53,443 nt of DNA from Sphingorhabdus sp. GTDB lineage: Bacteria; Pseudomonadota; Alphaproteobacteria; Sphingomonadales; Sphingomonadaceae. The stretch is from contig NZ_JBILAF010000001.1 in assembly GCF_044354325.1 (NCBI RefSeq), positions 1-53,443 on the forward strand, read 5' to 3'. Made by a program: the position numbers and the translations under genes. The notes beneath the pieces were generated by a model. The model saw only the letters and a program-made list of their open reading frames with translations, was not told the DNA's origin and did no database searches. Of this stretch, positions 1 to 53,443 are shown one piece after another. How positions within the stretch are numbered: position 1 is the first letter of the stretch; the number at the start of each line of letters is the position of its first letter.

Positions 1-1160
1 AATGCAACGGGGCCAAATGGTTCATTGTCCATGACGTCGGCCGACATGGGAACGTCCGCGAGCACTGTGGGCTGAAAGAAATAGCCCTGTTCCCCGCGTG
101 TGCCACCCGCCAACAGCTTCGCGCCCTTTGACGTTGCATCTTCCACGAGGGCGGCGATGGCCGATGGCCGCCGCGCATTGGCCAATGGCCCCATGACGGT
201 GCCAGCGTCCAATCCATTGCCGACCTGAACTTGCTTGGTATGCGCAGCAAAGCCCGCCACAAAGCGGTCATAGACGCCTTCCTGCACATAGAAACGCGTC
301 GGTGAAATGCACACTTGTCCGGCGTTCCGAAACTTGGTGGTCGCCGACAAAGTGATGGCCTTTTCAAGGTCGCAATCATCGAAAATGAGCACAGGCGCAT
401 GGCCACCCAATTCCATGGTGGTCCGCTTAACGCCGTCTGCCGCAAGCTTCAGTAAATGTTTGCCCACGGGTACAGACCCTGTGAAGCTGACCTTGCGGAT
501 GATCGGTGATGCGATCAGGTGGCGGCTCACCATATCGGGAACGCCATAAATTAACTGGGCAACATTGCCCGGAACGCCGCCGTCGATGACGCACTGCATA
601 ATGCCGCTTGTGCTTGCTGGCGTTTCTTCCGGTGGTTTGGCGATGATCGAGCAGCCCGCAGCGAGCGCCGCAGCCATTTTCTTGCACAACAAATTGACCG
701 GGAAATTCCACGGTGAAAATGCGGCAACGGGTCCCACGGGCTGTTTCAGCACAATCGCGCGTTGCCCCGTTGGCCGGACGAGGACGCGGCCATAGCTGCG
801 CTTGGCCTCTTCAGCGAAATAATCAAACTGCGCGGCGCAGGACAGAACCTCGGTCCGCGCTTCGGCGAGTGGCTTACCCTGTTCAGTCGTAAGCAAAACG
901 GCGATGCCCTCTGCCCGCTCACGGATGAGATCTGCAACCTTATGCAAAATCGCGGCGCGGGCATTTACATCAACGCCGCGCCAATATGCAAAACCCTTTG
1001 CGGTCGCAGCAAGCGCTTCATCGAGGTCTGCCGCGGTCGCCAGCGGCAACGCAGCGAGCGTTTCGCCAGTGGCCGGATTGATGACGGTGTGGCAATCGCG
1101 GCCTTCGCCCTTGCGCCAGCTGCCATCAATATAAAGGCCGAGATCGGTAGTATAGCTCAT
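1..1160 (-). CDS. NAD(P)-dependent aldehyde dehydrogenase (succinate-semialdehyde dehydrogenase-like), 3' end runs off the window
   Basis: Missing from the ORF track because there is no stop in the window. Manual translation from ATG at 1160: MSYTTDLGLYIDGSW...INPATGE...EQGKPLAEA...PWNFP...TMELGGHAP...KFRNAGQVCISP (ALDH catalytic Glu and Cys motifs). Confidence 0.9.
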   Translation of the reverse strand, partial: MSYTTDLGLYIDGSWRKGEGRDCHTVINPATGETLAALPLATAADLDEALAATAKGFAYWRGVDVNARAAILHKVADLIRERAEGIAVLLTTEQGKPLAEARTEVLSCAAQFDYFAEEAKRSYGRVLVRPTGQRAIVLKQPVGPVAAFSPWNFPVNLLCKKMAAALAAGCSIIAKPPEETPASTSGIMQCVIDGGVPGNVAQLIYGVPDMVSRHLIASPIIRKVSFTGSVPVGKHLLKLAADGVKRTTMELGGHAPVLIFDDCDLEKAITLSATTKFRNAGQVCISPTRFYVQEGVYDRFVAGFAAHTKQVQVGNGLDAGTVMGPLANARRPSAIAALVEDATSKGAKLLAGGTRGEQGYFFQPTVLADVPMSADVMDNEPFGPVA

Positions 1161-1199
1161 CGAATGTCCCGCAAATTTCTTGTCTTCTGTATGTAGGCG

Positions 1200-2522
1200 T
1201 CAGCTGGTGGGTTTGGAACCCCTTGCAAGCTTCAACAGCCAGAAAACCGGGAACCCAGCCAGCAATAACGCAACGCCCCAGATCAAGGCTTCGGCCCCTG
1301 CGCCATAGATCGTCCAGCAGGAATATAGTGCGGCGAGCAACAATATGGCTTTGAAACCCGCTTTGCCCGGCAACTGTCCTTTGGTCATCAAACGGAAAGC
1401 AGCTGCGGCGCATCCGAAATACATTACCAGAACAATGGCCGTGGTGAGTAAGATGAGAAATTCGAACATCGACGACATTGACCGGCTGCTGTTCATCAGG
1501 ATGACCAGCGTCAAGAGTGTTGAGGTAAACAGATGGGCGTTACGCGGCGTACCATTGGCGCCTGCTTTGCCCAGAAATGCCGGGAACAGTCCGTCGCGCG
1601 CCAAAGCGGCGGGCATCTCGGCCTGACACATGATCCAGCCGTTTAACGCGCCAAGTGCGCTGATCGCGCCTACCGCGGCGATAGCGGTGCCGGCATTGGT
1701 GCCCGCATATATATTCACAAAGTCCGCAAATGGCGCGGCCGATACGCTGGTGATGGCGACAGGCAGCATCAGGACCACCGCGGAGCAGACGAGGATATAA
1801 ATCACGCCAGCGCCAGCGGTTCCAAAAAGCGTCGCGCGGTTGATGGTGCGTTCGGGGTCCTGCACCTTGTCGGCGGGCACGGTCGCGAGCTCAAGCCCAA
1901 GCATGGCCCATAGGGTCAATATGGTCGCGGTGGAAATGCTGGTCGCGGAAATGTCTGCGGTCACAAATGGCCGGACAAGCGCCGTGCCTTGGGTCGCAAG
2001 GACATAGGCAGCAAGCCCGATCACCGCGACCAGAGGCAGCAGCTTTGCGATCGTCCAGACGATCTGAACTTGCCCCGCAAGCTTGGTTCCGCGAATGTTG
2101 ATGAGCGTAAATGCCCAAATAATCGCGATCGTTACTGCCGACGATACGCCATGCGTTCCGACAACCGGAAACAATTGGCTCAGATAACTTACCGCAGCGG
2201 TGGCGATGGCGGCGTTGCCGACCCACATCGAAATCCAATAGGCCCATGCAATCGCGAAGCCCGCGCCGTCGCCGAAGGCAGCGCGCGTATACGCATAAGG
2301 CCCGCCTGCCTTTGGCAAGGCCTTGCTTAATGCGCCAAACACCGATGCCACGCACAATGCGCCGCCAATGGTGATCAACCATCCAATAACGGAATTCCAT
2401 CCCAAGGGCGCAAGGCTCGCGGGTAACAGGAATACGCCTGACCCAATCATGCTGCCCATGACGAGCGCAAGTGCCATCCAAAATCCCATCGGACGGCTTG
2501 CTTCGGCTGTATTCTGCGTCAC
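1200..2522 (-). CDS. APC-family amino acid/polyamine permease
   Basis: 440 aa, ~12 hydrophobic segments, GSMIGSGVF and GGPYAY motifs. Confidence 0.9.
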   Translation of the reverse strand: MTQNTAEASRPMGFWMALALVMGSMIGSGVFLLPASLAPLGWNSVIGWLITIGGALCVASVFGALSKALPKAGGPYAYTRAAFGDGAGFAIAWAYWISMWVGNAAIATAAVSYLSQLFPVVGTHGVSSAVTIAIIWAFTLINIRGTKLAGQVQIVWTIAKLLPLVAVIGLAAYVLATQGTALVRPFVTADISATSISTATILTLWAMLGLELATVPADKVQDPERTINRATLFGTAGAGVIYILVCSAVVLMLPVAITSVSAAPFADFVNIYAGTNAGTAIAAVGAISALGALNGWIMCQAEMPAALARDGLFPAFLGKAGANGTPRNAHLFTSTLLTLVILMNSSRSMSSMFEFLILLTTAIVLVMYFGCAAAAFRLMTKGQLPGKAGFKAILLLAALYSCWTIYGAGAEALIWGVALLLAGFPVFWLLKLARGSKPTS

Positions 2523-2583
2523 TTAAATTCCCCTGTTTCGGTACCATAGCTGGCACGGAAAAAGGGCAAAAGCCAATCTTTGT

Positions 2584-3393
2584 TTAGTGCGCCAGCAACA
2601 CAGGGATGCCCAATTCGCCCAGCATGAACCGTGTCACGCCGCCAAACAAGGTTTCGCGCCACCGCCCATGGCTATAGGCGCCCATGACGAGTAAATCGGG
2701 TCGCCACGCATTTACTTCAGCCAGCAACCGTTCTTCGACGCTGTGATCACCCTTGGCCGCAACCGCTATTTCGGCGCGGACGCCATGGCGCGACAGATAG
2801 GTCGCAGCGTCGGTGACAGGGAATTCTTCGGGTACGGTTTCGACCTCTGCAATCCGCACATGCAATGCCGCCTGAAGCAACGGCAATGCTGCGCGCAAGG
2901 CGTTGGCTGCTTCAAATCCGCCGTCATATGCCACCATCGCGCGGTCCCATGAGATGCGCTTTGTCGATGCAGGCACCGCAAGTACGGGCGTTCGCGACGC
3001 TGTGACGACATCGCTGACCCATGCGCGCGCGGTGCCGGGTGCGCCGGCTTCATCCAGCGACATAACCAATATGTCCGCCAGTCGCGCTGCGTTAATCAAT
3101 GCATCGGATGTCGTTCCGTCAAATATCTGCCAATCCCAGGGCACATCCTCCATTTTTAAATGCGCGTCGGTGCGTGCGCACAGCTTTCCGCGTTCGGTTT
3201 CGGCTGCATCAAAGGCTTCGGCAATGAAATGCGCTCCGCCGAACATATCAAACGCCACATAGTCCTGCGTTGGTCGCGGCAAGACAAGCGTCATATGTCC
3301 GTTGAAACGGCGGGCAAGATCAAGCCCGGCCTGCAACCGGCTTTCAAAGGCTGCGTCTGCGCCAGCATGTACCATGATAGATTTCATCATCAT
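2584..3393 (-). CDS. Universal stress protein (tandem USP domains)
   Basis: MKSIMVH... N-terminus, AYDGG..A..AL, and C-terminal LLVMGAYSHGRWRETLFGGVT..L...IPVLLAH. Confidence 0.92.
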   Translation of the reverse strand: MMMKSIMVHAGADAAFESRLQAGLDLARRFNGHMTLVLPRPTQDYVAFDMFGGAHFIAEAFDAAETERGKLCARTDAHLKMEDVPWDWQIFDGTTSDALINAARLADILVMSLDEAGAPGTARAWVSDVVTASRTPVLAVPASTKRISWDRAMVAYDGGFEAANALRAALPLLQAALHVRIAEVETVPEEFPVTDAATYLSRHGVRAEIAVAAKGDHSVEERLLAEVNAWRPDLLVMGAYSHGRWRETLFGGVTRFMLGELGIPVLLAH

Positions 3394-3466
3394 TTCCTTT
3401 TCTTACGCCAGAATAGGCCGACTCAGATTGATGCGATTGTGTCTAGGCCGATGCCGAGCAAAGTCT

Positions 3467-3480
3467 TTGATCGATATCAA
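3467..3480. promoter_or_regulatory. FNR/FixK-type binding site
   Basis: Perfect TTGAT-CGAT-ATCAA (TTGAT-N4-ATCAA) between the divergent USP and GNAT genes. Confidence 0.8.
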
Positions 3481-3529
3481 ACACCGCAAAATGCTTCCAA
3501 AGGCCGATATATTATGTCAGCGATCACGG

Positions 3530-4087
3530 ATGGATGACGCGGGACAGGCGAAGAACGATGTGATCGTGCGGGGCGCGCGCGTCACCGATGCTCAAACAAT
3601 AGCCGACATTTATGCCCATCATGTTGTGAACGGCACCGCCAGTTTCGACACCGTGCCGCGTACGTTGGAGCAAACCGAACAGAAGATTGCGGACATTTTG
3701 GCCCATGGCTGGCCGTTCTTGGTTGCCGAACGCGAAGGGGTGATATTGGGCTATACCTACGCAACGGCATTCCGCGACCGGCCCGCTTATGGGTTCACTT
3801 GCGAAAATTCGATTTATGTGCGCGCGCAAGTTGTCGGGCAAGGGATCGGTGTCGCATTGATGCGCCGGCTGCTTGATGAGGCGCACGCATGTGGTTTTCG
3901 TCAAATGATTGCCGTGATCGGCGGCGGAGAGCCTGCGTCGGTGGCGCTACATACGAAAATGGGATTCACTTTCGTCGGCCGGATGCGATCGGTTGGTCGG
4001 AAATTTGGCCGCTGGCTTGACAGCGTGTACATGCAGGCCGAGCTTGGAGAGGGAGACCGGACCGCGCCAGCGCGCGAGCCGGGGTGA
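3530..4087 (+). CDS. GNAT N-acetyltransferase (Pat/YncA-like)
   Basis: IYAHHV..GTASFD, FRDRPAY..TCENSIYV, GQGIG, SVALH.KMGF, VGRKFGRWLD. Start set to ATG 3530. Confidence 0.9.
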   Translation: MDDAGQAKNDVIVRGARVTDAQTIADIYAHHVVNGTASFDTVPRTLEQTEQKIADILAHGWPFLVAEREGVILGYTYATAFRDRPAYGFTCENSIYVRAQVVGQGIGVALMRRLLDEAHACGFRQMIAVIGGGEPASVALHTKMGFTFVGRMRSVGRKFGRWLDSVYMQAELGEGDRTAPAREPG

Positions 4088-4097
4088 AGGAGAGAAG

Positions 4098-5021
4098 ATG
4101 ATGGCAGAGTTTGAATTGGTCGCCGACGGCCTGCGCTTCCCGGAAGGCCCAGTCGTCATGCCCGACGGCAGCGTCATTTTGGTCGAAATCGCCGAGGGGC
4201 AGATCACGCGGGTGCGGCCCGACGGCAGCAAGTCGGTCGTTGCGAAAACGGGCGGCGGCCCCAACGGCTTGGCGCTTGGTCCCGACGGCAAATTATACTG
4301 CTGCAACAATGGCGGCTTTGAATATATGGAAGCCAATGGCTTTCTCGCGCCGCACGGCATTGCGCAGGATTATTCCGGCGGCCGGATTGAACGTATCGAT
4401 ATCGATACCGGCGCAGTCGAGATACTTTATAAATCGGGTGACTTTGGCTGCAGTCTGCGTGGCCCGAACGATATTGTTTTTGATGCGCATGGCGGGTTCT
4501 GGTTCACCGACCATGGCAAGATCGATTATGCCAAGCGCAGCCATGATGTCGTCGGCATCTTTTATGCGAAGGCAGATGGCAGCCATTTGGAAGAGGTCAT
4601 CTTTCCGTCGAACAACCCCAATGGCGTTGGCCTGTCGCCCGATGGCAAGACATTATATGCCGCCGAAACTTATACCTGCCGGTTGATGAAGTTTAACATC
4701 ACGTCGCCAGGCAAAGTTGCGCCGGATGCGGGTCCGGGCGGGCCGGGGATTCCGGTATATCGTCCAGCCGGGTATAAATTTTTCGACAGCCTTGGCATCG
4801 AAGCAAACGGCAATATCTGCGTCGCAACGATTGGGGAGTGCGGGATCAGCGTGATTTCTCCGGATGGCGAGCTGGTCGAATTTGTCGCAACCGATGATAT
4901 CTTCACGACCAACATTGCGTGGGGCGGAGGCGATATGATGGACGCCTATATCTGCCTGTCGGGCAGTGGGCGTCTGGTTAAAACCCGTTGGGCGCGGCCG
5001 GGGCTTAAGCTGCAATATTGA
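4098..5021 (+). CDS. SMP-30/gluconolactonase/LRE family protein
   Basis: GLRFPEGP, GGPNG, PNDIVFD..GGFWFTD, PNGVGLSPDG beta-propeller motifs; RBS AAGGAG before ATG 4098. Confidence 0.9.
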   Translation: MMAEFELVADGLRFPEGPVVMPDGSVILVEIAEGQITRVRPDGSKSVVAKTGGGPNGLALGPDGKLYCCNNGGFEYMEANGFLAPHGIAQDYSGGRIERIDIDTGAVEILYKSGDFGCSLRGPNDIVFDAHGGFWFTDHGKIDYAKRSHDVVGIFYAKADGSHLEEVIFPSNNPNGVGLSPDGKTLYAAETYTCRLMKFNITSPGKVAPDAGPGGPGIPVYRPAGYKFFDSLGIEANGNICVATIGECGISVISPDGELVEFVATDDIFTTNIAWGGGDMMDAYICLSGSGRLVKTRWARPGLKLQY

Positions 5022-5037
5022 GATCGGATTATCGCAC

Positions 5038-5733
5038 ATGCCACGGCACAAGGAAGCGCATCTTATTGACCGCATCGGCTGGCTGCGTGCATCCGTCCTT
5101 GGCGCGAATGACGGCATTGTTTCGACCGCCAGCCTGATCGTCGGCGTGGCGGCGGCGCAAGCGTCACCCGCGACCATATTGATGACAGGAATTGCGGGCC
5201 TCGTGGCGGGTGCGATGTCGATGGCCGCTGGCGAATATGTGTCGGTCAGTTCGCAGTCCGATACCGAAAATGCCGATCGGGCCCGCGAGACCGAAGAGCT
5301 GGCGACTATCCCGGACAAGGAACGCGAGGAACTGGTCGGCATTTATGAAGCGCGCGGGCTCGACCGGGCGCTGGCGGAGCAGGTTGCGGACAAGCTGACC
5401 GCCCACGACGCGCTCGCGACACATCTGCGCGATGAACTTGGCATGGCAACGCATAGCGCGGCGCGCCCCGTGCAGGCGGCTTTGGCTTCGGCTGGGTCAT
5501 TCGCGATTGGCGCGGCGCTGCCCTTGGCCATGGTGCCCTTGTCACCTGCCGCCACGCTCAGCTGGACCGTGTCGATTGCGGCGCTGTTGTTCCTTGCCAT
5601 TCTGGGCGGTGTCGGTGCGAAAGCGGGCGGGGCGCCTATGGGTAAAGCTATTTTTCGGGTGACCTTTTGGGGTGCAATTGCAATGGCGGCAACTGCAGCG
5701 ATCGGATCGCTGTTCGGCACAACAATCGCCTGA
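5038..5733 (+). CDS. VIT1/CCC1 family Fe/Mn transporter
   Basis: WLRASVLGANDGIVSTASL and AGAMSMAAGEYVSV signatures. Confidence 0.92.
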   Translation: MPRHKEAHLIDRIGWLRASVLGANDGIVSTASLIVGVAAAQASPATILMTGIAGLVAGAMSMAAGEYVSVSSQSDTENADRARETEELATIPDKEREELVGIYEARGLDRALAEQVADKLTAHDALATHLRDELGMATHSAARPVQAALASAGSFAIGAALPLAMVPLSPAATLSWTVSIAALLFLAILGGVGAKAGGAPMGKAIFRVTFWGAIAMAATAAIGSLFGTTIA

Positions 5734-5741
5734 GGCATTGC

Positions 5742-6401
5742 ATGACATTTAATACGGTAATTTTTGACTTCGGCGGGGTAATCACTTCGTCACCGTTTGA
5801 GGCGTTTAACCGGATGGAGGCCGAACGCGGCTTGCCTAAGGACTTCGTCCGACGGGTGAATTCGGTAAATCCGGACAATAATGCCTGGGCCAAATTCGAA
5901 CGCGCCGAATGTAGCGCAAGTGAATTTGACGCGCTGTTTGCTGCCGAAGCGCTGGCACTGGGGCATGCATTGGACGGTGCGTCGGTTATCGCCTGCCTTG
6001 CTGGCGAAATCCGTCCAGACATGGTGGCGGCGCTCGACCAACTCAAATCGCTTGGCTTTGCGCTGGGGTGCATCACAAACAATGTGCCGTCGGGCAAAGG
6101 CGCAGGCATGGCGGTGAGCGACGCAAATGCGGCTGCGGTGGCGGCGGTGATGGGCCGGTTCGACCATATCATTGAATCGAGCAAGGCGGGCGTCCGCAAA
6201 CCTGACCCGCGCATATATCATATGATGTGTGATGCGCTCGCCGTTTCTCCGCGACAATGCATCTACCTTGATGACCTTGGCATCAACTGCAAACCCGCAG
6301 CAGCAATGGGCATGGCTGCGATCAAGGTCACCAGTGGCGCACAGGCGCTCGGCGAATTGGGTGCGCTATTGGCGTTGACCTTCACACCCGTTGACGTCTA
6401 G
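5742..6401 (+). CDS. HAD-superfamily hydrolase (subfamily IA)
   Basis: VIFDFGGV motif I, ITNN, RKPDPRIY, YLDD..INC. Confidence 0.88.
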   Translation: MTFNTVIFDFGGVITSSPFEAFNRMEAERGLPKDFVRRVNSVNPDNNAWAKFERAECSASEFDALFAAEALALGHALDGASVIACLAGEIRPDMVAALDQLKSLGFALGCITNNVPSGKGAGMAVSDANAAAVAAVMGRFDHIIESSKAGVRKPDPRIYHMMCDALAVSPRQCIYLDDLGINCKPAAAMGMAAIKVTSGAQALGELGALLALTFTPVDV

Positions 6402-6441
6402 GCGGGAGCTGTTCCGTCTCTCCCAACTATTGGAGCACTTC

Positions 6442-7152
6442 ATGGCGAAAAAACTTTTCCCGGACGCAGCATCCGCGCTCGACGGCCTGCTCAAAAACGA
6501 CATATTGATTGCCAGCGGCGGCTTTGGCCTGTGCGGCTTGCCCGAACGGTTGTTAGACGCTGTTCGCGATAGTGGCGTGACTGGCCTCACCTTTGTGTCC
6601 AACAATGCCGGTATCGACAATGAAGGCATCGGCAAGCTGCTGCGCACCAAGCAGGTGAAGAAGATGATCTCATCCTATGTGGGTGAGAATAAAGAGTTTG
6701 AACGGCAGTATCTGGCGGGCGAGCTTGAGGTGGAGTTTTGCCCGCAAGGGACGCTGGCCGAACGGATGCGCGCGGGTGGCGCTGGCATACCCGGTTTTTA
6801 TACCAAGACAGGCGTCGGCACTTTAGTGGCCGAGGGCAAGGAAGTGAAAGATTTTGGCGGAGAGGAATATATCCTCGAACGCGGTATTTTTGCTGACCTG
6901 TCGATCATCAAAGCATGGAAAGCCGATGAAAGCGGTAACCTTGTCTTCCGCAAGACCGCCCGCAACTTCAATCTGCCCGCCGCCACCTGCGGCAAGGTGT
7001 GCGTGGTTGAGGTGGAGGAAGTGGTGCCGGTTGGCAGCCTTGACCCCGACTGCATCCATTTGCCCGGCGTCTATGTGCAGCGCATGATCGTTGGCGCGCC
7101 TTATGACAAGAAAATCGAGTTCCGCACCGTCCGCGAAAGGGAAAGCGCATGA
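6442..7152 (+). CDS. scoA: 3-oxoacid CoA-transferase subunit A
   Basis: [42 protein letters not shown]; GGAG RBS. Confidence 0.93.
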
Positions 7153-7790
7153 GCTGGACCCGTGACGAAATGGCCGCCCGCGCTGCAAAGGAATTGCGCG
7201 ACGGATATTATGTGAACCTGGGCATTGGCATCCCCACGCTGGTGGCCAACCATATTCCGGCTGGCGTCGAAGTGACGCTGCAGTCCGAAAATGGCATGTT
7301 GGGCATTGGCCCGTTCCCTTTTGCGGGGGAAGAGGATGCTGACCTTATCAATGCAGGCAAGCAAACCATCAGCGAGCTGCCGCAGACCGCCTATTTCGAT
7401 AGCGCCGCTAGCTTCGCCATGATCCGCGGTGGGCATATTGACCTGACCGTGCTGGGTGCGATGGAAGTCGCGGAGAATGGCGACATCGCCAACTGGATGA
7501 TTCCCGGCAAGATGATCAAGGGCATGGGCGGGGCAATGGACCTTGTCGCTGGCGTGAAGAAAATCATCGTTGTGATGGAGCATAATGCCAAGGACGGTTC
7601 GCCAAAGTTCATCCCCGCATGCACATTGCCGCTGACGGGTAAAAATGTCGTCGATATGATCATCACTGATTTGGCGGTGTTCCAACGCCCCGACAAATCG
7701 TCGCCGTTCAAGCTGATTGAAGTCGCGCCGGGAATTACCGTTGATGAAGTCGCAGGCAAAACGACTGCAGTTTATGAGGTCGCGATTTAA
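7149..7790 (+). CDS. scoB: 3-oxoacid CoA-transferase subunit B
   Basis: [15 protein letters not shown] (catalytic Glu), GMGGAMDL; ATGA overlap with scoA. Confidence 0.93.
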
Positions 7791-7798
7791 TCGGTACG

Positions 7799-9022
7799 AT
7801 GCGGCGTTTCATTATATCCTTGATTGCAGCCTCTGCATTGGGGCTGGCCAGCTGGTATCTTTTACACTCGGCGCCGGAGACGAACCAGGTCGCGGTGGTG
7901 CTGCGCAAATTGGCAAAGGCACCCCCGAATTTGCCCGACCAGCCGGACGAATGGCGCGGTCGGATCGATTATGGCAAACTCGACCAGCAATTTGCTGCGC
8001 TGACGCAGCGTTCCGAAATGGCTGGGCTCGCGGTGGCAATCGTTGAGGAGGGCGAACTGCGCTTTGTGCATAGCTATGGCGTTGTTGATCGTTCCACCGA
8101 CGTCCCTGTTACCAATAATACCGTGTTCCGATGGGCTTCCGTCTCCAAGACCGTCGCCGGCACGCTGGCCGCATCGATGGCGAGCGAAGGCGCGGTTGAT
8201 CTGAACAAGCCGGTGTCGAGCTGGCATAGTTCGCTGCGTTTGCCCGATGGCGCGGAGTCGCGGATCAGTTTTGCGCAGTTGCTGGCGCAGCAGACCGGTC
8301 TCACCAAAAACGCGTATGATGAAAAGCTGGAGGATGGGCAGGACCCGCGCGTTATTCGCGCCAGTCTGGCAGAAGCGCCGCTGCAATGTACGCCCGGGAC
8401 TTGCCACACCTATCAGAATCTAGCGTTCGACACGGCCAGTGAGATATTGGCCAAGGCGGGCAAGCGGTCCTTTCCCGATCTGGTCGGCGAGCGTTTCTTT
8501 TTGCCGTTGGGTATGACCAGCGCGAATTACGGCATGGCAGGACTGACCGGCGCGAAGGATTGGGCCCGGCCGCACAGCGGCAGCAGCGTCCGCACATTAA
8601 AGGAAAGCTATTGGCGCGTGCCGGCTGCGGCGGGGGTCGAAAGCAATATCGTTGATTTCTCCCGCTGGTTGCAGGCGACGATGGGCGAGCGCCCTGATGT
8701 GCTGCCTGCTTCAACGCTTCGATTGGCGCAGGCCCCGCGCGTCAATACGGCGCCAATCTATGGCGGAGAGTTGCGGCAGGCAAATTCAGATACCCATTAC
8801 GGGCTTGGCTGGCGCAGCTTCACTTATGATGGGCGGCAGTTTGTTGGCCATTCGGGCGCGGTCGATGGATATCGGGCAACGCTGATTTTCGAACCCGCAA
8901 CGCGCACGGGCGTTGTCGCCATGTGGAACAGCAACTGGGGCACGCCCTTCCGCATTCCTTTCGCCGTTTTCGACAGCTATCATCAGCGCACAGATTCGCG
9001 TTGGCTGGAACTCAAAGATTAG
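7799..9022 (+). CDS. Serine hydrolase, beta-lactamase class C/PBP-like, exported
   Basis: N-terminal hydrophobic segment; SxxK (ASVSK), YxN (YQN) and HSG motifs. Confidence 0.85.
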   Translation: MRRFIISLIAASALGLASWYLLHSAPETNQVAVVLRKLAKAPPNLPDQPDEWRGRIDYGKLDQQFAALTQRSEMAGLAVAIVEEGELRFVHSYGVVDRSTDVPVTNNTVFRWASVSKTVAGTLAASMASEGAVDLNKPVSSWHSSLRLPDGAESRISFAQLLAQQTGLTKNAYDEKLEDGQDPRVIRASLAEAPLQCTPGTCHTYQNLAFDTASEILAKAGKRSFPDLVGERFFLPLGMTSANYGMAGLTGAKDWARPHSGSSVRTLKESYWRVPAAAGVESNIVDFSRWLQATMGERPDVLPASTLRLAQAPRVNTAPIYGGELRQANSDTHYGLGWRSFTYDGRQFVGHSGAVDGYRATLIFEPATRTGVVAMWNSNWGTPFRIPFAVFDSYHQRTDSRWLELKD

Positions 9023-9066
9023 CTGGCGCACCCAATAGCCCATTTTCACGGGAAAGGCCGTTTCCA

Positions 9067-9753
9067 ATGACCTACACGCTGATTACCGCAAACCGCAATT
9101 ACTCCAGCTGGAGCTTGCGGCCTTGGGTGTTGATGACGATGCTGGGCATCCCGTTCAAAGACCGGATCGAGCCTTTTACGGCTGATATTAATTACGAAGC
9201 CTTCCGCGCATTTTCGCCGACGGGCCAAGTGCCTGTGCTGTTGGACGGCGAACGGACTGTCTGGGACTCGCTCGGTATCACTTTATATTTGGCTGACCGG
9301 CATGAAGGTGTCTGGCCGCAGGATCCTGCCGCACGCGCATGGGCGCAATGCGCCGTGACCGAAATGCACGGCGGCTTTTCTGCTTTGCGCAATGATTGCA
9401 CGATGAATGTCGGCGTTCGGGTGAAGCCAAAGCCCATGTCCGCCGCCTTGGAACGCGATGTCGCGCGGATAGCCGAGCTTTGGGCGCAAGGTCTTGATAG
9501 CTTTGGCGGTCCGTTTCTGGCGGGGCCGCATTTCACCGCCGTCGACGCATTTTTTGCGCCCGTTGCGTTTCGCGTGCGCACCTACGGTCTTGATGTCGGC
9601 CATGCTGGACAAGAATGGGTGCACCATATCCTCGCCCTTCCCGCCATGCGCGCGTGGGAAAAGGATGCGCTGACCGAAAGCTGGCGCGAGGCTGGGCATG
9701 AAGCAGAATTGCAGGCCTGCGGCGAAATCATCGCCGATTACCGTCAGGCCTAA
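9067..9753 (+). CDS. Glutathione S-transferase family protein
   Basis: NYSSWSLRPW, SPTGQVPVL, VWDSLGI..YLA, EMHGGF.ALR. Confidence 0.92.
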   Translation: MTYTLITANRNYSSWSLRPWVLMTMLGIPFKDRIEPFTADINYEAFRAFSPTGQVPVLLDGERTVWDSLGITLYLADRHEGVWPQDPAARAWAQCAVTEMHGGFSALRNDCTMNVGVRVKPKPMSAALERDVARIAELWAQGLDSFGGPFLAGPHFTAVDAFFAPVAFRVRTYGLDVGHAGQEWVHHILALPAMRAWEKDALTESWREAGHEAELQACGEIIADYRQA

Positions 9754-9784
9754 AAAAGGCCGCCCAAAATGGGCGACCTTATTT
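9752..9784. terminator. Intrinsic terminator between convergent GST and csbD
   Basis: AAGGCCGCCC-AAAAT-GGGCGACCTT stem with an A-tract on the left (U-tract on the minus strand). Confidence 0.7.
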
Positions 9785-9800
9785 AGCTGCCTAATTTGAA

Positions 9801-9983
9801 TTAGACCTTGTCGCCGGCAACGCCCTTGATCGAGCCTTTGAGATTTTGGGCTTCGCCCTTGTGCTCTTGGGCTATGCCTTCGTCTTTCAGGTGCTCGTTA
9901 TGTGTGACTTTGCCCGCAGCCTGCTTGATGTTGCCTGCGATTTCATTGCCCAGGCCTTTGGCCTTGTCTGTCATTTCGCCCAT
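9801..9983 (-). CDS. CsbD-family general stress protein (60 aa)
   Basis: MGEMTDKAKGLGNEIAGNIKQAAGKVTHNEHLKDEGIAQEHKGEAQNLKG...; AAAGGA RBS upstream. Confidence 0.88.
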   Translation of the reverse strand: MGEMTDKAKGLGNEIAGNIKQAAGKVTHNEHLKDEGIAQEHKGEAQNLKGSIKGVAGDKV

Positions 9984-10044
9984 AGCGTAAATCCTTTCTG
10001 CGTCGTCTGGCCGCGCGGAAATTGCTGGCCAGTACATCAGTTAA

Positions 10045-10069
10045 AATCGGCGCAAGCGTTTTTGGTTCC
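10045..10069 (-). promoter_or_regulatory. EcfG (sigmaT/RpoE2)-type promoter for csbD
   Basis: Minus strand GGAAC-N16-GATT (fits GGAAC-N18-TT). Confidence 0.65.
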
Positions 10070-10083
10070 GGCCGTCGCCCCCG

Positions 10084-10944
10084 TTAGGCTGTTGCCAGCA
10101 ACGCTTCAGCGAATGCGGTGCCATGGTCGGGCGCAAAGCGCAGGAAAAGCGATGGTTCGATCAGCTCCAGCTCCATCAAACGGAATATACCATCGCCATC
10201 GCGCAATATGTCGACCCGGGCATAAGCCAGCGTGCCCGTGCCGGTGATGGATGCGGTGGCGGCGAAGGCGCGCTGTGCCAGATCTTGCGCTGCGGCAGGC
10301 GGTGTCACCGCCGCTTCATAGCCGCCATATTGTTCCTGCACGCGGAAATCGCCCGCGGCTGGACGCTTAATGATGGCGTGGCTGAAATTGCCGCCAAAGT
10401 AGAAGAGCGAATATTCGCCTTCCTCGGCTATCGTTGGCAGATAGGGTTGGATCATCATGCGCTGCCCGGCGACCGAGCCGGGAATGCCTTCGCCAAGCGT
10501 CAGCCGGAACGTCCCGTCGGCACCGCCCGAAATAGGCGGTTTGACCACGAGCGTGTCGACGGCAAAATTGGCGCGGGCATGGTCAAGCGCGGCGGCATCC
10601 AGCGCGTCACTTACCAATGTTGGTACGGACGATATGCCGAGCGCATCCAATTCTGCCAGATAGGATTTATCGCTGTTCCACCGCAAGATGCTGACCGGAT
10701 TGGACACGGGGATGCCCTCTGCCTCCAACCGGTCAAGCAGGGCAAACCAGCGCGAACAATCGCGCGGATATCCCCATGCCAATAATGGCGTGACCAAATC
10801 AAAGCCGCTCAAGTCGTCCGCCTTGGTCCAGTCGATAAAGGTCGCCTGATCGCCCAACAGCCGCGTGTAGTCCGCCTCTATATGCGACCAGTTTTCTTCA
10901 TATTCGGGGACGGGGGCGAGAATCGCGATCTTTGGCACGGTCAT
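10084..10944 (-). CDS. ATP-grasp protein (glutathione synthetase-like/RimK-like)
   Basis: WNSDKSYL, VVKPPISGGA, IQPYL..I..EGE.SL, DFRVQ, YARVD, LMELELIEPSLFL. Confidence 0.8.
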   Translation of the reverse strand: MTVPKIAILAPVPEYEENWSHIEADYTRLLGDQATFIDWTKADDLSGFDLVTPLLAWGYPRDCSRWFALLDRLEAEGIPVSNPVSILRWNSDKSYLAELDALGISSVPTLVSDALDAAALDHARANFAVDTLVVKPPISGGADGTFRLTLGEGIPGSVAGQRMMIQPYLPTIAEEGEYSLFYFGGNFSHAIIKRPAAGDFRVQEQYGGYEAAVTPPAAAQDLAQRAFAATASITGTGTLAYARVDILRDGDGIFRLMELELIEPSLFLRFAPDHGTAFAEALLATA

Positions 10945-11354
10945 TCACCCGCCATCTTCAATATCTCTTTCCATTCGGATTCACGCACGGGCGCTACCGA
11001 CAGACGCGATTGCCGCAGCATTTCCATTTCGGCCAGATTTGGGTTCGCCTTTATGGCCTTTAGCGTCACCGATTGGGCCAACTTGCGTGACGGCTTGACC
11101 TTGACCGCAACAAAGCGCGCCTTTTCATCTGTTGGGTCGATGAAATGTTCTTGGCTGATCGTGATGATAGCAACAATCTCAAGCCCGATATTGCTGTGGT
11201 AGAAAAAAGCTTGGTCGCCGACCTTCATCGTGCGCAGGTTTATCGCCGCGCTATGGTTGCGCACGCCGTCCCAGGTGCCTTCGCCTTCGGCCACCAAATC
11301 ATCATAACTATACACGTCGGGTTCGGACTTCATCAGCCAAAATTGTTTTGCCAC
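10941..11354 (-). CDS. EVE domain protein
   Basis: WLMKSEP..YS, WDGVRN, MKVGDQAFFYHS, RLSVAPV...EW. Confidence 0.93.
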   Translation of the reverse strand: MAKQFWLMKSEPDVYSYDDLVAEGEGTWDGVRNHSAAINLRTMKVGDQAFFYHSNIGLEIVAIITISQEHFIDPTDEKARFVAVKVKPSRKLAQSVTLKAIKANPNLAEMEMLRQSRLSVAPVRESEWKEILKMAGE

Positions 11355-11407
11355 TATCTACTCCTTTTCGCTGGCAAGCCTTTAAGGCAGGCAGTAACAC
11401 GCTGTCC

Positions 11408-12340
11408 ATGACACATATGCCCGTTATTTCTTTGCGCAGCGGCGATGCCGACGCGCTTGGCCAGCAGCTTGGTAGCTCTTTCCAGACCTATGGCTTTGCG
11501 ACCGTTGTCGATCATGGACTTGATCCGGATCTGGTCGCCAAGGCCTGGGCGCTGACGAAACAGCTGTTCGAACAATCCGAGTCGCAAAAGATGAAGGGGT
11601 TCGATACCGCAATTGCGGGCCAGCGCGGTTACACCCCGTTCAAAACGGAAATAGCCAAGGGCGCGGACTATCATGATCTGAAGGAATTTTGGCATGTCGG
11701 GCGTGATGTCGCGCCGGACAGCCCATTGGCGGGATCGATGTTGCCGAATATCTGGCCAGATGTTCCCGAGTTTAAAGAGACGTTCCAGTTGCTCTTTGCC
11801 GAAATGGATAAGGTCGGCGCGCGGATATTGTCCTCGATCGCCCGCTATCTCGATTTGCCCGCGGACTGGTTCGACCCGACGATTGAGGATGGCAATTCGA
11901 TTTTGCGGTTGCTGCATTACCCACCAATCGCCGGTGACGCCGAAGGCTGCATCCGCGCCGGCGCGCATGAGGATATCAATCTGATAACGCTCTTGCTGGG
12001 TGCCGAAGAGGCCGGGCTGCAGATTTTGCGCCCCGACGGCAGCTGGATGGACGTCTCGCCACCTCAGGGCGGTTTGGCGGTCAATGTGGGGGACATGTTG
12101 CAGCGGCTGACCAACCATATGTTGCCGTCGACGACGCACCGTGTGGTCAACCCGACGGGCGATCGTTCGCGGTTCAGCCGCTACTCCATGCCATTCTTCC
12201 TGCATCTGCGGTCTGACTTCCCAATCGCCACGCTGCCGCAATGCGTGAGCGCCGAAAACCGGAATCGCTATCCCGACCCGATTCTCGCCGATGATTATCT
12301 GCGCGAACGTTTGATCGAGATTGGTTTGCTTAAGGCATAA
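11408..12340 (+). CDS. 2OG-Fe(II) oxygenase, isopenicillin N synthase family
   Basis: LRLLHYPP, HxD (HEDINLITLL), VNVGDML, distal His (TTHRV), RxS (RYSMPFF). Confidence 0.9.
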   Translation: MTHMPVISLRSGDADALGQQLGSSFQTYGFATVVDHGLDPDLVAKAWALTKQLFEQSESQKMKGFDTAIAGQRGYTPFKTEIAKGADYHDLKEFWHVGRDVAPDSPLAGSMLPNIWPDVPEFKETFQLLFAEMDKVGARILSSIARYLDLPADWFDPTIEDGNSILRLLHYPPIAGDAEGCIRAGAHEDINLITLLLGAEEAGLQILRPDGSWMDVSPPQGGLAVNVGDMLQRLTNHMLPSTTHRVVNPTGDRSRFSRYSMPFFLHLRSDFPIATLPQCVSAENRNRYPDPILADDYLRERLIEIGLLKA

Positions 12341-12441
12341 GGTCGCCGCCAAAGATCGCCACCGCCCCGCGTTACATTGACAAGCTTCACGCAAAGACAG
12401 GGGTGTAACTGTCCAGTCTGTCAATTTAGCAGTCCCGCCAT

Positions 12442-12474
12442 AATCCTCCCCATCGCAAGTGGATGGGGAGGATT
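12442..12474. repeat. Perfect 13-bp palindrome (REP-like element or terminator)
   Basis: AATCCTCCCCATC-GCAAGTG-GATGGGGAGGATT. Confidence 0.75.
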
Positions 12475-12697
12475 CACGCGCATCACGGTACCAGCGTTCA
12501 TCCTCGCTCCGCAGCGCGCTGCGCAATATCCGCATATCGGGCTCGCCATTCACCGTCACGGACCCGCCGCGCAGCACGCGGACGGTGGTGACGCCGAAGA
12601 TTTAGATACTCGCAATGCCGCGCTTGCGCCTCTGCGTGAACATCTTTCGGGAACGTGGATTGAAGGCAAGCTTGGCGGCAACAATTGTGTCCGGATT

Positions 12698-12722
12698 TGA
12701 ACCAAGATGACCTTCGGGCGTT
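12698..12722 (+). promoter_or_regulatory. EcfG-type promoter upstream of two microproteins
   Basis: TGAAC-N16-CGTT (one mismatch to GGAAC-N16-CGTT). Confidence 0.6.
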
Positions 12723-12760
12723 ATCCCAAGGCGCAGCATGTGAGGAGAGGCTGCATACGC

Positions 12761-12835
12761 GTGCGGTACGTTCTGACTGCTTCGCTGACCCTTGCGGTTG
12801 TGGCCATGTTCATTGTTTATTTGGAGTCCCTATGA
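12761..12835 (+). CDS. Putative 24-aa single-pass membrane microprotein
   Basis: GTG start after GAGGAGAGG; MRYVLTASLTLAVVAMFIVYLESL; its TGA overlaps the next ATG (ATGA). An in-frame ATG at 12707 lies inside the promoter. Confidence 0.5.
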   Translation: MRYVLTASLTLAVVAMFIVYLESL

Positions 12836-13002
12836 CCAATATTGAAAATCTGATCGATCCCGATCCAAAACCATATAGCCCACCAAATGAAGTTCCGGGC
12901 ACTTCGCCCGATGAAGTCATCCCGGGCCAAGGCGATACCGATTTCCCCGGAAGCATTCCCAACGAAACGCCAATGGAACCGCCGGTCACTGATCCAAATT
13001 AG
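12832..13002 (+). CDS. Putative 56-aa Pro/acidic-rich disordered microprotein
   Basis: GGAG RBS 5 nt before ATG; MTNIENLIDPDPKPYSPPNEVPGTSPDEVIPGQGDTDFPGSIPNETPMEPPVTDPN; followed by a hairpin. Confidence 0.6.
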   Translation: MTNIENLIDPDPKPYSPPNEVPGTSPDEVIPGQGDTDFPGSIPNETPMEPPVTDPN

Positions 13003-13012
13003 GATGGCAAAA

Positions 13013-13052
13013 CCAACAGGGCTGCGCGGATGAACCGAACAGCCCTGCTTGG
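13013..13052. terminator. Hairpin between convergent genes
   Basis: CCAA-CAGGGCTG..CGG-ATGAA-CCG..CAGCCCTG-C-TTGG. Confidence 0.6.
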
Positions 13053-13066
13053 ACTTTTAGCGTGTT

Positions 13067-13531
13067 TCAGCCTGCCGTTCCCGGATTGAACGATGGCGGG
13101 TCGCTGGCGGGGAAGGATGCATCTGACATGTCATCAACATCGCCCCAATCGTCACCGGGATTATCCCGCATGAATTTAGCCCCAGCGGGGCGCGTTTGAT
13201 CGAAATTTTCTCGGTCAGTTTCGTCATTTGCGAACGCTGCGGAAAATTCATTTTTCCACTCTTCAGCCTTCGGTAACCATTGATTACGGGTGGCATATAG
13301 GCCGGCGCCAACGGCGACGACTGCGCCTACGACCGAGGCAACGGTGCCGAACCAAGATGGCAACCGCGATGTGCGTTGACCTTTTGGGCGACCCCCTCGG
13401 CTTTTGGCGGATTTGGCTGTGGTCTTGGGACGCGACGCTTGGCTCAGCTTACTTTTATGGGTTGCCGTGCCTTGCGCGGATCCGTTGTTACTATTGTTCA
13501 TCGATTTCTTCTGCGTATCTGAATTGGCCAT
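13067..13531 (-). CDS. Hypothetical stress protein: basic N-terminus, one TM helix, C-terminal SFPASDPP motif
   Basis: ATG 13531 after AGGAAAG; K/R-rich N-terminus, hydrophobic VASVVGAVVAVGAGLY, acidic tail DVDDMSDASFPASDPPSF. Confidence 0.8.
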   Translation of the reverse strand: MANSDTQKKSMNNSNNGSAQGTATHKSKLSQASRPKTTAKSAKSRGGRPKGQRTSRLPSWFGTVASVVGAVVAVGAGLYATRNQWLPKAEEWKNEFSAAFANDETDRENFDQTRPAGAKFMRDNPGDDWGDVDDMSDASFPASDPPSFNPGTAG

Positions 13532-13574
13532 GATGTTCGCTTTCCTGGTGACTTTGGTTTGCTCAATGAATGTT

Positions 13575-13599
13575 AACAAGTCGGCAGAGGCATCGTTCC
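13575..13599 (-). promoter_or_regulatory. EcfG-type promoter
   Basis: Minus strand GGAAC-N16-TGTT upstream of the SFPASDPP gene. Confidence 0.7.
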
Positions 13600-13647
13600 G
13601 CGCTACACCTTCCATTAAGGGCGATTGAACGATTTGGCCGTAAAGCT

Positions 13648-13672
13648 GGAACCAATCGGCACGAGCACTGTT
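13648..13672 (+). promoter_or_regulatory. EcfG-type promoter
   Basis: GGAAC-N16-TGTT upstream of the GlsB-family gene. Confidence 0.7.
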
Positions 13673-13702
13673 TTCCCCCGCACTCTGAAAGGGAGAACGA
13701 AC

Positions 13703-13972
13703 ATGAATATCATTATTCTCTTGGTTGTCGGCGGTATCTTGGGTTGGCTTGCCAGCATCGTCATGCGTACCGACGGTCAACAAGGCATTTTCCTGAACAT
13801 CATCGTCGGCATTGTAGGTGCCTTCCTTGCAGGATTCATCATCACGCCACTTATCGGCGGCGCGCCCGTGACCAGCGGTGCCTTCGACATCCGGTCGTTG
13901 ATCGCATCGTTCCTTGGCGCGGTGGTTCTATTGGCGATCGTTAATCTCTTACGTCGCGGTAGCGTCCGTTAA
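13703..13972 (+). CDS. GlsB/YeaQ/YmgE family stress membrane protein
   Basis: GGILGWLAS..M, NIIVGIVGA, S.LGAVVLLAI; GGGAGA RBS. Confidence 0.92.
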   Translation: MNIIILLVVGGILGWLASIVMRTDGQQGIFLNIIVGIVGAFLAGFIITPLIGGAPVTSGAFDIRSLIASFLGAVVLLAIVNLLRRGSVR

Positions 13973-13994
13973 TTTTGAACAGAGGGAAATATCT

Positions 13995-14282
13995 ATGAAA
14001 AAGTCCATTATGATTCTCGCCGCGTCTTTGTCGCTTGCCACACTTGGCGCATGTGACGGAGCAACCGAAAATGCACAAGAAGATCAGGCTGATGCCGTTC
14101 GTGAGAACGCGGAAGTCCAAGCAGACGCTATGGAAGAAAAAGCCGATGCGACTGACACAAAAGTCGACGGCATGGATACGGCCACTGAAAACAAAATGGA
14201 AGCCGATGCACAAGCGGTCCGTGAAAAGGGCGACGCAAAGGCTGACGCGATGGAAGATGCCGCTGACAAGCAAGACAAATAA
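13995..14282 (+). CDS. Small acidic, Ala-rich lipoprotein
   Basis: Signal peptide with lipobox LGAC; internal repeats (ADAVRE/AQAVRE, ADAMEE/ADAMED). Confidence 0.85.
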   Translation: MKKSIMILAASLSLATLGACDGATENAQEDQADAVRENAEVQADAMEEKADATDTKVDGMDTATENKMEADAQAVREKGDAKADAMEDAADKQDK

Positions 14283-14305
14283 AACGTCTCTTAGTCGAAC
14301 AAAAG

Positions 14306-14334
14306 GGCTCGCCGGGAAACTGGCGGGCCATTTT
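14306..14334 (+). terminator. Intrinsic terminator
   Basis: GGCTCGCCGG-GAAA-CTGGCGGGCC-ATTTT. Confidence 0.7.
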
Positions 14335-14392
14335 ATTGCCGCCGGATGCCAAAGGTCGGTTAAGTGCCTATGAAGCGCTCAGCAAAGGCGAT

Positions 14393-15013
14393 TTATGGTG
14401 ATATGCTTGGCTTGGGTTGTGGAGTATCTTTTGCCGCTTCCTTCGCGCGTTTGCGTGGCGCTGCTTTCACGCGCAGTGGTTCATCAGGCCCATTGATGAG
14501 CGCGGTCAAGGCAACGCGGCCACGCGCAAGCCGGCTTTTTACTGTCCCAATAGCGCAGCCCGTGATTTCGGCCGCCTCTTCATAGCTCGCACCACCTGCA
14601 CCAACGATCATGAGGATTTCGCGCTGCTCCGCGGGCAATTTTTGCAACGCCTTTTCGACATCTTGCATATGGATATAGTGCTGTTGCGGCGGAGCCTCGA
14701 CCAACAGCCGTTCTGCGGCCTCGGGATCCCAACTTGTCATGCGCGCATTTTTGCGCATCGTCGTGTAAAACTGGTTGCGCAATATCATGAACATCCAGGC
14801 GCGAAAGTTGGTACCAGGAGTGAAGCTTTCATGCGCGGCCCACGCCCGCATCATGGCCTCTTGCGCAAGATCATCGGCAAGCTCCCGATTTCCGCACAGG
14901 CCACGCGCAAACGCACGTAACGACGGAATAATCGCGATCATTTGTGCGCGAAAATCAGCGGATGCATCCGACTTTTCGGACTTAGGGATCGGTTCCGTCG
15001 CGGAACTACTCAC
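14393..15013 (-). CDS. ecfG: ECF sigma factor of the general stress response (ECF15)
   Basis: IPSLRAFARGLCG...ADDLAQE..MRAW....FTPGTNFRAWMF.ILRN; SYEEAAEI.GCAIGTVKSRLARGR; GTGA overlap with nepR. Confidence 0.92.
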   Translation of the reverse strand: MSSSATEPIPKSEKSDASADFRAQMIAIIPSLRAFARGLCGNRELADDLAQEAMMRAWAAHESFTPGTNFRAWMFMILRNQFYTTMRKNARMTSWDPEAAERLLVEAPPQQHYIHMQDVEKALQKLPAEQREILMIVGAGGASYEEAAEITGCAIGTVKSRLARGRVALTALINGPDEPLRVKAAPRKRAKEAAKDTPQPKPSISP

Positions 15014-15198
15014 TGGAACTTCTTCGACGCCGACATCTTTGCGTCAATCATATCCAGCAGGTTCAAAAAATCGTCAGGGATAGGTTCATTGGCAACGCTC
15101 TCGTGCATTTGACGCAGTGCAGCGGTCAATGGATCGAATTCAAAATCCATGTCTTCACCAATCGCGCCAAGCGGTTGCTTGCCCTTATTACTGCTCAC
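15010..15198 (-). CDS. nepR: Anti-sigma factor NepR
   Basis: L..ALRQMHESVANEPIPDDFLNLLD signature; GTG start after GGGAGGG; directly upstream of ecfG. Confidence 0.9.
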   Translation of the reverse strand: MSSNKGKQPLGAIGEDMDFEFDPLTAALRQMHESVANEPIPDDFLNLLDMIDAKMSASKKFQ

Positions 15199-15326
15199 TA
15201 GTTGACCCTCCCAGGTGCTTACTGCATCGGAAAATCTGACCGCCTCCGGGTGACCATGTCCTGAAGGAATTCCCATGGTTCAATACCATGGACCGGGCTG
15301 AAACTGATGCATTTTCATATGCGATA

Positions 15327-15351
15327 AAGTCACGACGCGAGATAATGTTCC
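15327..15351 (-). promoter_or_regulatory. EcfG-type promoter for nepR-ecfG
   Basis: Minus strand GGAAC-N16-ACTT. Confidence 0.6.
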
Positions 15352-15358
15352 ATCGCAG

Positions 15359-15383
15359 GGAACAAAAAAGCGTTTCAAACGTA
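15359..15383 (+). promoter_or_regulatory. EcfG-type promoter for phyR
   Basis: GGAAC-N16-CGTA, back-to-back with the nepR promoter. Confidence 0.65.
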
Positions 15384-15410
15384 TAGCATTGGATAACAAA
15401 GGGAGTGATC

Positions 15411-16193
15411 ATGTCATTTAGGCAACAACTGGCAATGCAATTGCCATACCTACGGCGTTACGCACGTGCACTGACGGGGTCACAGACATTGGGGGACGCA
15501 GCAGTACGCGAAACGCTCGAAGCGTTGTTGGAAGCACCCGAAGAGTGGGATGACGCAGCACCGGTGAAGACGGAGTTGTTCAGAACATTTCACCGCATTT
15601 GGCGTAGCGACATGATCGTGCCGCTCCAATCACGCGGCCGCAGCGGTGTCATCGCCGAATTTCCGATAAAGCGCCGTCAGAGCCTGCTTTTGTCCACGGT
15701 TGAAGGATTCAAGGCACATGAAGTGGCCAAAATATAGGGCATTTCGGAATCCGACGTAAACAGCCATGTTGTCGCTGCCCGAAGCGCCATTGAAGATGCG
15801 CTTTGTGAGCGCGTGCTCATTATTGAAGATGAAACGATCATCGCATTGCATATCAAACAGATCGTCGAAAATCTGGGGCATGAAGCGATCGCAATCGTCC
15901 GGACACGCGCAGAAGCAGTTGCAATGGCCCGCGATGAACGGCCTGAACTGATTTTGGCGGACATCAGCCTTGCGGACGGCTCAAGCGGTATAGATGCCGT
16001 AAAGGATATTCTGGCCGAACAGACCGTGCCAGTGATCTTCATTACAGCGTTCCCGGAAAGGCTACTTACTGGCGAGCGCCCAGAACCGACATATCTGATT
16101 ACAAAGCCGTTTGAGCCCGCAACGGTCATTGCAACCATCGGTCAGGCGCTGCTGATGCATCGTGAAATCGATATAAATTCCGAAGCCGCATAG
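15411..16193 (+). pseudogene. phyR: PhyR anti-anti-sigma response regulator interrupted by an in-frame TAG (15735-15737)
   Basis: Sigma-like domain (LPYLRRYARALTGSQ..GDA.V) and receiver domain (VLIIEDE..IAL, LILADISLADGSSG, FITAFPERLLTGERPEPTYLITKPF) lie in one frame of 260 codons, broken only by ...EVAKI*GISES... Confidence 0.9.
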
Positions 16194-16200
16194 TTATTCG

Positions 16201-16225
16201 GGAACAAAGTTTATTAAAGGACGTT
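16201..16225 (+). promoter_or_regulatory. Perfect-consensus EcfG promoter with no downstream CDS
   Basis: GGAAC-AAAGTTTATTAAAGGA-CGTT (GGAAC-N16-CGTT). Confidence 0.8.
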
Positions 16226-16230
16226 TGCCT

Positions 16231-16351
16231 TATCTGAATGACATAATCGTGCGCGAAGGTTCGCGTAAAACAGTTTACCCCGCCGGTCTCCCCCCCCACC
16301 ATTAGACCGGCACCCTAAACACCCCGGCTTATGGCTGGGGTGTTTTTCTTT
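16231..16351 (+). ncRNA. Candidate EcfG-dependent small RNA with a C-rich loop
   Basis: Follows the promoter; small hairpin 16250-16267, GCCGGTCT-[CCCCCCCCACCATT]-AGACCGGC hairpin 16282-16311, then a terminator. The 5' end is estimated. Confidence 0.7.
16317..16351 (+). terminator. Intrinsic terminator ending the candidate sRNA
   Basis: AAACACCCCGGC-TTATG-GCTGGGGTGTTT-TTCTTT. Confidence 0.85.
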
Positions 16352-16461
16352 GTGCAGACGACATGCAAGATAAAATCCTCGTTACCGCTGGCTTAGCTTG
16401 CGGGCGTGTCGTTCTTCCCGTCACGCATCTGCTGTGGTTCAGTCTGCCCGTCTAAGGCTGT

Positions 16462-17325
16462 TTATGTTGCGGGGATTAACAGCTTTGGATCAATGCGCGC
16501 ATTGTTCCATTTCATGCCCCAATGCAGATGTGGGCCGCTTGCCCGTCCCGTCGCGCCAACACGCCCGATGACTTGCCCCTGCTTCACATAATCGCCTTCT
16601 TTTACGAGCAGTTCGGAGCAGTGTAAAAATGCGCTGTTGAGGCCCATGCCATGATCAATCATCAGCAAATGCCCCTCCAGCGTGAAGGCATCTGTGGCCG
16701 CAAGCGTCACGACACCGTCCGCCGGTGCGACAAAATCTGTCCCATTCGGTGCGGCAATGTCCATGCCGCTATGATAGCTGCCGGGTATCCCGTTATAGAT
16801 ACGCTGCGCGCCAAATAGGCCAGACGTCCGGCCAGCCACTGGGCGCATAAATGCCTGCCGCCAGCCATTACCCAGCGTGGTTTTGGCCCGCGCTGCATTT
16901 ATGCGTTCGAGCTCCGCGCCGCGTCTTGCCGCAAACTCTGCCGTTGTTTTTGCGCCGCCCGTCGGGTTCGCAGAAACATGTTCAATCCGCCAGTTGCCCG
17001 GTGTTATGGCCAAAGTGCGATCCAGCGTTCGGCCATCGGCGAATGTCGCGGTCAGGATCGCGCTGCTTTCTGCATCGCGGTCAAAACCCATCAGGAAAAA
17101 GCCGTCGGCTGTCAGCGGCAGGGCAACGCCGTTAAGCGTGACGGACAGTGCACCGCTTGGCGCTCGCGCGATGACGAGACCCCCTTGTATCGCTGGCGCA
17201 GACATCCAGAAATCTGTGGGGGCAGATGGCTGTTGGGTATTTGCGGTTGGTGCGGCCGCGACGCTTAATGGCTGCGCGGCGATCCCCGCGAGGGCGGCTA
17301 AAAAAATCCAGCCGGAACGCTGCAA
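16462..17325 (-). CDS. M23 family metallopeptidase
   Basis: Signal peptide; HSGMD (HxxxD) and GPHLHW (HxH). Confidence 0.9.
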   Translation of the reverse strand: MQRSGWIFLAALAGIAAQPLSVAAAPTANTQQPSAPTDFWMSAPAIQGGLVIARAPSGALSVTLNGVALPLTADGFFLMGFDRDAESSAILTATFADGRTLDRTLAITPGNWRIEHVSANPTGGAKTTAEFAARRGAELERINAARAKTTLGNGWRQAFMRPVAGRTSGLFGAQRIYNGIPGSYHSGMDIAAPNGTDFVAPADGVVTLAATDAFTLEGHLLMIDHGMGLNSAFLHCSELLVKEGDYVKQGQVIGRVGATGRASGPHLHWGMKWNNARIDPKLLIPAT

Positions 17326-17329
17326 TCCA

Positions 17330-17533
17330 TCAGCCCTTTTTCATCGTCGCGCGAACGGATGCATCGGCGCTGACATAGGGTTCCTGTTTGACGACGCTCC
17401 AATAGCGCAATTCTTCCAATGGAATGGCCTGCCCCGTTTCGGCGCACAGGACATGGTCGCCTGCGGTCAGCATACGAAAACTGTTTGCCATATAATGCAG
17501 GCGGGCGACTTTATTTTTGGAAGACATCAACAT
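17330..17533 (-). CDS. DUF2093 family protein
   Basis: A.LHY....F.....GDHVLCA.TG..IPLEELRYWSV..QEPY. Confidence 0.85.
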   Translation of the reverse strand: MLMSSKNKVARLHYMANSFRMLTAGDHVLCAETGQAIPLEELRYWSVVKQEPYVSADASVRATMKKG

Positions 17534-17577
17534 GTGGACATTATGGCGCATCGATACTGAATGGGCAATGCACGGCT

Positions 17578-18987
17578 TTACCCGTCAAACAAATTGCCTT
17601 GATTGACAGCCGCTTTTGCTGGCTTCGCCGCGGATATTCGCGGCGCAGGTCCGCCACTTACTTGCCCGCCGACTTCGCCATCGACAAACCTTAACGTCAC
17701 GTCACCCGCTTTCACGGCGGCTTCCCGTGTCATGATGGTTTTGCCGTTCGCATCGGTCACGCGCGCAAAGCCGCGCTTAAGCGGGGCTTCAGGATGCAAT
17801 GTGCTCACCAGCCGCGTCAACGCATCAAGGCGCTGCTGCCCTTGCTCGGCGCGCCGGAGCAGGAGGCGCGGGTGCAGCATCATCGCTGGCGCAGAAAAAG
17901 CCACTTCAGCCTTGCCAATTCTGGTCCGAAGCGATTGGCGAAGCCGTTCGGACAGGTCGTCTGTACGTTGCTGATGCGGGGCGGAAAGGTCTGACAGACG
18001 CGGCATCAGACGCCGCTGTGCCTCAAGCCGTTCGGCCGCAAGGTCGACCTTTTTGCGGACGACATTGGACATGCGCAGCCCGAATTGTCCCACACGTTGC
18101 AGCAAATCGCTGCGCACGGGAACGGCAATCTCGGCCGCGGCCGTAGGCGTCGGCGCGCGCAAATCTGCGGCAAAGTCGCACAAAGTTGTATCGGTTTCAT
18201 GCCCGACTGCCGATATGATGGGTATCGTACAATCCGCGACGGCACGTACCACGGCCTCATCATTAAAGGCCCATAGATCCTCAATAGACCCGCCGCCGCG
18301 CGCGACGATGACGAGGTCCGGGCGGCGCGTGGGTCCCTCATGGGGCATGGCCGAAAATCCATGGACCGCACGCGCGATTTGGGCGGCGGCGCCTTCCCCT
18401 TGCACCAATACGGGCCACACGATCACATGGCTTGGAAAGCGATCAGCAAGACGGTGCAGGATATCACGGATGACTGCGCCGGTGGGCGAGGTTACGACGC
18501 CAATTGTACGCGGCAGAGACGGCAGCTTTTTCTTGCGTTCAGGTGCAAACAAACCCTCGGCGGCGAGCCGCGCCTTTAGCTTTTCAAACAAAAGCATCAT
18601 CGCGCCTTCGCCCGCGACTTCCAGACTTTCGACCACGATTTGATAGTTGGACCGGCCCGCATAGGTCGTCAATTTGCCCGTGGCGACAACCTCCAGCCCG
18701 TCTTCCGGGGCGAAGGGCAGGCGCGCCGCTCCACCTTTCCACATGACCGCGTCCAGCCGCGCATTTTCGTCTTTGAGCGAGAAATAAATATGGCCCGACG
18801 CCGCGCGTTTGAAACCAGAAATCTCCCCGCGCACGCGGACATGGCCGAAGCGGTCCTCAACCGTGCGCTTCAACGCCAGCGATAACTCCGACACACTCAT
18901 GGCCTGGGCATTGTCGCCGGGCCGCTCCTCGGCTAACAGGCGGGCAACTTGCGGGTCAGCATTTTCAAAGGGGTCATTTGCGGACAT
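17578..18987 (-). CDS. xseA: Exodeoxyribonuclease VII large subunit
   Basis: [68 protein letters not shown]. Start ATG 18987 (alternative 18900). Confidence 0.93.
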
Positions 18988-20257
18988 GAATATCTTGCTC
19001 ATCGGATCGGGTGGACGCGAACATGCGCTGGCGTGGAAGCTCGCGCAATCGCCAAATTGCGATACACTCTTTGCCACGCCGGGCAATCCCGGGATTGCGG
19101 AAGAGGCTGATCTGGCTGCATTGAACATATCCGACCATGCGGCGGTCATATCCTTTTGCGCTGGGCATGATGTCGGGTTGGTCGTGGTCGGTCCAGAGGC
19201 ACCGCTTGTTGCCGGCCTGGGCGATAGCCTGCGCGATGCGGGCATTCCCGTTTTCGGCCCCAACCAAAAGGCGGCACAATTGGAAGGGTCGAAAGGCTTT
19301 ACCAAAGACATATGTGCCGCAGCGGGCATCCCTACAGCGGGCTATTACCGGCATGATAGCAAAGCGTCGGCACTGGCGGGCCTCGACGCATTCCAAGCAC
19401 CTTATGTCATTAAAGCAGACGGCCTTGCTGCGGGCAAAGGCGTGATTATCGCGGAAACCCGCATTGATGCTGAAGCCGCGATTGAAGATATGTTCGGTGG
19501 CGGTTTTGGTGATGCTGGCGCGTCCGTTGTCATTGAAGAATTTATGACCGGAGAAGAAGCCAGCTTTTTCGCACTGACCGATGGCCGCGACGTGGTCGCA
19601 TTCGGTTCTGCGCAGGATCATAAACGTGTCGGCGATGGTGATATTGGGCCCAACACGGGCGGCATGGGCGCATATTCACCCGCAATTGTTCTGACGCCTG
19701 CGTTGCAGGCGGAAGTGATGGACCGCATCATTAAGCCGACAGTGGCGTATATGGCGGCGCATGACATGCCTTATTCGGGCGTTTTGTTCGCGGGTCTCAT
19801 GCTGACCGATGAGGGGCCAAAGCTCATCGAATATAATGCGCGCTTTGGTGATCCCGAGTGCCAGGTGCTTATGACACGTTTTGACGGCGACCTTGCCGCT
19901 TTGATGTTGGCGGTTGCGACTGGGAAGCTTTCTGAAGCGGCGGCGCCAAGCTTTTCGTCCGACACGGCATTGACGGTCGTCATGGCGGCGAACGGCTATC
20001 CCGATGTGCCGCAAAAGGGCGGCGCGATTGATCTGGCAGTTGTGTCCGGCGCGAAGGTATTTCATGCAGGCACGGCTGAAGTGGACGGGCAATTGGTGGC
20101 AGCGGGCGGGCGTGTGCTAAACGTTACCGCAACAGGGGCAAACGTGACCGACGCGCAGGCAAAGGCCTATGCAGCGGTGGATCAGGTCGTTTTCCCCGAT
20201 GGCTTTTGCCGCCGCGACATTGGCTGGCGTGAGGTTGCGCGCGAAGCCGGGAACTAA
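18986..20257 (+). CDS. purD: Phosphoribosylamine--glycine ligase
   Basis: [59 protein letters not shown]. Confidence 0.96.
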
Positions 20258-20358
20258 CGAAATCGCGCAAATGTTGGCGCGGCGGATTAACGCTTTCACG
20301 CCCTGCAAAAATTGCGTAACCCGTTGGCCACATTGAGGGATTTTCTGGGAGGAATATT

Positions 20359-21195
20359 ATGTCCAACAATCTACTGATTATTATTATTGCGGTGGCCATT
20401 ATTGCCATTTTAGGTTTGTGGTTGCTCGCGCGTAACGGTGCGAAGAAGACAGCTGCGCAGCCGAAAGACGTTGCTTCGCCACCACCTGCGGCAGCTGTTG
20501 CGAAGGCGCCTGCTGCGCCGAAGTTGACGGACGGTCCTGCGCCAGCGAAGAAAACCGCGAAAGCCAAGGTAAAGGCACCAGCGAAAGCTGCGGCAACAAA
20601 GGCCGCGCCAGCAGCTGCCGCGAAGCCAGTTGCGGCAAAGGCTAAAACGGCGAAGGTGCCTGCACCGAAAGCTGCACCTAAGGCTGCGCCGAAAGCTGCC
20701 CCAAAAGCCGCTCCGAAAGCCGCAGCGCCGAAGCCTGCTGCACCCAAGGCTGCTAAACCGAAGGCCGCAGTCGCGAAGGTCCCAGCACCCAAGCCAGCGG
20801 CAAAGCCTGCAGCAGCAAAGGCAAAGGCCGCGCCTGCGCCCAAATCCGCGCCGAAAGCTGCCGCGGCGAAGGTGAAGGCAGAAGCCGCACCCAAGCCCAA
20901 GGTCGCCAAACCAGCGGCCAAGGCTAAGGTATCGGTCCCTGACAATCTCGAATTGTTGAAGGGCCTTGGTCCGAAAGTGAACAATATGCTCAAGGCATTG
21001 GGCGTAACCAGCTTTGCCCAAGTGGCGAGTTGGACGGCCGCTGATGTTGCGGAAATTGATGGCAAGCTTGGCGCATTTGCGGGCCGCATCAGCCGCGACA
21101 ACTGGATTGATCAGGCCAAGTATCTCGAAGCGGGCGATGTCGCCGGTTTTGAAAAGAAATATGGCGCGCTGGGTGGCGAAATCGCCAAAGGCTGA
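20359..21195 (+). CDS. Membrane-anchored Ala/Lys/Pro-rich protein with a C-terminal helix-hairpin-helix-type domain
   Basis: N-terminal TM (LLIIIIAVAIIAILGLWLLA), ~165-aa A/K/P low-complexity linker, DNLELLKGLGPKV...LGVTSFAQVASW...GRISRDNWIDQAKYL; GGAGG RBS. Confidence 0.85.
   Translation: MSNNLLIIIIAVAIIAILGLWLLARNGAKKTAAQPKDVASPPPAAAVAKAPAAPKLTDGPAPAKKTAKAKVKAPAKAAATKAAPAAAAKPVAAKAKTAKVPAPKAAPKAAPKAAPKAAPKAAAPKPAAPKAAKPKAAVAKVPAPKPAAKPAAAKAKAAPAPKSAPKAAAAKVKAEAAPKPKVAKPAAKAKVSVPDNLELLKGLGPKVNNMLKALGVTSFAQVASWTAADVAEIDGKLGAFAGRISRDNWIDQAKYLEAGDVAGFEKKYGALGGEIAKG
20665..20724 (+). repeat. Five 12-bp degenerate tandem units encoding (PKAA)5
   Basis: ccgaaagctgca cctaaggctgcg ccgaaagctgcc ccaaaagccgct ccgaaagccgca. 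Confidence 0.85.
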
Positions 21196-21200
21196 CCTGA

Positions 21201-21383
21201 TTATGTCTTAATGCGTTTTGGCCTTGGCTGAAGGTCGCCGCCACAATTGGGGCAGCGGCCATTCAGCGGGCCATTCACGCAGGGTGCGCAAAAGGTGCAT
21301 TCATAGCTGCAAATCATCGCGTCGCCGCTGTCCATCGGCAGTGGCGATGTGCATCGTTCGCATGTGTCCCGCATTTCCAGCAT
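21201..21383 (-). CDS. DUF1272 family Cys-rich protein
   Basis: MLEMR..CERC...LP.....A.ICSYECTFC..C......CPNCGG.L..RP.R. Confidence 0.9.
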   Translation of the reverse strand: MLEMRDTCERCTSPLPMDSGDAMICSYECTFCAPCVNGPLNGRCPNCGGDLQPRPKRIKT

Positions 21384-21393
21384 CTTGTGCTCC

Positions 21394-22128
21394 TTATCGT
21401 CCAACCCGTTGCAGCCCCGTGCCGTGCATTTTTAGCCACTGGTCTGCAGCCTTGCGGTTCCCTTCAAAGAGGAAATCGAGCCAAGCGTAGAAGTCGGGGC
21501 TGTGGTTCATATGCCGCATATGCGCGACCTCATGGGCGATGACCGAACGGCGCACAGACGCAGGCGCCATGATTAGCCGCCAGCTGAGCGAAATGGTCCC
21601 CCGGCTGGAACAGCTACCCCAACGGCTGCGCGGATCGCCCAGCGACAAGCGCGGGACTGGCTCACCGGCTTTGTCGCAATAATGCGCGATTTCTTTGGTG
21701 AAAATCCGCCGTGCTTCGCCCTTGAGCCATCGCAAGATGCGGGCTTCGACCGACTCTCTTGGACCACCCAAGCGCAGCATGCCTTCGCCGCAGCGAATGC
21801 TGCGCGGCCATTCTTCGCGCCATTCAATCAGGTGGCTTTCACCTTCGACAGCGATTTCGCTGCCAGGGGCAATGGGGGCAATGTCAGGCGCGCTGTTTAA
21901 CCGCGTGGCGATCCATTCGCGTTTCTTTTCAACAAAATCGAGCGCCACATTTGTCGGCGTATAATGCGGCATCGTTATGCGGATTTCGCGTTTCACGGCA
22001 TCGGCGCGCATCGAAATGCGCTTGGCCCGCGGGTTGCGGCGAATGCGCACGGGTACGCTTTCCCCTTCTATGACCACTTCAGGATCAGAGAGGCTGTTCG
22101 ACAATATGGTTTTCAAGCGGCCCAGCAT
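21394..22128 (-). CDS. YgjP/DUF45 (SprT-like/M48) zinc metallohydrolase
   Basis: SRWGSCS, LSWRLIMAP, VIAHEVAH (HExxH), MNHSPDF. Confidence 0.88.
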   Translation of the reverse strand: MLGRLKTILSNSLSDPEVVIEGESVPVRIRRNPRAKRISMRADAVKREIRITMPHYTPTNVALDFVEKKREWIATRLNSAPDIAPIAPGSEIAVEGESHLIEWREEWPRSIRCGEGMLRLGGPRESVEARILRWLKGEARRIFTKEIAHYCDKAGEPVPRLSLGDPRSRWGSCSSRGTISLSWRLIMAPASVRRSVIAHEVAHMRHMNHSPDFYAWLDFLFEGNRKAADQWLKMHGTGLQRVGR

Positions 22129-22519
22129 GCAGTTCCGATATAGCCCGACCTTTGACCGACATGCCAGCGTCATGAATCGTCTGGCGGTTTCCGCTTACCA
22201 AATAATGCCATTCGGGAAGTGGTTTGCCCGCCGCGCGCAGGACATAGGCGCAGGTCGAAGGCAGCCAGACATAAGCATCAATCTTGTCCGCGGTCAGCCG
22301 AAGACATTCGGGCACAATCGCGCGGCGTCCGCGATAATCGGCACATTGGCATGTCTGTAGATCCAGCAATTTGCAGGCGACATTGGTGGGGTAGATGCGG
22401 CCGGTATCTTCATCTTCCACCTTGTTGAGACAGCATTTCCCGCAACCATCGCACAATGCCTCCCATTGTGCGCGGTCGAGGCTCTCTATCGGGGCTTCCC
22501 AAAAAGGCGCTTCGTTCAA
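22085..22519 (-). CDS. YcgN family cysteine-cluster protein
   Basis: WEALCDGCGKCC, TNVAC.LLD...C.C.DY..R...VPEC, WLPSTCAY, WHYL.SG. TTG start inferred. Confidence 0.88.
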   Translation of the reverse strand: MNEAPFWEAPIESLDRAQWEALCDGCGKCCLNKVEDEDTGRIYPTNVACKLLDLQTCQCADYRGRRAIVPECLRLTADKIDAYVWLPSTCAYVLRAAGKPLPEWHYLVSGNRQTIHDAGMSVKGRAISELHAGPLENHIVEQPL

Positions 22520-22520
22520 A

Positions 22521-23156
22521 TCAGCGCACCCATTTTGCCAATTCCGCCTCAACCAAATTCGGCGCGCCTTCATTGATGTCGGTATTGGGAACGTCAGCGG
22601 GCATAAGCGCCAAAGGCTTGCCATCGGGGCCCATCAAATAAGGTGTCTGGCTGTGGCTCATCAGATAGCTTTCCGGTGAGGACCCTTCGACACGGCTGGA
22701 GTAAATCGCAAATTTCTTTGCTGCGTCTGCGATTTCGGCCTCCGTTCCGGTGAGGCCAATCGCGCGCGGATGAAATGCGCTGACGAATTGCTTCAGCACG
22801 TCTGGCGTGTCGCGCAAGGGATCAACGGTGATGAAAATCGGCTGAATCTTTGCGCCAAGCTCGGGGTGGCTTTTCTCATAGGCCTTTAACCCTGCCATCA
22901 GATTCTGCATGTCCGGCGTGCAGATATCGGGGCAGTTGGTGTAGCCAAAATAGACGATACGATATGCGCCGTCGAATTCCTTGAAGGTCCGTTTTTTGCC
23001 ATTTTGATCGGTCAGCGTAAAATCACCGCCAATGGTTGCACCGGCCAGAGGGGCTTCGCTCAATGGTGGCTGGGCAGGGGGTGAATCACATGCCGACAGC
23101 AAAAGCGCGGCGGAGAGCGTGAAAATCAGTTTTTTGTTCATAGCGGGGCCAGACAT
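22521..23156 (-). CDS. SCO1/SenC copper chaperone lipoprotein
   Basis: Lipobox LSAC; YFGYTNCPDIC (CxxxC), FITVDP.RD, conserved His (YLMSHS). Confidence 0.92.
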   Translation of the reverse strand: MSGPAMNKKLIFTLSAALLLSACDSPPAQPPLSEAPLAGATIGGDFTLTDQNGKKRTFKEFDGAYRIVYFGYTNCPDICTPDMQNLMAGLKAYEKSHPELGAKIQPIFITVDPLRDTPDVLKQFVSAFHPRAIGLTGTEAEIADAAKKFAIYSSRVEGSSPESYLMSHSQTPYLMGPDGKPLALMPADVPNTDINEGAPNLVEAELAKWVR

Positions 23157-23197
23157 GGTCTGCTAAAGACCAGTTATCAAGTATGTTGGACATTTAA

Positions 23198-23851
23198 ATG
23201 GGGCATCGTTTGTTGAAAAAGCCATTTTTTCTCGCCTTGGCCGCAGGGCTGATCTTGCCGATGGGCGCTGGCGTGGTTGCGCCTGCTGCACAAGCCCAGT
23301 TTTCAGACAGCTATAATTTCTTGAAAGCCGTGCGCGATCGCAAGGGCGAAGAAGCCGAAAAGTTTCTGGCACAGCCCGGCACGGTGATTATCAACACACG
23401 CGACAATTCAACCGGCGAAACCGCGCTGCATATCGTCATTCAACGCCGTGACGCGTCGTGGCTTGGGTATCTTTTACAAAAAGGTGCAAACCCCAATTTG
23501 GCAGATAAAAAGGGTACGACGCCTTTGATGCTCGCCACGCAATTGGGCTTCATCGATGGCATTGATTGGCTATCGCGTAAAAAGGCACAGATTGACCAAA
23601 CAAATCGCGCTGGAGAAACCGCGCTGATTTTGGCGGTGCAACTGCGCAATGCAGAAGCGGTGCGCATGCTTTTGAAGGCCGGTGCAAATCCGGACAAGAA
23701 GGATAGCCGGGCGGGATATTCTGCACGCGATTATGCGCTTCAGGACGGACGCGCGACTGCGATTGTTGCGATCATCGAAAATAACGGCAAAACCGATGCG
23801 GCAAAGAAACCTGCCGAGCTCGATTTTTCGGGCATATCTGAACCGAAATAA
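23198..23851 (+). CDS. Exported ankyrin-repeat protein
   Basis: Signal peptide; GETALH, GTTPLM, GETALI and GANP ankyrin motifs. Confidence 0.88.
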   Translation: MGHRLLKKPFFLALAAGLILPMGAGVVAPAAQAQFSDSYNFLKAVRDRKGEEAEKFLAQPGTVIINTRDNSTGETALHIVIQRRDASWLGYLLQKGANPNLADKKGTTPLMLATQLGFIDGIDWLSRKKAQIDQTNRAGETALILAVQLRNAEAVRMLLKAGANPDKKDSRAGYSARDYALQDGRATAIVAIIENNGKTDAAKKPAELDFSGISEPK

Positions 23852-23881
23852 GGTCCGTCGGCGTGCTATGCGCTGGACGGA

Positions 23882-24364
23882 TTATCCGGGGATAAACTTC
23901 ATCGCGACGCCGTTCATGCAATAGCGTTTGCCCGTTGGTTTTGGACCATCGTTAAAGACATGGCCAATATGCCCGCCGCAGCGCGCGCAATGCACTTCGG
24001 TGCGTGGCACGCCGATTTTATAGTCGGTTTTGGTGCCTATGCCGCCGGCCAGTGGCGCATAGAAACTTGGCCAGCCCGTTCCGCTTTCAAACTTGGTAAC
24101 AGAGGCAAAAAGCCGCTGGTTACAGCCCGCGCAGACAAATGTGCCCTTGCGCTTTTCGCCGTTGAGCGGGCTTGTATAAGGCCGTTCGGTATCTTCGCGG
24201 CGCAACACGCGGTAGGCAGCAGGCGACAAGCGCTTTTTCCATTCGGCGTCGCTGTATGTCACCGCATAGCGCGTTTTGGCGGCCGCACTCTTGCCGCAGC
24301 CAAAGACCAGCACCGCGGCCCCTGCACTTGTGAGTGACAGAAATTTGCGTTTGCTCAGCTGCAT
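23882..24364 (-). CDS. msrB: Peptide-methionine (R)-S-oxide reductase with a Tat-like leader
   Basis: KFESGTGWPSF, RTEVHC..CGGHIGHVFNDGP.PTGKRYCMNG; N-terminal SKRKFL. Confidence 0.93.
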   Translation of the reverse strand: MQLSKRKFLSLTSAGAAVLVFGCGKSAAAKTRYAVTYSDAEWKKRLSPAAYRVLRREDTERPYTSPLNGEKRKGTFVCAGCNQRLFASVTKFESGTGWPSFYAPLAGGIGTKTDYKIGVPRTEVHCARCGGHIGHVFNDGPKPTGKRYCMNGVAMKFIPG

Positions 24365-24424
24365 GACATGTTCCTTTGGACGCTCCGGCTATGCATATAC
24401 CGGAAACGTCCAAAAGCGTTCATA

Positions 24425-25705
24425 TCAATAGCGCGACAGTTCCACATCCATCTTGCGATAGCCATGGACGAAGCAGCCCGCCACGCGGTCGGGTTCACCC
24501 ACAACATTTGGTCGCAGGCGGCGCGCCGCCATTTCTTCAAGCAAAATGCGGATCTGCAATTCGGCCAATCGTGCGCCGACGCAGCGGTGGATGCCATATC
24601 CGAAGGCCAAATGGCGACGCGCGTTTTCGCGATCGACAATCAATTTATCGGGATTATCGAACACCGTCTCATCACGGTTGGCCGATAGGTACCACATGCC
24701 AATCTTGTCACCAGCCTTGATGGGCGCGCCGAACAGGTCATGATCCTGTGTGGCGGTGCGGCGCATATGCGCCAATGGCGTCTGCCAACGAATGATTTCG
24801 CTGACGGCGTTGGTGATGAACTGGGGATTTTTCTCCAGCTTTTCGCGCTCGTCAGGGAAGCTGTTCAGTCCATAAGCGTAACCCGACATCGAATTGCGGG
24901 TCGTGTCATTTCCGCCCACGATCAGCAGAATGAGGTTACCCATATATTCAAATTGACTCATGTCCTTCATCGGCGAATGGATCATGCGGCTGATCAGGTC
25001 GGGCGCTTCGCCGCGATTTTTGCGTTCTTCCCACAGATTCTGGAAATAGGCGCCCATTTCAAACATTTTGGCAAGTCGCGCCTGACGCGTCTCTTCGGAA
25101 CGGAACAGCTCGACGTCGCCCGCCCAATCGGACCATTCGGTCAACTTGCGGCGGTCTTCCCACGGGAAATCGAAAAGCAACGCCAACATCTGTGTGGTCA
25201 GTTCGATGGATACCAAGTCGACCCAGTCAAAGGTTTTGCCAACCGGAAGCGAGTCTAAAAGCTCGCCCGTGCGGCGACGGATATCGCCCGACATGCGGTC
25301 CATTTCACCCGGTGTGAAGGCCGGTGCGATGACACGGCGTTCTTCGGTGTGCTTGGGCCGGTCCATCGCAATGAACATGGGCATGACGATTCTTTGGTCT
25401 TCGGGGATTGGCTCGGCGAGCGCATCGTCGTCGATTAAGGTTATGCCACCATGTTCGAATGACGATGAATAAATGTCGGGCAGCGCCTCGACATGTTGAA
25501 TGGCTTTGAGCGTCGTGACATTCCAATAGCTGCCGAAATCGGAGCCCTCGATCTTGTTGATCGGCGCTTTTTCGCGCATCTCTTTAAAGATGGGGTGCCA
25601 GCGATCCTCGGTGTAAATATCGGGCTTTGTAACGTCCCAATGATGTGGTGCCTTGTTCATTTCCCAAGGCAGTGAATCGCTTTCGATTAGGGGGGCAGTT
25701 GCCAT
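24425..25705 (-). CDS. Cytochrome P450, CYP153-like
   Basis: MFIAMD.PKH, VSIELTTQMLA.LFDFP, LLIVGGNDTTRNSM, EIIRWQTPLAHMRR, HLAFGYGIHRCVG (heme Cys). Confidence 0.92.
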   Translation of the reverse strand: MATAPLIESDSLPWEMNKAPHHWDVTKPDIYTEDRWHPIFKEMREKAPINKIEGSDFGSYWNVTTLKAIQHVEALPDIYSSSFEHGGITLIDDDALAEPIPEDQRIVMPMFIAMDRPKHTEERRVIAPAFTPGEMDRMSGDIRRRTGELLDSLPVGKTFDWVDLVSIELTTQMLALLFDFPWEDRRKLTEWSDWAGDVELFRSEETRQARLAKMFEMGAYFQNLWEERKNRGEAPDLISRMIHSPMKDMSQFEYMGNLILLIVGGNDTTRNSMSGYAYGLNSFPDEREKLEKNPQFITNAVSEIIRWQTPLAHMRRTATQDHDLFGAPIKAGDKIGMWYLSANRDETVFDNPDKLIVDRENARRHLAFGYGIHRCVGARLAELQIRILLEEMAARRLRPNVVGEPDRVAGCFVHGYRKMDVELSRY

Positions 25706-25742
25706 TGTTTTCGACTCCTCTCAGCACCGAAACTGCCACTAC

Positions 25743-25756
25743 TGACAGAAATGTCA
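25743..25756. promoter_or_regulatory. Palindromic operator overlapping a TTGACA -35 upstream of the P450
   Basis: TGACA-GAAA-TGTCA; the minus strand reads TTGACA at 25757-25752. Confidence 0.55.
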
Positions 25757-25797
25757 ATCCAGTTTCGAACCGCAACCTATTAAAGGTGACGACGCAT

Positions 25798-27024
25798 TCA
25801 TCCCGGCATTTTGATGAAGCCGAACAACCGCCGCGCACCGTCATCCTTGGCGCGGCCAGCGCTTCCTGATTTCATGACGTTTTTCTTGAAAAGATATACG
25901 CCCAGTCGCAGCAACAATATCGCAAACAAGACCTGGCCGATAATTGCGACGGCATGATGCCACAAAGCTGGTTCAAGGGCAGCGCGCCCAATCATTGCAA
26001 AGGGCGAACTGAACGGGAAAATGGTAGCAAATTTCTCGATCGGTTCACCTGTTTTGGTCAGGGCATAAGATGCGAAGAAGAAATTGATCAACTGCGCCAT
26101 GGTGACGGGCATGGAAATGGTCTGCACCTCACGCACCGTGGCCGCCATTGCGCCGATTCCAAGAAAAAGCGCGCCGAGCATCAAATAGGTCATGATGAAA
26201 TAGGTGAAGCACAGGCCAATGAACATGGGCCAGCCAACCGCCGGCGTTGGGAAATTTGGCAAATCCGGTCCGATCGCGGCAAAACCAATCAGCCCAACGG
26301 TTGTCCAAACCAATATGCCCAGCAAGGCCATGCCGAGCATCGCGAATAGCTTGCCCAAGAACACCGATTCCATCGGAATGGAGGCAGCGAGAATTTCGAT
26401 GATCTTGTTCGATTTCTCTTCCACCAGATTGGACAGCACCATGCCCGCCAGCAAAATTGTCAGGAAGAAAATGAAAAACTGCCCACCCTGCGCAGTCACG
26501 GTGCGCAGCTTCTTGTCGTTGTTAGCCGACTCGACAACAATATTGGGTGTCGAGCGCGGCAGCGTCATCGTACCGCCGCTTTGCGCATAGCCTGCCAACA
26601 GTTCAATGTCGGCACGTTCGCGTTTTATGGCGTTGGTTGTGCCTGTTATCACGGGTTCCGCCAGCGTGCCGGTGACGACAACGCTGAGATTGTCACTCTT
26701 TTTTGCAAGATAGCTTTGCGGCACTTTCTGATCCGCTGCAGGATCGCCCACGACGACCATGCGGGCGAAATAGCTGTCCCCCAATGTCTTCGAAAGCGAC
26801 TCGCGGGCGGACAGGATTTTCCCCGCCTCCTCTTTGGCCAAGGCAATGCCAACAACGGGTTGCGACACGTCTTTGGCGATTTGCCCACCCAAATTGCCTG
26901 CCGCAAATCCGACAAGCACAGGGAAGAAAGGACCAAGCAAGAAGAAGATAAAGGCCTTGGAATAGATGATCGCCGTAAAATCCCGGCGGGCAATGACGAA
27001 GGCGGCGCGGATAATTTCCTTCAT
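25798..27024 (-). CDS. ABC-2 type transporter permease (NatB-like)
   Basis: IARRDF, EEKSNKIIEILA, LGKLFA; several TM segments. Confidence 0.88.
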   Translation of the reverse strand: MKEIIRAAFVIARRDFTAIIYSKAFIFFLLGPFFPVLVGFAAGNLGGQIAKDVSQPVVGIALAKEEAGKILSARESLSKTLGDSYFARMVVVGDPAADQKVPQSYLAKKSDNLSVVVTGTLAEPVITGTTNAIKRERADIELLAGYAQSGGTMTLPRSTPNIVVESANNDKKLRTVTAQGGQFFIFFLTILLAGMVLSNLVEEKSNKIIEILAASIPMESVFLGKLFAMLGMALLGILVWTTVGLIGFAAIGPDLPNFPTPAVGWPMFIGLCFTYFIMTYLMLGALFLGIGAMAATVREVQTISMPVTMAQLINFFFASYALTKTGEPIEKFATIFPFSSPFAMIGRAALEPALWHHAVAIIGQVLFAILLLRLGVYLFKKNVMKSGSAGRAKDDGARRLFGFIKMPG

Positions 27025-27953
27025 TTCGCTTCTCCCACATGCGCGTCATCCATTTCCGCGGCGACGGCCTCACCCGCGATGGCCACGAACGCATCGTGCA
27101 GCCCCGGCCGTTCAATCGACAGCGATTTGACGCCCGCCTTGCCCTCGACCAGCGCCGTCAGCAGCGGCTCCACCCCGGTTTCGGGCAAGGTGAAATGCCA
27201 CCAATGCCCTTCTGCTTTGGTTTCAGCGGGCAACGCCGATCGCCATGGCCCGTCCAACGTTTCGGTTTCCAGATGCACCTGCGGCCGCAAGCGGTCACGC
27301 GCTTCGGATACCAACCCATCGAAACTGATTTTGCCCTTGGCGATAATGGCGATGCGTTCACACAACCGTTCGGCATGCGCGATGACATGGGTGGAGAAAA
27401 TCACCGTCACACCCTTGGCGGCTTGGGCGTGGATCATCTTTTCAAGCTTGGCTTGATTGAGCGCATCCAGCCCCGAAAACGGTTCGTCGAGTACGATCAG
27501 CTTTGGGTCATGAACGATTGTCCCCATCAGTTGCACCGTCTGGGCCATCCCTTTGGAAAGCTGCCTAATCTGCCGGTCCGCGGCATATCCAAGGCCAGCC
27601 TCTTCGAGCAAGGCCCGCCCTTTTTTCGCACCCTCTTTCAACGATAGCCCGCGCAGCGCGCCCATGAATGCAATCGTATCGACCGCGCGCATCGATTGAT
27701 ACAGGCCGCGTTCCTCCGGCAAATATCCGACGTTGCGGGACTGGGTTATCGGGCGGTCCGAACCCAGCAGGCTGCGGGTTCCGGCATCCGGATCAATGAT
27801 GCCAAGCAAAGTGCGCAACATGGTCGTCTTGCCAGCGCCATTCGGGCCCAAAATGCCAAAAATGCTGCCCTCCGGAATGTTCAGGTCGACCCCATCGACG
27901 GCACGAAAGCCATCGAATTGCTTTACGAGTCCCTTTGCCTCTATTGCGTACAT
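27021..27953 (-). CDS. ABC transporter ATP-binding protein
   Basis: GPNGAGKTT, LSKGM, LDEPFSGLD, STH. Start set to ATG 27953. Confidence 0.92.
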   Translation of the reverse strand: MYAIEAKGLVKQFDGFRAVDGVDLNIPEGSIFGILGPNGAGKTTMLRTLLGIIDPDAGTRSLLGSDRPITQSRNVGYLPEERGLYQSMRAVDTIAFMGALRGLSLKEGAKKGRALLEEAGLGYAADRQIRQLSKGMAQTVQLMGTIVHDPKLIVLDEPFSGLDALNQAKLEKMIHAQAAKGVTVIFSTHVIAHAERLCERIAIIAKGKISFDGLVSEARDRLRPQVHLETETLDGPWRSALPAETKAEGHWWHFTLPETGVEPLLTALVEGKAGVKSLSIERPGLHDAFVAIAGEAVAAEMDDAHVGEAK

Positions 27954-27999
27954 ACTGAATTGCCCCGGAGAGATGGTCGGTTCTGAATAAGGTTGGCGC

Positions 28000-29124
28000 G
28001 TGAAAAGAAACAACACAAATATAGTTAACGACTTGCGGGCCAAGGCGCAGAGTGAGGGTTTTGTCGCCTTTGGTATTGCGCCTGGTCACCTTGCGCCGCG
28101 CGCGGGGCTGCGACTGCGGCAGTGGATCGAGGAAGGCCGCCATGGCGACATGTTGTGGATGGAAAGCCGCGTCGATGAACGCGCCAATCCCGATATTTTA
28201 TGGCCCGAAGTAAAGTCCGTGATCATGCTGGGGATGAGCTATGCGCCGCCACATGATCCAATGGCGCTTGCGGGCGATGACACAAAGGCGCGCATTTCCG
28301 TCTATGCGCAAGGGCGCGACTATCATGATGTCGTAAAAGGCGCGCTCAAGCGGCTCGCTAGCTGGCTGGCCCACTCCGCAGAGGTCGGGGTCAAAGTGTT
28401 CGTTGATACCGCGCCGGTTATGGAAAAGGCACTGGCCGAAGTGGCGGGACTTGGCTGGCAAGGCAAGCACAGCAACATCGTCAGCAAAGAACATGGCAGC
28501 TGGCTGTTCCTTGGGGCGATTTATACGACGGCAGAGCTAGCGCCATCGGTTCCCGCGACCGACACATGCGGCTCGTGCCGGGCGTGTCAGGACATCTGCC
28601 CCACCAATGCCTTCCCCGCGCCATACCAGCTCGATGCCCGCCGATGCATCTCCTATCTCACCATTGAGCATAAGGGCCCCATAGACCGCGAACTACGTCC
28701 ATTGATGGGCAATCACATTTACGGCTGCGATGATTGTCTGGCCGTATGCCCGTGGAACAAATTTGCCGAGACGGCTGCAGCACATAAGGCATTTTTGCCC
28801 CGCGAAGGGCTGGTCGCGCCGCGCATTGCGGACCTTTTAGCTTTGGACGATACGCAGTTTCGTGCACTTTTTTCCGGCTCGCCCGTCAAGCGTATTGGCC
28901 GCGACCGCTTTGTGCGCAATGTGCTGACTGCGGCTGGCAATGGCCGTGACCTCGGCGTGCTGCCGTTGGTCGAGATGCTCATGGATGACACCTCACCCGT
29001 CGTCCGTGGTGCCGCAATCTGGGCGATGTCGCGGCTGTCGCCCGAGATTTTTGCGCGTGAAAAGCAGCTGCGCTTTGCCGACGAACTGGACCCGTCGGTT
29101 CGTGCCGAATGGATGCTGAGTTAG
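28000..29124 (+). CDS. queG: tRNA epoxyqueuosine(34) reductase
   Basis: ISVYAQGRDYH, FVDTAPVMEK, GLGWQGKH, two 4Fe-4S Cys clusters (CGSCRACQDICPT; YGCDDCLAVCPWN). Confidence 0.94.
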   Translation: MKRNNTNIVNDLRAKAQSEGFVAFGIAPGHLAPRAGLRLRQWIEEGRHGDMLWMESRVDERANPDILWPEVKSVIMLGMSYAPPHDPMALAGDDTKARISVYAQGRDYHDVVKGALKRLASWLAHSAEVGVKVFVDTAPVMEKALAEVAGLGWQGKHSNIVSKEHGSWLFLGAIYTTAELAPSVPATDTCGSCRACQDICPTNAFPAPYQLDARRCISYLTIEHKGPIDRELRPLMGNHIYGCDDCLAVCPWNKFAETAAAHKAFLPREGLVAPRIADLLALDDTQFRALFSGSPVKRIGRDRFVRNVLTAAGNGRDLGVLPLVEMLMDDTSPVVRGAAIWAMSRLSPEIFAREKQLRFADELDPSVRAEWMLS

Positions 29125-29137
29125 GGTCAGGACCTAG

Positions 29138-29530
29138 TCAGCGACGTTGCAAGGCATCAATGCAGGATGCCCGGTCCACCGCAGCGCCATCACTGCGTCG
29201 CGCATCCACATAAGTAACGATTTCGGTCCGGCCCTTGCCGTCGGGATAGAGAAACATATCAAGGACGCAGGCTTTGCCAACAAATTGTAACTTGCGGCCA
29301 TGAACCTCAACCACATCAAGCCGTGGTTCGCCAAAAAGGCGTTTCAACGTGGCGACATCCTTGCCCATGACTGCGTCTAGGCCCCTTGGTCCCATGGCAG
29401 GGCGAACGGGAATGGGCGGCGCAGTGCGTTGCACGGGTGCTGTCTGGCGGGTTTGCGCGTGTGCAAGAGGCGCAGATACAAAGCCTGCCAAAATCAACGC
29501 GATCGCGCTTGCGTTTATGGCGTGTTTCAT
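29138..29530 (-). CDS. Hypothetical exported protein
   Basis: Signal peptide (AHA), G.D...L..LFGEPRLD..E...RKLQF....CVLD.FLYP; overlaps the upstream gene's stop. Confidence 0.8.
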   Translation of the reverse strand: MKHAINASAIALILAGFVSAPLAHAQTRQTAPVQRTAPPIPVRPAMGPRGLDAVMGKDVATLKRLFGEPRLDVVEVHGRKLQFVGKACVLDMFLYPDGKGRTEIVTYVDARRSDGAAVDRASCIDALQRR

Positions 29531-30192
29531 ATCGCTCTGCTTCCCGAATGGACCAGGTGCACGGCCATTGCCGTAGCAAGCACGGGCACCAGCAAGTTGA
29601 AAAACGGGATCAGCATGCCAACGGTGCCAATGAAGCCAAGCAAGAGGCGCGGCAGTTTCTGGATGCTGCCTTGCGATGCGCCATGGCGGGCAATCAGCAT
29701 ATCTTCCAAATCCTTGCCCAAAAGGAGCGCGTTGAGGAGCATGAAGGCGATCGCCGTGCCGATGCCCGTGACCAGCAAGACGATATACAGCGGCAAGGCG
29801 AGGAGATTGTAACCCACCACCCGCGCGATTGATCGCACCGCCATATGCACGCCAGCGCCGAAGCCCGGACGCTTTCCAAACGCAGCTTTCTGGGGATAGT
29901 AACGGTCTTCAACCGCATCGATAATATCGTCGGCAAAGATCCATGTGATTGCGACGGCAACCACCCGGAAAAGCAGAAAAGCCGAAATCGGGATGAGGGC
30001 CAGCGACAAGAAGGTCGACAGATATTCGCCATTTTGAATGTTGAGCCATTCAAAAAGCCGATCGAGCGCAAACCACATGCCGACGCCCAATAAAAGGAAG
30101 CTGGCAAAGCTACACAACACCACTTTGATGAGCAGCATTGCTACGCGCCTGTCCGAAAGGCTTTGGAACGAAAGCTGGAGCGCTTGTATCAT
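29527..30192 (-). CDS. EI24/CysZ-like membrane protein
   Basis: Four to five TM segments, FADDIIDAVE..YYP, IPFFNLLVPVLATAMAVH. Confidence 0.8.
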   Translation of the reverse strand: MIQALQLSFQSLSDRRVAMLLIKVVLCSFASFLLLGVGMWFALDRLFEWLNIQNGEYLSTFLSLALIPISAFLLFRVVAVAITWIFADDIIDAVEDRYYPQKAAFGKRPGFGAGVHMAVRSIARVVGYNLLALPLYIVLLVTGIGTAIAFMLLNALLLGKDLEDMLIARHGASQGSIQKLPRLLLGFIGTVGMLIPFFNLLVPVLATAMAVHLVHSGSRAI

Positions 30193-30266
30193 GTCGCGCT
30201 TCTAAAGCGCTTGCCCGAAATGTCCAACCCCAGTAGGGCGCGGCGAGCTTACATATAGGAAAATTC

Positions 30267-31262
30267 ATGACTGAAAGCCGCTTCGACGTCCTCGCCATTG
30301 GCAACGCAATTGTTGATATCATTGCCAACACCGACGATGCTTTTATCGACAGCGAAGGCCTGACCAAAGGCAGCATGCAGCTGATTGATGAGGAACGTGC
30401 ACAGGCATTATATGCGCACATGGGTCCTGCCCGTGAAATCAGCGGTGGCTCTGCCGCAAATACCTTGGCCGGGCTTGCGCGGCTTGGACATAAAACAGCA
30501 TTTATCGGGCAGGTCGCAAATGATCAGCTTGGCCAAGTGTTCGCACATGACATTCGTGCGGGCGGTATCCATTTCGATATTCCTGCACGTGATGGCGCGC
30601 CTTCGACCGCACGTTGCTACATTCTCGTCACGCCAGATGCGCAGCGGACGATGAATACCTTTTTGGGCGCGTCGCAATATCTGCCTGCCACACTGGTCGA
30701 CAAGTCGCTGATCGAAAGCGCGGCTATATTATATCTGGAAGGCTATTTGTGGGATCCTGAGGAGCCACGTGCAGCGATGCGCACCGCCATCGATGTCGCG
30801 CGTGCCGCGGGTCGCAAGGTTGCGCTGACATTGTCCGACGCATTTGTCATTTCGCGCCATGGACCAGACTTTTTGGCCGAAATGGAAGCGGGCCGCATCG
30901 ACATATTGTTTTCGAATGAAGTCGAAATTTGTGCGCTCAACAACAGCGATGATTTCGAAGCATCGGTCGCGGCCATCGCGGCGAAGGTTCCGTTATTGGT
31001 CTGCACGCGCGGCGAACATGGCGCCATCGCCATCGAAAATGGCGTGCGTACCGAAGTTGGCGCAGAACCTGTCGACCAATTGGTCGACACAACAGGTGCG
31101 GGTGACTTGTTCGCATCAGGTGTGTTTGCCGGGATAGCGCAGGGCCGCCCGATGGCCGAATGCCTTGTCATGGGTGCAGTTTGCGCTGCCGAGATTATTT
31201 CGCATTATGGCGCGCGGCCAGAAGCGGATATCGCAGCGCTTGTTGCCAAGCGTCTGGCTTAA
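30267..31262 (+). CDS. Adenosine kinase (PfkB family)
   Basis: GNAIVD, SGGSAANT, RTMNTFLGA, YLEGYLWD, DTTGAGDLFA. Confidence 0.92.
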   Translation: MTESRFDVLAIGNAIVDIIANTDDAFIDSEGLTKGSMQLIDEERAQALYAHMGPAREISGGSAANTLAGLARLGHKTAFIGQVANDQLGQVFAHDIRAGGIHFDIPARDGAPSTARCYILVTPDAQRTMNTFLGASQYLPATLVDKSLIESAAILYLEGYLWDPEEPRAAMRTAIDVARAAGRKVALTLSDAFVISRHGPDFLAEMEAGRIDILFSNEVEICALNNSDDFEASVAAIAAKVPLLVCTRGEHGAIAIENGVRTEVGAEPVDQLVDTTGAGDLFASGVFAGIAQGRPMAECLVMGAVCAAEIISHYGARPEADIAALVAKRLA

Positions 31263-32755
31263 TCCTTTTTCTTGCGGAACAGTACCCGGTCTTCCGGGCC
31301 AAAGCCCCAGCGCCAGATAATCCAGCCATAAAGGCCAAGGACTGCAGGCACGCCGATTGCCAGCTCCACCCATTCCAGACGGGCAGGGACGCTGACGATA
31401 GCCATGCCCAGCAATGCTGCCGCGGCGACCGCAACCAGCAAGGCCCAACGCCACACGCGGATGCGCTGTCCCAATAACCGTGACAGCAATCGCGATTTGA
31501 TGAGCGAGCCAAGACCAAGCGATATCATCAGCCCGCAGGCAACGGCCGCCGCCTGATATAGGCCAACATATTCGGGCTTAACGGGGATATCATCGACCAG
31601 CATGATAAGGCCGACGCTCACCAAAGTTTGCACGGCCAACATCCCGATTGAAATCAGCAGGTTCCGGTGACGGGCCATATATACCAACGCGGATTCACTG
31701 ACGACCGCCGTGGCCGCCGCAACTTCCGCCGCCAGCAAAAAGGCAAGCGCCGCTGCTCCGCCGACAAATTCGGGACCCATCAATCCCATGACCGCTTCGC
31801 CGGGGATACCAAGCGCCAGTGCAATTCCGGCCTGTGCCGCGATAATCCAGAAACCGACCTGGCCAACATGTTTGGCGATTTCGGCATAATTGCGGGTCTG
31901 TAAATTGCGCGTGATGACGGGCCCCAATATCGGGTCAAAGCTGGTTTTAAGCTTCTGCGGCAGGCTCGCCACCTGTTGGGCGACATAATAGATACCCACC
32001 ACTGCGGGCGATGCAAATAGGCCCAATATGGCAAGGTCCAGCCGCCTGCTGCCCCATTCTGCGGCGTCCGCTGCGGCCAATGGCAGGTTGCGTTGGGCAA
32101 TCACCAAAGAACGCTTCACACTTGGCCGCCATCCGCGCGCAAAGCCATAGCTGCGCCACAAGGGCCACAGGGCAAACAACAATGCAGCAGCCAGCGAAGC
32201 GACATAGGACAGGATCAAACCATCACGCGCGGAATAGAAATAGAGCGCGCCCGCCGCGATGCTGATTGTCCACGGTTCAACGATGGCGCGTGCCCGCACG
32301 GTCGATGCGATATCGAATTTATAGGCCAAAGCCGACAAGGCAATGTCCGTTGCGACGATGGCAAAAATGGCGAGCGGCAGAAACCGGTCGAGCCCGTTAA
32401 TGCCGCTGTTGGGAAACATCAGCTCGGGCAGCATGATCAAAAATGCAGCGCCGACCGCTGATGCTGCCATCGCCGCGAAAAGCGCATCCGCAATCATGTG
32501 GGCATGCGGGCGGTCATCCTTCGCAAGCAATTCGGCCAGCCCGCGGCGCAGGCCAAGCGAAGCAAGCTGCGCGGCAAATTCGATAATCAGGATGGCATAG
32601 GCAAAGCGGCCAAGTGCTTCGGGACCATAAAGTCTGCCCGCGATAAACAAGAATGGGATACGGGCGGCCAACCGCAAAAGAAAACCAAATACATTCGTCC
32701 GCCCACCCTTTGCGAGTGCCTGAATATCTTCTTCGTCGGTTCTGGCTGCAGTCAA
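31259..32755 (-). CDS. MOP-superfamily (Wzx/MurJ-like) flippase
   Basis: 498 aa, ~12-14 TM segments, LYGPEALGRFAYA, VGIYYVAQQ. Confidence 0.8.
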   Translation of the reverse strand: MTAARTDEEDIQALAKGGRTNVFGFLLRLAARIPFLFIAGRLYGPEALGRFAYAILIIEFAAQLASLGLRRGLAELLAKDDRPHAHMIADALFAAMAASAVGAAFLIMLPELMFPNSGINGLDRFLPLAIFAIVATDIALSALAYKFDIASTVRARAIVEPWTISIAAGALYFYSARDGLILSYVASLAAALLFALWPLWRSYGFARGWRPSVKRSLVIAQRNLPLAAADAAEWGSRRLDLAILGLFASPAVVGIYYVAQQVASLPQKLKTSFDPILGPVITRNLQTRNYAEIAKHVGQVGFWIIAAQAGIALALGIPGEAVMGLMGPEFVGGAAALAFLLAAEVAAATAVVSESALVYMARHRNLLISIGMLAVQTLVSVGLIMLVDDIPVKPEYVGLYQAAAVACGLMISLGLGSLIKSRLLSRLLGQRIRVWRWALLVAVAAAALLGMAIVSVPARLEWVELAIGVPAVLGLYGWIIWRWGFGPEDRVLFRKKKD

Positions 32756-32796
32756 TGGATCGCCTCTTTTGGTACGCTAGCGGATTAGGTCCGCCG

Positions 32797-33792
32797 TTAC
32801 CAGCTTTCGGACTTGAGCGGGCGTGCCAGCAATTCGGCCACGACGGCATCGACGGTCGCTGATCCCAAAAGCAGTGCGCATACGGCGCTTACGATGGGCA
32901 TTTCGACATCAAGCGTGGTTGCCGACTGTAACAGGACCGGCGCGGTATATGCGCCTTCGGCAACCGTCTTGCGGTCTGCGAGTAGGCTTTCAGCTGATTG
33001 GCCTTGTCCAAGGCCACGGCCCAACGAAAAGTTACGCGAATTTTCAGAGCTGCACGTCAGGACCAGATCGCCCAATCCGGACAAGCCCGCGAGCGTCTCA
33101 GCCTTTGCACCGCGCGCAAGGCCATATCGCTGCATCTCGGCAAAGCCGCGCGCAATCAATGCCGCACGCGCGTTGAGGCCAAGACCTGCGCCATCGACGA
33201 CACCGCATGCAATTGCGAGCACGTTTTTAACAGCGCCGCCAATTTCCGCGCCGACAACATCATCAGACCAATAGGGACGGAAAGACGGTGTGGCGATCCG
33301 GCGCATCAATGCCGAACCCAGCGTCTGATCGGCCGTCGCGAGCGTGACCGCTGTGGGCTTTCCAGCAGCCACCTCATGCGCAAATGTGGGGCCTGATAGC
33401 ACGGCTATCGGATTGCCCGGGCGCGTTGTCGCCGCGACATCGGACACCAGCATTTGAGTATCGGCCTCAATGCCTTTGGCGCACAGGATCAGCGGCGCCT
33501 GCGTATCCGGCAGCGCCGACAGCGTGGCACGCACATGCTGGGCCGGGGTCACGATGAGCAAATTTTCACATGCGATCATGCGGGCGAGGTCGGCTGTCGC
33601 CTCAATTTTTGGTGACAATGATGTGCCCGGCAAAAACAGGCTGTTTTCGTGTAGGTTGTTTATGCTTTGCACGGCCTCTTCTTCGCGGGCCCAGATGAGG
33701 ACGTCATCATGGATTTGCGCCATGACGGCGGCCAGCGCGGTGCCCCATGCGCCGCCACCAATGATACCAACCGGATAGGGCATCTGGCTCAT
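32797..33792 (-). CDS. gpsA: NAD(P)H-dependent glycerol-3-phosphate dehydrogenase
   Basis: [45 protein letters not shown]. Confidence 0.95.
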
Positions 33793-34823
33793 GCCTTCAC
33801 GCCCGCACCGCGTGCGGGTGCCGCGTTGGGATCCAGCGGCCAGCGCGGCCGTGCCACAAAATCAAGGCCATCGGTCAGACCCATCGCAAATCTCTCCGCG
33901 CCAGCCCATGCGATCATCACGCCATTGTCGGTGCACAGCCACAATGGCGGCGCGACAAAACGCATGCCGCGGCTTGCGGCGAGCTGCTGGAGCATATTGC
34001 GGATGGGTACATTTGCCGCGACGCCGCCTGCGACAACCAGTGCCGCAGGCGCATCAATACGATCCAGCGTATAGCGTATCCGGTCGTAGAGGCAGTCGAT
34101 AACGGCTTGCTGAAAGGATGCGGCAATATCTTCGACTTTATACTGTCCAGTCTCATGCGCGCGCAGCACGGCGCTTTTCAGGCCAGCAAAGGAAAAATGC
34201 GGTTCATCAGCGCCTTTTAACGGGCGGGGTAGCGGCACATTTTTCGCGTTGCCTAACGCGGCTGCGCGTTCGACGGCTGGTCCCCCGGGAAAGCCCAGGC
34301 CCAAAATCTTCGCCGTTTTGTCGAAAGCTTCGCCCACCGCATCGTCGATGGTGGTGGCCAACCGGTTATAGTCGCCGACGTTATTGACCCGCAGCAACTG
34401 ACAATGGCCGCCAGACACCAGCAGAAGCAGATAAGGAAATGAAAGATCTGCATCAATCAACCGCGGCGAAAGCGCGTGGCCTTCAAGATGGTTGACGGCG
34501 ATCAGCGGCTTTCCCGACGCCATGGCAAGCGCCTTTGCCGTCACAAGCCCAACCATGACACCGCCAATAAGGCCGGGGCCAGCCGTTGCGGCAATGGCAT
34601 CGACATCATCTAACGTCATGCCTGCATCCGCGAGCGCGGTTTCCACCAAGGGGGTCATCAGCTCGGCATGCGCGCGCGCGGCGATTTCGGGAACGACGCC
34701 ACCGAATGCGCGGTGATGATCTTCCTGGCCAGCCAAGGCATGGCTCAAAATCGTCCGGTCGGAACGCACAATTGCCGCTGCGGTTTCGTCGCAGCTGGAT
34801 TCAAGACCAAGGATGATTGCCAT
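33789..34823 (-). CDS. tsaD: tRNA threonylcarbamoyladenosine biosynthesis protein TsaD
   Basis: [49 protein letters not shown]. Confidence 0.96.
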
Positions 34824-34865
34824 TGCGCTTTCCCATAGGTGGACGTGGCGCTATGAACAAGTCGC

Positions 34866-35801
34866 ATGACAATGATATCGTTTTCCTCCGACCGTCCGTT
34901 ACGCATCGGAACACGCCGGTCTCCGCTCGCTTTGGCGCAGGCGGAGATGACGATGGCTGCCATCAAAGCGGCGCATAATCTGCCCGATGATGCCGTGGTC
35001 TTGGTCCCGATGCTCGCCACAGGTGACAAGATTCAGGACCGGCCGCTTGCCGAAATCGGTGGCAAGGCGCTGTGGACCAAAGAGCTGGAACGTGCGCTGA
35101 TCGATGACCAGATCGATATCGCGGTGCATTCGATGAAAGATGTTGAGACCGTGCGTGCAGACATTTTTGACATCGCCGCCATGCTGCCGCGCGCGGATGT
35201 GCGCGACCGATTGATTGGTGCCGCGTCGTTGGACGAACTGAAGCATGGTGCGCGGGTCGGGACATCCAGCCCACGCCGCGCGGCGCAACTGCAACGTGCC
35301 CGTCCTGATGTGCGGATCGTCCCCTTGCGCGGCAATGTCGCAACCCGTCTGGCGCATATTGAAAATGGTGACGCGGACGCGACACTTTTGGCGGCGGCCG
35401 GGTTGGACCGGTTGGGCATGGCTAATGTCGGCGCGCCATTACCGCTGAGCCAGTTTTTGCCGGCGGCATCGCAGGGTGCTGTGGGCATTGACCGGTTGAC
35501 CAGCCGCAATGAGCTCGTCCCGTTTTTGGCGGCAATCAACGATGTGGAAACCTTTGTCGCCGTCCATGCCGAGCGCGCCTTGCTTGAGGCATTGGGCGGC
35601 AATTGCCATTCACCCATCGCCGCATTGGCGCAGGTCGAAGGTGCCCAAATTCGCTTGAAAGGTGAAGTTTTCACCGCGGATGGCCGGGAAATGCACGCGG
35701 GCGAAATCGTCTATGATGCGTCCAGCGATGGTCCGGCACAATTGGCAGATCAATTGCTGGCAAACGCCAGCGATGCACTGCGGAGCATGTTCGCTTCGTG
35801 A
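34866..35801 (+). CDS. hemC: Hydroxymethylbilane synthase
   Basis: IGTRRSPLALAQ, GGKALWTKE, AVHSMKD, GTSSPRR, RGNV.TRL, GGNC..PI. Confidence 0.96.
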   Translation: MTMISFSSDRPLRIGTRRSPLALAQAEMTMAAIKAAHNLPDDAVVLVPMLATGDKIQDRPLAEIGGKALWTKELERALIDDQIDIAVHSMKDVETVRADIFDIAAMLPRADVRDRLIGAASLDELKHGARVGTSSPRRAAQLQRARPDVRIVPLRGNVATRLAHIENGDADATLLAAAGLDRLGMANVGAPLPLSQFLPAASQGAVGIDRLTSRNELVPFLAAINDVETFVAVHAERALLEALGGNCHSPIAALAQVEGAQIRLKGEVFTADGREMHAGEIVYDASSDGPAQLADQLLANASDALRSMFAS

Positions 35802-36523
35802 AGGTGCTGATTATCCGGCCGCAACCAGGGGCAGATGCCACCGCCCGCCGCTTTACGGCCGCAGGATATACGCCAGTGCTTATGCCACTGTTCGCCATTG
35901 AACATCTGCCGCCGCCATCGGTATCGGTTGACCGATATGATGCGATTATGTTGACCAGCGGCAATGCCGCGCGCGCCGCATGCGGATTTTTGGAAAACGC
36001 GCGCGACACTCCGATCTATGCGGTCGGTAGCGCGACCGCCAGCGCGTTGGCCAATTTGGCTTTACCTGTTGCTGCGACCGGATCCAATGGCGTGGAGGCA
36101 CTTGTTGGCGTTGCTGCTGCAGACGGCCACAAAAAGCTCTTATGGCTTGCAGGCGAAGACCACAGCGCTGTTCCGCAGATTGCTGGCGTCCATATCGATA
36201 TAGCTATCGTGTACCGAAGCGCGGTACTGGAAACGCCAGCGGACTTCGCCGCGCAGGTTGCGCAATGCGATGCAGTCATCCTGCATTCGTCACGCGCGGC
36301 GGCGCACTTTGCTGGTCTGTGCGATGCGGGCGGCCTATCGCGGAGCAAAATCACGCTCGCGACGTTTTCGAACGCTATCGCCGCAAGCGCGGGCGACGGC
36401 TGGGCACAGATAATTGTCGCCGCCTCACCAAATGACGCTGCGTTAATGGATGCAATAGGGCAGCATTTTACAAGGATGGATTGCGCCCCGCCGCCGAATG
36501 CCGCTATTGAAGGAGCATCATGA
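35798..36523 (+). CDS. hemD: Uroporphyrinogen-III synthase
   Basis: LIIRPQPGA, TSGNA, YAVG.ATA, VY, HSSRAA; GTGA overlap with hemC. Confidence 0.9.
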   Translation: MKVLIIRPQPGADATARRFTAAGYTPVLMPLFAIEHLPPPSVSVDRYDAIMLTSGNAARAACGFLENARDTPIYAVGSATASALANLALPVAATGSNGVEALVGVAAADGHKKLLWLAGEDHSAVPQIAGVHIDIAIVYRSAVLETPADFAAQVAQCDAVILHSSRAAAHFAGLCDAGGLSRSKITLATFSNAIAASAGDGWAQIIVAASPNDAALMDAIGQHFTRMDCAPPPNAAIEGAS

Positions 36524-37356
36524 CCGATTTTCAAACAGCGACCGCGACATCACGCCGTGGATTCACATTCAAGCACATCATGCTGCTTATTTTATGTGCC
36601 TTCGTCGGCGGCGCTATTGTCGCTTATGTGATCGCCGACAAATATGGTTTTCTGACACCATCTGATGCCCCCGTGGCGGCCGAGTCATCCACTGGGGCAG
36701 CGGGCAATGTGGCCACCACAGATGCTAGCGTTATAGCACAGCCGGTTACGGACCAAATGGTTCCAACTTTCCCATCACCCAATATGCTCTCGCCCGAAGC
36801 CGCGCGCGCGGATGGGCTGCTGCTCATTTATGCGGTGCGCCGCACGATTGATAAGGGTGCGCCGCTGGGCGCTCTTGCCGAACAGTTGCGCCTGCGTTTT
36901 GGCGCGACCCAGCCGCAATCCGTTGCCGCGGTGCTATCGGCTGGGCAAGCGCCCGTCACGATTGATGCCCTGAAAACCGAATTGCGCGGACTTGTGCCGG
37001 TGCTTTTGACGGGCAATCGAGACGACAGCACATGGGCGACGGTGAAGCGGGAATTGTCGGAACTGTTCGTGCTGCGCAAAGAAAACGGACCGTCACTCGC
37101 GCCAAACGAACGGCTGATCCGCGCCGAAGCGCTGGTCGATGCAGGGAAGCTTGACCTCGCGGTGGAGGAAGTTGCGGCTTTGCCCGGCGCGTCCATCGCA
37201 CAATCATGGATAGCGCGGGCCAAACGGTTCAGCGATGCGCGTAAAGCGCTCGACCGGCTGGAACAGGTCGCCATCCTTCAACCCGTCGCGGTTCCCGTCA
37301 TCGTCGCGCCCTCGGTTGAGACCGCACCGTCGAACGTTCCCGTTCCAACCCCCTGA
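36520..37356 (+). CDS. Mic60/mitofilin-like inner membrane protein
   Basis: N-terminal TM; C-terminal ELSELFVLR...ERL.RAE.L..AG.LD.AV.EV..LPGA..A..W..RA; located right after hemC-hemD. Confidence 0.7.
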   Translation: MTDFQTATATSRRGFTFKHIMLLILCAFVGGAIVAYVIADKYGFLTPSDAPVAAESSTGAAGNVATTDASVIAQPVTDQMVPTFPSPNMLSPEAARADGLLLIYAVRRTIDKGAPLGALAEQLRLRFGATQPQSVAAVLSAGQAPVTIDALKTELRGLVPVLLTGNRDDSTWATVKRELSELFVLRKENGPSLAPNERLIRAEALVDAGKLDLAVEEVAALPGASIAQSWIARAKRFSDARKALDRLEQVAILQPVAVPVIVAPSVETAPSNVPVPTP

Positions 37357-37391
37357 GTTACCCGCTTGAACCCAATGGCGGGTGAAGCGGC

Positions 37392-38315
37392 TTAATTGCC
37401 TTTCCGGCGTATCGGGACCGGAATGTTGCAAATGTCTGCGCCGCCAGCGGGGATGTTGAAAAAGGCATCCCGCCGATTGGCGCGCGCGTCGGCATAGGCC
37501 GCAAAACTTTTGCTGTCTGTCGACAGATATTCGAACGCTGGCACGTCCTTCGCTGCGTTCCCAAGCCGCACCGACAGGATCGGCACGCGATCTTCTTCCT
37601 TCTCATAGAAACCAAGAGCGCCTGTGCCGCGTGGCAGGCTCGACATATGCTCGATGCCCTCAATCACGCGGCCCACAAGCGCAATGTTGCGATCCAAGTG
37701 CCGCGGCGCGTGACCAATGACAGTGTAAAGTTCCGCTCCGCTTCCAGTGTCGGGTGAGAGGTTCCGGCCAACACCGACCATGCCGTAGCAGTGCACGGGC
37801 CAAAGCCCCTCACGGCCTTGTGCCAGCGGCCAGCCAAGATAGAAGCCATGGGCACCCGCGTAGGCGTCTGGCCTTCCGTCTGCCCGGGCCAAAATCCAAT
37901 CCTTGGTCGGCCAGTCAGGGGTGACATAATCCTTCGCGTCCACGACCGACAACCCTTGCGGCAACGCCTTCTTCTCGGTCGCATCGCCCCATTGCACGAC
38001 ATAATTGTCCTGCACGCGGTTGATGCTGGTGCCGTCCCACCAATGCGCCGCGGCGAGTTTGCGGATATTGCTGACCCAACCCTGGCTGAACGGTGCAGGG
38101 ATCAATTGAATGACCACGCGGCGTTGCTTGCCTTTCGAATCGGGGGCGAGGTCCATCACCAATATATCCGACGGCGCGATGGCGGCCCAGTTGTCCGCTT
38201 TGGCTGCCGCCACAATCTCCGACGGCGCAAGGTAGGTTTTGGCGTCCTGTGCAGAGACGGGAAGAGCAGCGCAGATCGCGGCGCTGGCGAACAGGGGCAG
38301 ATATCTTTTCATCAA
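37392..38315 (-). CDS. Exported cyclophilin-type peptidyl-prolyl isomerase
   Basis: Signal peptide; RVQDNYVVQWGD, HCYGMVGVGR, ELYTVIGHAPRHLDRN...VGRVIEG. Confidence 0.85.
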   Translation of the reverse strand: MMKRYLPLFASAAICAALPVSAQDAKTYLAPSEIVAAAKADNWAAIAPSDILVMDLAPDSKGKQRRVVIQLIPAPFSQGWVSNIRKLAAAHWWDGTSINRVQDNYVVQWGDATEKKALPQGLSVVDAKDYVTPDWPTKDWILARADGRPDAYAGAHGFYLGWPLAQGREGLWPVHCYGMVGVGRNLSPDTGSGAELYTVIGHAPRHLDRNIALVGRVIEGIEHMSSLPRGTGALGFYEKEEDRVPILSVRLGNAAKDVPAFEYLSTDSKSFAAYADARANRRDAFFNIPAGGADICNIPVPIRRKGN

Positions 38316-38391
38316 TACGATTATGGCAAATCACTGTGCCTTGCGAAAGCGGAAAGGAGCGGCTAGGGGCGTGCATCCCTTAGGGGAATGC

Positions 38392-38481
38392 GGAGACGTG
38401 GCCGAGTGGTCGAAGGCGCACGCCTGGAAAGTGTGTATAGGGGTGACTCTATCGTGGGTTCGAATCCCACCGTCTCCGCCA
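38392..38481 (+). tRNA. tRNA-Ser (GGA)
   Basis: Acceptor stem GGAGACG/CGTCTCC, anticodon arm CACGC-CTGGAAA-GTGTG, long variable arm, GTGGG-TTCGAAT-CCCAC, encoded CCA. Confidence 0.97.
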
Positions 38482-38509
38482 GTTTTTGATGGCTCCAACA
38501 TCACCCCCG

Positions 38510-38767
38510 TTAAATGATGCGGGCGAATCCTGCCGCGCCACGTGCTGGGGGTGAACTTGCCTCAGGCTTGTTCAATTGCAGGGCGGTATTCAACATTTGC
38601 CCCACATCGCCTTCGTCCCAAAGGATGGCTTCCATGTTGCGAACGCATAAGCAGACTTTATCATCCGCTAAATCATACCAGATTTGCGTGGACGCACGGC
38701 GCGTTTTTACGAGGTTGTTGCGGCGCAGTTCCGCAAGTTGCTGGCTGAGTGCAGGTTGGCCTATGCC
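38510..38767 (-). pseudogene. 5'-truncated ArsR/SmtB (BigR-like) regulator remnant
   Basis: Missing from the ORF track. GIGQPALSQQLAELRRNNLVKTRRASTQIWYDLADDKV...AAGFARII*; no start codon between it and the upstream in-frame TGA. Confidence 0.75.
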
Positions 38768-38817
38768 CTTTGCTAAGCGGTCATTTCGGATTTCACCTTT
38801 ATAGTATCATTGGTTAC

Positions 38818-40662
38818 TCATTTGTTGAGATTGTTCGCCCGCGCGGCGATCCATTCATCGACCCGGCGTTCAAGGATGGACAAAGGTTGCGAACCTGACG
38901 CGATCAAAAGGTCGTGGAAACCCTTGATGTCGAATTTTGCGCCAAGCGCGGCCTCAGCCTTTTTGCGCTCCGCCATGATCTTGAGCATACCGATTTTGTA
39001 GCCAGTGGCTTGCCCGGGCAGCGTGATATAGCGGCGTACTTCGGAACGTGACCGTTCAATCGGCTGCCGGCCCGTTATGTTCATATAGGTCACGGCTTGG
39101 TCCTCGGTCCAACCCAGCGCGTGGATGCCCGTGTCGGTCACGAGACGCGCTGCACGGAACAGCTCTGCATCCAGCCGCATGAAATCCGCTGCAATGTCGG
39201 GAAACGCATTCATTTCCTTGCACAATGCTTCGGCATATAGCGCCCAGCCTTCGCCAAATGCGACATAGCCAGTGACCGAACGGAACTTTGGCCCGCCTTG
39301 CTGCCGGACCTGAATGTCGCCCTGGGTGTTGTGCCCTGGAACCGCTTCATGACACATCAGCGTGTATAGCGCCGCCGGATCGGGGGTCGTACCCACGAGG
39401 TGCACATAGGTGCGGGCGGGGCGCTTGCCATCGGGGCTTGGCGCAGACGCGTGCGCGGCACCGCCGGCGACTTCGCTGAATGCAGGTTCGCGCACCACTT
39501 CAATACCGAAAGCTGGCGTCATGCCGAAATAGGCGGGCAACAGCGTGCGCGTTTTGGCGACAAAGGCATTTGCGGTGGCGAGATATTCGGCACGTGCGGC
39601 GTCGTCATACGGCTTTGGCGGATATAGCCTGGCGCGTTCGGCATAAAAAGCGCTGCGGTCCTTGAACCCTGCCTTTTGCGCTAAGGCGTCCTGTTCCGCT
39701 TCAATGCGCGCCACTTCGTGAAGACCAATTTTGTGAATTTGGTCTGCGGTATAGTCGGTTGTCGTGTTGAGCTTCAGTTCGTTTGCGTAATAGTCCGCAC
39801 CGCCGGGAAGCGAGATGGCACCAACGCGGCCGCTTGGCGCAGCTGGCAAGCTTGCCTTGCCCCACGCAATCACGCGACCATAAGCAGGCTTCAGGTCAAC
39901 AATAGCCGCGCGCGCTTCGGCGCGCATGGCGTCCGCATCGCCGCGCGAGATTTTGCCCGCGGTGACCAATGCTTCGGTCTTGGCCTGCACATCTCCCCAA
40001 AGCGCCGAGTCTGGTCCGGTCGTGAATGGCGCGCCGCTGGTGAGCTTCTCGCTGCCGGAAATGACGGACTCGACCTGAAATTTGGGTGCGCGAATGCCAA
40101 CGCGTTCGCTCGCTTGCGTGCGTTCAATCGCCATGTCGAGCACCGCAGGCATGCCGCGCAGCCGGGCGATGTAATTCTTTAGGTCCGTGGCGTCGGCGAC
40201 CCCATGGGTGTTGACCAAAAAATCTGCCAGCTGGCTGTGCACCGAATATAGACGCGAGTAGAAAGGCGGGCGGTACATCCGGTTCGCTTCGCTTATGACA
40301 GCGCGGTCGGCTTCCAACGCCCAGATGTCGAAATTCACCTGTGCTTCGGGCGAAAGGTCGGCGCGGTTGAATGCGGCCTTCATGCGGGCGACGCTTGCCT
40401 GACGCCATTTGACCTGTTCGGCTGCCGCATTGTCGCTGATATCATTCCAGCGGTCGCCGCCGTCTTTCAGGCCAAGGCGCGTTGCCACTTGGGGCTGTTG
40501 CTTGAGATATTCGCTGAATTCCGCATCCAGAAATGCGGTTAGCCGCGCATCTTCGCTGGCCATGCCGACGGACGTGGCCGGGGCTTGGGCATATACAAAG
40601 CTGGCTGGCAAAATCAGGTTGGCACAGACGGCTGCGACGCCCATTTTCAAAATGCTTTTCAT
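38818..40662 (-). CDS. DUF885 family exported protein (putative metallopeptidase)
   Basis: Signal peptide; HEAVPGH, AFGEGWALYAE, RAARLVTDTGIH..GW, PGQATGYKIG, FDIKGFH. Confidence 0.9.
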   Translation of the reverse strand: MKSILKMGVAAVCANLILPASFVYAQAPATSVGMASEDARLTAFLDAEFSEYLKQQPQVATRLGLKDGGDRWNDISDNAAAEQVKWRQASVARMKAAFNRADLSPEAQVNFDIWALEADRAVISEANRMYRPPFYSRLYSVHSQLADFLVNTHGVADATDLKNYIARLRGMPAVLDMAIERTQASERVGIRAPKFQVESVISGSEKLTSGAPFTTGPDSALWGDVQAKTEALVTAGKISRGDADAMRAEARAAIVDLKPAYGRVIAWGKASLPAAPSGRVGAISLPGGADYYANELKLNTTTDYTADQIHKIGLHEVARIEAEQDALAQKAGFKDRSAFYAERARLYPPKPYDDAARAEYLATANAFVAKTRTLLPAYFGMTPAFGIEVVREPAFSEVAGGAAHASAPSPDGKRPARTYVHLVGTTPDPAALYTLMCHEAVPGHNTQGDIQVRQQGGPKFRSVTGYVAFGEGWALYAEALCKEMNAFPDIAADFMRLDAELFRAARLVTDTGIHALGWTEDQAVTYMNITGRQPIERSRSEVRRYITLPGQATGYKIGMLKIMAERKKAEAALGAKFDIKGFHDLLIASGSQPLSILERRVDEWIAARANNLNK

Positions 40663-40849
40663 AAACTCTCCGTATAATTGCTGCGGACCGTATGCCTGTG
40701 CGCCAGCCATGTGAAGCGATTTTAATGCGACGCACCTATGCCAGTTATTGGTCGGCGCAGATGAATTCACGTCACTGGCTTTTCGCCCGATGGCGCAATC
40801 GAAACCGTCAAGCTTTTGTCGGGAAACCCCGAACAGTATCGCGACGCTG

Positions 40850-42862
40850 CTATCGGGCTGAAAATTTCAGGCCGATCCAGAATATCCGGGGCGTTCCAAG
40901 GTCGATGGATGTTCCCACTTTGCGGGTCACAACCTCTTCATTGAGGATATTCTCAACCCGGCCGGTCAATGCGATCTGCCGGGTGAGGGGGATTTGTGCA
41001 AAGCCGTCAAAGGTAAGCGCCGATGGCAAAATATTCGCCTCAAGATCATCTTCGAATTGTGCGCCGACATAACGGGCTGTTGCGGACAATATTGCTCCGG
41101 CGCGTGGCGTCCACCGCACGGTCGCATTTGCAGCATGGCGGGGGCTTTGGGCGGGGGTGAGCCCGTTGAGGCCGCTGGCGATGCCTGATGCGCGCACTTT
41201 GCTGTGGCTGAACGCGTAAGATGCGGCAATGCTGACCGCACCAAATTGCGCTTCGCCGCTGAGCTCGGCGCCCTTGGCAATGACAGCATCGACATTGCCG
41301 CGCTGGCGCATATTATTGCCAATCGTGACGTTGGCGATGGCATCGTTGAGCCTGTTGTAGAATAATGTTGCGCCAAGTGTCACACCAGTGGCGGGCTGGA
41401 CATCAAACCCCGCCTCGACACCGCGCAGCTTTTCCACGTTCAGCGCTTCATTGGCGCGCGTTGCTACGGGGAAGACGGTAAATGGGCGGTAGAGTTCGTT
41501 CAAAGTGGGCAAACGAAAACCAGTATAGGCCGCGGTACGGAACGCGATGCCATCGGTCGGCGCATAGAGTGCCCCGACCCGAGCGCTGGACTGCCAACGT
41601 GCGCGATCGGCAAAGGCATCATCGCGCACGACGGCTCCATTCGTAGCGCGCTCCGCAAAAAAGCCATTGGTTATCTTCCAACGGTCTGCGCGGATGCCGC
41701 CGGTGAGCGTCAGATTGCCAAGCGTCCAATCATTCTCTGCGAAAACACCAAATGTCGCGCTGTTGCCACCGGCGTTGCGGCGTGCGGTGACGAGGCCAGT
41801 GACGCCGCTGTAGACATCTTCAAACAGCTCGCCTTCGGATAGCCGCGCATCGACGCCCATGCGCAATTGATGATCGCCGCCAACGGGTGGCCTGACCTCA
41901 ATTTTACCGCCGACGCCCGTGGATGGCGTGTTTCTTTGGTCGAGCGTTTTGCGGAACGACGTTGCGCTGATCACGATGTTGGTAAAGTTGCGCGCCTGAA
42001 TATAGGCCAGCGCGTCGACTTGCCAGCGGCCCTGCGACACGATGCGGATGCTTGCGTCTTGTCCTTCTGAGCTGCTGTCTGCGCCTGCAAATCTTAACGT
42101 CCGATGGTCCTGAAAAATCAGCCCACGCAACTGCAGTTCAACACCGTCCGCCAACGGCGCAACGGCGCGTAATCCGGTTGACCAGCTGTCGTAGGCGGCG
42201 CGGACGTCGGTGGGCTGGCGGGTGGCGCTTGGCGCGGTGTAAAACCCGTCGCCGCGATCCCACCGACCCGATATGCTGACAAATCCGGCACCGAGATCAG
42301 TCGCGAGGCCAGCGGACAATTCGCTGGCGTTGCCGCTGCCGTAAAAGGCGGACAATGCCGCGTCGGGCAGGTCGGCCCGCCCCGCGCTGTTCAGTTCGAT
42401 GGTCCCTGCGACGGCCCCTGCACCAAAGGCACCATTGCCGCCGCCGCGCGTGACGCGAATGGAGGATAAACGTTCGGGGGTGATCGCGCTAAAGGGGATG
42501 TAACCAAAAAACGGGTCGGCCTGAGGCACGCCATCAAGCAGCACCAGCGTGCGGCTTGACGCATTGCCGCCAAGCGCGCGCAAGGTGGCCCCTTGTGCCG
42601 ATGGATTGGCTGAACGGCTGTCCGAACGCCGGAACTGTTGAAATCCGGCAACATCGGCGAGGATATTTTCGATGCGGCCAGACGCTTCGCTGGTTAAGCG
42701 CGCGCGGTCGATTTCCACCGAACCATAAGCCGGGTCACCCTTCGTCTGGTCGAGCCCTTTTCCGGTGACAATGATAATCTGTTCGGCGCTCTCCTGCGCA
42801 TACGCGGCAGGCGCACCTATGACGAACGCCAATAGCGAGGTGCGAGCCAACAGCGTGATCAT
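40850..42862 (-). CDS. TonB-dependent receptor
   Basis: IIVTG TonB box, plug motifs (LRALG, LVLLDGVP, GAVAGTI), PTLNELY, NILN near the C-terminus. Confidence 0.9.
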   Translation of the reverse strand: MITLLARTSLLAFVIGAPAAYAQESAEQIIIVTGKGLDQTKGDPAYGSVEIDRARLTSEASGRIENILADVAGFQQFRRSDSRSANPSAQGATLRALGGNASSRTLVLLDGVPQADPFFGYIPFSAITPERLSSIRVTRGGGNGAFGAGAVAGTIELNSAGRADLPDAALSAFYGSGNASELSAGLATDLGAGFVSISGRWDRGDGFYTAPSATRQPTDVRAAYDSWSTGLRAVAPLADGVELQLRGLIFQDHRTLRFAGADSSSEGQDASIRIVSQGRWQVDALAYIQARNFTNIVISATSFRKTLDQRNTPSTGVGGKIEVRPPVGGDHQLRMGVDARLSEGELFEDVYSGVTGLVTARRNAGGNSATFGVFAENDWTLGNLTLTGGIRADRWKITNGFFAERATNGAVVRDDAFADRARWQSSARVGALYAPTDGIAFRTAAYTGFRLPTLNELYRPFTVFPVATRANEALNVEKLRGVEAGFDVQPATGVTLGATLFYNRLNDAIANVTIGNNMRQRGNVDAVIAKGAELSGEAQFGAVSIAASYAFSHSKVRASGIASGLNGLTPAQSPRHAANATVRWTPRAGAILSATARYVGAQFEDDLEANILPSALTFDGFAQIPLTRQIALTGRVENILNEEVVTRKVGTSIDLGTPRIFWIGLKFSAR

Positions 42863-43010
42863 GCAGGTTCCCAAAAAATGAAGGATAAGGATATTGCGGC
42901 GTTCTGAAGCCCATATATGCACCGTCAGCAATTTTTGAACCATAATATACCGAGGTTGCATTAATGGTCCGACACGGGCATTGGCGGCGCACGGAATTAG
43001 GAGAAGAGCT

Positions 43011-44507
43011 ATGCGTCAAATCGATCATTTCATTAGCGGTGGCACGGGCGCCAGCGCATCGCGTTTTGGCGACATAATGGATCCAAACAATGGCGGCGTT
43101 CAGGCCCGCGTTGCATTGGGCGATGCCGCTGTGTTGGAACGCGCGGTGCAGGCAGCATTGGCCGCGCAACCGGCGTGGGCGACGACTAACCCGCAGCGCC
43201 GTGCGCGCGTGATGTTTGAATTCAAGCGTCTGGTTGAAGCCAATATGGACGATCTGGCGCATATGCTTTCGTCCGAACATGGCAAAGTCATTGCCGACAG
43301 CAAGGGCGACATTCAGCGCGGGTTGGAAGTCATCGAATTCTGCTGCGGCATCCCGCATGTTATGAAGGGCGAATATAGCCAAGGCGCTGGCCCCGGCATT
43401 GACGTATATTCGATGCGTCAGCCTATTGGCGTTGGTGCAGGTATTACCCCGTTCAACTTCCCCGGCATGATCCCCTTGTGGATGTGTGGCCCCGCGATTG
43501 CGACGGGCAATGCCTTCATCATCAAGCCAAGCGAGCGCGACCCCAGTGTTCCTGTGCGGTTGGCGGAACTGTTTATCGAGGCTGGCTTGCCCGAAGGCAT
43601 TTGCCAGGTTGTGCATGGCGACAAGGAAATGGTCGACGCCATTCTTGACCATCCCGCCATCGGTGCGGTTAGCTTCGTCGGGTCGTCCGACATTGCGCAT
43701 TATGTCTACAATCGCGGCGTTGCCAACGGCAAGCGTGTGCAGGCCATGGGTGGCGCGAAGAACCATGGCATCGTCATGCCTGACGCAGACCTCGACCAAG
43801 TCGTCAATGATTTGGCGGGCGCGGCCTTTGGTTCAGCCGGTGAACGCTGCATGGCGCTTCCTGTCGTCGTGCCCGTTGGCGACGACACCGCAGAACGCCT
43901 GAAGGCGAAGCTCATTCCAGCGATACAAGCACTACGCGTCGGCGTCTCGACCGATGCCGAAGCGCATTATGGTCCTGTTGTAACCGCACAGCATAAGGCA
44001 AAGGTTGAGGTCTGGATCCAGACCTGCGTTGATGAAGGCGGCGAGCTGATTGTTGATGGACGCGGATTCAAGCTGCAGGGGCATGAAGAAGGTTACTTCA
44101 TTGGACCAACCTTGTTCGACCACGTCACCACCGACATGGAAAGCTATAAGGAAGAAATCTTCGGCCCAGTGCTGCAGATCGTCCGCGCGGCCAACTTTGA
44201 AGAGGCCTTGGCGCTTCCGTCGAAGCACCAATATGGCAATGGCGTCGCGATCTTCACCCGCAATGGCCACGCCGCCCGTGAGTTCGCGGCACGCGTCAAT
44301 GTCGGCATGGTCGGCATTAACGTGCCGATCCCGGTGCCGGTTGCCTATCACAGCTTTGGCGGCTGGAAACGCTCTGCCTTTGGCGACACCAACCAGCACG
44401 GCATGGAAGGCGTGAAGTTCTGGACCAAGGTCAAGACAATCACCCAGCGTTGGCCAGATGGCTCGCCCGACGGTGGCAACGCGTTCGTCATTCCCACCAT
44501 GGGGTAA
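43011..44507 (+). CDS. mmsA: CoA-acylating methylmalonate-semialdehyde dehydrogenase
   Basis: ITPFNFP, KPSERDP, FVGS, GGAKNH, GSAGERCMA, EEIFGPVL, INVPIPVP. Confidence 0.95.
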   Translation: MRQIDHFISGGTGASASRFGDIMDPNNGGVQARVALGDAAVLERAVQAALAAQPAWATTNPQRRARVMFEFKRLVEANMDDLAHMLSSEHGKVIADSKGDIQRGLEVIEFCCGIPHVMKGEYSQGAGPGIDVYSMRQPIGVGAGITPFNFPGMIPLWMCGPAIATGNAFIIKPSERDPSVPVRLAELFIEAGLPEGICQVVHGDKEMVDAILDHPAIGAVSFVGSSDIAHYVYNRGVANGKRVQAMGGAKNHGIVMPDADLDQVVNDLAGAAFGSAGERCMALPVVVPVGDDTAERLKAKLIPAIQALRVGVSTDAEAHYGPVVTAQHKAKVEVWIQTCVDEGGELIVDGRGFKLQGHEEGYFIGPTLFDHVTTDMESYKEEIFGPVLQIVRAANFEEALALPSKHQYGNGVAIFTRNGHAAREFAARVNVGMVGINVPIPVPVAYHSFGGWKRSAFGDTNQHGMEGVKFWTKVKTITQRWPDGSPDGGNAFVIPTMG

Positions 44508-44512
44508 ATCAC

Positions 44513-45388
44513 ATGAAAATCGCATTTATCGGTCTGGGCAACATGGGCGGCGGCATGGCCGCCAACCTCGTTAAGGCAGGGCACAAGGTAAATGCGTTTG
44601 ACCTATCGGCCGACGCATTGGCACGGACGCAGGAAAATGGCTGCGCCACCTTTACGTCGGTGCGTGATGCGGTCGATGGTGTTGACGCGGTCGTATCGAT
44701 GCTGCCCAATGGCAAAATCGTCGATAGCGTATTTGAAACCGATGTATTGGGCCATGCCCCCACAGGCGCGATATTGCTCGATTGTTCGACGATTGATGTT
44801 GATACCGCGCGCAAGGTGACGGCGGATGCTGTCGCAGCCGGCTATGACATGGTTGACGCGCCCGTCTCGGGTGGCATTGCGGCTGCAAATGGGGGCACAT
44901 TGACCTTCATGGTGGGTGGCACCGATACTGCCTTTGCGCGGGCAGAGCCGATCCTGTCGGCGATGGGCAAGGCTGTCATTCAAGCTGGCGGATCAGGGGC
45001 CGGTCAGGCGGCAAAGATATGCAACAACATGCTGCTGGGTGCATCGATGATTGCGACGTGCGAAACTTTTGCCATGGCGGAAAAGCTCGGGCTCGACCTT
45101 CAAACCTTTTACGACATTTCGTCGAAAGCCTCTGGCCAAAACTGGTCGATGACCAGCTATTGCCCGGTTCCCGGCGTCGGACCGACATCGCCTGCGGATA
45201 ATGATTATCAGGGCGGATTTGCGACCGCACTGATGCTGAAAGACCTTAAGCTGGCGATGGAAGCCGCGCAGTCCGTCAACGCCGATGTGCCCATGGGCGC
45301 GCGGGCGGCCGAACTATATGCGCAATTTGATGCAGACGGAAAAGGCGGCCTCGACTTTTCGGCGATCATTCAAAGCCTGAAAAACTAA
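44513..45388 (+). CDS. mmsB: 3-hydroxyisobutyrate dehydrogenase
   Basis: FIGLGNMGGGMA.NL, DAPVSGG, AKICNNM, YCPVPG, GGF...LMLKDL. Confidence 0.94.
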   Translation: MKIAFIGLGNMGGGMAANLVKAGHKVNAFDLSADALARTQENGCATFTSVRDAVDGVDAVVSMLPNGKIVDSVFETDVLGHAPTGAILLDCSTIDVDTARKVTADAVAAGYDMVDAPVSGGIAAANGGTLTFMVGGTDTAFARAEPILSAMGKAVIQAGGSGAGQAAKICNNMLLGASMIATCETFAMAEKLGLDLQTFYDISSKASGQNWSMTSYCPVPGVGPTSPADNDYQGGFATALMLKDLKLAMEAAQSVNADVPMGARAAELYAQFDADGKGGLDFSAIIQSLKN

Positions 45389-45528
45389 CGCCAGACATCT
45401 GGGCACTGCGCTTTGGTGATGCAGCGGGATTGCCAGCGCGACCCAAAACATTCTAGAACCATCGAGACATTCAATTTTACCCAGCGAGCAGATCGAAAAT
45501 GGCCTGCGCTGATATTGAGGAGCTTACC

Positions 45529-47529
45529 GTGCAGTCAGTCACCACGCAGAAAATCGATGATATCCTTGTTGTTCTTGTCGATAACCCGCCCGTTAATGCG
45601 CTGTCATGGCATGTCCGGCAGGGGCTGAAGGACGGTTTTGAACAGGCACTTGCCGACGACTCGGTCAAAGCGATTGTGCTGCGTTGTGCGGGATCAACCT
45701 TCATTGCAGGCGCCGACATCACCGAATTTGGAAAGCCACTGCAAGATCCTGACCTCAACGTGGTTCTCAGAATCATCGAAACTGCGCCGAAGCCGGTTGT
45801 GGCAGCAATTCATGGCACAGCGTTGGGCGGTGGTCTAGAAACAGCGCTTGTCTGCCATTACCGTATCGCGGTGCCATCGGCCCGGCTTGGCGTTCCAGAG
45901 GTCAAGCTTGGCCTTTTGCCGGGTGCGGGTGGCACGCAACGGCTTCCTCGTGTCGTGGGGATTGAGGCTGCCGCAACGATGTGCGCACTTGGGGAGCATT
46001 TGCCCGCCGCCAAGGCCCAGGCAATTGGCTTAGTCGACCGGCTTGCCGGTGAAGACAGCTTGGCGGAAGATGCCATCGCTTATGCACGTGAATTGATTTC
46101 GGTTGGTCCTCGGCCCACCCGCGATCGGCCTATTTCTGGCGACGTCGGGGTTATTGAACAGCTGAAGGCTGCCAATGCGAAAAAATGGCGCGGCTTTGAC
46201 GCGCCTTACGCCAATTTGGCGTGCGTTGAGGCCGCGACGCAACTGCCATTTGATGAAGGCATGAAATTCGAGCGCACTGAATTTCTTAAGCTGATGGGCG
46301 GGTCGCAATCGGCTGCGCAGCGCCACATGTTCTTTGCCGAACGACAGGCGGCGAAAATTGACGGACTGCCCAAGGATTTGGCACTGCGTAACATTAAGAA
46401 AGTCGGCGTTATTGGCGCAGGCACGATGGGCGGCGGCATATCGATGAATTTCCTATCCAAGGGGATTCCCGTGACCATCGTCGAAATGGTTCAGGAAAAT
46501 CTGGATCGCGGTGTGGGTGTCATCCGCAAAAATTACGAAAATAGTGCCGCCAAGGGCCGCTTCACGACCGAACAAGTTGAGGGCATGATGGGTCTGTTGA
46601 CGCCATCACTCGCGCTTGAGGACCTCGCCGATTGCGACCTCGTGATTGAAGCGGTGTATGAAAGCATGGACGTCAAGAAAGAGGTGTTTGGCAAGCTTGA
46701 TGCCATTTGTAAGCCGGGGGCAATTTTGGCGTCGAACACATCCTATCTCGATGTCGATGAAATTGCGGATAGCACCTCGCGTCCTCAAGACGTGGTTGGC
46801 ATGCACTTCTTCTCGCCCGCCAATGTGATGAAATTGTTGGAGGTCGTGCGCGGTGCAAAGACTGCGGATGACGTGCTCGCAACCGCGATGGCCATCGGCA
46901 AGAAAATCGGCAAAGTCGCGGTGGTCGCTGGCGTCTGTCACGGCTTTATTGGCAACCGGATGCTGTCAACGCGCCAACAGCCAGCGATGCAATTGTTGTT
47001 GGAAGGCGCAACACCTGCGCAAATAGACAAGGTCCATACCGATTTTGGCATGCCGATGGGGCCATTCCAGATGAGCGATCTCGCTGGCCTTGATATTGGC
47101 TGGCACCGCGACCCAAGCCGAATTGAAACGATCCGTGACGCCTTGTGCGCTGCCGGCCGTTTTGGTCAGAAAAACGGCAAGGGCTTTTACGATTATGATG
47201 AAAAGCGCGTCGGCACGCCAAGTGCTGAGGCGCTTGCTATCATAGAAGAGTTCCGGTCGACCTCTAACTTGCCGAAACGCGAGATCAGCGATCAGGAGAT
47301 TGTCGAACGCACACTCTATCCGATGGTTAATGAAGGCTACAAAATACTTCAGGAAGGCAAAGCCCAGCGGCCATCCGATATCGATGTGGTCTGGATCTAT
47401 GGCTATGGCTGGCCCATTTACCGCGGCGGCCCCATGTTCTGGGGTGATCTTGAAGGTGCTGGCAAGATCGTCGAAGCACTTGAGCGGCATGGCGTTGCGG
47501 TGGCAGAAAGCCTGAAGGCCAAGGCTTAA
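45529..47529 (+). CDS. Enoyl-CoA hydratase/3-hydroxyacyl-CoA dehydrogenase fusion (FadB/FadJ-like)
   Basis: [30 protein letters not shown]; GAGTMG.GI, ASNTS, GMHFFSP, GFIGNR. GTG start after GAGGAG. Confidence 0.93.
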
Positions 47530-47721
47530 GCTCTAAGCGCCGATCAACAGTCATGTGTGCGAACGGTTGTCGCGAGCGGCGGCCGTTTGTACCTTATCGC
47601 GCAGCTACTGATCGCGAAACCACGTGCCGTTAACGGTCTTGTGCGGCTAGGCGTGTTCTGTGGACGTGATTGTTGGGTACTTCATGAAAAGAACCGGTCC
47701 TTTCATATAGGGGATTATACG

Positions 47722-48771
47722 TCAGGCATTTTGATTGGTGACTTCACTCAATGCGCCGATGAACTGGTCGGTGCATCGATCCCAATCGAAACTTTGCGCA
47801 TATGCAGCAGCGTCGGCTTTGCGCACATTAAGCGCGTTCTGAATCGCAGAGGACAGGTCGTCGCTTAAAGATCCGATCGGTCGTGGCAATTCGGACCAGG
47901 GACCGCGGCCATCCGGACCGATAATATCCAACGGACCAGGGACGGGAAATGCAGCGACCGGAAGTCCAGATGCCAACGCTTCGATCATCACCAACCCAAA
48001 TGTATCGGTTCGACTTGGAAATACAAAAACGTCTGCGCTGGCATAGGCGCTTGCCAGTTCAGTTCCCTTGAGCGTTCCCAGGAAAATGGCATTGGGATAT
48101 TTTATCCTTAATTCAGACAAAGCAGGGCCGTCGCCTATAACGACCTTACTGCCTGCGACTTCCGCAGATAGAAAGGCTTCCAGATTTTTCTCCACGGAAA
48201 CACGGCCCACGGAAATCATGACGGGTTTGGGTAGGTTTGCCAACCGGGGATGGTCGGGCTGATCTCCATGAAAAAGGCCATGGTCGATGCCGCGTGACCA
48301 TAAGCGCGTATTGGGGATGCCCCGCACTGAAAGCTCATCCATAAGACCCCTTGTCGCGGTCAGGACGGCGCGAGATGGCTTATGGAACATCCGCATGATT
48401 GGCCAGAACCACTCAGCGGATAGCCCCGTTCGTACAGCAAGATAATCCGGAAAGCGGGTATGAAATGCCGAGGTAAAGGGCACATCATGCGCAAGGCACC
48501 ATGCCCGTGCGCTCCAGCCAATTGGGCCTTCGGTCGCGATATGGACAATGTCCGGAGCCATGGCATGTAAAGCCTTGCACACGCCAAAGCGGGGTGCCAG
48601 CGCAAGGCGGATTTCCGCATAGCCGGGGCAGGGAATGGTGGTGAACCGGTCCGGTGCGATCACTTCGACGGTATGTCCGCGCGATTTCAGCCGGTTGACC
48701 GTTTCGGTCATCGTCCGGACAACGCCGTTGACTTGCGGCAGCCAAGCGTCCGTTGCGATGGCGATCCTCAC
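47722..48771 (-). CDS. GT4 glycosyltransferase (Agt-type glycoglycerolipid synthase candidate)
   Basis: TDAW.PQVNGVVRT, HIATEGPIG, VGRVSVEKN, FVFPSRTDTFGLV.IEA; coupled to the upstream metallophosphoesterase. Confidence 0.88.
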   Translation of the reverse strand: MRIAIATDAWLPQVNGVVRTMTETVNRLKSRGHTVEVIAPDRFTTIPCPGYAEIRLALAPRFGVCKALHAMAPDIVHIATEGPIGWSARAWCLAHDVPFTSAFHTRFPDYLAVRTGLSAEWFWPIMRMFHKPSRAVLTATRGLMDELSVRGIPNTRLWSRGIDHGLFHGDQPDHPRLANLPKPVMISVGRVSVEKNLEAFLSAEVAGSKVVIGDGPALSELRIKYPNAIFLGTLKGTELASAYASADVFVFPSRTDTFGLVMIEALASGLPVAAFPVPGPLDIIGPDGRGPWSELPRPIGSLSDDLSSAIQNALNVRKADAAAYAQSFDWDRCTDQFIGALSEVTNQNA

Positions 48772-49646
48772 GCCGCGATCGAAGCCCGCTTTTCGGCAGC
48801 TTTACGGACATGCTCGGCCCAATCGATAATCGCCATGGATCCGTCTTTCGCCTCGGTCAGCGCGGTGCAGCTTTCGACCCAGTCGCCGTCATTATAATAG
48901 GTAATCGATCCAAACTGCCGGATTTCTGCAGAATGGATGTGACCGCACACAACGCCCTGAACACCGCGAAGCGCGGCCTCGCGCGCCACCACTTCTTCAT
49001 ATTGCCCGATAAACTGCACTGCGTTTTTGACGCGCATTTTCAGATAGGATGAAAGCGACCAATAAGGCATGTTCAACCTGCGGCGCACTGCATTGAGAAC
49101 GACGTTGGCTTTCAACAGCAACGTATACGCTTGGTCACCCAAGAAGGCGAGCCAGCGGGCATATAGCACGATGCCGTCAAAGGCATCGCCGTGCGTTACA
49201 AGCAAGGCACGGCCGTCGGCGGTGTGATGGATCGCCTCCAACTGCACCTCGACCCCGCCAAAGCTCAGGCCCGCATAATCGCGGAACATTTCGTCATGAT
49301 TGCCGGGAATATAGACGACGCGGGTCCCGCGATGCGCCATTTTCAACACCCGTCTGATGACCTCATTGTGCTGGTCTGGCCAATACCAACCCTTGCGTAA
49401 CCGCCAGCCATCGACAATGTCGCCGACCAGATAAAGCGTCTCACATTCGATGGAATGCAGAAAATCGCTCAGCAGTCCCGCCTGGCACCCTGCTGTCCCC
49501 AAATGCACATCAGAAATCCACACCGTGCGAAACCGCATCTTTGGTTGGTAGCTTTTGGGTTCGGGCTTATCGAACCATGCCGGCAGTTTTGGACCTTTTT
49601 CGTCGCTTTTAAAAAGCAGGCTGTCGCTTAATTCAGTGGTTGTCAT
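48768..49646 (-). CDS. Metallophosphoesterase, PlcP-type phospholipase C (LpxH-like fold)
   Basis: ISDVHLG, LVGDIVDGW, GNHDE, HGD.FD, CGHIH, YYNDGDWVESCTAL. Confidence 0.88.
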   Translation of the reverse strand: MTTTELSDSLLFKSDEKGPKLPAWFDKPEPKSYQPKMRFRTVWISDVHLGTAGCQAGLLSDFLHSIECETLYLVGDIVDGWRLRKGWYWPDQHNEVIRRVLKMAHRGTRVVYIPGNHDEMFRDYAGLSFGGVEVQLEAIHHTADGRALLVTHGDAFDGIVLYARWLAFLGDQAYTLLLKANVVLNAVRRRLNMPYWSLSSYLKMRVKNAVQFIGQYEEVVAREAALRGVQGVVCGHIHSAEIRQFGSITYYNDGDWVESCTALTEAKDGSMAIIDWAEHVRKAAEKRASIAA

Positions 49647-49701
49647 ACTGCCCATCCCTCGGTGTCTTAATGAAACCCTAAACGAGGGATGAGTCATGTG
49701 C

Positions 49702-49719
49702 GTGGCAGATCAATGACAG
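49702..49719 (-). promoter_or_regulatory. Pho box (PhoB site)
   Basis: Minus strand CTGTCAT-tgat-CTGCCAC, ~55 nt upstream of the PlcP-like start. Confidence 0.75.
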
Positions 49720-49750
49720 ATTTTTTGCCATTAAGAATTGCCAATTGTCA

Positions 49751-51085
49751 TTATCGGACCGCAGGCATCTCTGCGTCAGGCAGAAGCGCACCCATGGCTT
49801 TGGCAAGCGTTGGTGCGATGGAGCGCATGTCGATTTCGCCCAGGCTGCGTCCCTTGGCAACGCCTTTACCTATCATCATGAAGCTTGACCGCATCAATGG
49901 GCTATGGGGAAAATATCCGTGCATGCCCTTGCTGCCAGACGCGCTCACCAATGGCGCATCCGGTCCCTTGAAGCCGCCTGCATACGCATTGGGGGCATAG
50001 CTGATGTAAAAGCTCGCTTCCGGATTTGCGCCAAGGCGCGCTATTTCTGCGGGCTCTGCAATTTCTGCGATGCAGTTTTTCGGATCGGCCTTGAGCGTAG
50101 CTAACACACCTGCGACACGCGCTTTCAGCGCGGCGTCATCTGGACGTGCCAAAATGATCGCTGACGATCCGCCCGAGTTCCAGGGGCTGGCTTCCCAGCG
50201 TTTGATTTTGCCGTTACCGTCGAGCACAATCAGGCCAGCGTCGATGAACGCACGGTACAAGTTGATTTCGGTGTCGACCTTGGAAAAGCCATGGTCCGAT
50301 ACAACAGCAATGACGCTATCGGGATGCGCTGCCATTTGCGCGGAAACGATCTGGCCAACGACCTTATCGATCCGAACTAAAACAGCATAAGCTGCGGCTG
50401 TGTCTGGACCTTTTTCATGCTGCTCATGGTCGAGCGCGGTCAGATACACAGTTGTGAAATCGGGTTTTTCGCGCGTGATAAGCGCGGCGGCGAAACGGCC
50501 GCGGGTTTCGTCACCCTCTATGCTCTCGTCAATGCCTGGCGCGTAGCTGCCAAGTTCTGTTTCAAGCGCTTCGATAAGGCCCGGTGTCGCAAGCGCCTTT
50601 AGCAGCTTTGCATCATCATTATGCCCCGTCCGCCATATCTGCGGGATGTTCCATGTAACGGCTTTCGCCTGAACGCTGACCGGCCAGTGAATATTTGCTG
50701 TGCGCAGTCTAGCCTTCGCAGCCGCATCCCACAAGGTGGGGACTTTGAAATCTGTGGCGTACCAATACCATCCGCCTTGGTTGATCTGCATGGGATCAAA
50801 GCTGTTATTGCCGACAATGCCGTGCTTTGCGGGGCTAGCACCCGTTAGCAAAGTTGCATGGCTGGGATAAGTGACGGTCGGAAGAACGCCCTTCACCTTG
50901 TCCGCGTAGGTTCCGTTCGTGATAAATTGTTTCAGGTTGGGAACCTGTATGCCGCGCTCTTCGGACTTCAGAATGTCTGCGGGCTGCAAACCATCAATTG
51001 AGATCAGCAGCACCGGCTCAGCCGAAGCCGCCGATGGCAGCGCGCTCACAAGGAGCGCGCTGCCAATCAGCAAAGCCGATTTCAT
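49751..51085 (-). CDS. Exported nucleotide pyrophosphatase/phosphodiesterase (alkaline phosphatase superfamily)
   Basis: Signal peptide; LISIDG, PTVTYPSH.TLLTG (Thr nucleophile), D...H..G, SDHGF, GMHGY. Confidence 0.9.
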   Translation of the reverse strand: MKSALLIGSALLVSALPSAASAEPVLLISIDGLQPADILKSEERGIQVPNLKQFITNGTYADKVKGVLPTVTYPSHATLLTGASPAKHGIVGNNSFDPMQINQGGWYWYATDFKVPTLWDAAAKARLRTANIHWPVSVQAKAVTWNIPQIWRTGHNDDAKLLKALATPGLIEALETELGSYAPGIDESIEGDETRGRFAAALITREKPDFTTVYLTALDHEQHEKGPDTAAAYAVLVRIDKVVGQIVSAQMAAHPDSVIAVVSDHGFSKVDTEINLYRAFIDAGLIVLDGNGKIKRWEASPWNSGGSSAIILARPDDAALKARVAGVLATLKADPKNCIAEIAEPAEIARLGANPEASFYISYAPNAYAGGFKGPDAPLVSASGSKGMHGYFPHSPLMRSSFMMIGKGVAKGRSLGEIDMRSIAPTLAKAMGALLPDAEMPAVR

Positions 51086-53298
51086 CAGAAACCAGCTTTC
51101 AATGTTACAAAAACCTGACGCGGTGAACCCGCCAGCAAGGTTTGGTTATCGCCGCTGTTGCCAAAGCCGTTTGAACCAATGGTAGAGACATACTCTTTAT
51201 CGAAAAGGTTCGTGGCATTCAGTTGCAGTTCAAGCGGTGCACGAAGCCCCGCATTCAGGCGGTAACCGACTGTGGCGTCAACGAGGACACGGCCGGGTAC
51301 CGAGCGATCATTCAAATAGTTGAAGTAACGCTTGCTCATGTAATTGGCACCAACGCGTCCGAAGAATGCGTCATTGTCATAAGCCACTTCGCCGCGCAGC
51401 AGATGCTTTGGCGTGTCGACGACTTCCTTGCCCTTCGTGGCGATAACCGCCGTTGGGGTGATGACGTTTTCTCGATATGTTGCACCTGTGTAGCTATATG
51501 ATGCGAACAAGGTCATGCCGCCGCCCAGACGTACATCGCCTGCGGCTTCAAAGCCGAGCGAGCGGACGCTGCCGACATTTTGCAGAATGGCAGGGTTCCC
51601 GACGATGCCTGCGCCGGTTTGTACACCCAGCAGGCGGTTGCGGAAGTTGACATAATATAAACCGATCACGCCGTTGAAGACATTGTCGTTGTAACGTGCG
51701 CCCAGCTCAAACGTGTCCGAGCTTTCTGGCTTCAGGTCACGTGTGACCAAGGCGTTGAAGCCGGCTTGCGTTGTGGCGAATGGTCCGCTTGTGGCTGATG
51801 AAACAAACGCGCGGGTGACTTGCGTGAAACCACCGAAGATTTCGGCTTTATCCGTCATCTTATATGCAACGCCTGCATGCGGTTGGAACCAGTCTTGCGA
51901 CTTGATTTTGCCGGCAGCCAACGACCCCTGAATACGTGGGTCGGATTCATTATTGACCTGGAAACCCTTCCAACCAAGGTTGATAGTCAGATCGCCAAGG
52001 CTGATCTTGTCCTGCACATAATATTGCAGCGTGTCGGTGTTGAAATCGAACAGCCACTGCGTGAAGAACGGGTTGCGCAAGAACTTAGTGTGATCAAGGC
52101 CAGGCGTCGTGTTGCTTTCATAGGCATAAAAACGACGCGCTTGCGTGAAGTCGTTATGCTCGTACCAGCCACCGACAGTTACCGCATGGTCGCCAACTTC
52201 AGCGTTCAGCGAGCTGAATACGCCGCCACGTTGGATGTCATACTCGGTTGTGCGCGCCGACATGGGCACGCCATTTGGACTTGGAACATATGGAGTGCCC
52301 CATGTACCTTGACCGGTATTATTGTGATAATAGGCCTTGATCTTGAAGGTGACGCCATCGGCCAAAGGCGCGGTCAGGCCATAAGAAGCGAGCGTATCTT
52401 TGCGCAGGCCCGAAGCATCATAATAGCTGTCGTCGAGATTATTGATTGGGGCAACATATACACCGCGTGCCGCGGAAATCGCCTTGGCATAATCGGGGAA
52501 ATAGTTGTCATGGTCATAACCGAGGCGATTGATCATCTCGAGCGAGAGATCCTGATAATCCTGCTCAGCGCGGTCGGAATAGGAGAAGAATCCGTCAAAT
52601 TCGGCATCACCCACTGGAATGATGGCCTTGGCGTTTACGTGCATGCTGCGCTGTTCGCCGCCGCCCTTCCACTTGTCGGCATTGTGGTAAACGCCGGATA
52701 GAAATCCGCGAACGCCGCCCGCTTCACCAAAATTGATGCGGCCAAATGCGCGCATCGTGTTGGACGAACCATAGGTCAGGTTCGCATCAACGCCGAAGCC
52801 GTCGCTTGGGTCAGCCGAGAAAAACTCGAGCGTGCCGCCAAGGTTGTTCGTGGCTTGTGTGCCAATGGAGCCCGAACCTTGCGAAACGCGGGTAACGCCG
52901 ATGTTTTCCGAAATGATTGCGCGGCCAATGTGCAGGCCGTTGTTGTTACCATAGCTTGAATCGCCCAACGGAATGCCGTCGAGTGTGTAGCCGAGCTGGT
53001 TCTGGTTAAAGCCACGGATCGAGACCCGGCTTGACCATTCATATGTTCCAAACGGGTCGGCAGATTGAAAGCTGACGCTTGGCAGCTTCTCAATGGCTTT
53101 CAATGGGCTGGTACCTGGCGCGAGGATCAGAAGTTCTTTGTTCGACACTTCTTGAACCTGACGGGTCTCGCCTTGGCCGAACACGACGATTTCGGCATCT
53201 TCCGCGTCGGCGGTTGTTGGAGCATTCGATTGCTGCGCCATAACTGGCACAGATCCGAAAGCGACTCCGGCTAAAAGCATCACTGTAATTTTACGCAT
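51085..53298 (-). CDS. TonB-dependent receptor
   Basis: Signal peptide, EIVVFG, SIRGF, TLDGIP, NLFDK.Y, C-terminal Phe (KAGF); stop overlaps the phosphodiesterase ATG by 1 nt. Confidence 0.92.
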   Translation of the reverse strand: MRKITVMLLAGVAFGSVPVMAQQSNAPTTADAEDAEIVVFGQGETRQVQEVSNKELLILAPGTSPLKAIEKLPSVSFQSADPFGTYEWSSRVSIRGFNQNQLGYTLDGIPLGDSSYGNNNGLHIGRAIISENIGVTRVSQGSGSIGTQATNNLGGTLEFFSADPSDGFGVDANLTYGSSNTMRAFGRINFGEAGGVRGFLSGVYHNADKWKGGGEQRSMHVNAKAIIPVGDAEFDGFFSYSDRAEQDYQDLSLEMINRLGYDHDNYFPDYAKAISAARGVYVAPINNLDDSYYDASGLRKDTLASYGLTAPLADGVTFKIKAYYHNNTGQGTWGTPYVPSPNGVPMSARTTEYDIQRGGVFSSLNAEVGDHAVTVGGWYEHNDFTQARRFYAYESNTTPGLDHTKFLRNPFFTQWLFDFNTDTLQYYVQDKISLGDLTINLGWKGFQVNNESDPRIQGSLAAGKIKSQDWFQPHAGVAYKMTDKAEIFGGFTQVTRAFVSSATSGPFATTQAGFNALVTRDLKPESSDTFELGARYNDNVFNGVIGLYYVNFRNRLLGVQTGAGIVGNPAILQNVGSVRSLGFEAAGDVRLGGGMTLFASYSYTGATYRENVITPTAVIATKGKEVVDTPKHLLRGEVAYDNDAFFGRVGANYMSKRYFNYLNDRSVPGRVLVDATVGYRLNAGLRAPLELQLNATNLFDKEYVSTIGSNGFGNSGDNQTLLAGSPRQVFVTLKAGF

Positions 53299-53347
53299 TT
53301 TGGTACCTTCCCTGCATAGGTTTGCAGCGCCCAACTAGGGAAGGGTG

Positions 53348-53387
53348 GTGGCACTTTGATGCGGTTCTTGTGCGACTTTGATAGAAG
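53348..53387 (-). promoter_or_regulatory. Degenerate 11-nt-periodic Pho-box-like array
   Basis: Minus strand CTTCTATcaaa GTCGCACaaga ACCGCATcaaa GTGCCAC. Confidence 0.4.
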
Positions 53388-53443
53388 TTATGTGTCTGAA
53401 ATATTACTGAATTTAAAGCGCGGATTCTGCATCATCAAACAAG

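What the first reader, a model, noticed from the sequence alone, without database searches (positions are those of the whole stretch)
16201..16351. Candidate general-stress sRNA with a C-rich loop directly downstream of phyR
Seen: the only exact GGAAC-N16-CGTT among the promoters I found (16201-16225) drives no credible protein gene. It is followed by ~120 nt with a small hairpin, a perfect 8-bp stem (GCCGGTCT/AGACCGGC) carrying a 14-nt CCCCCCCCACCATT loop, and a strong terminator. Known: alphaproteobacterial sRNAs such as Caulobacter GsrN (sigmaT-dependent) and the SuhB/MmgR family use C-rich loops to pair with G-rich mRNA leaders. Inference: this is an RNA arm of the EcfG regulon encoded in the core GSR locus. 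Its UCUCCC/poly-C segment complements ribosome-binding sites in the island (GGGAGA of the GlsB gene, GGGAG of phyR, GGGAGGG of nepR), so it may form a feedback loop.
Basis: partly seen in the sequence, partly recalled or inferred. Interest (0 to 1): 0.8.

Follow-up and report, generated by a model that had tools for sequence, protein, structure and literature searches.

The report
Stress-sigma small RNA behind phyR
Right behind the stress-regulator gene phyR lies a conserved, non-coding, hairpin-forming stretch with a general-stress (EcfG-type) promoter motif and a cytosine-rich loop; it is likely a small regulatory RNA of an already known kind (like Caulobacter GsrN) but of a new sequence family, and in a sister lineage a similar hairpin ends a stress-protein gene, which hints that such RNAs may arise by loss of the coding part.

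Summary
The anatomy is real. Promoter motif, C-loop hairpin and terminator recur directly behind phyR in 34 of 81 genomes of the same genus (Sphingorhabdus-like). The promoter boxes stay fixed while the spacer drifts, and the stems covary. No conserved ORF exists; the 5' arm and its small hairpin are variable. It is not GsrN (Rfam RF01529), cuckoo or SuhB, but works like GsrN and ReC64, a published kind of EcfG-driven sRNA beside the stress locus. This scan noted the same kind on other DNA (Oceanicaulis, Erythrobacteraceae, Rhizobiales). The proposed feedback on phyR, nepR and glsB is unsupported: pairing is unremarkable genome-wide, loop and nepR leader do not covary, and GsrN has no such feedback. 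Expression is not shown. New here: a sister clade carries a similar C-loop hairpin in the 3'UTR of an EcfG-promoter PRC-barrel gene, and two genomes have cut that ORF to 20 codons while keeping promoter and hairpins. That is a possible 3'UTR-to-sRNA intermediate, but its homology to the window's RNA is weak. This genome's phyR carries a premature stop.

The parts
16201..16225 (+). EcfG-type promoter motif, GGAAC-N16-CGTT
   Evidence: In 31 aligned orthologs, column conservation is 1.00 for the -35 box and 0.90 for the -10 box, but 0.52 for the spacer. Consensus as in Sphingopyxis (PMC7083833).
16231..16351 (+). Predicted ~120-nt small RNA (start inferred about 6 nt after the -10 box; not mapped)
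   Evidence: Fold z = -4.5; orthologs; no Rfam family.
16231..16281 (+). Variable 5' arm, including a small hairpin at 16250-16267
   Evidence: Conservation 0.54 over 16226-16281; about 25 to 60 nt long between orthologs, hairpin absent in the short forms; no ATG in many orthologs.
16282..16311 (+). Conserved hairpin with a C-rich loop (loop 16290-16303), the presumed seed
   Evidence: Outer 6 pairs kept in 99.4% of cells, 2 pairs with two-sided changes (U-A/C-G); stem conservation 0.91-0.92; a C-run in every ortholog.
16317..16351 (+). Intrinsic terminator, unusually conserved in sequence; probably also ends the phyR mRNA
   Evidence: 11 pairs kept in 99.1% of cells, 3 with two-sided changes; arm conservation 0.94-0.95.
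15411..16193 (+). phyR (anti-anti-sigma factor), interrupted by an in-frame TAG at 15735-15737 in this genome
   Evidence: Leu codon in the closest relatives and in DNA runs X2 and X7.
15010..15198 (-). nepR (anti-sigma factor); start inferred at the GTG behind a GGGAGGG ribosome-binding site
   Evidence: PF18557 and NF051865; start position shared by relatives.
14393..15013 (-). ecfG (ECF sigma factor)
   Evidence: divergent from phyR and behind nepR.
16462..17325 (-). Convergent M23 peptidase gene, right boundary of the spacer
   Evidence: PF01551.

Best explanation
This is a conserved non-coding unit behind phyR that is likely transcribed from its own EcfG promoter as a ~120-nt small RNA and predicted to regulate other mRNAs by pairing its single-stranded C-rich loop with G-rich sites, probably with Hfq. 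Shown: promoter motif, hairpins, conservation, covariation, no conserved ORF, an hfq gene in the genome. Inferred: stress frees EcfG from NepR through PhyR; EcfG transcribes the RNA; the 3' hairpin with its U-tail ends and protects it; the loop is the seed; the 5' arm is dispensable. It likely acts as a downstream output of the general stress response, as GsrN does, not as a feedback regulator of phyR/nepR/ecfG. No terminator separates phyR from it, so it is probably also the 3' end of the phyR mRNA.
For: Model R1 gives 34 matches of 57-88 bits in 34 of 81 genus genomes; the next best is 36 bits (about 27 of the 34 helped build the model). 32 lie behind a PhyR match, one behind a phyR remnant, one at a deletion of the locus. 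33 of 34 keep GGAAC-N17-GTT. Of 33 genomes with this clade's phyR, 32 have the RNA. Structure: 98.7% of 539 cells paired, 6 of 18 pairs with two-sided changes, covariation reached by 0 of 500 shuffles, slid controls 33-47% paired (structure derived from the same alignment). In Sphingobium, Sphingomonas and Sphingomicrobium the same slot holds a short membrane-protein-like ORF, often behind GGAAC..GTT, so it is an EcfG-driven slot. Hfq present. Precedents: GsrN homologs typically lie by the GSR genes and use a C-loop (PMC5869019); ReC64 is EcfG-dependent and lies behind the phyR-tcrY locus (PMC3892343).
Against: No transcript start, Northern or Hfq data. No target stands out, and genes with EcfG-like promoters pair worse than average with the loop (23 vs 1837 leaders, one-sided p = 0.98). 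One relative with intact ecfG-nepR-phyR lacks the RNA (L046/G013). Five relatives keep the hairpins although ecfG was not found in them (0 of 5, two only 85-88% complete), and this genome's phyR is broken, so the RNA may be silent or vestigial in some strains. Covariation rests on few pairs among close kin.
Confidence: 0.75

Rival explanations
1. The hairpins are only the 3' end of the phyR mRNA (stabilising hairpin plus terminator, perhaps shared with the convergent M23 gene), and the promoter is a leftover from a lost stress gene; no trans-acting RNA is made.
For: The promoter begins only 6-16 nt after the phyR stop, or overlaps it, with no terminator between. Hairpin and terminator survive deletion of the promoter and of all three regulators in G089. 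A similar hairpin pair serves as a 3'UTR in the sister clade.
Against: A leftover promoter should decay, yet both boxes are fixed around a free spacer in 33 of 34 genomes whose PhyR proteins differ by up to 29%. A terminator does not need an upstream hairpin with a constant C-run or near-invariant stem sequence.
Confidence: 0.13
2. The RNA is real and feeds back on the stress switch by covering the G-rich ribosome-binding site of nepR (or of phyR or glsB).
For: The nepR site GGGAGGG is rare (6 of 1860 leaders) and complements the CCCUCCC of many orthologous loops; 12 of 20 ortholog pairs fell in the best 5%. nepR mRNA co-purified with GsrN (PMC5869019).
Against: In this genome nepR ranks only 186-270 of 1860, phyR and glsB far lower. 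No covariation. Equally G-rich nepR regions occur in 52 loci without this RNA, though those genomes may hold other C-loop RNAs. GsrN does not feed back.
Confidence: 0.08
3. The unit makes a tiny peptide, or acts by binding a protein through its C-rich loop instead of pairing with mRNAs.
For: In other sphingomonads this slot encodes a short peptide; two sister-clade genomes keep a 20-codon ORF with a ribosome-binding site in front of the hairpins.
Against: Many orthologs have no ATG in the transcript, and its position varies in the rest. The 5' arm changes length freely. Exposed C-loops in GsrN act by base pairing.
Confidence: 0.04

Closest known systems
GsrN of Caulobacter crescentus and Caulobacteraceae (Tien et al. 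2018, PMC5869019; Rfam RF01529 'CC3552')
   Same: EcfG/sigmaT promoter, about 100-120 nt, exposed C-rich loop, intrinsic terminator, position by the GSR genes. GsrN homologs lay about 0.5-0.7 kb behind phyR in 7 of 30 Caulobacterales-order loci.
   Different: No sequence or model match: RF01529 scored 98 and 86 bits on two GsrN loci but did not appear for this element at E <= 10, and R1 matched none of the 7. GsrN's C-loop is at the 5' end inside a long stem with a side hairpin, followed by a single-stranded 3' part; here it is a simple hairpin just before the terminator, behind a variable 5' arm.
ReC64 of Rhizobium etli (Jans et al. 2013, PMC3892343)
   Same: 88-nt ncRNA behind the phyR-tcrY locus with a mapped, EcfG-dependent promoter (passages).
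   Different: Sequence not compared here; reported only from rhizobia; a histidine kinase gene lies between it and phyR.
Cuckoo RNAs (RSs0680/CcsR and relatives; PMC4615179)
   Same: C-rich anti-Shine-Dalgarno-like hairpin loops; stress-sigma control; RSs0680 is co-transcribed behind a small gene, like the sister-clade form.
   Different: Cuckoo RNAs have 2-4 hairpins, each with CCUCCUCCC. This element has one C-loop hairpin and lacks the motif; no Rfam match. One sister-clade loop (L076) contains the motif once.
SuhB/MmgR (Rfam RF00519)
   Same: Small alphaproteobacterial sRNA linked to stress survival in Sphingopyxis.
   Different: No match. SuhB is LysR-activated and largely independent of the GSR.
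OxyS origin from a peroxidase mRNA (Krieger et al. 2022, PMC8825220)
   Same: Precedent for an sRNA replacing its parent protein gene and inheriting its regulon (abstract).
   Different: Other organisms and regulon; OxyS arose from an mRNA fragment, whereas here a ready-made 3'UTR hairpin would be freed by an internal ORF deletion.

Membership tests
GsrN family (RF01529) | Match to the covariance model or to GsrN sequence | tested here: not met
   No RF01529 match at E <= 10; control loci score 98 and 86 bits; R1 misses all 7 GsrN loci.
GsrN family (RF01529) | [quoted passage not shown] | tested here: not met
   Loop starts about 60 nt after the inferred start, in a simple hairpin next to the terminator.
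GsrN-like kind (EcfG-driven C-loop sRNA at the GSR locus) | Near-consensus EcfG site upstream | tested here: met
   Exact match; boxes conserved in 33 of 34 orthologs.
GsrN-like kind (EcfG-driven C-loop sRNA at the GSR locus) | Close to ecfG-nepR-phyR | tested here: met
   Promoter starts 8 nt after the phyR stop; same position in relatives.
GsrN-like kind (EcfG-driven C-loop sRNA at the GSR locus) | Exposed cytosine-rich loop | tested here: met
   Predicted unpaired in MFE, centroid and consensus folds.
GsrN-like kind (EcfG-driven C-loop sRNA at the GSR locus) | Intergenic transcription | tested here: inconclusive
   Only assembled contigs of RNA libraries were available; they cannot show a start or strand.
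GsrN-like kind (EcfG-driven C-loop sRNA at the GSR locus) | EcfG dependence, Hfq binding, target regulation by the loop | not testable with these tools
   Needs mutants and RNA work; hfq is present.
Cuckoo family | 2-4 adjacent hairpins, each loop with CCUCCUCCC | tested here: not met
   One C-loop hairpin, motif absent in the window's loop; definition.
SuhB/MmgR (RF00519) | Match to the covariance model | tested here: not met

The most novel reading that the evidence does not exclude
This sRNA was born from the 3'UTR of an EcfG-controlled PRC-barrel mRNA by deletion of the reading frame, and all three stages survive in one genus: intact gene with C-loop 3'UTR, 20-codon remnant, ORF-free sRNA. 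Together with the unrelated C-loop RNAs at the stress loci of Sphingomonas, Oceanicaulis and Caulobacteraceae, this would mean that the alphaproteobacterial stress response has repeatedly recruited a C-rich seed RNA by independent routes.
Probability: 0.35. Interest if true: 0.65.

Novelty: new member of a known kind. Interest (0 to 1): 0.4.

Why it matters
It adds a sequence family, absent from Rfam and not found in the papers searched, to the GsrN-like stress sRNAs, in an order whose one surveyed species was said to have none (PMC5869019). It supports the view that an RNA arm is a general part of the EcfG response. The less ordinary point is evolutionary: the sister-clade series shows one in-frame 303-nt deletion turning an EcfG-promoter mRNA into an almost non-coding unit that keeps its C-loop hairpin. 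That is a testable case of sRNA birth with inherited regulation, whether or not the window's RNA took the same route.

Tried and rejected
Rfam: no family at gathering score in the window except a tRNA; only weak terminator-type matches at E <= 10. BLAST of 251 nt found 2 good matches and 1 weak true match in 60 relatives and missed most orthologs. My first pair count used a mis-registered structure string and is void; one search replaces it. One search replaces the unoriented comparison, and the failed pattern. A stem-and-terminator pattern over 301 genomes hit 291 and says nothing. A short GsrN motif over 121 Caulobacterales-order genomes gave 2 unrelated matches; GsrN loci were then reached through phyR. 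Order-wide search with R1: nothing above 39 bits in 146 genomes outside the genus. None of 27 such loci held GSR genes and none of 18 inspected had the promoter within 90 nt. This search loses weak homologs: it missed a 31-bit sister-clade match in the genome of L093. No paralog in this genome. Expression: contigs of four RNA libraries run from phyR to about 16236-16293, none listed crosses the C-loop, they come from related strains and DNA carry-over is not excluded; a fifth RNA run covers only phyR. No conclusion drawn. Targets: best loop partners (an alpha/beta hydrolase, a radical-SAM protein, DUF7010, two symporters, a PPIase) form no stress theme and their conservation was not tested; gene starts came from my own simple caller. 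katG is intact and ranks 165-626 of 1860. A long loop-nepR match in L056/L059 lay at the far 5' end and did not generalise. Retention of the hairpins in five ecfG-less genomes is not evidence of selection: they were found through the RNA, and most of the deletable span lies upstream of the hairpin. The PhyR tree is the quick search; the careful one did not finish. The third RNA model was not built.

Full report
Observation. The sequence is as described. GGAAC-N16-CGTT at 16201-16225 is the only GGAAC-N15-17-CGTT match in the window, but one match is what chance gives (1.31 expected). The stretch 16231-16351 folds into a small hairpin, an 8-bp hairpin with a 14-nt C-rich loop, and a terminator (-44.3 kcal/mol, z -4.5). 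No sigma-70-type promoter was found nearby. Rfam has no family for it. Of 165 GGAAC..GTT sites in the 2.1-Mb genome, only this one is followed by an enclosed C-rich loop and a terminator.

Setting. Upstream lie ecfG and nepR (minus strand) and phyR (plus strand), with glsB- and csbD-type genes further left; an M23 peptidase gene converges from the right. The nearest titled records are Sphingorhabdus (83-89% PhyR identity), so the genus name is inferred. phyR has an in-frame TAG at 15735-15737. The closest relatives and two other DNA runs have a Leu codon there, while the main contig of the run that may be the source carries the stop.

Conservation. PhyR was found in 46 of 81 genus genomes. Behind 29 of the 30 closest phyR genes lies the same unit: promoter, variable arm, hairpin with C-run, terminator. 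In 31 aligned units the -35 box is invariant and the -10 box 0.90 conserved, against 0.52 for the spacer and 0.54 for the 5' arm; the stems score 0.91-0.95. In 30 core sequences 98.7% of cells pair and 6 of 18 pairs show two-sided changes, 2 of them in the C-loop stem; no shuffle of 500 reaches the covariation score, and slid controls pair at 33-47%. Relatedness inflates these figures. A covariance model (R1) gives 34 matches of 57-88 bits in 34 of 81 genus genomes, most of them training sequences, and then drops to 36 bits. Outside the genus nothing exceeded 39 bits in 146 genomes of the order, but that search loses weak homologs. On a quick PhyR tree of 65 rows the carriers form one clade (support 98) with the single non-carrier nested inside. 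No ORF is conserved. Fixed promoter boxes around a free spacer, and a constant C-loop hairpin beside the terminator, are what a sigma-factor-driven sRNA gene looks like. A bare terminator would not need them.

Family. The GsrN sequence in the supplement of PMC5869019 agrees, by eye, with the consensus of Rfam RF01529. Seven of 30 Caulobacterales-order phyR loci carry GsrN homologs; the two tested score 98 and 86 bits on RF01529. The window's element does not match that model, and R1 does not match those loci. The layout differs too. So it is not a GsrN. It does meet the genomic criteria that paper used for GsrN-like RNAs (EcfG site, closeness to the GSR genes, exposed C-loop); its third criterion, intergenic transcription, is untested here. 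ReC64 of R. etli is a second, experimentally EcfG-dependent precedent. Cuckoo and SuhB definitions are not met. Five literature searches found no report of this RNA in Sphingorhabdus. I did not see the supplements of PMC7083833 or of the bioRxiv papers, which might list sphingomonad sRNAs. Earlier notes of this scan describe the same kind on other DNA; none matched this sequence.

Mechanism. Most likely EcfG transcribes a ~120-nt RNA under stress and its unpaired C-run pairs with G-rich mRNA sites, aided by Hfq (present). These steps are inferred from GsrN. The feedback idea does not hold up computationally: glsB, phyR and nepR rank 394-1126, 582-1126 and 186-270 of 1860 leaders. Loops show no covariation with their own nepR or phyR regions in 13 representatives, and nepR regions are as G-rich in 52 loci without this RNA. 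A cruder test did put 12 of 20 ortholog loop-nepR pairs in the best 5%, so nepR is not excluded. GsrN binds nepR-sigT mRNA without feedback. No convincing target emerged. Public RNA data were contigs only and decide nothing.

Against a simple picture. One genome with intact regulators lacks the RNA (L046). Five keep the hairpins though ecfG was not found in them; four still have the promoter, and in G089 a deletion ends right at the hairpin. With this genome's broken phyR, the locus seems to decay often in the genus, so the RNA may be silent in some strains.

Possible origin. A sister group with a more distant PhyR (61-67% identity) has a similar hairpin (GCTGG, C-rich loop, CCAGC) and terminator directly behind a 121-aa PRC-barrel gene (PF05239) in the phyR region: six distinct sequences with an EcfG-type promoter before the gene plus L287, whose promoter I did not check. 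In G102 and G074 one shared in-frame 303-nt deletion has cut that gene to 20 codons, keeping promoter, ribosome-binding site and both hairpins; the two are sisters next to the intact G004. None of 30 PRC-barrel loci from other genera shows the hairpin. In the genus, one close PRC copy (L285) gave no match and a second copy in the same genome (L300) a weaker one. Homology to the window's RNA is plausible but weak. R1 scores the sister form at 25-34 bits, within terminator background. A model built only from the sister form (R2) hits 21 of 22 clade-A sources at the right place but at 13-21 bits, some through the terminator alone. It ranks the window's element first in 6 kb (13 bits) but does not list it genome-wide. 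A stand-alone copy of the sister form right behind an EcfG-type promoter in a Novosphingobium record (L090) leaves the overall direction open. OxyS is the known precedent for an sRNA replacing its parent gene (PMC8825220, abstract).

Papers seen: passages of PMC5869019 (plus term searches in its supplementary files), 10.1101/344820, 10.64898/2025.12.09.693200, PMC7083833, PMC4615179 and PMC3892343; abstract of PMC8825220; the rest as search listings only.

Verdict. A real, conserved sRNA candidate; a new sequence family of a known kind, found only in one clade of one genus among the genomes searched; feedback unsupported; expression unshown. Interest 0.4, most of it from the possible 3'UTR-to-sRNA series.

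Noticed in passing
window 15735-15737: phyR has an in-frame TAG where relatives have Leu, splitting the sigma-like and receiver domains. The main contig of the possible source run carries it, a second thin contig there and two other DNA runs do not.
   Followed up: partly
L106 minus strand from 912; also L105, L113, L118, L121, L124, L125, L128, L129, L133, L134, L136, L137, L139: A different, highly conserved ~100-nt unit with an EcfG-type promoter and two C-loop hairpins, about 2 kb upstream of phyR on the opposite strand, in 14 of the 80 loci (mostly Sphingomonas and Sphingomicrobium titles). Its 5' loop resembles GsrN's by eye, but 3 tested loci gave no Rfam match at gathering score.
   Followed up: partly
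L108 minus strand from 5175; L264 plus strand from 132: Oceanicaulis unit with EcfG-type promoter, 5' hairpin, C-loop hairpin and terminator: same layout as the window's RNA, different sequence.
   Followed up: partly
L176:2436-2630 and L187:2839-3033 (minus), versus L177: PRC-barrel gene reduced to 20 codons by one shared 303-nt in-frame deletion, with promoter, ribosome-binding site and 3' hairpins intact.
   Followed up: yes
L090:5992-6110 (+), L091:6048-6169 (-), L079 minus strand from 1095, L087:748-837 (+): Further C-loop hairpin plus terminator units near phyR in Novosphingobium and other sphingomonad records, behind a promoter or as a 3'UTR.
   Followed up: no
G064, G070, G082, G089, G100 (L181, L175, L182, L174, L183): Deletions with different right-hand endpoints remove ecfG-nepR and part or all of phyR; PhyR was not found in 35 of 81 genus genomes. 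The stress switch seems to be lost repeatedly in this small-genome genus.
   Followed up: partly
L096-L140, directly behind phyR: In Sphingobium, Sphingomonas and Sphingomicrobium records the slot holds a conserved ~40-50-aa ORF with a hydrophobic C-terminus, often behind an EcfG-type promoter; not identified.
   Followed up: no
L271 (G000:C74:1007-1438): Two tandem Hfq domains in one open frame of 181 aa.
   Followed up: no
L149 and L152, around 1501: 3'UTRs that follow what looks like a katG C-terminus (read by eye) carry a hairpin with a short C-run before the terminator.
   Followed up: no
L186, L177, L176, L184, L187, L188: PhyR of the sister clade runs on for about 95 extra C-terminal residues in frame (open frames of about 350 aa); no Pfam match.
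   Followed up: partly
window 15330-15361 minus strand, and clade relatives: The nepR-ecfG promoter of this clade has a non-consensus -10 box (mostly xCTT rather than CGTT) behind an intact GGAAC.
   Followed up: no
window 38392-38478: tRNA gene, the only Rfam match in the window.
   Followed up: no
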